A stretch of DNA of 31,986 nt. Source: a virus. Lineage: Duplodnaviria; Caudoviricetes. The notes beneath the pieces were generated by a model. The model was not told the DNA's origin, did no database searches, and saw only the letters and a list, made by a program, of their open reading frames with translations. The position numbers were made by a program, and so were the translations under genes. Positions 1 through 31,986 of this stretch are shown one piece after another (the first letter of the stretch is position 1; the number at the start of each line of letters is the position of its first letter). The stretch spans positions 1 to 31,986 of IMG/VR virus record IMGVR_UViG_3300033076_000815; one strand, 5' to 3'.

Positions 1-85
1 GGCATACGACGACGGGCTACTCGAGGCGGTGGCCGAGTTCGACCGTGCGACGGCGCGAGCCCTCGCGAAGGTCCGGGAACGCTAA
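1..85 (+). CDS. C-terminal end of the prohead protease (continuation of 31247..31986 if circular)
   Basis: The last two bases of the window (GC) plus base 1 (G) form a GCG codon. The frame continues AYDDGLLEAVAEFDRATARALAKVRER to TAA at 83-85, just upstream of the capsid gene. Confidence 0.8.
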   Translation, partial: AYDDGLLEAVAEFDRATARALAKVRER

Positions 86-118
86 CCCTCAACCACAGAC
101 AACGGGAGAACACCTGCA

Positions 119-1504
119 ATGGCAGAGCAGTTCATCCGTGACGCGGTCACGGCGGGCGAGACGCCCACCGTCCGCATCATGGACGCAATCGGGAAGGCCG
201 CCTTCCGCATCGAGGAGCTCGCCTCCGAGATGACGAAGGCGAAGGACGAGGACACCGCCCGCTGGCAGGCCCTCAACGAGGAGCGCAAGGCGCAGGCCGC
301 GACGCTCACCGAGCTGCAGGGCGAGTACCAGAAGGCCAAGATGGCCGAGGAGAACGAGCGCGTCTCCGCCGAGGTCGCCGAGATGAAGGCGAGCCTCGCC
401 GCGATGCGTGCGCCCTCGAAGGCCGGCGCCCTCTCCGGTGGTCGCGTGAGCGGCAACCGCGGGTACCAGGCGGGCGACTTCATCGGCTCGCTCGTCGACA
501 TGACCAGCCGCGACCCCGAGGTCTACTCGGCGGCCAAGGCGCGTCTCTCGCAGATCACGGGCTACGACTCGGCCACGGGCAAGGCCACCACGGGCGCGAC
601 CGACGCGACCGGCGGGTGGATCATCCCCAACGCCATCGTCGACGAGATCATCACCCCGGCCGCGGCGACCTCGCCGTACCGCCAGGTGATGACGGTCGTT
701 GCCGGTGTCACGGCCCCGTCCATCGACCTCCCGTACCGGTCCGGTCGCCGGGCTGCCGCAACGGTCATCCCGTTCGGCAACCTGAAGACCAACACGGACC
801 TCGCGTATGGGGGCTACACGGCGGTCGTCCAGACCCTGGCCATCATCCACGACATCTCGGCGCAGATGCTCCGGCAGAGCCGTGGCGCGGCCGAGCGTGA
901 TGTCATGAACGAGCTCGCCGCAGCGTTCGCGCAGGGCGAGGCCAACTACATCCGCAACGGCACGGGCTCCGGCCAGCCGTACGGCTTCCTCCGTGCGCTC
1001 GCCAACTCCCCTGCCGAGTTCACCTCGAGCTTCTCGCCCTCGGCGACGACGCTCGCGGGGAGCATGGCGAAGGCCATCGCCACGGCCGCCGGTGCGGTCG
1101 CGGCGCGTGGCGGCACGCCGAACGGCGCGGTCCTGTCTGCCTCTTCCTACTGGAACATGGTCAGCCAGGGCACCGACTCGGCGGGCTTCTTCTTCGCCCC
1201 GGCGAACGGGCCGTCGGCGATCCGCCCCGGCACCCTCATGACGGCGTTCGGCATCCCGGTCTACCCGGACGCCACGACGGACATCGAGGGCACCGCCGGA
1301 GACATCGACGCGCTCGTCGTCGCCGACTGGAGCAAGTTCAAGCTCTTCCTCGGCCAGGCGTACCGGGTCGACACGTCGGACGTGGCCGGAAACCGGTTCG
1401 ACTACAACCTCGTGGGCTTCCGCGGGGAGATGGAGATGGCCTTCGACGCCCGCCCGGCGGTCTTCGCCGGGTACGCGCAGCTGGTCGGCGACATCGTCCC
1501 CTGA
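119..1504 (+). CDS. Major capsid protein, HK97 fold, with N-terminal coiled-coil scaffold (delta) domain
   Basis: 461 aa. Helical, charged N-terminal ~150 aa, then GGWIIPNAIVDEII, ELAAAFAQGEANYIRNGTGSGQPYG, GIPVY and a VGFRGEMEMAFDARPAVF C-terminus. GGGAG RBS; follows the protease gene. Confidence 0.95.
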   Translation: MAEQFIRDAVTAGETPTVRIMDAIGKAAFRIEELASEMTKAKDEDTARWQALNEERKAQAATLTELQGEYQKAKMAEENERVSAEVAEMKASLAAMRAPSKAGALSGGRVSGNRGYQAGDFIGSLVDMTSRDPEVYSAAKARLSQITGYDSATGKATTGATDATGGWIIPNAIVDEIITPAAATSPYRQVMTVVAGVTAPSIDLPYRSGRRAAATVIPFGNLKTNTDLAYGGYTAVVQTLAIIHDISAQMLRQSRGAAERDVMNELAAAFAQGEANYIRNGTGSGQPYGFLRALANSPAEFTSSFSPSATTLAGSMAKAIATAAGAVAARGGTPNGAVLSASSYWNMVSQGTDSAGFFFAPANGPSAIRPGTLMTAFGIPVYPDATTDIEGTAGDIDALVVADWSKFKLFLGQAYRVDTSDVAGNRFDYNLVGFRGEMEMAFDARPAVFAGYAQLVGDIVP

Positions 1505-1516
1505 CACGGTTAGACT

Positions 1517-1553
1517 GGCCCGGTCGGGAGCGATCCCGGCCGGGCCTTTCTAT
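1517..1553 (+). terminator. Intrinsic terminator after the capsid gene
   Basis: 13-bp stem GGCCCGGTCGGGA / TCCCGGCCGGGCC (one G-U), GCGA tetraloop, short tail TTTCTAT. Confidence 0.85.
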
Positions 1554-1569
1554 ATCCGAGAGGGGAGAC

Positions 1570-2265
1570 ATGGAGAAGAGGGAGTTCCGCACCCCGAAGG
1601 GCCGCACCGTGCGCCTGTGGTGCCGGCCGGGGACCAACGACCAGATGATGGCCTACTCCTGCCTCGATGAGGACGAGTACGGCCTGAAGAACGTCGACCT
1701 CGAGGACGGCCTTGCCGTCGACGTCGGCAGCCACATCGGCATGGTCGCCATCGGCCTCCTCGTGGACAACCCGCACGCGGTCTGCGTGGCGCTCGAGCCC
1801 ATCGCCCAGAACGTGTCCCTCATCGTGCAGAACGCCGAGGAGAACGACGTCCGCCATCGCCTCGAGGTCCGGCACGGCGCGGCCGCGCAGAAGAAGGGCA
1901 TGGTCGACATCGCCTGGGACTTCGAGGGCGGGGACATCGCGGCCATGCACCGCTTCGTCGGGAACCAGCCGATGCCCGATGGCACCGTCCAGAAGACGGC
2001 GAGCGTCCCCGGCGTCACCCTCGCGGACATCATCCCCTCGGGCACGATCCGCCTCCTCGTCACCGACTGCGAGGGCGGCGAGTACGCCCTCCTCGGCAAC
2101 ACCACGGCGACCGGCTGGTCGACGAAGGGCCGCGTCGCGGAGATCCGCGGCGAGTATCACAAGGGCTACAGCCGCCTCGTGAGCCTCCTCGCCAAGACGC
2201 ACGACGTCGAGCGCCTCCGCGGGGACGACGAGGTCGGAGGGTTCGTCGCGAGGCTCCGCGCGTGA
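1570..2265 (+). CDS. FkbM-family SAM-dependent methyltransferase
   Basis: Motif I AVDVGSHIG, VALEP, and LLVTDCEGGEY resembling the FkbM KxDxEGxE motif. GGGGAG RBS. Confidence 0.85.
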   Translation: MEKREFRTPKGRTVRLWCRPGTNDQMMAYSCLDEDEYGLKNVDLEDGLAVDVGSHIGMVAIGLLVDNPHAVCVALEPIAQNVSLIVQNAEENDVRHRLEVRHGAAAQKKGMVDIAWDFEGGDIAAMHRFVGNQPMPDGTVQKTASVPGVTLADIIPSGTIRLLVTDCEGGEYALLGNTTATGWSTKGRVAEIRGEYHKGYSRLVSLLAKTHDVERLRGDDEVGGFVARLRA

Positions 2266-3281
2266 ACGTCCTCCTCATGCTCGCGCATAGCATCGAGGAG
2301 TACCAGCAGGTCCGGCTCATGCATGAGCTCGGGCACCAGGTCTTCTCCATCGGCGCGTACATCGACCCCCGCAGCCCCGGCGACGACAAGCGGCCTCCCC
2401 TGCCCGACGTTCCGTTCCACCAGACCCTCGCCGAGGCCGTCTGGGCCACGCCCGCCCCGAACGGCGACAGCCTGTGGGCAGCGAAGGACAACCTCCCGCA
2501 GGTCGTCATCGACTGGGCCGACGTCATCATCTGCCACCACGTCGAGTGGCGATGGCTCATCGGCAACTGGTCGCGCATCCGCGACAAGCGCGTCGTCTGG
2601 CGCACCGTCGGGCAGTCGACGCACGAGAACGAGGCCCGCATGGCTGCCCTTCGCGCGGACGGCCTGCAGATCGTGCGCTACTCCCCGAACGAGAAGCACA
2701 TCCCCTACTACGCGGGCGAGGACGTCCTCATCCGCTTCTGGCAGGACCCCGACGAGCTCACCGGCTGGACCGGCGAGGACCGCCGCGTCGGCAACGTCAC
2801 CCAGGACATGCGCGGCCGCGCCGAGTGGACGGGCTGGGGCTTCTGGAACGAGGCGACCCGGTGGCTCCCGACGTTCCCGGCCGGTCCGAAGTCCGACGAG
2901 TGGGGCGGTGCCGGCGCGCTCTCCTACGACGACCTCAAGGGCTACCTCCGCCGGATGCGCGCCTACATGTACACCGGCACCTTCCCGGCGTCCTACACCC
3001 TCGGCCTCCTCGAGGCCATGATGACCGGCATCCCGGTCGTCGCCGCGGGCCCGCAGCGGTGGCGCGCGTTCGCGCACCTGCCTTATGCATGGCGGCTGTA
3101 TGAGGCGCATGAGATCGCCGGAGTCTGGTCGGACAGCCCGGACGAGTGCTACCAGATGCTCAACCGCATCCTCTCGGACGACAAGCACGCGGAGGAGGTG
3201 TCGGCCACGCAGCGCGCGAAGGCCGTCGCCGAGTTCGGCCTCCCGGTCGTCGCCCGCGCATGGAAGGAGTTCCTCGGATGA
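2262..3281 (+). CDS. GT-B fold glycosyltransferase (GT4-like)
   Basis: N-terminal MNVLLML...ELGHQV; C-terminal YLRRMRAYMYT...SYTLGLLEAMMTGIPVV typical of a glycosyltransferase group 1 domain. GTGA overlap with the upstream gene. Confidence 0.8.
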   Translation: MNVLLMLAHSIEEYQQVRLMHELGHQVFSIGAYIDPRSPGDDKRPPLPDVPFHQTLAEAVWATPAPNGDSLWAAKDNLPQVVIDWADVIICHHVEWRWLIGNWSRIRDKRVVWRTVGQSTHENEARMAALRADGLQIVRYSPNEKHIPYYAGEDVLIRFWQDPDELTGWTGEDRRVGNVTQDMRGRAEWTGWGFWNEATRWLPTFPAGPKSDEWGGAGALSYDDLKGYLRRMRAYMYTGTFPASYTLGLLEAMMTGIPVVAAGPQRWRAFAHLPYAWRLYEAHEIAGVWSDSPDECYQMLNRILSDDKHAEEVSATQRAKAVAEFGLPVVARAWKEFLG

Positions 3282-4351
3282 GGGTCCTCGCAGACTTCCA
3301 CCACCACGCCCTCGGCGAGTCGCTCGCGATCCTCTTCGACCACTGGGGCGTCGACCTGTACTACCCCGCAGGCATGGACTGGTTCACCTCCGGGACGTGG
3401 CAGTTCGAGAAGGCGTTCCACGGCGACAAGGTGGCCCGCCAGTACCTCGAGGGCATCTGGACCGACGCCGACGAGGAGGACGGCACCCTCGTCAAGCAGG
3501 ACCCGCGCCACCCGATGCGCAAGCTCTACGGCGTCACCTACGACCGCGCCTGCCAGATGGACTGGGACATCGTCCTCTCGACGCTCCCGCACAACGACGA
3601 GGGCCTGCACCGCTTCGCCACCGAGCGCGATGCGCGGTTCGGCATCCAGATCGGGAACGTCATGCAGGACAGCCGCTACGACCTCGCCTCGTTCGTCCTC
3701 GCGTCCTCGACGCTCCCCGGCCACACCACGCCCGCCTCGTGGGGGAAGGTCATCGAGTACCGCGGCGTCCCGACCGTCATCTATCACCAGGCGTTCGACG
3801 ACCGCGGCATCTTTCACGCCGACCCGTTCCCCGGCCTCGGCAGCCGCGAGGTGGCCTCGTGGGTGAACTGCTTCCCCGAGACCAGCCCGTACCCGTCCTT
3901 CGTCGACTTCGCCCGCCGGTACAAGGATGACTTCGACTTCCGCGTCTACGGCTCCTATGGCAGCGCCGCGACCGACGAGCTCGCCGCGGGCGACGTCTCG
4001 TGGGTGCCGCGCATCGGCTCGGAGATGCGCAAGGCGCGCATCGGCTTCCACATGAAGAGCTGGTCCGATGGCTACGGCCACGTCATCCACAACTGGGCCG
4101 CGGTCGGTCGCCCGATCATCTGGGTGGCGGGCTACTACCGCGACAAGCTCGCCGCCCCGCTCTTCGTCGAGGGCGTCAACGCCTGGGACATCGCGAGCCA
4201 CAGCGAGGAGGAGATCGTGGACATCATGCGCCGCCTCCGCGACGACGACGCCTTCTGGCTCGAGGCGTGCGCCGCCTCGCGCGCCCGCTTCGATGAGCTG
4301 GTCGACTTCGACGAGGAGGCGAACGTCATCGGCAGGATGCTCGGGCTGTGA
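3278..4351 (+). CDS. Divergent GT-B fold glycosyltransferase
   Basis: Start moved to ATG 3278 (ATGA overlap; MRVLADFHH). C-terminal KARIGFHMKSWSDGYGHVIHNWAAVGRPII aligns with the GT4 EGFG-x4-EA-x3-G-P segment. Confidence 0.7.
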   Translation: MRVLADFHHHALGESLAILFDHWGVDLYYPAGMDWFTSGTWQFEKAFHGDKVARQYLEGIWTDADEEDGTLVKQDPRHPMRKLYGVTYDRACQMDWDIVLSTLPHNDEGLHRFATERDARFGIQIGNVMQDSRYDLASFVLASSTLPGHTTPASWGKVIEYRGVPTVIYHQAFDDRGIFHADPFPGLGSREVASWVNCFPETSPYPSFVDFARRYKDDFDFRVYGSYGSAATDELAAGDVSWVPRIGSEMRKARIGFHMKSWSDGYGHVIHNWAAVGRPIIWVAGYYRDKLAAPLFVEGVNAWDIASHSEEEIVDIMRRLRDDDAFWLEACAASRARFDELVDFDEEANVIGRMLGL

Positions 4352-5592
4352 AGGTCCTCTTCCTCGGCGACCTCGCCGCCACCGGCTTCGGCTCCGTCAC
4401 GACCGACCTCGGACGCGCCCTGCTCGACCGAGGGCTCGACGTCCGCTTCCTCTCGCAGAACGAGCTCGGCGGCATTCTGGCCGAGCCCTTCGCGAGTCGG
4501 ACCGCCGACATGGCCTTCTACGAGTACCAGGCGAGGACTGCCGGCGTCACCGGCGTCCGCTCGATCCTCGGCGACATCATCGACGGCATCCCCGGACACC
4601 TGCTCGTCAACGGCGAGGCGTTCGGCGACTGGAAGCCGGACGCGGTCCTCCTGCTCTCCGACTTCACCGCGGCACGCATCCTCTTTTCCCGGTTCTCCGA
4701 AGCCCTGCGGAAGCTCCCCGTCTTTCACTACGTCCCCATCGAGGGCGTCGACCTCCCGCCGCTCTGGGCCGCCCTCTGGAACGAGGCCCGCCCCATCGCC
4801 ATGTCCGTCTTCGGGCAGGACGAGATCGAGAAGGTGACCGGCAAGCGCCCGCCGCTCGCCTACCACGGCGTCGACACCGGCACCTTCTACCCGGTGAGCC
4901 CGACCCGTCCCATCGACGTCCCGCGCGAGGACAAGCCGAACGCAGAGACCATCCGCCTCACCTCGAAGGAAGGCTGCAAGCGGTTCTTCGGCTTCGACCC
5001 GTCGTGGACCATCGCCCTCCGCACGGATCGCAACATGCCGCGCAAGCGGTACGGCGCGCTCCTGCGCTCGATGGACCCGGTCCTCGCCGCCCGCCCGGAC
5101 GCCCGCCTCGTCATCCACGCCTCGGCCTTCGACCAGGGCGGCTTCCTCCCCGACAGCATCTCGAAGATGTCCCCGGACGGCGGAGGCCGCGTGATCGTCA
5201 CCGACCGCCCCGGCCTGCCGCGCCCGGTCCTCAACGCGCTCTACAACGCCGCCGACCTGTATGTGACCACATCGGCCGAGGGCTTCGGCCTCTGCATCGC
5301 CGAGGCGCTCGCGTGCGGCGTCCCCGCGGTCGGCATGGACTACTCCGCCGTGCCCGAGGTCATCGGTCCCGCGGGCACCGTCGTCCCGGTCGGTCAGACC
5401 TACGACAACGAGTACGACCACAAGTGGGCCTCGCCCGACGAGGCCGCCTTCACCGAGGCCGTCGCCTACCTCATGGATCGCCCCGCCAAGCGCCGCGAGC
5501 TCGGCAACCGCGGAGTCCGCCACGTCGAGGGCACGTTCACCTGGTCCAAGGCCGCCGAGGTCGTCGCCGCCGAACTTGCACGATGGAGTTGA
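4348..5592 (+). CDS. GT4-family glycosyltransferase
   Basis: MKVLFLGD..ATGFGSVT start, HGVD, RNMPRK, and canonical LYNAADLYVTTSAEGFGLCIAEALACGVP (E-x7-E). Confidence 0.9.
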   Translation: MKVLFLGDLAATGFGSVTTDLGRALLDRGLDVRFLSQNELGGILAEPFASRTADMAFYEYQARTAGVTGVRSILGDIIDGIPGHLLVNGEAFGDWKPDAVLLLSDFTAARILFSRFSEALRKLPVFHYVPIEGVDLPPLWAALWNEARPIAMSVFGQDEIEKVTGKRPPLAYHGVDTGTFYPVSPTRPIDVPREDKPNAETIRLTSKEGCKRFFGFDPSWTIALRTDRNMPRKRYGALLRSMDPVLAARPDARLVIHASAFDQGGFLPDSISKMSPDGGGRVIVTDRPGLPRPVLNALYNAADLYVTTSAEGFGLCIAEALACGVPAVGMDYSAVPEVIGPAGTVVPVGQTYDNEYDHKWASPDEAAFTEAVAYLMDRPAKRRELGNRGVRHVEGTFTWSKAAEVVAAELARWS

Positions 5593-5620
5593 CAACCTAA
5601 ACGCGCCCGTGCAATACTCT
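5576..5620 (+). promoter_or_regulatory. Promoter of the moron cassette
   Basis: TTGACA at 5589-5594 overlapping the GT stop codon; AATACT 18 bp downstream; TTGCACG (5576-5582) and CGTGCAA (5608-5614) form an inverted pair. Confidence 0.6.
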
Positions 5621-5656
5621 CTCCAACGGGGACGCAGCAACGAGAGGAGAGACGAG

Positions 5657-5830
5657 ATGACGAAGGCCGAGAAGCAGCGCGAGTACAAGGTCTGGTTCGA
5701 GCTCTACCGAGAAGGGCTGGAGATTGAGCACAACGACCAGGGCCACGACGAGGGAACCGAGACCGACTGCCCGGAGTGCTTCCCGACCGAAGAAGATCGC
5801 GCTCGCTGGCTGCGGCGGCGCGCCGAATAA
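5657..5830 (+). CDS. Small hypothetical protein (57 aa, H-x7-CxxC), moron gene 1
   Basis: ATG 5657 after a purine-rich GAGAGGAGAGACGAG leader; MTKAEKQREYKVWFEL...DCPECFP. Confidence 0.75.
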   Translation: MTKAEKQREYKVWFELYREGLEIEHNDQGHDEGTETDCPECFPTEEDRARWLRRRAE

Positions 5831-5869
5831 GCAAGCGTTTACTACCCGGCAGAGACGAGGAGATACGAG

Positions 5870-6109
5870 ATGACGCGCTACGAGCAGATCCGCAGGGAGA
5901 TCGGTCGCATGACCATGGAGAAGCACGCCTTCATGGACGACCACTACGAGTCCGACATGGACAGCCAGACCTTCGCCGACAAGGTCAAGGACTACAACAT
6001 CCACATCGAGGCCCTCGCGGACCAGATCAAGCCCGCCGCGAAGTGCAACCACGCCGCCGACCCGGAGTGCCTTCACTTCTACGGATACAAGCCGCTCCCG
6101 CTGATGTAG
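5870..6109 (+). CDS. Small hypothetical protein (79 aa), moron gene 2
   Basis: GAGGAG RBS, genome-typical codons, C-terminal CNHAADPEC. Confidence 0.8.
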   Translation: MTRYEQIRREIGRMTMEKHAFMDDHYESDMDSQTFADKVKDYNIHIEALADQIKPAAKCNHAADPECLHFYGYKPLPLM

Positions 6110-6130
6110 GCTCCCGTCGGTCCCCCTACC

Positions 6131-6163
6131 AGCCCCTCGGCCTTCCGGCCGGGGGGCTTTCTC
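6131..6163 (+). terminator. Intrinsic terminator closing the moron
   Basis: AGCCCCTCGGCC-TTCC-GGCCGGGGGGCT stem-loop (one G-U) followed by TTCTC. Confidence 0.8.
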
Positions 6164-6174
6164 GTGTCTGTATC

Positions 6175-6831
6175 ATGGAAGGCGTGACGTATTGGGTGAC
6201 GCCTTCGCAGGTCCGGACCTTCGCGAACCTTGACTCGACGTCCGGGCGGTACTCGGATGCCGCGCTCGGGTCGAACATCCTCGCCGCGCAGCAGCTCATC
6301 GAGCAGCGCACGGGCCGTCTCTTCACCGCGGGCAGCGGCACCCGCAAGTTCACGACCGAAGGCCGCGCGCAGCTCGCCATCCCCGACGTGCGCACCGTGA
6401 CGACCGTCACCCTCAACGGCGCGACGCTCGTCGAGGACGAGACCTACTGGCTCGTCGGCGATCCGCGCTTCCCGACCGTCTACACGTCCATCCAGTTCCG
6501 CGCCTTCGGCCGCAACCGATCCCGCTGGTACCTGTCGGTCCCCGACTGGTGGGACCGCGGCCTCGACATGGACAGCGCCTACGAGACGAGCAGCCTCCCG
6601 AACGACCTCGTCATCACCTCGACCGCGTGGGGGTGGAGTGAGCCGCCGGCAGACGTACTTCATGCAACGAAGGCGACGGCTGCCTGGCTCACCAAGCGCG
6701 CCGACGCCCTCCTCGGGAACGCAGTCCAGCAGCCCGACGGCACCGTCTACGCCTACGACCGCTACCCGCCCGAGCTCGACGCCATCGTCTCCACCTACCG
6801 CGTAGGCGAGCAGGCGGTCCAGGTCTTCTAG
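6175..6831 (+). CDS. Head-to-tail connector/adaptor protein
   Basis: Start at ATG 6175 or GTG 6184. AAQQLIEQRTGRLF and WGWSEPPADVLHATKATAA motifs are typical of gp6/gp15-like adaptors; position before neck and tail genes. Confidence 0.85.
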   Translation: MEGVTYWVTPSQVRTFANLDSTSGRYSDAALGSNILAAQQLIEQRTGRLFTAGSGTRKFTTEGRAQLAIPDVRTVTTVTLNGATLVEDETYWLVGDPRFPTVYTSIQFRAFGRNRSRWYLSVPDWWDRGLDMDSAYETSSLPNDLVITSTAWGWSEPPADVLHATKATAAWLTKRADALLGNAVQQPDGTVYAYDRYPPELDAIVSTYRVGEQAVQVF

Positions 6832-7337
6832 TGGCCGGTCTCGAAGGCTCCGCCGACCTCCAGAAGAAGCTCATCGCCCTTCAGAACGGGACCGCGAACG
6901 AGCGCATCCTCCGCCTCCTCGGCAACGAGGTCGTCTCCCGCGCCAAGCAGAACGTGCCGCAGAAGACCCGCAACCTTCACCGCACGATCCGCGTGGACGA
7001 GGTCGACGAGCGCACGCAGACCGTCCGCGTCGTTGCAGGCTCGACGAACGGCAAGGTCGGCTACGCGCAGTACGTCGAGTTCGGGACCAAGCCGCACGTC
7101 ATCGTCCCGAAGGCAGGCCGCAAGGGCCGCAACGGTCGCCCCGCGGCGCTCGCATGGGGCGGCGCTCGTCGCCTCTCGGGCAACCTGCGGTCCGGCTCGC
7201 GACCCACGAACTTCGCCTACCGCGTCAACCACCCCGGCACCCGTCCCCGGCCCTACCTCGTCCCTGCCGCGCAGGAGACCCTCCGGGCCGTGCGGCTTGC
7301 GCCGGAGCTCGTGAAGGTCTGGAACGACGCCTCATGA
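6831..7337 (+). CDS. HK97 gp10-like neck/tail-completion protein
   Basis: AKQNVPQKTRNLHRTI, YAQYVEFGTKPH, VNHPGTRPRPYLVPA motifs. Confidence 0.85.
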   Translation: MAGLEGSADLQKKLIALQNGTANERILRLLGNEVVSRAKQNVPQKTRNLHRTIRVDEVDERTQTVRVVAGSTNGKVGYAQYVEFGTKPHVIVPKAGRKGRNGRPAALAWGGARRLSGNLRSGSRPTNFAYRVNHPGTRPRPYLVPAAQETLRAVRLAPELVKVWNDAS

Positions 7338-7747
7338 GCATCCTCTCGGACATCCGCAACGGGGCCAAGGCCGTCCTCGACACCGTGGCCGGCATCGAGC
7401 AGACCTACGCGTCGCGGCCCGCGAGCCTCGGCGCGCTGCCCTGCGCGTTCGTCGATGAGATCCGCACGCAGCTCCTGCACACCGCAGGCGTCCGCCAGTG
7501 GGACGGATGCGAGGTGGACATCTACGTCATCTCCGGCGGCTTCGACAACGAGGAGAACCAGGCGGACGGCGACACCGTCGTCGCCGCGGTCATCGACGCC
7601 TTCTCCGACACGCCGCACGCCTTCGGGGCCAACACGGTGAGCGAGCCGGTCCGGGTGCGTAGCGCGACCGTCGATAATGGAAACGGCGTGACGTTCCCGG
7701 CATGGATCGTCACGGTCGGGCGGTTCTACTACAGCGAGGGTCGGTAA
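7334..7747 (+). CDS. Tail terminator-like protein
   Basis: ATG 7334 (ATGA overlap), 137 aa, LPCAFV motif; directly precedes the major tail protein. Confidence 0.7.
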   Translation: MSILSDIRNGAKAVLDTVAGIEQTYASRPASLGALPCAFVDEIRTQLLHTAGVRQWDGCEVDIYVISGGFDNEENQADGDTVVAAVIDAFSDTPHAFGANTVSEPVRVRSATVDNGNGVTFPAWIVTVGRFYYSEGR

Positions 7748-7783
7748 GTCACCGGCACAGCCCGATAGGGCAGGAGGTTCACG

Positions 7784-8812
7784 ATGCCCATCAGGGGCTT
7801 TACCCGGTTCCGGAAGTGGCAGTTCGGCAAGCAGTCCGCGCACGGGACCGCCGTCACCCCGACCCGCGCGGTCGCGTGGTCCGGCGTCCTCGAGTACCAG
7901 CCGAACTGGACGCAGCAGACCGACCTCGACGTCGGCAGCATCGACCCCGTCCTTCCCGACTACCGGGTCGGCGCGGACATCACCGCGAGCCTCACCGGCC
8001 CGCTCACCTACGACGACATCCCGCTGATCATGGCGGCAGGCGTTCGCGGCGGGCAGACGGCCGTCACGTCCAGCAGCACCTACCAGTGGACGCATCAGGC
8101 GCTCTCGCTCACCGCGACGACGCTGGACGAGTTCACGACGACGTGGGGCGACGACGTGGCGGGCGATGCGTGGCAGGCCCGCGACGGCATCCTCGAGACC
8201 ATCGAGCTCGGCTTTGACGAGAGCCTCGGACCGTGGACGTTCACCGGCGGCTGGCGCTACGGCTACGCGGACGGCGGCATCACGCCTCCGACCAACTTCA
8301 ACGTCGGCTCGAACCTGCCGCTCGTCTTCGGTGCCGACACGAAGCTCTACATCGACAGCACGTCCGGCGGCATCGGGCAGACGCTGATCTCCGACGCCCT
8401 GCACCGGGCCTCGATCTCCATCACGAACTCCATCGACCTCAAGCGCTTCGCCAACGGGTCGAACTCGCGCTTCGCCATCAACGGCTACGGCCTCACCAGC
8501 CGCGAGATCACGGCGTCCTTCACCTTCGCCAAGACCTCGCAGACGGTCGGCCTCGTGTCGGAGGCGGCGAAGTGGCTCACGGCCGACCCGACCAACCGCT
8601 ACGTCAACATCCAGGTCGAGAGCCCGAGCATCATCTCCGGTGCCATCCCCTACTCCTGGGACCTCAAGCTCTCCGGCAACTGGACGGCGCGCACCGACGA
8701 GGCCGTCGGCGGGAACGCGGTCGTCACGCTCGAGCTCCGCGGCAGGTATGACGCGGGCCTCGGGTACGCGCTCCGGTCCTACGTCGTCAACAACCGGCCG
8801 ACGCTCGCGTGA
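7784..8812 (+). CDS. Major tail (tube) protein
   Basis: 342 aa, QFGKQSAHGTAVTPT N-terminus, Thr/Ser/Gly-rich beta composition, AGGAGG RBS, synteny. Confidence 0.85.
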   Translation: MPIRGFTRFRKWQFGKQSAHGTAVTPTRAVAWSGVLEYQPNWTQQTDLDVGSIDPVLPDYRVGADITASLTGPLTYDDIPLIMAAGVRGGQTAVTSSSTYQWTHQALSLTATTLDEFTTTWGDDVAGDAWQARDGILETIELGFDESLGPWTFTGGWRYGYADGGITPPTNFNVGSNLPLVFGADTKLYIDSTSGGIGQTLISDALHRASISITNSIDLKRFANGSNSRFAINGYGLTSREITASFTFAKTSQTVGLVSEAAKWLTADPTNRYVNIQVESPSIISGAIPYSWDLKLSGNWTARTDEAVGGNAVVTLELRGRYDAGLGYALRSYVVNNRPTLA

Positions 8813-9240
8813 GCTGGTTCGTCGAAGCGAAGGAACCCGTCGCGGTCGCCCTCGGGGCGTGCCTCTGCCCGGGCACGCCTCACGGCGACGGCGACACGGT
8901 CTATCTCCGTGCGGAGCTGGACTACGCGGGCGGCCTCCTCGTTCTCTCCGCGATGACCGGGGAGAGCGAGGAACCGCTTATCGCGCGTCTGTCGAAGGCG
9001 TACCTCCTCGCGGGGATCGCCTCGTGGACGTTCCTCGACGGCGAGGGCAAGCCCGTGCCGGCGTCGCATGCCAACATCTCCCGGCTCGCGTGGAATGGTC
9101 CGGCGATGACCATCGCGAACGCGGCCGCGGACCTGTACGGCGAGGCGGTGCTCGGCCCTTTGGGACTGACGGCGAGCGAGTCCTCGCCGAGTGGGCCATC
9201 GGAAGACTCGACCTCGCCAATCCCGTCCTCTGGGGACTAG
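8809..9240 (+). CDS. Tail assembly chaperone (G-like)
   Basis: Between tube and tape measure genes; IASWTFLDGEGKPVP motif. Confidence 0.85.
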   Translation: MSWFVEAKEPVAVALGACLCPGTPHGDGDTVYLRAELDYAGGLLVLSAMTGESEEPLIARLSKAYLLAGIASWTFLDGEGKPVPASHANISRLAWNGPAMTIANAAADLYGEAVLGPLGLTASESSPSGPSEDSTSPIPSSGD

Positions 9241-9428
9241 CACCGGAGGCCATCATGGCGATCCACGACGCCACCTACGCCACGCCGCCGACCTCGTACC
9301 GCGCCTTCCGCTGGCGCATGCTGCACCTCTTCGAGGAGCGGGTCGGCAAGCGCATCTCCGAGGCCAACCTCGACGCCGAGGCGCGTGAGGCCGCGGCCGT
9401 CGCGAACCTCAAGAGGAACATCGGATGA
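9156..9428 (+). CDS. -1 frameshift extension of the tail assembly chaperone (GT-like product 8809..9428)
   Basis: Slippery heptamer C CCT TTG at 9156-9162. The -1 frame is open to TGA 9428, which overlaps the tape measure ATG. Confidence 0.75.
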   Translation, partial: PFGTDGERVLAEWAIGRLDLANPVLWGLAPEAIMAIHDATYATPPTSYRAFRWRMLHLFEERVGKRISEANLDAEAREAAAVANLKRNIG

Positions 9429-11158
9429 GCGTCGCGGAGCAGGCCAACCTCGTCGTCGCCATCTCCCTGCGGGACCAGTTCTCCCCGTCCGTCAAGCGCC
9501 TTCAGACGAACCTCAAGACGCTCGACATGCAGACGGCCCAGCTGCAGCAGGGCATCGGCAAGATCGGGCAGGGCCTCTCCAAGGGCCTCCAGCGGTCCGC
9601 GGTCCTCGCCGCGGGCGCGGTCGGGCTGCTCGCGACGCAGGTCAAGGCGGGCGTCACCGAACTCCTTGAATGGGAGGACGCGACGCTCCAGGTCGAGGCG
9701 GCTATCAAGTCCACGAACGGCGTCGCCAAGGTCAACGTCGAGCTCACGCAGGACCTCGCGGAGAAGTACGCGGCCCTGTCACTTGCCGAGGACGACGTCA
9801 TCCTCGCCTCGCAGTCGCTTCTCCTGCGGTTCCCGCGCATCACGAAGGACGCCTTCGAGCCCGCGCTCGTCGCCGCCCTCGACCTCTCGCAGGCGATGGG
9901 GACCGACCTGCCGAGCGCCACGCGCGTCGTCGCCCGTGCCCTGAACGATCCCATCCGCGGCCTCTCTCGCCTCGAGCGTGCCGGCGTCTCGTTCACCGAG
10001 CAGGAGAAGAAGAAGATCAAGCGGCTCCAGGAGTCGGGCCGCACGATGGAAGCGCAGCGCCTCATCCTCCAGAAGCTGAACCGCGTCTACGGCGGCTCCG
10101 CGGAGCGCGCGACCATCGGCTACCGCGGCAAGGTGAAGCTCCTCACCGACCGCATCAAGGACCTCCAGCAGGCGCTCGCGAGCCCGCTGCTCGAGCCGCT
10201 GACGCGCGTCACCGAGGAGCTCACAAAGTTCGCCGCGTCCGAGGAAGTGAAGCAGGGCATCACCGATCTCGGAGAGGGCATCGCGAGCCTCTTCACGGCC
10301 GAGAACATCCAGACCGGCATCGACTCGATCAAGGACGGCTTCGGCTTCCTCCGCGACCTCCCATGGGCGAGCATCAAGGACGGCCTCCAGACGACCGCGG
10401 ACGTCGCCAAGAAGGCCGTCGACCTCTTCAAGAGCCTCCCGCCGGAGGTGCAGGGCGGCCTCGTCACCCTCCTCGCCGCGAACAAGCTCACCGGCGGCCT
10501 CGTCGCCTCCGGCCTCGGCGACATCGCAAGCTTCCTCCTGCGCAACCTCACGACCATCAACGCGACGGTCGTCAACGTCATCGGAGCATCGGTCAGTACC
10601 GGCGTACCCGGCGTAAAGGGAGCGCCGACTGGAGGCGGTGCCGGTGCGGCAATCGCACGAACCCTCGGTGCTGCCACGATCATCGCCGCTCCCGTCGTCA
10701 TCGCACACGAGCTCGGCGTCCCAGGAATGCTCGGTGGCCTGTCCCCCGGCTACAACGAGGCCAACGCTGCGCTCATGGACTTCGAGGGACGTCGCCAGGC
10801 CAACGAGGCCCGCGCCAGCGGTCGCGTCTTCAATCGCGTGGGCTTCTCTACGCTCAACGCAAGCATTCAGCGGCAGACCGAGGCGTTCTGGGAGACCTTC
10901 GACAAGAGCGTGGCCGAGGGCAAGCTCGACCGCGCCAAGTTGCAGGAGATCGCGCGCAAGGTCGCCGAGGGAAAGATCACGGTCCAGCAGGGCAACAACC
11001 GCCTCCAGAAGCTCGAAGAGCGCACCATCGAGCAGACCGCGGCCATCGCGGCGCAGGAGATGCGCGTCAACCTGCAGCCCTACATCCAGATCTCCGCCGC
11101 GCAGACCGGGAACGCCATCACGCTCGCGGCCACGGGTAGCCGCATCGTCATCCGCTGA
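9425..11158 (+). CDS. Tail tape measure protein
   Basis: 577 aa, Ala/Leu-rich and helical; ALDLSQAMGTDLPSATRVVARALNDPIRGLSRLERAGVSFTEQEK is a typical TMP segment; follows the chaperones. Confidence 0.95.
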   Translation: MSVAEQANLVVAISLRDQFSPSVKRLQTNLKTLDMQTAQLQQGIGKIGQGLSKGLQRSAVLAAGAVGLLATQVKAGVTELLEWEDATLQVEAAIKSTNGVAKVNVELTQDLAEKYAALSLAEDDVILASQSLLLRFPRITKDAFEPALVAALDLSQAMGTDLPSATRVVARALNDPIRGLSRLERAGVSFTEQEKKKIKRLQESGRTMEAQRLILQKLNRVYGGSAERATIGYRGKVKLLTDRIKDLQQALASPLLEPLTRVTEELTKFAASEEVKQGITDLGEGIASLFTAENIQTGIDSIKDGFGFLRDLPWASIKDGLQTTADVAKKAVDLFKSLPPEVQGGLVTLLAANKLTGGLVASGLGDIASFLLRNLTTINATVVNVIGASVSTGVPGVKGAPTGGGAGAAIARTLGAATIIAAPVVIAHELGVPGMLGGLSPGYNEANAALMDFEGRRQANEARASGRVFNRVGFSTLNASIQRQTEAFWETFDKSVAEGKLDRAKLQEIARKVAEGKITVQQGNNRLQKLEERTIEQTAAIAAQEMRVNLQPYIQISAAQTGNAITLAATGSRIVIR

Positions 11159-12744
11159 TGGGCCTCACGTTCGAGATCGACGGCTCGGCCGTCTCGGACC
11201 GCGTCCGCTTCTCCGAGTGGGACCTCACCGAGTACGCCTACCGCGGCCAGGTCGGCACCGGCGTCCTCGTCATGGTCGACGACACGGCGTCCTACCTGCC
11301 GCCCGCGCAGAAGCGCCTCGAGGTCGTGAACATCGTCTCGGGGAGCAACTCGCTCCTCTTCTCGGGCTTCCTCGCGGAGCGCACCGCGGAGAAGGGACGG
11401 GCGGCACCGGGTGGCCGGCAGTGGTCCGTCACCATCGAGGACATCAACGCCCGCCTCGATGACCGCATCATCACCGACGCGATGCAGGGGACGAAGAAGC
11501 GCGAGGCCGAGACCGACCGCCAGCGCATCCTCTGGCTCCTCTCGCTCGGGGCCATGACCGGCATCACGGCGGGCTACGTCCCGACCGGCGACAACGTCGA
11601 CATGGACGCCATCGACTACCGCGGCAAGAAGCCGCGCGACGTCCTCGAGGATTGCGCGCAGGCCGCCGGGAAGAACTTCTACCTCTACAGCAACTCTCCT
11701 GGCGACGTCCGCCTCTGGTACGCGAAGTCCGACGCGGAGGAGAGTCCCGGCCTGCCGCTGTACCGCTCGTCGGTCACGATCACCGACGACGCGAGCGCGG
11801 TGAACTCCACGACCCACTTCGCGCCCTACGGCGTCCGCCTCTCGCTCGACCCGTCGCGCGTCTACTCGCGCGTCCGCATCCGCTACAAGGGCGGCGCGAG
11901 CACGACGGCACAGAACGACACGACCGCGAGCACCTACCGAGTCCGGGAGATCTACCGTCGCTACATGAGGGCCAAGACCGCGGCGAAGGCGCAGAGCCTC
12001 GCGCAGGGCTGGCTCACGCGCGCCTCGCAGGAGCAGGCGACCATCTCGCTCTCGGTCAACTTCCCGGCCGCCTACGTCAACGAGGTCCGTGCCGGCCACG
12101 CGCTCAAGCTCGAGCTCTCGCGCTACGACATCAACGCCTACTACCGCGTCATCCGCCGCACCATCCGCCAGGTCACCGACGAGCTCTACGCCCTCGACCT
12201 CGACTTCGAGGACAAGGTGCGCCCGACCGCTCTGCAGGGTCCGGCCATCGAGAACCCCGACGCCGAGGAGATGTCCAACGGGACCGACACCGACCAGTCG
12301 GTCGTCATCGACTCCGACGGCATCGCGGTCGTCGGCGGTGCGATCTCCGTCACGAACGGCAACGGCACCGTCATCATCGACGGCTCGTCCGACTTCTTCT
12401 CCATCGTCGCCTCCGGGACCCTCACGATCCCTGCGACGAGCCTCAAGGGCCAGACCTACCAGTCGGTGTCGGTCGTCACGGGCCTCGAGTACGACCCATC
12501 CGCGCTCTTCTTCGCCCGCGTCCCGTCCTCTGACGGGAAGGGCAACTGGTCGCAGCCGACGCCCATCATGGACCTCTCGGCCTCCGGTACCATCCTCCGC
12601 ATGGTCACGGGCAGGGCGCGGTACGTCGCGGGCACGACGGGCACCTCGGCGCGCACGCAGGTACAGGTCATGCGGTTCACCTCGTCGCCGCCGGAGGGCT
12701 CCGTCACCGTGCGCTACTACATCCTGCAGAAGACGGCCATCTGA
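11158..12744 (+). CDS. Minor tail/tail-tip hub protein
   Basis: 528 aa immediately after the TMP; beta-rich; VRAGHALKL...YYRVIRRTI resembles hub-protein C-terminal segments. Confidence 0.7.
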   Translation: MGLTFEIDGSAVSDRVRFSEWDLTEYAYRGQVGTGVLVMVDDTASYLPPAQKRLEVVNIVSGSNSLLFSGFLAERTAEKGRAAPGGRQWSVTIEDINARLDDRIITDAMQGTKKREAETDRQRILWLLSLGAMTGITAGYVPTGDNVDMDAIDYRGKKPRDVLEDCAQAAGKNFYLYSNSPGDVRLWYAKSDAEESPGLPLYRSSVTITDDASAVNSTTHFAPYGVRLSLDPSRVYSRVRIRYKGGASTTAQNDTTASTYRVREIYRRYMRAKTAAKAQSLAQGWLTRASQEQATISLSVNFPAAYVNEVRAGHALKLELSRYDINAYYRVIRRTIRQVTDELYALDLDFEDKVRPTALQGPAIENPDAEEMSNGTDTDQSVVIDSDGIAVVGGAISVTNGNGTVIIDGSSDFFSIVASGTLTIPATSLKGQTYQSVSVVTGLEYDPSALFFARVPSSDGKGNWSQPTPIMDLSASGTILRMVTGRARYVAGTTGTSARTQVQVMRFTSSPPEGSVTVRYYILQKTAI

Positions 12745-14078
12745 TGACCGACCCCATCGACCGCCCGTACTTCCCGGCCAACGAGCCAGGAGCGCAGCAG
12801 GAAGGCGTCGACGCGCCCGGGTTCTTCTCGGCCACGTCCGACTTCATGAACGGCGGCGTCTACAACGGCACGTTCCGCCTCGGGCCGCCGCAGTCGGCCT
12901 CGAACATCGACGTCGCCTCGACGATCATCGGGTCGAACTTCGTCCCCGGCTGGCGCTTCGTACAGTCGAGCAACACGAACATCACCGGCTCGCACCTCCG
13001 CAACACCGCGGCACCCGCGGGCTCGAACTTCCGGTTCACCTACAAGAGCGGCGCGGCCACGGACGAGGCGTTCATCGAGCAGCTCATCGACGTGACCGGC
13101 TCCGCGGTGAGCAGCGACGACGCCTACCGTGCGACCGTCCTGCCGACCGGTGCGAACTTCGACGCGGCCGTCCGGGTGCAGTACCTCATGGCCGACGGAA
13201 CCATCACCGGAGGCGAGGGAGAGGCCGCCTATTCGCTCGTCGCCGGGACGCGCAAGAGCATCGTCCTGCGGAGCTCGCTCCCGACGAATGCCAAGTACGC
13301 CCGCCTCCGCGTCCTCACCGACCGAGGAGCGGCGGCGACGTCGGCGACCGGCACGGTCGACGTCCTAGAGGTCAAGCGTGACCGACCGGCGACGCAGGTC
13401 GCGCTTTCGGACGTCAACGACCCGGACGCGAACGACCCGTCGAACATCTACCAGTACGACGGCGACCTCGTCGTCATCCCGAGCACGGCGACGAAGCAGA
13501 TCGTCCATGTCGGCGGCACCAGCTATCCGGCCACGACGACGCACAGCACCGCCAGCGGCGGCGACTGGATCGTCTCGTCCTCGTCGTTCGTCAACGTCCA
13601 CGGCTTCTACGACAACGCGCAGGCCGAGAAGTACACCTTCACCAACTCGACCGGCGGGAGCAACCTCCTCCTCGGCTGGTCCATCATGCCCATCGTTCTC
13701 TCCCGAACGAACATCGGCGCGACCGTCACGAACGCACGCCTCGCGTTCCCGACCGAGGCCGCGGGCCCGCAGTACTTCGGCATCCCGTTCCCGACGCACC
13801 TTGTCGGCATCACCATCGCGCACAACGGCACGATCACCGCGGGGAACATCGTCGTCGACGTCACGAGCGGGCTGGCCGGAACGGTCATCATCAACGACAT
13901 CTGCACCTTCACCTCGACGTCGGCGACCGAGTTCCGCTTCACCTACCCGCTCGGGACGCATCAGTTCGCCGCGGGCGTTTCTCCGGGCGTCGCCCTTACG
14001 TCAAGCGGCCTGTCTCCGACTACGGTCGACGTCGCGGCGATCCTCTTCCTCGCCACGCCCATCACGGGTGGCCTCTGA
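12744..14078 (+). CDS. Tail fibre/receptor-binding-like minor tail protein
   Basis: 444 aa, Thr/Ser/Gly-rich; LPTNAKYARLRV resembles carbohydrate-binding jelly-roll modules; end of the tail module. Confidence 0.6.
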   Translation: MTDPIDRPYFPANEPGAQQEGVDAPGFFSATSDFMNGGVYNGTFRLGPPQSASNIDVASTIIGSNFVPGWRFVQSSNTNITGSHLRNTAAPAGSNFRFTYKSGAATDEAFIEQLIDVTGSAVSSDDAYRATVLPTGANFDAAVRVQYLMADGTITGGEGEAAYSLVAGTRKSIVLRSSLPTNAKYARLRVLTDRGAAATSATGTVDVLEVKRDRPATQVALSDVNDPDANDPSNIYQYDGDLVVIPSTATKQIVHVGGTSYPATTTHSTASGGDWIVSSSSFVNVHGFYDNAQAEKYTFTNSTGGSNLLLGWSIMPIVLSRTNIGATVTNARLAFPTEAAGPQYFGIPFPTHLVGITIAHNGTITAGNIVVDVTSGLAGTVIINDICTFTSTSATEFRFTYPLGTHQFAAGVSPGVALTSSGLSPTTVDVAAILFLATPITGGL

Positions 14079-14365
14079 TGGCGGCCTTCCTCGTGGCATG
14101 GAACGAGAACGGCGACATCGTCGCCACCCTCGACGGCCTCTTCCTCGAAGGCCAGGCGGTCGACCTCCTCGCAGCGGAGGCCGCGGGACGGAAGATGCGC
14201 GACCTCTGGCTCGTGGCCGGGGCCATCGGCTCGGGCACCTGGCCGGTCAACATCGGCGGCGAGGCGCACCGCTACCGCGTCGAGCTCGACCCCGAGCAGC
14301 CGCACCGCGTCATCGCCCTCGTCCACCGCGACACCGGAGAACGCATCGAGCGCGTGGTAGGCTAG
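14078..14365 (+). CDS. Hypothetical protein (possible tail fibre accessory)
   Basis: 95 aa, TGATG-coupled to the previous gene, last gene before a terminator. Confidence 0.7.
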   Translation: MAAFLVAWNENGDIVATLDGLFLEGQAVDLLAAEAAGRKMRDLWLVAGAIGSGTWPVNIGGEAHRYRVELDPEQPHRVIALVHRDTGERIERVVG

Positions 14366-14390
14366 TACCCGTCTCCTCTTTCTCTCCGGC

Positions 14391-14434
14391 CCGCCCTCGG
14401 GGGAACCTCCTCCCCTCCGGGGGCGGTTCCGTTT
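14391..14434 (+). terminator. Terminator ending the late/tail operon
   Basis: 13-bp stem CCGCCCTCGGGGG (14391-14403) / CCTCCGGGGGCGG (14414-14426) with two G-U pairs, followed by TTCCGTTT. Confidence 0.7.
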
Positions 14435-14441
14435 CCGGGAC

Positions 14442-14475
14442 TTGCACGATTGCACGGCGGCGCGCATAATGCGCC
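14442..14475 (+). promoter_or_regulatory. Early promoter with palindrome over the -10 box
   Basis: TTGCAC-17 bp-CATAAT; GCGCA-TAA-TGCGC inverted repeat centred on the -10 box. Confidence 0.75.
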
Positions 14476-14509
14476 TGTGCCGCACGTCGCGGCCGGAGAA
14501 GGAGACACG

Positions 14510-14692
14510 ATGGAGTACCTCACCCTCGCGGAGGCAGCCGCGTCCCTCGGCCTGGCGCCGGCGACGCTGCGCTCGCAGATCCGCAACCGCGCCATCACCG
14601 GCCGCCGCGTCGGTCCGGTGTGGACGATCTCGCGCGACGAGGTCGAGCGGTACCGGGAGAAGTCCCTCGGGCGGCAGGGCGGCCGCAAGTAG
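14510..14692 (+). CDS. Excisionase/MerR-like helix-turn-helix DNA-binding protein (HTH_17-like)
   Basis: MEYLTLAEAAASLGLAPATLRSQIRNRAITGRRVGPVWTISRDEVERY; AAGGAG RBS before ATG 14510. Confidence 0.85.
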   Translation: MEYLTLAEAAASLGLAPATLRSQIRNRAITGRRVGPVWTISRDEVERYREKSLGRQGGRK

Positions 14693-14711
14693 CAGAGAGA
14701 GAGGAGACACC

Positions 14712-14927
14712 ATGAACGTCGACGTCGAGGACCTCATCGCGCGGGTGCGCGCCACGATCCGCGTCGAGTACATCGAGTACGCGAGCAGGAAGCGCAAGGA
14801 CCGCGAGCTCGATCGCATCGCCGAGTACCTCGAGGGCTACGAGGTCGCCGCGGACACCATCGAGAAGGACCTGTCCCGCATCATCCACTACGCGGTCGTC
14901 GACCAGCAGAAGGCGAGCGAGTCGTGA
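14712..14927 (+). CDS. Hypothetical protein (71 aa)
   Basis: GAGGAG RBS, ATG 14712, typical codon usage, GTGA overlap with the next gene. Confidence 0.8.
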   Translation: MNVDVEDLIARVRATIRVEYIEYASRKRKDRELDRIAEYLEGYEVAADTIEKDLSRIIHYAVVDQQKASES

Positions 14928-15709
14928 ACCTCGAGGAGCGCGACCCGCGCAAGGTTCTCTCCAAGTCCTTCCTCGTGGGTGCCGACATGTGCGGCGAGCG
15001 CGCGTGGCGCGACATCCACGATCCGCGGCCGTTCTACATGACCGAGAAGGTGGCCTTCGGCAAGGTCGTCGACGCGGCCCTCCAGAAGCTCGTCGAGACG
15101 TGGAACGCCGGGGCGACGGACGTGACCGCATCCATCGACCACGCGGTCGCCACGGTGGCCGAGGCGTCGATGGTGAGCATCCCCGAGGTGCAGCGGGCGG
15201 TCGAGGACTTCTGGCCTCTCCTGGCCGACTTCGACTGGGCCGAGGCGCGCATCCAGCCTGAGCTCAACGCGACGATCCCCGGCGTCGGTGACGTCAACGG
15301 GCACCCGGACTTCATCCTCCGGGACGGCACCCTCCTCGACATCAAGACCGCGGCCCGGGCCAAGCCGGAGAACGCCGCGGCGCAGAGCCCGCTCGAGCTC
15401 GGCTTCTACGCGCTCTCCTGCCTCTGGGCCGGGGAGCCGGTGAAGCGGGTCGGGTACATCACCTGGGTCCGCACGAAGTCGCCCTCGTGGCAGGTCCTCG
15501 TCGCGGACGTGGACGACCGGATGCTCGATGCGGCATGGCAGCGCGCCTTCCGTCGGGCCAACAACCTCCGGGCGGACGCGAACGTCAACACCGGGGGCTT
15601 CCCGGCGGTCAACGTGTCCTTCGGCAACGGGCCGAAGTACGCGGGGCTGTGCAATACTTGCGCGCATAACCCGTCGAACGGCGGCGGGTGCGAGATCGCA
15701 GAGGAGTAG
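14924..15709 (+). CDS. Cas4/AddB-like PD-(D/E)xK exonuclease (recombination)
   Basis: GHPDFIL...LLDIKT catalytic motifs; one N-terminal Cys (DMCGER) and three C-terminal Cys (CNTC...C), the Fe-S staple pattern; adjacent to an annealase. Confidence 0.85.
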   Translation: MNLEERDPRKVLSKSFLVGADMCGERAWRDIHDPRPFYMTEKVAFGKVVDAALQKLVETWNAGATDVTASIDHAVATVAEASMVSIPEVQRAVEDFWPLLADFDWAEARIQPELNATIPGVGDVNGHPDFILRDGTLLDIKTAARAKPENAAAQSPLELGFYALSCLWAGEPVKRVGYITWVRTKSPSWQVLVADVDDRMLDAAWQRAFRRANNLRADANVNTGGFPAVNVSFGNGPKYAGLCNTCAHNPSNGGGCEIAEE

Positions 15710-15714
15710 GAGAC

Positions 15715-16350
15715 ATGGCGAAGAACTTCGCGGCCGACTACGTCACGGTCGCAGAGCGCATCGAGGCGTTCTACAAGGCGTACCCGGAGGGGAGCATTCA
15801 GTCGGACATCATCGAGATGACCGACAAGCGCGTCGTCGTCCGGGCGATGGCCTACCGCAACACCGAGGACCCGCGTCCCGGCATCGGCCACTCGTCGATG
15901 AACATCCCGGGCTCGACGCCCTACACCCGCGGCTCGGAGCTCGAGAACACCGAGACCTCGGCATGGGGCCGCGCCATCGCGGCGCTCGGCTTCGAGACCA
16001 AGGCGGGCATCGCGAGCGCCGACGAGATCCGCAACAAGTCGAACGACGACGCAGGACCGCGCACAACGGCCCAGAACGCCCCGCCACGGCCCGAGACGCC
16101 CCGGAGCGCTGTCCAGTCCCCTCCGCCGGTCGAGGGCGCCCTCACGGTCGGCCAGGCACTCGACGCCCTGAAGATGGCGGGCATCGACTCCAAGGCGATC
16201 TCCGCCAAGGGCAAGGAGATGTTCGGCCAGTGGTCGCTCAAGGAGATGACCGGCGAGCAGCGCGCGGCCCTCGTGGCCGAGCTCACCGGCCTCGTCCCGA
16301 TGCCGCCCGACCTACCGCCCGCGGAGGACTTCGACGACATCCCGTTCTAG
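15715..16350 (+). CDS. Rad52/Sak-like single-strand annealing protein
   Basis: DYVTVAERIEAF and LENTETSAWGRAIAALGF...IASADE motifs; AGGAG RBS before ATG 15715; ends in DFDDIPF. Confidence 0.8.
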   Translation: MAKNFAADYVTVAERIEAFYKAYPEGSIQSDIIEMTDKRVVVRAMAYRNTEDPRPGIGHSSMNIPGSTPYTRGSELENTETSAWGRAIAALGFETKAGIASADEIRNKSNDDAGPRTTAQNAPPRPETPRSAVQSPPPVEGALTVGQALDALKMAGIDSKAISAKGKEMFGQWSLKEMTGEQRAALVAELTGLVPMPPDLPPAEDFDDIPF

Positions 16351-16352
16351 GT

Positions 16353-16387
16353 TTGACAATCTGCACGGCGGGGCGCAGACTGCGCCC
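16353..16387 (+). promoter_or_regulatory. Second early promoter related to the one at 14442
   Basis: TTGACA-17 bp-CAGACT; GGGCGCA-GAC-TGCGCCC inverted repeat over the -10 box; 22/25 identity to 14451-14475. Confidence 0.75.
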
Positions 16388-16423
16388 TGCCGGCAGCAGC
16401 CGGAGAGAGACAGAGGAGACGAG

Positions 16424-16642
16424 ATGAGGAACTACGGGGAGCTTCGGAAGCACGAGTACGTCGGGCTCCGGGTGTCGCGGTGCTGGGGCATCGACCCCGA
16501 GACCGGCGCGCGGAAGTGCTACACGCAGGTCAAGCACGACTGCCCGATGAAGAAGCACGAGCGGAGGCTCACGGTCATCACGGGCATCGGCGTCGCGATC
16601 CTCGGCGTGGTCAACGGCTGGCTCTTCATGGCGGCCCTGTGA
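16424..16642 (+). CDS. Small protein with C-terminal transmembrane helix
   Basis: 72 aa, GAGGAG RBS; LTVITGIGVAILGVVNGWLFMAAL. Confidence 0.75.
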   Translation: MRNYGELRKHEYVGLRVSRCWGIDPETGARKCYTQVKHDCPMKKHERRLTVITGIGVAILGVVNGWLFMAAL

Positions 16643-16869
16643 TGCAGGTGAACCGCATCTACCCGGTCATGCACATGCAGCCGCTCGTCCCCGGACGGAT
16701 GGGCGTCGTGAACCTCCCGACCGTCAACGTCCTCGATGACGAGACGCCGACCATCTGCCCGGCCTGCGCTCACGGCTTCGAGGTCGGCGACGTCGTGCGC
16801 TACGTCCACGAGCCCATCGGCTACGTCTGGGTCCACGACCGCGACGTGATCACCGATGCGCGGGACTGA
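16642..16869 (+). CDS. Small CxxC-containing hypothetical protein
   Basis: ATG 16642 in a TGATG overlap; CPACAHGFEVGDVV...WVH. Confidence 0.65.
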   Translation: MQVNRIYPVMHMQPLVPGRMGVVNLPTVNVLDDETPTICPACAHGFEVGDVVRYVHEPIGYVWVHDRDVITDARD

Positions 16870-17065
16870 CCGCCGGTTCATCCGCGACATGCCCGAGTGG
16901 GGCGACTTCATGCGGTCCGATCACCAGCGCGACGTCCACTGCCTGACTGGAACGGTGGCCGGGTGCATGTGGTGCGAGCGGTCGCAGGAGATCGATGACA
17001 TGTTCGTCGTCGCGAGCCAGGAGATCGAGGCCCGCATGCAGGGCACCCTCTGGGACGGGCAGTGA
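16856..17065 (+). CDS. Small hypothetical protein (H-C...CxxC)
   Basis: 69 aa, overlaps both neighbours, typical codon usage. Confidence 0.6.
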   Translation: MRGTDRRFIRDMPEWGDFMRSDHQRDVHCLTGTVAGCMWCERSQEIDDMFVVASQEIEARMQGTLWDGQ

Positions 17066-17640
17066 CGATGTCCCGCTACATCACCCCCGGCACGAGCCAC
17101 TACGAGCGCGCCCGCCTCTTCGGTGAGGCGCTCCGGCAGGCGCGTCTCCGCGCGAACCTCGGCACCCGCAAGGTGTCGGAGGCGGCGCAGGTGACGCGCA
17201 CGCAGGTCATGCACTACGAGCAGGGCCGCAACATCCCGTCCGTCATCGTCGCCGCACGGATCGCCGCGGCGCTCGACGACCGGAGCCTCCTCCAGATGGC
17301 TCAGGAGGCCAGGCAGCGCGAGTGCCTTCGCTGTAAGGCGACGATCCTCGCCAACACCGGCCGCCCTGCCACCTACTGCTCCGAGGCGTGCCGGCAGCTC
17401 ATGAACAAGGCGCAGCGCAAGCCGGTCGAGCGGGACGTCCGCGTCCTCTCGGCCGAGGTGCGCACCTACCGGCGGCGCATCGCGGAGATGTGCGGCCAGT
17501 GCCCGGACGGGGAGGACGGCTTCTGCCGCCTCGCGGCCTGTCCGTTGCGCTCCGTCTCCCCGCTCCCGTTCGCCCTCGACCGGACTCCCGTCAAGGTGGC
17601 CGTGCCCATCGTGCGCAGGCCGCGACGTGCCCGGGTCTGA
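17062..17640 (+). CDS. XRE-type HTH protein with two Cys-rich zinc-binding regions (paralog A)
   Basis: FGEALRQARLRANLG...YEQGRNIPS HTH_3-like domain; CLRC...YCSEAC; CGQC...FCRLAACPLRSVSPLP. Confidence 0.8.
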   Translation: MTMSRYITPGTSHYERARLFGEALRQARLRANLGTRKVSEAAQVTRTQVMHYEQGRNIPSVIVAARIAAALDDRSLLQMAQEARQRECLRCKATILANTGRPATYCSEACRQLMNKAQRKPVERDVRVLSAEVRTYRRRIAEMCGQCPDGEDGFCRLAACPLRSVSPLPFALDRTPVKVAVPIVRRPRRARV

Positions 17641-17830
17641 CGTGATCATCAAGGCGTGCGCGTGCGGAGGCGTCATCGCGGCGATCTCCGACAAACCCGA
17701 GGCCATCGAGCGCGCGGTGCGCGACCACCAAGCCAAGGCTGGCCACCTCATCTGGCGCGCGAACGGCGGCCTCGACCAGCTCGAGCGGAAGCTCGACGCC
17801 TACGAAGGGAGGCTAGTCCGCAACGTCTGA
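17627..17830 (+). CDS. Hypothetical protein (67 aa, CxC...H...H)
   Basis: Typical codon usage; fills the gap before an intergenic region. Confidence 0.65.
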   Translation: MPGSDVIIKACACGGVIAAISDKPEAIERAVRDHQAKAGHLIWRANGGLDQLERKLDAYEGRLVRNV

Positions 17831-17835
17831 TGCGA

Positions 17836-17933
17836 TACAATGGGGAAGCCGGTACAAGCGGTGACCACATGAGGCCCCGGGCTGTGCTTGTACCACAACC
17901 CGGGGCCGATCCTTTTGGAGGTACAAGCTCCCG
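17836..17933 (+). ncRNA. Candidate structured cis-regulatory or antisense RNA: three hairpins with complementary loops
   Basis: TACAAT at 17836-17841; GGTACAAGC at 17851-17859 and 17920-17928; the exact complement GCTTGTACC at 17886-17894 caps a long stem (17873-17907). Confidence 0.6.
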
Positions 17934-18182
17934 ATGCGAGTCCCCTTCTGGCCGTGCCGGAGTGCGGCAGAGTTCTTCACCGAGAGGAGCGACCTGCTCG
18001 ACGTTTCCGTCGTGAGGTCCAATGGAGGCTGGGACGTCGTTCTGCGGATCGACGGGACCTACACCTACGAGGAGGACGCCGTCGCCGCTGCCGATGGCAT
18101 GCGGGACATGGTCAAGATGATCCCCGACATCGCCTGGAAGACGTATGGCGCGTGGGGCAGATGGGGAAGGCGGGTCAAGTGA
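17934..18182 (+). CDS. Hypothetical protein translationally coupled to the replication initiator
   Basis: 82 aa; GGAGG at 17917-17921; its TGA overlaps the GTG of the next gene. Confidence 0.55.
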   Translation: MRVPFWPCRSAAEFFTERSDLLDVSVVRSNGGWDVVLRIDGTYTYEEDAVAAADGMRDMVKMIPDIAWKTYGAWGRWGRRVK

Positions 18183-18991
18183 CCGCACAGCCCGACCCGT
18201 ACGTCCGGGTCTACTACCGCATCACGGACGACCCGAAGTTCGCCGACGTCTACGACAACGACGCGGCGCTCGCCCTGTGGCTCCGGCTGCTGATCACCGC
18301 AGACGCGACGTGGCCGGCAGCCGCACCGCTGCCGCAGCTCGACCGGGACGCCCTGACCACCCTTGTCAACGCGGGCCTCGTCGACCTCGTCGGGGCGACC
18401 CGATACCGCATCCACGGCCTGGAGTCGGAGCGGTCGAAGAGGACGAACAAGGGCACGCAGATGGCCGCCGCCAGATGGTCCGGCAAGCATGATGCACAAG
18501 CATATGCACAAGCATCCGAGCCGGAATGCACAAGCATCACGCACAGCATTGCTGGGCCTCATGCTGGGCCATGCTCTCCGAGCAACTCCGAGCCGAGCCG
18601 AGCAACTCCGAGCAACTCCGAGCCGAGCATCTCCACTCCGGCGGACGCGCTCGACACCTACTACAGACTCACCGGGTCGTGGCCTTCGGCGAAGGTGGTC
18701 CCGTGGATCAACCAGATGGCCTCGAACCACGGGGAGGAGGCCGTGTCGAAGGCGCTCGCGGCGACGTGGATGGAAGACCCCGACCGGGCGACCCTCATGA
18801 GCCGATGTCGCGACCGCCTTGAGCGGGAGGCGCACGAGCGCGAGAAGGCGTACGAGCGCGCCGAGGCCAGGAGGGCGGAGCGCGACCAGAAGCAGATCGA
18901 GGAGATGCCGCTCGAGAAGCGCCGCGAGAACATGGCCCGCCTCCGCGAGTCCCTCGAGGAAGTAGGCCTCCTGCCGAGGACGGACGCATGA
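18179..18991 (+). CDS. Phage replication initiator (lambda O/replisome-organiser-like architecture)
   Basis: GTG 18179; YVRVYYRITDDPKF...ALALWLRLL N-terminal domain, GTQMAAARW, low-complexity linker encoded by repeats, helical C-terminal domain. Confidence 0.75.
   Translation: MTAQPDPYVRVYYRITDDPKFADVYDNDAALALWLRLLITADATWPAAAPLPQLDRDALTTLVNAGLVDLVGATRYRIHGLESERSKRTNKGTQMAAARWSGKHDAQAYAQASEPECTSITHSIAGPHAGPCSPSNSEPSRATPSNSEPSISTPADALDTYYRLTGSWPSAKVVPWINQMASNHGEEAVSKALAATWMEDPDRATLMSRCRDRLEREAHEREKAYERAEARRAERDQKQIEEMPLEKRRENMARLRESLEEVGLLPRTDA
18484..18630 (+). repeat. Iteron-like repeats, putative replication origin inside the initiator gene
   Basis: ATGCACAAGCAT at 18492, 18504 and 18526 plus partial copies at 18484 and 18539; TGCTGGGCC twice; CCGAGCAACT/CCGAG tandem array at 18578-18629. 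Confidence 0.75.
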
Positions 18992-19209
18992 GGTCCATCG
19001 GGGAGATCGTCGAGAGCCGCGTCGCCGAGGGCCGCGTCGACCCGACCGTCCTGTCGGTCTTCCGCACCATCCCGAAGAAGCTCATGTGGGCGATGGAGAG
19101 GAAGCACGCAGGCAGTCGCGATCACGTCTACGCCTGCCGCGAATGCTGGCTCGTCGCGAAGCAGTTCTACGAGACCATGCTCGCGATCCGCGAGAGGGAG
19201 GCGAAGTGA
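18988..19209 (+). CDS. Hypothetical protein (73 aa, H-x4-H-x3-CxxC)
   Basis: ATGA overlap; HAGSRDHVYACREC. Confidence 0.7.
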   Translation: MRSIGEIVESRVAEGRVDPTVLSVFRTIPKKLMWAMERKHAGSRDHVYACRECWLVAKQFYETMLAIREREAK

Positions 19210-19216
19210 CCGACGA
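19197..19216 (+). repeat. 20-bp direct repeat, copy 1 (GGAGGCGAAGTGACCGACGA)
   Basis: Identical to 19853-19872; contains an RBS and a GTGA start/stop overlap. Confidence 0.9.
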
Positions 19217-19865
19217 CCGCACCGCGCTCTACCGCTACTTCGACGCAGAGGGCCGGCTTCTCTATGTCGGCATCGCGTTCAACCCGATCGCCAGACAGTC
19301 CCAGCATCGCTCTGCCGCGGCCTGGTATGGCTCGCTCGATCGGATGTCTGCCGAGTGGTTCGCGACAAGACGCGAAGCGCTCGATGCAGAACGAAGGGCA
19401 ATCTCGTCCGAAGACCCTCTGCACAACATCAAGAGACCCTCCATTGCTCGACCAGTGAGGACGGCAGGGAGGCGGATGTACATCGAGCATCCCGCTATCG
19501 CACCGTCCCGAGTTTTCATCCGCACGCCTTTGTCGCGCGAGGCCAGGGACCTCTACGACCGCATCTGCTACGAGTGGTGGATTGGCGGCAACGGCGAGTG
19601 GTCGTTCGTCGAACAACGAAAAGCGATGACGTGGCTCGCGCAGATCGGGACGCCTACCTCTCGCAGCTCTCTAGAGCATTTGCTCAATGAGCTCTGGGGC
19701 GCGGAGATGACCTACGACAAGTGGAACGCCCACCTCATCTCTGGCTTTCGCATGCAGCACGACGGCGCTGACTTCCGAGTCGGAGTCCGGCTAAACGAAA
19801 GGGTCTGCAATCTCATGCGCGAGGCATGGACACCGAAGATGACCTTCGTGCAGGAGGCGAAGTGA
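19206..19865 (+). CDS. GIY-YIG nuclease domain protein
   Basis: ALYRYFDAEGRLLYVGIAFNPIARQSQH...EALDAERRAISSEDPLHN; more A/T-ending codons than its neighbours. Confidence 0.85.
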   Translation: MTDDRTALYRYFDAEGRLLYVGIAFNPIARQSQHRSAAAWYGSLDRMSAEWFATRREALDAERRAISSEDPLHNIKRPSIARPVRTAGRRMYIEHPAIAPSRVFIRTPLSREARDLYDRICYEWWIGGNGEWSFVEQRKAMTWLAQIGTPTSRSSLEHLLNELWGAEMTYDKWNAHLISGFRMQHDGADFRVGVRLNERVCNLMREAWTPKMTFVQEAK

Positions 19866-19872
19866 CCGACGA
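19853..19872 (+). repeat. 20-bp direct repeat, copy 2
   Basis: Identical to 19197-19216. Confidence 0.9.
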
Positions 19873-20206
19873 GAAGACCACCCGCGGCCGCCGCAGCCGC
19901 AACCGCGGGAACGCGTACGAGCGGGACGTCGCCCGCAGGCTCGGCGTCAGCCGGGTCGGGCAGTACGGCACGAAGGCCGACGTCGGCGACCGCGACGAGT
20001 GGATCGTGGCGCAGACGAAGGTCGGCGGCGCGTATCCCGAGCGCCTCGACGGATGGCTCCGTGCAATCCCGTCCTCCGACGGGCAGCTCCGCGCGCTCGT
20101 CCTCGGCGACGCTCCCGGTGCCGGCCACAGCCGCCGCGAGCTCATCGTCCTCGACTTCCGCGAGTTCCTCCTCTGGTACGGCCCGACCGCCGGAGGCGAG
20201 GAATGA
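19862..20206 (+). CDS. Holliday junction resolvase-like (Hjc-type PD-(D/E)xK) protein
   Basis: RSRNRGNAYERDVARRL...KADV...IVAQTK; about 114 aa. Confidence 0.7.
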   Translation: MTDEKTTRGRRSRNRGNAYERDVARRLGVSRVGQYGTKADVGDRDEWIVAQTKVGGAYPERLDGWLRAIPSSDGQLRALVLGDAPGAGHSRRELIVLDFREFLLWYGPTAGGEE

Positions 20207-20709
20207 TCCGCGAGGCTATCGTCCGCGACCACTTCGCTTCGCGGTACGTCCGCGCCAAGGTCGAGGTGAGGACGACGTTCGGACGCATCGACGTGCTTAC
20301 CGACGAGTTCGTTGTAGAGGTCGAGCCGTTCACGACGTGGAGGCATGGCGTGCGCCAGGCGCTCGCATACGCGCAGGAGACCGGCAAGAAGCCCGCAGTG
20401 GCCGTGTACGGCGACATCGACAGGCAATCCGGTGCGCGAATGTGGCGTGACTGTGCAGGGCTTGTGACGATCTTCATGCTCAACTACCGGACGTGGACGA
20501 GAGTTCGCAACCTCGAGCAGGCGATGTACCCGAAGGCTGCTCCGCCGTCCGACCTCGCACCGAAGGGGCCAAGGCAGCCGAACCGCATGCTCAAGCCGCG
20601 CGGGTACGAGCCGTCGGAAGAGGATCTGTTCCGAGTGAACCAGCGTGTCGGGGCGATCATTCAGGCAGTTCTTGCAGGGCAGTCGGCCAAGTTTGGGGCC
20701 GAGGAGTGA
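20203..20709 (+). CDS. PD-(D/E)xK-like nuclease-fold protein
   Basis: EVRTTFGRIDVLTDEFVVEVE...WRHGVRQALAYA; ATG 20203; atypical codon usage. Confidence 0.65.
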   Translation: MIREAIVRDHFASRYVRAKVEVRTTFGRIDVLTDEFVVEVEPFTTWRHGVRQALAYAQETGKKPAVAVYGDIDRQSGARMWRDCAGLVTIFMLNYRTWTRVRNLEQAMYPKAAPPSDLAPKGPRQPNRMLKPRGYEPSEEDLFRVNQRVGAIIQAVLAGQSAKFGAEE

Positions 20710-21206
20710 CGCCGCAGCAGTGGGCCTTGATGCTCCGGATGGCCGTCAAGAACAAGGGCATCTCGTGGGCCGAGCTCGCCCGCGAGACCCCGATCTCCTC
20801 GTCGTGCCTGATGAAGATGAAGCGCGGCGAACGCATCATCTCCCTCGAGGTGGCCGAGCGCCTGGCGAACGCCCTCGACATGCCAGCCCTCTCGCTCGGC
20901 GTCATCGAGATGCGGACGAAGACCTGCGTCGTCTGCAACGGCACCTTCGTGGATCGCGGGAAGAACCACTACGCCCGCACCTGTAGCGAGACCTGCCTCT
21001 CGACGCGACGGATGCGCGAGGCACGCCAGGTGACGCACGAGCGCCTCGGGCGGCAGCACCTCGTCATGAAGCGCCGCATCGAGAAGTACACCTTGTCCGT
21101 GCTGGCATTCTGTCGGGCATGCGAACCCGAGGGGATGTGCAGGACGCCGAAGTGCGAGCTCCGCACGGTGTCGCCGTTGCCTCTGAAGAAGGGCCTAGAG
21201 AGGTAG
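20706..21206 (+). CDS. XRE-type HTH protein with two Cys-rich regions (paralog B)
   Basis: GISWAELARETPISSS...GERIISLEVAERLANAL; CVVC...TCSETC; CRAC...MCRTPKCELRTVSPLP. Confidence 0.8.
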   Translation: MTPQQWALMLRMAVKNKGISWAELARETPISSSCLMKMKRGERIISLEVAERLANALDMPALSLGVIEMRTKTCVVCNGTFVDRGKNHYARTCSETCLSTRRMREARQVTHERLGRQHLVMKRRIEKYTLSVLAFCRACEPEGMCRTPKCELRTVSPLPLKKGLER

Positions 21207-21308
21207 TCCACCGGCGGGCCTACGCCGGACCGAGCCGGAGGGCCTACTGGCAGTGCCGAACGTCCGAAGGAGACTGGAAGCCCTGCGAGGGCCACGAGAG
21301 GAGCCACG

Positions 21309-21833
21309 ATGTCCGACCGCATGGGTCCGGGGGCCGTACCGGGTGAAGGGCGGCGAGCGCGTCTGGCGGGACCGCTGTCCCGTCTGCGACCGCCCCGGCG
21401 TCGCCACCCTCGACATGGTCTCCATGCTGCATCTGTAGCCCTCGCCCTGCTCCTCGCGATCCCCGCGGCACCCGCGGACGCTGGCCGGTGGAACGGCCCC
21501 ATCCGCCTCCCGTGGTACAACCAGGAGGGCCAGCCGCTCGGCTGCCCGGGTGCCGGCGCCTTCAAGCGGTGGAAGCGCGTCGTCGCGGTCCGACCGAGCG
21601 ACCCGCGCTTCAAGTGCGGCGACGTCATCGAGCTACGCTTCCACAACCAGACCGTCCGCGCGACCGTCGCCGACTCCTTCTCCGAGGCCGCGCCCGGCTG
21701 GGTCGTCTTCGACGCCGCCGCGATCCTCAACTGCCGCCTCCTACTCGCACCTTCCCGCAGGAACGCGAAGAGGCTCGGATATGTGGACGACTGTCGTACG
21801 CTAACCGGCGTGATGTGGAGGAAAGTCGGATGA
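21309..21833 (+). CDS. Exported RlpA/expansin-like double-psi beta-barrel protein
   Basis: GAGGAG RBS; hydrophobic VALALLLAIPAAPADA segment with an AxA site; WY...LGC...VAV...KCGDVIEL...TVRATVAD...FD pattern. The true start is uncertain. Confidence 0.55.
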   Translation: MSDRMGPGAVPGEGRRARLAGPLSRLRPPRRRHPRHGLHAASVALALLLAIPAAPADAGRWNGPIRLPWYNQEGQPLGCPGAGAFKRWKRVVAVRPSDPRFKCGDVIELRFHNQTVRATVADSFSEAAPGWVVFDAAAILNCRLLLAPSRRNAKRLGYVDDCRTLTGVMWRKVG

Positions 21834-22072
21834 CGATGCTCGAGCGCGCGCAGAAGATGCAGCGCGGCAGGCAGGGACCGAACTGCTCCGTCGGCACGAC
21901 GCTCGGCGGCCTGCAGCCGAAGTACCGCGCGGAGGTCGAGGAGGCGATGGCCGACCAGACCATCTTCTCGACGATCATCGAGCAGCTCCTCGAGGAAGAC
22001 GGCATCTCCGTCGGCGCGACCGCCATCCAGCGCCACCGCCGGGGGAAGTGCATGTGCGGCAAGGGCGCATGA
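21830..22072 (+). CDS. Small putative Zn-binding HTH-like protein
   Basis: ATG 21830; CSVG...AIQRHRRGKCMC; coupled to the phosphoesterase gene. Confidence 0.75.
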   Translation: MTMLERAQKMQRGRQGPNCSVGTTLGGLQPKYRAEVEEAMADQTIFSTIIEQLLEEDGISVGATAIQRHRRGKCMCGKGA

Positions 22073-23094
22073 CCTTCGACGAACGAGCCCGCGAGGAGCG
22101 CCGCGAGACCGACACCCGCGCCGCCCTCGACCGCGCGCTCCGGTCCCTCGAGAAGGCGAAGGCCACCCGCGAGGAGCTCGTCGCCGCCGTCTACTCCGCC
22201 GCCAAGGACGCCGCCGAGACGATCTCCGTCCCGCCCGTCCCGAAGCCGAAGGCGCACGACAAGAAGCGCCCGCCGGAGACCGCCGTCTGCATCCTCGCCG
22301 ACTGGCAGGTCGGCAAGACGACGCCCACCTACGACTCCGAGGTAGCCGCCGACCGCGTCCGCCTGTACGCCGAGAAGGTCGCCCGCCTCATCGCGCTGCA
22401 CCACGCGCCGGTGGACGAGGCCGTCGTGATGCTCCTCGGGGACCTCGTCGAGGGCGAGCTCATCTTCCCCGGCCAGAGCCACCGCATCGACGCAAGCCTG
22501 TACCGCCAGACCTTCCACGTCGCGCAGCTGCTCGCGGAGATCGTGCGCACCATCGCCGCGGCCGTGCCGGCGGTCCGCGTGGTCGGCGTCATCGGCAACC
22601 ACGGGGCCATCGGCGGCCCCGTCCGCCGCGAGAGCCACCCCGAGACCAACGCCGACGCGATGGCCTACAACGTCGCCCGCCTCCTCGTCGAGAAGGAACC
22701 GCGCATCGACTGGGAGGAGACCTTCGTCCGCCACGAGCGCGCGTGGTACCGCACGGTCGAGGTCCGCGGCCGCCAGTGGTGGCTCTTCCACGGCGACCAG
22801 ATCAAGGGCGGCGCGTTCGGCTACCCGTGGTACGGCCTCAACAAGCGCCTCCTCGGCTGGCAGACCAGCGTCGCCCCGTTCGACTACTCCGCGTCCGGCC
22901 ACTGGCACCAGCCGGTCCGCGTCCAGGTGAACACCGTCACCCACTGGGGCGCAGGCTCGACCGAGTCCTCGAACACCTTCGCGCAGGAGTACCTCGCGAG
23001 CGGAGGGCAGGAGCCGAGCCAGTGGCTCATCTTTCAGGGCGACGACGGCGTGACGGCCGAGTACCTCGTCCGGCTCGGTGGAGTCGCCGGGTAA
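22069..23094 (+). CDS. Calcineurin-like metallophosphoesterase
   Basis: ADWQVGK, LGDLVEG, GNHG, FHGD and SGHWH motifs; N-terminal coiled coil. Confidence 0.9.
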   Translation: MTFDERAREERRETDTRAALDRALRSLEKAKATREELVAAVYSAAKDAAETISVPPVPKPKAHDKKRPPETAVCILADWQVGKTTPTYDSEVAADRVRLYAEKVARLIALHHAPVDEAVVMLLGDLVEGELIFPGQSHRIDASLYRQTFHVAQLLAEIVRTIAAAVPAVRVVGVIGNHGAIGGPVRRESHPETNADAMAYNVARLLVEKEPRIDWEETFVRHERAWYRTVEVRGRQWWLFHGDQIKGGAFGYPWYGLNKRLLGWQTSVAPFDYSASGHWHQPVRVQVNTVTHWGAGSTESSNTFAQEYLASGGQEPSQWLIFQGDDGVTAEYLVRLGGVAG

Positions 23095-23123
23095 ACTGGT
23101 TCGGTGACCGTGAGCCTCGCCTG

Positions 23124-23408
23124 ATGTTCGACCCGGCCCTCGCCGCGCAGATCGGCATGGTCGCGGCTGCGTCCATCGTCGGCGCGGTCATCGGCGGACG
23201 CCGCGGTGGGGGGTATATCGCACGGCATGCGGACGAGCAGATGAAGAAGCTCATCGAGGCGCAGGCGATGCGCATCGAGCTCCTCGAGGTCGAGAACGCC
23301 CGCCTCCGCGAGAAGGTCCTCGTCCTCGAAGGCCAGGTCCGCGCCCTCCGCGACGAGCTCGACATCGAGAAGCGCATCACCGCCCGCCTCGACAAGGAGA
23401 AGCCCTGA
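23124..23408 (+). CDS. Membrane-anchored coiled-coil protein (lysis-associated)
   Basis: N-terminal TM segment AAQIGMVAAASIVGAVIGG then heptad repeats; TGATG-coupled to the peptidase gene. Start approximate. Confidence 0.7.
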   Translation: MFDPALAAQIGMVAAASIVGAVIGGRRGGGYIARHADEQMKKLIEAQAMRIELLEVENARLREKVLVLEGQVRALRDELDIEKRITARLDKEKP

Positions 23409-24169
23409 TGCCCATCTTCCGACGTCAGCTCGACGGCTCGCCCAACGCGGGCGACAACTGCGGCCCCGCGTCCGTGGCGATGGCCCTCCGGTGGGCCACG
23501 AAGCACGACGTCGCGCCCGACCCGCAGAGCGTCCGCGTCCGCATGCACGACATGGTCGGCGGCACGCAGATGAGCGAGCACCGGAAGGCGTGGGACGCCT
23601 ACCGCGACGAGTACGCGCGCGAGTGGAACATCCCGGCGATGGTGTACCGCCCGAACGGCGAGTTCACCGACCTCCTCACGATCCTCGAGGACGGCAAGGC
23701 CGCGACCATCGCCATCGACTACTCCGCCGTCCCGCGCAACCTCAAGGGCGACCCGCTCTTCAACGGCCTGCACTCGGTCTTCGTGGCCGGCATCCGCACC
23801 CGCGCCGAGATCGTCGAGATCAAGGTCTTCGACCCGCTCAACGACGGCCGCCGCCCCGGCATCCCGGGCCCCGGCCCCATCTGGTACCCGCGCGTCGTCC
23901 TCCGCAAGGCCGCCTCCGCGGTCATCGAGAACCCCGGTCACGCGATGTTCAACGTCGTCCGCAAGGGCACGCCCATCGAGGCCGTCGTGCCGGACCCCTG
24001 CCAGGTACTGAACGAGATGCTCGCCGCCCGCGTCGACCTCCTCGAGGAGACGCTCGGCCTCGTCCGCGGCAGCCTCATCGCCCACGGCGACGGCATCGCC
24101 GCGGCCCTCGCCGACATCGACGAGGTCCTCGACATCCCCGCCGACACCGGCCAGAAGGTGAACGGATGA
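23408..24169 (+). CDS. Peptidase C39-like (papain-fold) protein, putative endolysin
   Basis: Q...NCGPASVAMAL (Cys), GLHSVFV (His), VFDP (Asp); flanked by small membrane proteins. Confidence 0.75.
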   Translation: MPIFRRQLDGSPNAGDNCGPASVAMALRWATKHDVAPDPQSVRVRMHDMVGGTQMSEHRKAWDAYRDEYAREWNIPAMVYRPNGEFTDLLTILEDGKAATIAIDYSAVPRNLKGDPLFNGLHSVFVAGIRTRAEIVEIKVFDPLNDGRRPGIPGPGPIWYPRVVLRKAASAVIENPGHAMFNVVRKGTPIEAVVPDPCQVLNEMLAARVDLLEETLGLVRGSLIAHGDGIAAALADIDEVLDIPADTGQKVNG

Positions 24170-24327
24170 AGCCGCTCACGATGGCCCTCGCGCTGATCTC
24201 CGGCGCGCTCTGGGTCTGGCTCCTGCTCCCGCGTCGCCGCATCACCGAGCCGCTCATCGACGAGACCGACCGGATGGGCGACTATGGCGCGTACCCGGTG
24301 TCCCGCACCAACACCTACGTTCACTAG
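24166..24327 (+). CDS. Small single-TM membrane protein
   Basis: MKPLTMALALISGALWVWLLLPRRR; ATGA overlap. Confidence 0.65.
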   Translation: MKPLTMALALISGALWVWLLLPRRRITEPLIDETDRMGDYGAYPVSRTNTYVH

Positions 24328-24335
24328 GAGGACCG

Positions 24336-24578
24336 ATGAACTCCTTCGATAAGCGCCCCGTCGCCGCCGCGGCCGGAGTGCAGGCCGTCATCGTCGCCGC
24401 GGTCAACCTCGCCGCCTCGTTCGGCTGGGTGACGCTCACCGGCGACCAGCTCGCCAACCTCAACGGCTTCCTCGCCCTCGCCCTCCCGCTCGTCCTCGGC
24501 TTCCTCATCCGGAACAAGGTCATCCCGTCGATCTACGTCGAGGAGATCAAGGAGGAGGAGCAGGAGCCCGCGGCATGA
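24336..24578 (+). CDS. Holin-like protein (2 TM)
   Basis: 80 aa, two hydrophobic helices around FGWVTLTGDQLA, charged C-tail, AGGAGG RBS. Confidence 0.75.
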   Translation: MNSFDKRPVAAAAGVQAVIVAAVNLAASFGWVTLTGDQLANLNGFLALALPLVLGFLIRNKVIPSIYVEEIKEEEQEPAA

Positions 24579-24901
24579 CGACAGAGTTCATGCCCGGCCG
24601 CAACGGCGGCCAGCTGCGCCGCGGTGGCGGCAGCCTCGTCAAGACCGAGCGCGCGCAGGTCCGCAAGGCGCTCCTCGAGGGATCGATGGAAGCCGCGCAG
24701 GTCCTCCTTGAGAAGGCCCGCGGCGGCGACATGAAGGCCATCGAGCTCGTCCTGGCCTACGGCATCGGCAAGCCGACCGAGAAGGTCGAGGTCTCCGGCC
24801 CCGACGGCGGCCCGATGGAGATCGTGCAGATGCTCGACGACCACGAGAAGCGCGCCCTCCGCGACGCCATCCGAGCGCATCTCGCCACCGTCGAGGCGTG
24901 A
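24575..24901 (+). CDS. terS: Terminase small subunit
   Basis: 108 aa directly before terL; GDMKAIELVLAYGIGKP and KVEVSGPDGGPM motifs. Confidence 0.75.
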   Translation: MTTEFMPGRNGGQLRRGGGSLVKTERAQVRKALLEGSMEAAQVLLEKARGGDMKAIELVLAYGIGKPTEKVEVSGPDGGPMEIVQMLDDHEKRALRDAIRAHLATVEA

Positions 24902-26184
24902 CGCTCTCCACCTTCACCCCGGAGCAGCTCCGGGCCATCGACCAGGCGCTCGGCTGGGTGCCGGAGCGACACCAGATGGCCCCGCCCGGGGACTGGACCT
25001 ACTGGCTCTTCGTCGCCGGTCGAGGCGCCGGCAAGACCGACGCCGGAGCGCACTACGTCACCCAGCACGTCAACGGCCCCGCCTGCCTCGAGGGCCCCGT
25101 CCCGCACCGCGTCGCCATCGCCGCCCCGACCCTCGGCGACGCCCGGATGACGTGCGTCAAGGGCGACAGCGGCATCCTCGGCCACGATCCCGCCGCCCGG
25201 TTCGTCCTCATGGATGGCGAGGTCGTCTGGCAGAACGGCTCGACGGGCCGCATCTTCGGCTCCTACACGCCCGAGGACGTCGAGCGGTGGCGCGGTCCGC
25301 AGCACTGCCTCGTCTGGGCCGACGAGCTCGCCGCGTGGCGCTACCTCGATGAATGCTGGGACATGATGCGCCTCGGCCTCCGGCTCGGACCGAAGCCCCG
25401 CGTCGTCGTCACGACGACCGGCAAGCCGCGGAAGATGCTGAAGGCGCTCATGCGCCGCCCGGACGCGGTCGTCACCCGCGCCACGACCAACGACAACCCG
25501 CACCTCGTGGCCGACGTCCGCGCCGCCCTGTACGACCTGTACCGCGGCACCCGCCTCGAGCGCCAGGAGCTCGGCGGCGAGATCGTCGAGAACGTCGAGG
25601 GCGCCCTCTGGCAGCAGTCGATGATCGTCCGCGACGAGCCGCCCCGCCACGTCGTGAACGGCGAGGTCGTCCCGGCCACCCGCCGCATCGTCGTCGCGGT
25701 CGACCCAGCGGTCACGAACCGCGCGGACTCCGACGAGACCGGCATCATCGTCGCCGCCATCGGCACGGACGGGAACGCCTACGTCCTCGCCGACGAGAGC
25801 CTGCGAGGCTCACCGAACCAGTGGGCATCCGCCGTCGTCCGCGCCTATCATCGGTGGCAGGCCGACCGCGTCGTCGCGGAGGCGAACAACGGCGGCGACA
25901 TGGTCGCCCTCACCCTCGCCACCGTCGACTCGTCGGTCCCCGTGAAGCTCGTCCACGCGAGCCAGGGCAAGCGCACGCGAGCCGAGCCGGTCGTCGCGAA
26001 GTACGAGCAGGGGCGCGTCAAGCACCCGACCCCGCTTCCCGGACTGGAGGAACAGATGCTCTCCTGGGACCCCGCCCGCGATACCGACAGCCCCGACCGC
26101 GTCGACGCTCTCGTCTGGGCCATCACCGAGCTCATGCTCGCGAACCCGTGGGGCGGCTCGAAGTCGATGTCGGGCGTCGCGTGA
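24898..26184 (+). CDS. terL: Terminase large subunit
   Basis: Walker A AGRGAGKT, Walker B VWADE, VVTTT coupling motif, nuclease motifs VAVDPA...SDETG and SPDRVDALVWA. Confidence 0.97.
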   Translation: MTLSTFTPEQLRAIDQALGWVPERHQMAPPGDWTYWLFVAGRGAGKTDAGAHYVTQHVNGPACLEGPVPHRVAIAAPTLGDARMTCVKGDSGILGHDPAARFVLMDGEVVWQNGSTGRIFGSYTPEDVERWRGPQHCLVWADELAAWRYLDECWDMMRLGLRLGPKPRVVVTTTGKPRKMLKALMRRPDAVVTRATTNDNPHLVADVRAALYDLYRGTRLERQELGGEIVENVEGALWQQSMIVRDEPPRHVVNGEVVPATRRIVVAVDPAVTNRADSDETGIIVAAIGTDGNAYVLADESLRGSPNQWASAVVRAYHRWQADRVVAEANNGGDMVALTLATVDSSVPVKLVHASQGKRTRAEPVVAKYEQGRVKHPTPLPGLEEQMLSWDPARDTDSPDRVDALVWAITELMLANPWGGSKSMSGVA

Positions 26185-26333
26185 ACGACGCGGACAAGGC
26201 GTTCGTCGTGGGCGCGACCCTCATCGTCATCGGCCTCGGCGTCATCTGGTGGCCGCTCGCCCTCATCGCGGGCGGCTTGGTCTCGCTGGTATCCTCGATA
26301 GCGATGGCACGAGCGGACGACGGCAGGGAGTAG
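26181..26333 (+). CDS. Small two-TM membrane protein between terL and portal
   Basis: GTG 26181; FVVGATLIVIGLGVIWWPLALIAGGLVSLV. Similar genes are common at this position in HK97-type head modules. Confidence 0.75.
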   Translation: MNDADKAFVVGATLIVIGLGVIWWPLALIAGGLVSLVSSIAMARADDGRE

Positions 26334-29090
26334 ATGGGCATCGTCGCGAACCTTCTACCGTCGCGCGCGCGGAAGGCCGAGACCGGCATCGGCGCGGTGA
26401 TGATGCGGACGAACCCGCCCCTCTCCATCTTCTCCAAGACCCCGCAGTCGATGATGCGCGACGCGCAGGCGGTCGCCCTCTCCGACATCACGATCCGCGC
26501 CGCCGAGCGCGTCATCGCCAACCGCTTCTCCTCGACGGACTGGCACCTCGAGGACGAGAACGACGTCGAGGTCGGCGACGGCGAAGGCAAGAACAACAAC
26601 CCCGCCTACCTCGCGGTGAAGAGCCTCCTCGAGAAGCCCTACCGCCCCGCGCCCGGCGACCCGCAGAGCACGACCCCGCGGACGTGGGCGAGCCTCTCGA
26701 ACGTCACCTGCCGCCACATGGGCATCTGCGGCTCCGCCTTCTGGTACCTCGACCAGGCCGAGGCGCTGGCCGGCACGCCGCTGCAGATCCTCTACATCAA
26801 CCCGGCGCGCATGACACCCGTCCTCGACAAGGACGGGGCCATCACCGACTGGGTCCTCGACCACGACAACCGCGGCGGCGGCATGCCGCTCGGCCTCGCG
26901 AACGTCATCCACTTCCAGCTCGAGCCCCCCGATGAGGGCGTGTTCCCGGCGGGCCTCGTCGAGACGGCGCTCTCGAAGGTCGAGATGACCAAGCTCTCCG
27001 ACCGCCACGTCACGATGACGCTCGCGGCGGGCGGTCGCCTGTCGGGCATCATGAGCCCGAAGGAAGGCTTCCTCGAGGACCAGGTCTACTCGCAGCTCGT
27101 CCGAGACATCCGCACGATCTCCGAGGCCCCGGACGCCGCGAAGCGCATGCTCATCCTCCGCGGCCCCGTCGAGTACAAGGAAGCCGCGGCCTCCCTGTCC
27201 GACCTCGACCTCGCCGCGCTGAACACCCTCACCCGCGACGACAAGCTCGCCCTCTGGGGCGTCCCGCATTCGTCCCTCGGCATCCCGACCGCGGGCGGCC
27301 TCGGCGGCGGCACGAGCAAGGACGCGGACGAGGCCATCCTCTGGCAGAACGCGGTCAACCCGCGCCTCCGCGTCTTCGCCGAGACGGTGCAGTACCTCCT
27401 CCTCGATCGCTTCGCCACCCTCGGCGTCAACGTCGAGATCGAGTTCGAGACGCCCGAGTTCGACGACGAGATGCCGATGTTCGACATGGCCACGAAGGCC
27501 GCGAACCTCCCGCTCACGAACCGCGAGCGCCGCGACCTCATCGGCCTCGACCCGTTCGGCGACGAGCGCGACGAGGAGGTCTGGCTCCCCGCCGGTCTCG
27601 CGCCCGCCTACTCCATCGCCGCCGCTACCCTCCCGCCCGGCACCCGCACCCTCGCGACCGAAGTCGAGGACCCATTCGACGACGACGTGAGCCTGTATGG
27701 CAAGGCCGTGGACGTCCCCGCCTACGTCCAGTCCGCCGCCCGCCGTGGCCTCCGCTACTACGAGCAGGGCCGCGGAGGCGAGGGCCTAATCCCCGCGACC
27801 ATCGCCGCCGCCCGCGAGATGGCAGCCGGGTCCGTGAGCGAGGCGAAGGTCCGCCGCATCGGTCCGTGGATCGCCCGCCACATCGTCGACCTCGACGCAC
27901 CGCAGAACTCCGACCCGGAGCACCCGGACTATCCCGGCCCCGGCGCGGTCGCGATGCTCCTGTGGGGTGCCGGCACGACGCCCGCACAGGCCAGGCGCAC
28001 GCAGCAGTGGGCCGAGGCCGCAGCCGCCGCCATCGAGCCGGAGAAGGCCAAGGTCCCCGGCACCCGGCGCATCCGGCAGGACGTCGTCGACGCGATGAAG
28101 CGCGACCTCGCAGACGTCATCGCGGGCCTCATGGCCGAGACCGCGCGCAAGGTCGAGAAGAACTACGACCACATCGTCACCCGCCCGGACGATGCGTCCG
28201 CCTACTGGTCCGACGAGCGGGCCGAGAAGCGCCTCATCGCCGCGATGACGCCGCACATCCGCGAGCTCGTCCGCGACACCGTCGACGTGACGCAGACGCG
28301 CTTCGCGAAGGCGGGCATCCTCGACATCATCCTCCCCCGCCTCGTCGCCCTCGCCGGTCGGCAGATCAAGACCGTCCCCGCGACCCTCCTGAAGTCGGTC
28401 CGCACCGCCATCGCCGACGGCATCCGCGACGGCCTCTCCCCGCGCGACCTCGGGAAGCTCATCGAGGAGCGCATCGGGAACAACGAGTACTACGCCGAGC
28501 GCATCGCCCGCACGGAGTCCATGCGCATCCTCAACCAGGCGCAGATGGAGTCCTACCGCGAGTCCGGCATCACGCAGGTGATCGCGGTCGACGGCGACGA
28601 CGACGACGAGTGCGCCGCCCGCAACGGCCGCATGTACACCCTCGCCGAAGCCGAGGCCGAGAACCTCCGCGAGCACCCGAACGGGACCCTCTCCTGGGAC
28701 CCCGTCACCGACTTCCGCCTCCTCGACCCCGGCACCGGCCAGGTGATGGGACCGGCGAAGGCACAGGAGGAGCAGCCGATGGGCCTGAAGGCCACGATGG
28801 AGAGCATCGCGATCCACCTCGCCCCGGTCATCAACGTCGAGATGCCAGAGCAGAAGGCGCACGTCGTCAACGTGAGCGTCCCCGAGGCGCCGGCACCGAT
28901 CATCAACGTCACCCCGCAGGCCGCCATCGTGAACGTCGAGCAGCCCGACGTCATCGTCAACGTGCCCGAGCAGAAGGCGGGCCTCGTGCAGGACATCCGC
29001 ATCATCGACATGCCGGACCGCCGCCTCTCGCAGGTCGTCGTCCGTGACGGGCAGGGCCGCATCGTCGGCACCGAGAGCGCCACCGACTGA
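26334..29090 (+). CDS. Portal protein fused to an extra domain, a MuF/SPP1 gp7-like minor head domain and a repetitive C-terminal tail
   Basis: HK97-like portal motifs in the first ~420 aa (GSAFWY, LYINPARM, VIHF, LWGVP, LTNRERRDLIGLDP); AERIARTE...C...NG...HPNG MuF motifs; (V/I)NV repeats at the end. Confidence 0.9.
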   Translation: MGIVANLLPSRARKAETGIGAVMMRTNPPLSIFSKTPQSMMRDAQAVALSDITIRAAERVIANRFSSTDWHLEDENDVEVGDGEGKNNNPAYLAVKSLLEKPYRPAPGDPQSTTPRTWASLSNVTCRHMGICGSAFWYLDQAEALAGTPLQILYINPARMTPVLDKDGAITDWVLDHDNRGGGMPLGLANVIHFQLEPPDEGVFPAGLVETALSKVEMTKLSDRHVTMTLAAGGRLSGIMSPKEGFLEDQVYSQLVRDIRTISEAPDAAKRMLILRGPVEYKEAAASLSDLDLAALNTLTRDDKLALWGVPHSSLGIPTAGGLGGGTSKDADEAILWQNAVNPRLRVFAETVQYLLLDRFATLGVNVEIEFETPEFDDEMPMFDMATKAANLPLTNRERRDLIGLDPFGDERDEEVWLPAGLAPAYSIAAATLPPGTRTLATEVEDPFDDDVSLYGKAVDVPAYVQSAARRGLRYYEQGRGGEGLIPATIAAAREMAAGSVSEAKVRRIGPWIARHIVDLDAPQNSDPEHPDYPGPGAVAMLLWGAGTTPAQARRTQQWAEAAAAAIEPEKAKVPGTRRIRQDVVDAMKRDLADVIAGLMAETARKVEKNYDHIVTRPDDASAYWSDERAEKRLIAAMTPHIRELVRDTVDVTQTRFAKAGILDIILPRLVALAGRQIKTVPATLLKSVRTAIADGIRDGLSPRDLGKLIEERIGNNEYYAERIARTESMRILNQAQMESYRESGITQVIAVDGDDDDECAARNGRMYTLAEAEAENLREHPNGTLSWDPVTDFRLLDPGTGQVMGPAKAQEEQPMGLKATMESIAIHLAPVINVEMPEQKAHVVNVSVPEAPAPIINVTPQAAIVNVEQPDVIVNVPEQKAGLVQDIRIIDMPDRRLSQVVVRDGQGRIVGTESATD

Positions 29091-30058
29091 TGGCCGACAA
29101 CGTCCAGTTCCAGTCAACGCAGCTCGCCACCCCGGCGAGCGGCACGACCGTCTCGACTGACGAGGCAGCGAGCGGGCACATCCAGCGCGTCAAGCTCGCC
29201 TACAGCGCCGACGGCGTCGACACGCACGTTCAGGCCGACTCCGCCGGTCTGCTCGTCAACCTCGACGTCCACAAGGACACCATCGGCGACGTGATGTCCG
29301 CGACGGACCAGGCCATCGCGGTGAAGTCCGCGATCTTCGGCTACACGACTTCCGGTGGCGGCTCGTTCGAGCCCGTGAAGGTGACGCCCTCCGGCGCGCT
29401 TACCGTCGAGGCGACCATCACCGACGGAAGCGGCCCGGTGACCGTCGACGGCACGGTCGCCGCGACGCAGTCGGGGACGTGGAACCTCAACAACATCACC
29501 GGGACCGTGGCCCTCCCGACGGGAGCGGCGACCGAGTTCAGCCTCGGCCTGCTCGGCTCGAACTTCGCCGCGGTGAAGTCCGGCTCGAACATCCTCACAC
29601 AGTCCACGATCTCGCTGAACCAGACGCGCATCACGGTGCAGCCCGTCGTCTCGACCACGCCCGCCTACCAGGCGAAGGACGCAGTCGGCGGGAAGCTCAC
29701 CTTCGCGAACGCCGCGCGCACCTCGGGCGGCAGCATCACCATCCAGACGGCCGTGATCGTCGACCGCTCGCAGCAGATGCCGGTCCTCGAGCTCGTCCTG
29801 TTCGACCGCGACTTCACCGCGACCAACGACAACGCGCTCTTCGACCCGACGGACGCTGATCTCGCCTACTGCGTCGGTGTCATCAAGATCTCGGACTACT
29901 CGGACTTCAACGACAACGCCGTCGCGGTCCGCACCGGCATCGGCCTGACCGCGAAGCTCGAGGGCACCGACCTCTACGGCCAGCTCGTCACGCGCTCCGC
30001 GCCGACCTTCGTCGCCACCACGGACATCGTCGTCGCGCTGACCATCGTCAGGGACTAG
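29090..30058 (+). CDS. Putative virion structural protein (head fibre/decoration-like)
   Basis: 322 aa, Thr/Ser/Ala/Val-rich with VTVDGTVAATQSGTWN and LPTGAAT fibre-like motifs; within the head module. Confidence 0.6.
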   Translation: MADNVQFQSTQLATPASGTTVSTDEAASGHIQRVKLAYSADGVDTHVQADSAGLLVNLDVHKDTIGDVMSATDQAIAVKSAIFGYTTSGGGSFEPVKVTPSGALTVEATITDGSGPVTVDGTVAATQSGTWNLNNITGTVALPTGAATEFSLGLLGSNFAAVKSGSNILTQSTISLNQTRITVQPVVSTTPAYQAKDAVGGKLTFANAARTSGGSITIQTAVIVDRSQQMPVLELVLFDRDFTATNDNALFDPTDADLAYCVGVIKISDYSDFNDNAVAVRTGIGLTAKLEGTDLYGQLVTRSAPTFVATTDIVVALTIVRD

Positions 30059-30061
30059 CCG

Positions 30062-30769
30062 ATGCAGTCCCTGCATCCCGCGTTCACGAGCCCGAGGTAT
30101 GAGTCTGCCGTCGTCTCCCTGAAGCCTGTCCGGTACTTCCGCTTGAACGAGAGCAACGGGACGCGGTTCGCAGATCGCATGGCCGTCGCAGACGCACGAC
30201 TTGTTGGGAGCGCGGCGCAGGTCGCCGCCACGCAACTAGGTGCAGCCGGAGCACCTGGAGTTCCCGACAGTTTTGGTCTGCGAACGACAAGCGGAAGTAG
30301 CGCGTGGGCGTTGGCTGGGACTAGCGCGATGCCGACCACCGCATACACGCTCGCCTGCTGGACGTTCATCCGCTCGCAGGTGAGCCCCGACACCGGCATC
30401 TTCGGCAAGTGGTCGAACGGCGTCGGAGGATTGCTATACAAGCCGAACAGCACGAAGATCTCGTTCATTCATCGCGGGACGAACATCAACAGCACGAGCA
30501 ACCCTGCGCTCAACCGATGGCACTTCGTCGTCGGGACATGGAGCGGAACGCAGACGCGCCTCTACATCAACGGCGTTCTCGATGGTGGCCCGAGCAATAA
30601 CTCAACCGCGCCCGGAGACGTTGGCGAGTGGAGCATCTGCACCTATAACGTCGTCGGCTTCTATGACTCTCGCCGACTCTCGGGAACGGTGAGCGAGGCC
30701 GCCTATTGGGACCGGGAACTCTCGCCCGCGGAGATCAACTACCTCGCCGCCCTCGGCTTCGGGAGATGA
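30062..30769 (+). CDS. LamG/concanavalin A-like lectin domain protein
   Basis: PVRYFRLNESNGT, YTLACW, WHFVVGTWSGTQTRLYINGVL, GTVSEAAYWDRELSPAEI; atypical codon usage. Confidence 0.85.
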   Translation: MQSLHPAFTSPRYESAVVSLKPVRYFRLNESNGTRFADRMAVADARLVGSAAQVAATQLGAAGAPGVPDSFGLRTTSGSSAWALAGTSAMPTTAYTLACWTFIRSQVSPDTGIFGKWSNGVGGLLYKPNSTKISFIHRGTNINSTSNPALNRWHFVVGTWSGTQTRLYINGVLDGGPSNNSTAPGDVGEWSICTYNVVGFYDSRRLSGTVSEAAYWDRELSPAEINYLAALGFGR

Positions 30770-31065
30770 ACATGCGCTATCTGTTGGCCCGCCTCAAGCC
30801 GCGGAGCCTCGTCCTCTCCATCCACCTCGACGAGTCGAAGGTGCTGCCCGACGGCGAGCCCGACCCGACGTGGCTCCTCGCCCGCGAATGGGACAGCCCG
30901 AAGCGGCTGCCCGGTGAGACGAGCGCCAACTACCAGAAGCGCATCGGTCCGTGGATCGATGGCACCCGCGCAGACTTCGAGGTCGAGGCCGCACGCGCTC
31001 GTGACGAGCTCGCGGACGCGACCGCCGAGGGCGTCATCCTTCCGCAGGAAGGCCAGCCCGTCTGA
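30766..31065 (+). CDS. Hypothetical protein (~99 aa)
   Basis: ATGA overlap at 30766; TGATG-coupled to the next gene. Confidence 0.7.
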   Translation: MNMRYLLARLKPRSLVLSIHLDESKVLPDGEPDPTWLLAREWDSPKRLPGETSANYQKRIGPWIDGTRADFEVEAARARDELADATAEGVILPQEGQPV

Positions 31066-31247
31066 TGCTCCTCCTCTTCCTCGTCGGCGCGACTGCCGGC
31101 ACGGCCCCGCCCGCAGGCTCCCCGCGCAAGCCCGCGCGCCCGGTGCAGCCGGTGGTCGTGGACGAGGCCCGTAGACTGGAAGAGGAAAACGAAGAGGCCA
31201 TCCTGCTGCTGCTCATGGCGCAGGCCGACCTCGAGGAGTGGAACTAG
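31065..31247 (+). CDS. Small hypothetical protein (60 aa)
   Basis: Coupled on both sides; ends EEENEEAILLLLMAQADLEEWN. Confidence 0.6.
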   Translation: MLLLFLVGATAGTAPPAGSPRKPARPVQPVVVDEARRLEEENEEAILLLLMAQADLEEWN

Positions 31248-31986
31248 TGCCCTGGCACATCGAAGAGAGCGCGTCCTGCCCGGCCTCCCGCCCGTACGCT
31301 GTCATCAAGGACGGCACGGATGAGGTCGAGGGCTGCCATCCCTCCGAGGCCGCGGCAGAGCGGCAGCTCACGGCCCTCAACATCGCGGAGTTCGGCAGCA
31401 TGAAGGCAGTCAAGGCGACGATCCTCGATGACGATGCGTTCCGGCTCCTCGCCATTCCCTTCGGAGGACCCATCCCCTCGCCGCATTCCCCGCGGGGAGT
31501 CGACCTCGACGGCGAGTTCTTCTCCGAGCGGACCGAGATCCGCCCCGCGTGGCTCAAGGCTCGGGCTGTGGACTGGCATCATGGGGCCGACTCCACGCTG
31601 GGCCGCGAGGTCATCGGGAAGGCCGTCGACCCCGAGATGGACGAGGACGGCTGGTGGGTGACGGTGTGGCTCGACCACGGCTCGAAGCGCCTCAACCTCA
31701 TCAAGAGGCTCGCCGAGCGCGGAGCGCAGCTCTTCGGATCGTCGGAGTCGGTCGCGGGCCTCGTTAAGAAGGCGGCGACCGGCGAGATCATGGAGTGGCC
31801 CTACTGGCGGCAGACGCTCTCCACGAGCCCGCAGAACACCCACAGCATCATCCGCCCCATCAAGGCCGTCCTCGCGGACGTCGACCTTGCCAACACCACG
31901 CCCGCCTTCTGGTACGACCTCGCACCGCACCTCCAGGACCTCGCCGCGGACCTGCGCTCCTCCTCGCCTCTGGCGGGCAAGGGCGC
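31247..31986 (+). CDS. Prohead (capsid maturation) protease, runs off the window end; absent from the ORF track
   Basis: Manual translation from GTG 31247 is open to the end: MPWHIEESASC...AIPFGG...VDLDGEFFS...VDWHHG...IGKA...DEDGWWV...LFGSSES...WP...TLSTSPQN, resembling HK97-type proteases; upstream of the capsid gene on a circle. Confidence 0.8.
   Translation, partial: MPWHIEESASCPASRPYAVIKDGTDEVEGCHPSEAAAERQLTALNIAEFGSMKAVKATILDDDAFRLLAIPFGGPIPSPHSPRGVDLDGEFFSERTEIRPAWLKARAVDWHHGADSTLGREVIGKAVDPEMDEDGWWVTVWLDHGSKRLNLIKRLAERGAQLFGSSESVAGLVKKAATGEIMEWPYWRQTLSTSPQNTHSIIRPIKAVLADVDLANTTPAFWYDLAPHLQDLAADLRSSSPLAGKG

What the first reader, a model, noticed from the sequence alone, without database searches (positions are those of the whole stretch)
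17836..17936. Three-hairpin kissing-loop RNA switch upstream of the replication operon
Seen: after a TACAAT box come hairpin 1, GCCG-[GTACAAG]-CGGT (17848-17862); a long hairpin 2, GGCCCCGGGCTGTG-[CTTGTAC]-CACAACCCGGGGCC (17873-17907), followed by GATCCTTTT; and hairpin 3, GGAG-[GTACAAG]-CTCC (17917-17931), whose stem contains the GGAGG SD of ORF 17934. Loops 1 and 3 are identical and exactly complementary to loop 2 (9-nt match including closing bases). ORF 17934 is coupled by GTGA to the replication initiator. Established analogies: phage P4 CI RNA (seqB pairs with flanking seqA/seqC), P1 C4 RNA, and pseudoknot-activated rep translation in IncI/IncB plasmids. Inference: mutually exclusive loop1-loop2 and loop2-loop3 pairing, or a processed hairpin-2 sRNA acting in trans, controls termination or translation of the initiator. 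This could provide RNA-based copy-number or immunity control in a phage with no integrase or classical repressor.
Basis: partly seen in the sequence, partly recalled or inferred. Interest (0 to 1): 0.85.

Follow-up and report, generated by a model that had tools for sequence, protein, structure and literature searches.

The report
Three-loop RNA lock on phage replication
In front of this water-borne phage's predicted DNA-replication genes lie three hairpin sequences whose 7-letter tips match like lock and key, and related phages keep the match with twelve different letter sets, so the RNA likely works as a swappable, protein-free lock that shuts off replication-protein synthesis by phages carrying the same key.

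Summary
Real and well supported. The three hairpins are there as described. Rep-homologue searches, blind to the loops, found the same leader at 19 of 54 related loci. Among 15 analysed elements there are 12 loop alleles; loop 1 = loop 3 and loop 2 = their exact complement in 15 of 15. Stems covary too, a -10 hexamer sits just before hairpin 1, and hairpin 3 holds the Shine-Dalgarno sequence. Loop alleles do not follow Rep sequence and no antisense -10 box was found, which argues against iterons and an IncI-type countertranscript. The loop-3 site lies at or after the SD, so pairing should block translation. The H1-H2 linker is always longer than the H2-H3 linker, favouring H1 as a cis decoy and H2 as a trans-acting repressor of H3: P4 CI / P1 C4 logic in a minimal, unrelated RNA. 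The cassette is absent from 11 of 11 loci in cell genomes; integrases were seen only in leaderless relatives (small numbers). No Rfam match; not found in the papers searched. The scan noted similar leaders before in other phages (unchecked notes). Processing, trans action and lifestyle are untested.

The parts
17836..17841 (+). -10-like hexamer TACAAT; predicted start of transcription at or near 17848, the first base of hairpin 1
   Evidence: TAnnnT 6-22 nt before loop 1 in 12 of 15 elements against 0.9% background; two relatives have TTGAC plus a 17-nt spacer; not called by the consensus scan in the window
17848..17862 (+). Hairpin 1: 4-bp stem, 7-nt loop X (17852-58); predicted cis decoy for hairpin 2
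17873..17907 (+). Hairpin 2: 13 bp plus one mismatch, 7-nt loop complementary to X (17887-93); predicted repressor RNA
   Evidence: 7 of 14 stem pairs show compensatory change in 7 aligned sequences; stem-keeping variants in public contigs
17917..17931 (+). Hairpin 3: 4-bp stem holding SD GGAGG (17917-21), loop X (17921-27) between SD and AUG; predicted target
   Evidence: SD unpaired probability 0.06 in the window
17934..18182 (+). 82-aa ORF of unknown function, inserted between H3 and rep and coupled to rep by GTGA
   Evidence: 44% identical over 57 aa to an ORF in L002; no Pfam or PHROG hit; L014, with a 92% identical Rep and the same loops, lacks it; a contig in X4 joins 17931 to 18180
18179..18991 (+). 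Predicted replication initiator / replisome organizer (N-terminal winged-helix-like domain, linker, helical C-terminal part)
   Evidence: phrog_3926 E 9.4e-08; BFVD replisome organizer E 8.4e-04; only weak winged-helix hits in PDB, none at E <= 0.001
18492..18635 (+). 13-bp and 10-bp direct repeats inside rep; candidate lambda-like origin iterons, unrelated to the loop 7-mer
   Evidence: the same repeats occur in L015, whose loops differ at 4 of 7 positions
17062..17830 (+). Upstream HTH/Cys-rich gene and 67-aa gene; the cassette follows their homologues in L019 and L025

Best explanation
This is a conserved three-hairpin leader in front of a predicted phage replication-initiator operon, with matched 7-nt loops (X, complement of X, X); hairpin 2 likely acts from other transcripts as an allele-specific repressor that kisses hairpin 3 and would block ribosome binding, while hairpin 1 likely ties up hairpin 2 within a new transcript. 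SHOWN: layout, covariation, -10 box position, SD in H3, independence from Rep sequence. INFERRED steps: (1) transcription starts at H1; (2) in a new transcript H1 kisses H2, so the weak H3 (about -5 kcal/mol) can be opened and Rep is made, as just after infection; (3) decay or cleavage removes the weak H1 and leaves the very stable H2 as a 35-50-nt RNA; (4) free H2 accumulates with genome copy number, kisses H3 and clamps the SD-AUG region shut; (5) this gives negative feedback on replication and excludes incoming phages of the same allele, which selects for new three-way-matched alleles. The likely setting is a non-integrating phage (plasmid-like carrier state or lytic), since chromosome-associated relatives lack the cassette.
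For: 12 alleles, X1 = X3 and X2 = rc(X) in 15 of 15, all Watson-Crick; only 2 of 132 ordered non-cognate allele pairs can pair fully even with G.U. On 7 aligned sequences 98.5% of cells pair, 5 of 7 kissing pairs change on both sides, 0 of 500 shuffles reach it, and slid controls give 32-47%. Complementarity stops at or within 3 nt of the loop, as for kissing with stems intact. X lies between SD and start codon, or contains the SD (L012, L030, L033). H1-H2 linker longer than H2-H3 linker in 13 of 13; leaving out L030, whose H2 the rule mis-defined, it meets a crude strict length need in 11 of 12 against 1 of 12 for H2-H3 (4 of 12 on the lenient bound). TAnnnT within 130 nt of the rep start in 14 of 18 leader-bearing against 0 of 18 leaderless loci. 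Cassette in 19 of 41 virus/metagenome contigs with a visible leader, 0 of 11 cell-genome loci (p 0.004; 13 of 31 against 0 of 10, p 0.017, after collapsing near-copies). Integrase in 0 of 7 leader-bearing and 5 of 9 leaderless virus records (p 0.034). P4 precedent: passage in PMC4825925; C4 precedent: passage in PMC12197685.
Against: No expression data: only contigs could be laid, so no small RNA, start site or processing site is shown. No conserved 3' CCA after H2 (2 of 12), so the nuclease is unknown. The geometry is a crude model with recalled helix values; in the window itself the H2-H3 linker (9 nt) just reaches the strict bound. The loop2-loop3 distance is the tighter one (32-39 nt against 34-54), which could reflect a cis constraint. 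The three-hairpin fold is the minimum-energy fold in only 3 of 15 and lies up to 6.5 kcal/mol above it in the rest; loop 1 of the window is unpaired with probability 0.24. Two H1-H2 modules with no H3 stay perfectly matched, which a pure decoy role does not require. The integrase contrast rests on incomplete records (0 of 5 for strict three-loop records, p 0.086), and complete leaderless G415 also lacks one. No partition genes were recognised in G407 or G409.
Confidence: 0.5

Rival explanations
1. The trans-acting species is an intact H1-H2 RNA of about 70 nt, released by partial termination after H2.
For: Two orphan modules (L019:1128-1218, L025:3607-3696) keep -10 box, H1 and H2 with new matched alleles and a U-rich tail but have no H3. 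At least 4 U in the 9 nt after H2 in 4 of 12. Loop spacings are nearly equal (34-35 and 32-34 nt) in the window's subgroup. Precedent for head-to-tail kissing oligomers: passages in PMC7357161.
Against: H2 is not called a terminator in the window; 8 of 12 tails have 3 U or fewer; spacings are unequal in the long subgroup (up to 54 against 36-39 nt).
Confidence: 0.2
2. A purely cis switch: H2 pairs with H1 or with H3 in the same molecule, toggled by the 5' end, read-through transcription or a protein.
For: Tightly held loop2-loop3 distance; relatives L013 and L151 have a long hairpin whose loop is complementary to the SD region a few bases downstream.
Against: Does not explain 12 nearly orthogonal alleles, including changes between very close relatives (Rep N-termini 91% identical, 4 of 7 loop letters changed). 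H2-H3 linkers shorten as H2 lengthens (rho -0.65, with the mis-defined L030 row included).
Confidence: 0.13
3. H2-H3 pairing activates translation by melting H3, as the IncI/IncB pseudoknot does; H1 is the inhibitor.
For: With H3 melted the linker is long enough for a cis pseudoknot; the window and L033 have a coupled upstream ORF.
Against: The 7-bp duplex would lie between SD and AUG or on the SD itself; complementarity rarely extends into the H3 stem (1 nt or less per side in 11 of 15); no antisense -10 box in 15 of 15; 13 of 15 have no leader ORF.
Confidence: 0.1
4. The three 9-mers are DNA sites: Rep iterons, operators, recombinase spacers or single-strand DNA hairpins.
For: All loop pairs are strictly Watson-Crick; in the window, L012 and L015 H2 folds better on the minus strand.
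Against: Alleles do not track Rep N-terminal identity (rho -0.09, p 0.37; same loop at 44% identity, four changes at 91%); separate iteron-like repeats lie inside rep; arms differ between the three sites and covary as stems; G.U pairs 20 on the plus strand against 8 on the minus strand; position tied to -10 box, SD and start codon.
Confidence: 0.04

Closest known systems
Satellite phage-plasmid P4 immunity: CI RNA with targets seqA and seqC
   Same: Antisense element inside the same transcript, between an upstream and a downstream complementary site, controlling replication genes (passage in PMC4825925).
   Different: No Rfam similarity; three plain hairpins with one 7-nt contact; the target is the SD hairpin of the first gene; termination not supported; helper-independent tailed phage, likely of Chloroflexota hosts.
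Phage P1/P7 C4 antisense RNA (Rfam RF01695; c4-2 motif)
   Same: Loop-borne complementary sequence blocking a ribosome-binding site, with allele differences giving heteroimmunity (passage in PMC12197685).
   Different: C4 controls an antirepressor and, from recall, uses two recognition loops and RNase P maturation; here one loop, no conserved CCA, and the replication operon is the direct target.
IncI/IncB/IncL-M plasmid rep pseudoknot with Inc RNA
   Same: Loop pairing near the rep ribosome-binding site; loop alleles as specificity groups (reference titles only; mechanism recalled).
   Different: No countertranscript promoter; all three partners on the sense strand; pairing site placed to inhibit.
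ColE1 RNA I / RNA II kissing loops (recalled)
   Same: Fully complementary 7-nt loops; loop alleles define incompatibility.
   Different: Not a countertranscript, and a protein initiator's translation, not a primer, is the likely target.
RNA-based origins of extrachromosomal mycobacteriophage prophages (PMC7157519)
   Same: Non-coding RNA in replication control of non-integrating phages.
   Different: Those phages lack RepA and the RNA is thought to start replication; here a Rep gene follows the RNA.

Membership tests
P4 CI / P1 C4 immunity RNAs | Antisense element lies in the same transcript between an upstream and a downstream target | tested here: met
   15 of 15 elements
P4 CI / P1 C4 immunity RNAs | Sequence-structure similarity to the Rfam models | tested here: not met
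   0 hits at gathering score in the window and 12 loci; best E 0.62, an unrelated hairpin, at relaxed threshold
P4 CI / P1 C4 immunity RNAs | Downstream target overlaps the ribosome-binding region of the controlled gene | tested here: met
   SD-like GGAG/GAGG/GGTGG in the H3 5' arm in 12 of 15; in L030 and L033 GGAG runs into the loop; none clear in L159
P4 CI / P1 C4 immunity RNAs | Mature small RNA is cut out of the precursor and acts in trans | not testable with these tools
   only contigs were available
P4 CI / P1 C4 immunity RNAs | RNase P-type substrate with 3' CCA after the stem (recalled) | tested here: not met
   CCA within 9 nt after H2 in 2 of 12
P4 CI / P1 C4 immunity RNAs | Two separate recognition loops in the antisense RNA (C4, recalled) | tested here: not met
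   one 7-nt loop in all 15
P4 CI / P1 C4 immunity RNAs | Allelic loop variants give heteroimmunity | tested here: inconclusive
   12 alleles, 2 of 132 cross-pairable; immunity itself untested
P4 CI RNA | Acts by premature transcription termination | tested here: inconclusive
   no terminator called in the region; U-rich tail in 4 of 12
IncI/IncB rep pseudoknot with Inc RNA | Countertranscript from a convergent promoter | tested here: not met
   no minus-strand TAnnnT from loop 2 to 100 nt past the start codon in 15 of 15
IncI/IncB rep pseudoknot with Inc RNA | Leader peptide coupled to rep | tested here: not met
   2 of 15 (window, L033); in 13 of 15 H3 abuts the rep start
RNA-based prophage origins (cluster A mycobacteriophages) | No Rep protein in the replication cassette | tested here: not met
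   Rep-like gene follows
Iteron / operator arrays | Repeat sequence follows the DNA-binding domain | tested here: not met
   rho -0.09, p 0.37 over all pairs of 15

The most novel reading that the evidence does not exclude
A protein-free, swappable RNA immunity and copy-counting cassette: short H1-H2 RNAs join hand in hand or double-kiss the rep mRNA to count phage genomes, and the orphan H1-H2 modules in L019 and L025 are second keys that silence, or sense, the replication leader of competing phages with another allele, i.e. RNA-coded phage-versus-phage interference. With the scan's unchecked notes from unrelated phages, it would be one member of a widespread, repeatedly invented class of kissing-loop rep leaders.
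Probability: 0.2. Interest if true: 0.9.

Novelty: new variant of a known kind. Interest (0 to 1): 0.72.

Why it matters
RNA-only phage immunity is known from a handful of enterobacterial phages (P4, P1/P7). This element shows the same target-antisense-target logic reduced to about 85 nt and three 7-nt loops, placed directly on a replication initiator, in an unrelated and uncultured phage group. Twelve natural alleles make the mechanism testable at once in a laboratory reporter, without the host. It offers an explanation for how phages with no recognised integrase or partition system limit replication and exclude kin, shows a regulatory cassette that moves independently of its gene (10 changes on the Rep tree, no clustering), and would supply a natural set of orthogonal riboregulators.

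Tried and rejected
Exact three-9-mer pattern in viral contigs: 0 hits. Stem-based patterns (16, 91 and 120 loci, the last scan stopped at 6 of 64 parts): one re-find of L005 and no new module; they served as controls, with one chance two-loop match (L186) in 3.19 Mb of both strands. HTH-gene search in viral contigs: nothing. Rep against GenBank phages and plasmids: no match. RNA model over 151 cell genomes: one weak hit without matched loops. PDB sequence and fold searches for Rep: nothing at E <= 0.001. Protein atlas for the 82-aa ORF: best score 0.80, uninformative. A metatranscriptome contig (X15) covers a cassette variant, but contigs show neither transcription nor ends, so it is not used as evidence of expression. 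The automated stem rule was too noisy and was replaced; one search had the two groove labels swapped, and only its vertex model was carried on. The alignment of the long subgroup was too poor to model. The other GTACAAG copies in the window (3919, 5683, 27173) are not hairpin loops. Tyrosine-recombinase-site reading rejected: arms are not shared between the three sites.

Full report
OBSERVATION. The window is a 68.6% GC tailed-phage record, linear and about 82% complete. The triplet is the only 8-mer X..rc(X)..X in the window, but alone it is not decisive: 13 of 200 shuffles give a 9-mer triplet without the hairpin condition and the fold z-score is -1.56. Rfam gives nothing at gathering score for the window or 12 related loci and only chance hairpin hits at relaxed threshold.

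THE DOWNSTREAM GENES. ORF 18179-18991 matches phrog_3926, replication initiation protein (E 9.4e-08), has 118 database relatives, and its model matches a 'replisome organizer' in BFVD (E 8.4e-04); PDB gave only weak winged-helix hits. It carries internal 13- and 10-bp repeats, as lambda-like initiators do (analogy recalled). Initiator function is therefore predicted, not shown. The 82-aa ORF is real (44% identity to an ORF in L002) but is a local insertion: L014, with a 92% identical Rep and the same loops, puts H3 directly on the rep start.

RELATIVES. Loci were collected through Rep, without using the loops: 54 records. Nineteen carry the three-hairpin leader, 3 carry another leader (L011, L013, L151), 2 are cut off just before the start codon, and 30 have none; of 18 leaderless loci examined, 17 have an upstream frame of 58 codons or more ending at the rep start. 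L012, L030, L034 and L159 were found by the 8-mer scan or by eye, not by the strict hairpin detector. For statistics I used the window and 14 of the 19 loci (L021, L024, L031, L034, L039 dropped as near-copies). These 15 hold 12 loop alleles; loop 1 equals loop 3 and loop 2 is the exact complement in 15 of 15; only 2 of 132 ordered non-cognate pairs could pair fully. On the 7 sequences that align well, 98.5% of cells pair, 5 of 7 kissing pairs and 7 of 14 H2 pairs change on both sides, and 0 of 500 shuffles reach the score (the shuffle ignores relatedness, slid controls give 32-47%). Public contigs add stem-keeping changes, e.g. 17885 T>C with 17895 A>G, and show the same cassette between many different flanks. 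A strict three-hairpin scan of 150 sequences (1.63 Mb, both strands) hit only rep leaders.

ANATOMY. A TAnnnT hexamer lies 6-22 nt before loop 1 in 12 of 15 (background 0.9%), usually 10-11 nt before it, which puts the predicted start at the first base of H1; L028 and L037 have a TTGAC hexamer at 17-nt spacing. Within 130 nt of the rep start it is seen in 14 of 18 leader-bearing and 0 of 18 leaderless loci. No such hexamer occurs on the minus strand in 15 of 15. G.U pairs favour the plus strand, 20 against 8, although the window's own H2 folds better on the minus strand. Complementarity is confined to the loop and a G-C closing pair. H3 holds the SD, and X lies between SD and start codon or overlaps the SD. 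Loop allele is unrelated to Rep N-terminal identity (rho -0.09), and the cassette is scattered over the Rep tree (10 changes, shuffled mean 11.7; many forks weak). It is a module that moves independently of Rep, which argues against iterons.

MECHANISM. A duplex between SD and AUG should exclude the 30S subunit (established knowledge), so H2-H3 pairing is read as repression. The H1-H2 linker is longer than the H2-H3 linker in 13 of 13 non-redundant elements (L014 and L020 also dropped). Without L030, whose stem the rule mis-defined, a crude 120-degree kissing model with recalled helix values is satisfied by 11 of 12 H1-H2 linkers and 1 of 12 H2-H3 linkers (4 of 12 on a lenient bound). That favours H1-H2 in cis and H2-H3 in trans. 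Fast allele turnover is what a specificity determinant acting between genomes would show. I therefore commit to: H1 decoy, liberated H2 repressor, H3 target (0.5). Against it: no RNA data, no conserved processing signal, the tighter loop2-loop3 spacing, alternative folds up to 6.5 kcal/mol better in 12 of 15, and two orphan H1-H2 modules with new matched alleles and no H3, about 1.3 kb upstream of the rep leader in L019 and L025 and in front of weakly ParB-like ORFs. The orphans support the rival in which an intact H1-H2 RNA is the agent (0.2). Cis-only (0.13), activation (0.1) and DNA-site (0.04) readings follow.

LIFESTYLE AND HOST. Tyrosine or serine integrase genes occur in 5 of 9 leaderless virus records and 0 of 7 leader-bearing ones (p 0.034, but p 0.086 for the strict subset, and most records are incomplete). 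None of 11 Rep loci in cell genomes has the cassette, against 19 of 41 virus or metagenome contigs. G407 (100%) and G409 (98%) show no integrase, and no ParA or repressor among the 31 and 35 non-structural ORFs I scanned. So cassette phages are probably non-integrating; whether they persist as plasmids or are lytic is open. Rep relatives occur in 8 of 401 genomes of the family of G001, whose record is titled Chloroflexota, and in 2 of 401 of a phylum-wide sample; one record is titled Mycobacteriales. The host is a lead only.

COMPARISON. It works like P4 CI (passage in PMC4825925) and P1/P7 C4 (passage in PMC12197685) but fails membership by homology, loop number and CCA. It fails the IncI test for a countertranscript (only reference titles seen in PMC10724649; mechanism recalled) and differs from the Rep-less RNA origins of PMC7157519 (abstract and Discussion read). 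Kissing oligomers: passages in PMC7357161. Eight literature searches (listings only), passages of the motif surveys PMC2864571, PMC5737381 and PMC10690425 and 6 supplement files of the last (files 1, 2, 4 not searched; supplements of the other two not read) showed no description of this element; the library lacks most subscription papers. The scan's own notes list similar kissing-loop rep leaders in other genomes, one with three sites (unchecked); none matched this Rep or region by sequence.

VERDICT. A real, uncatalogued structured RNA family with unusually clean three-way covariation, tied to phage replication initiators: a new variant of the P4/P1 RNA-immunity design. Interest 0.72.

Noticed in passing
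L013:5901-5988 and L151:7918-8003: A second rep-leader type: TACAAT, then one long hairpin whose large loop carries a shared CAGGYGTCGG stretch and a covarying 10-11-nt complement of the SD region just before the rep start.
   Followed up: partly
L011:5895-5997: Two-site variant in a complete, integrase-less genome (G407): hairpin loop complementary to a site just before the SD, same allele as L012/L030, no matching hairpin 1.
   Followed up: partly
L019:1128-1218 and L025:3607-3696: Orphan -10/H1/H2 modules with two further matched alleles and U-rich tails, before divergent ORFs with weak ParB_N matches (E 0.023, 0.00055).
   Followed up: partly
window 17863-17872 and homologues: ACCA in the H1-H2 linker in 9 of 15 elements (read); unexplained.
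   Followed up: no
window 17888 and homologues: The second base of the H2 loop is U in 11 of 12 alleles, as in U-turn loops; the first base of X is G in 11 of 12 and often completes the SD.
   Followed up: no
window 17915-17931 in runs X2, X4, X15: Contigs carry the same allele followed by a different start and reading frame, so the cassette also precedes other first genes.
   Followed up: no
window 1570-5592: Methyltransferase and two glycosyltransferase genes directly after the major capsid gene; possible virion or host-surface glycosylation.
   Followed up: no
window 18179-18991: Rep is mosaic: P0007 and P0012 share the N-terminal domain but have another C-terminal domain.
   Followed up: no
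window 19206-19865 and 20493-21206: GIY-YIG-like endonuclease and a second Cro/C1-type HTH protein downstream of rep.
   Followed up: no
window 26334-29090: 918-aa portal fused to a Mu F-like head morphogenesis domain.
   Followed up: no
L033:1239-1304: A 21-codon ORF between H3 and rep, ending in what looks like the 3' half of an older hairpin 3.
   Followed up: no
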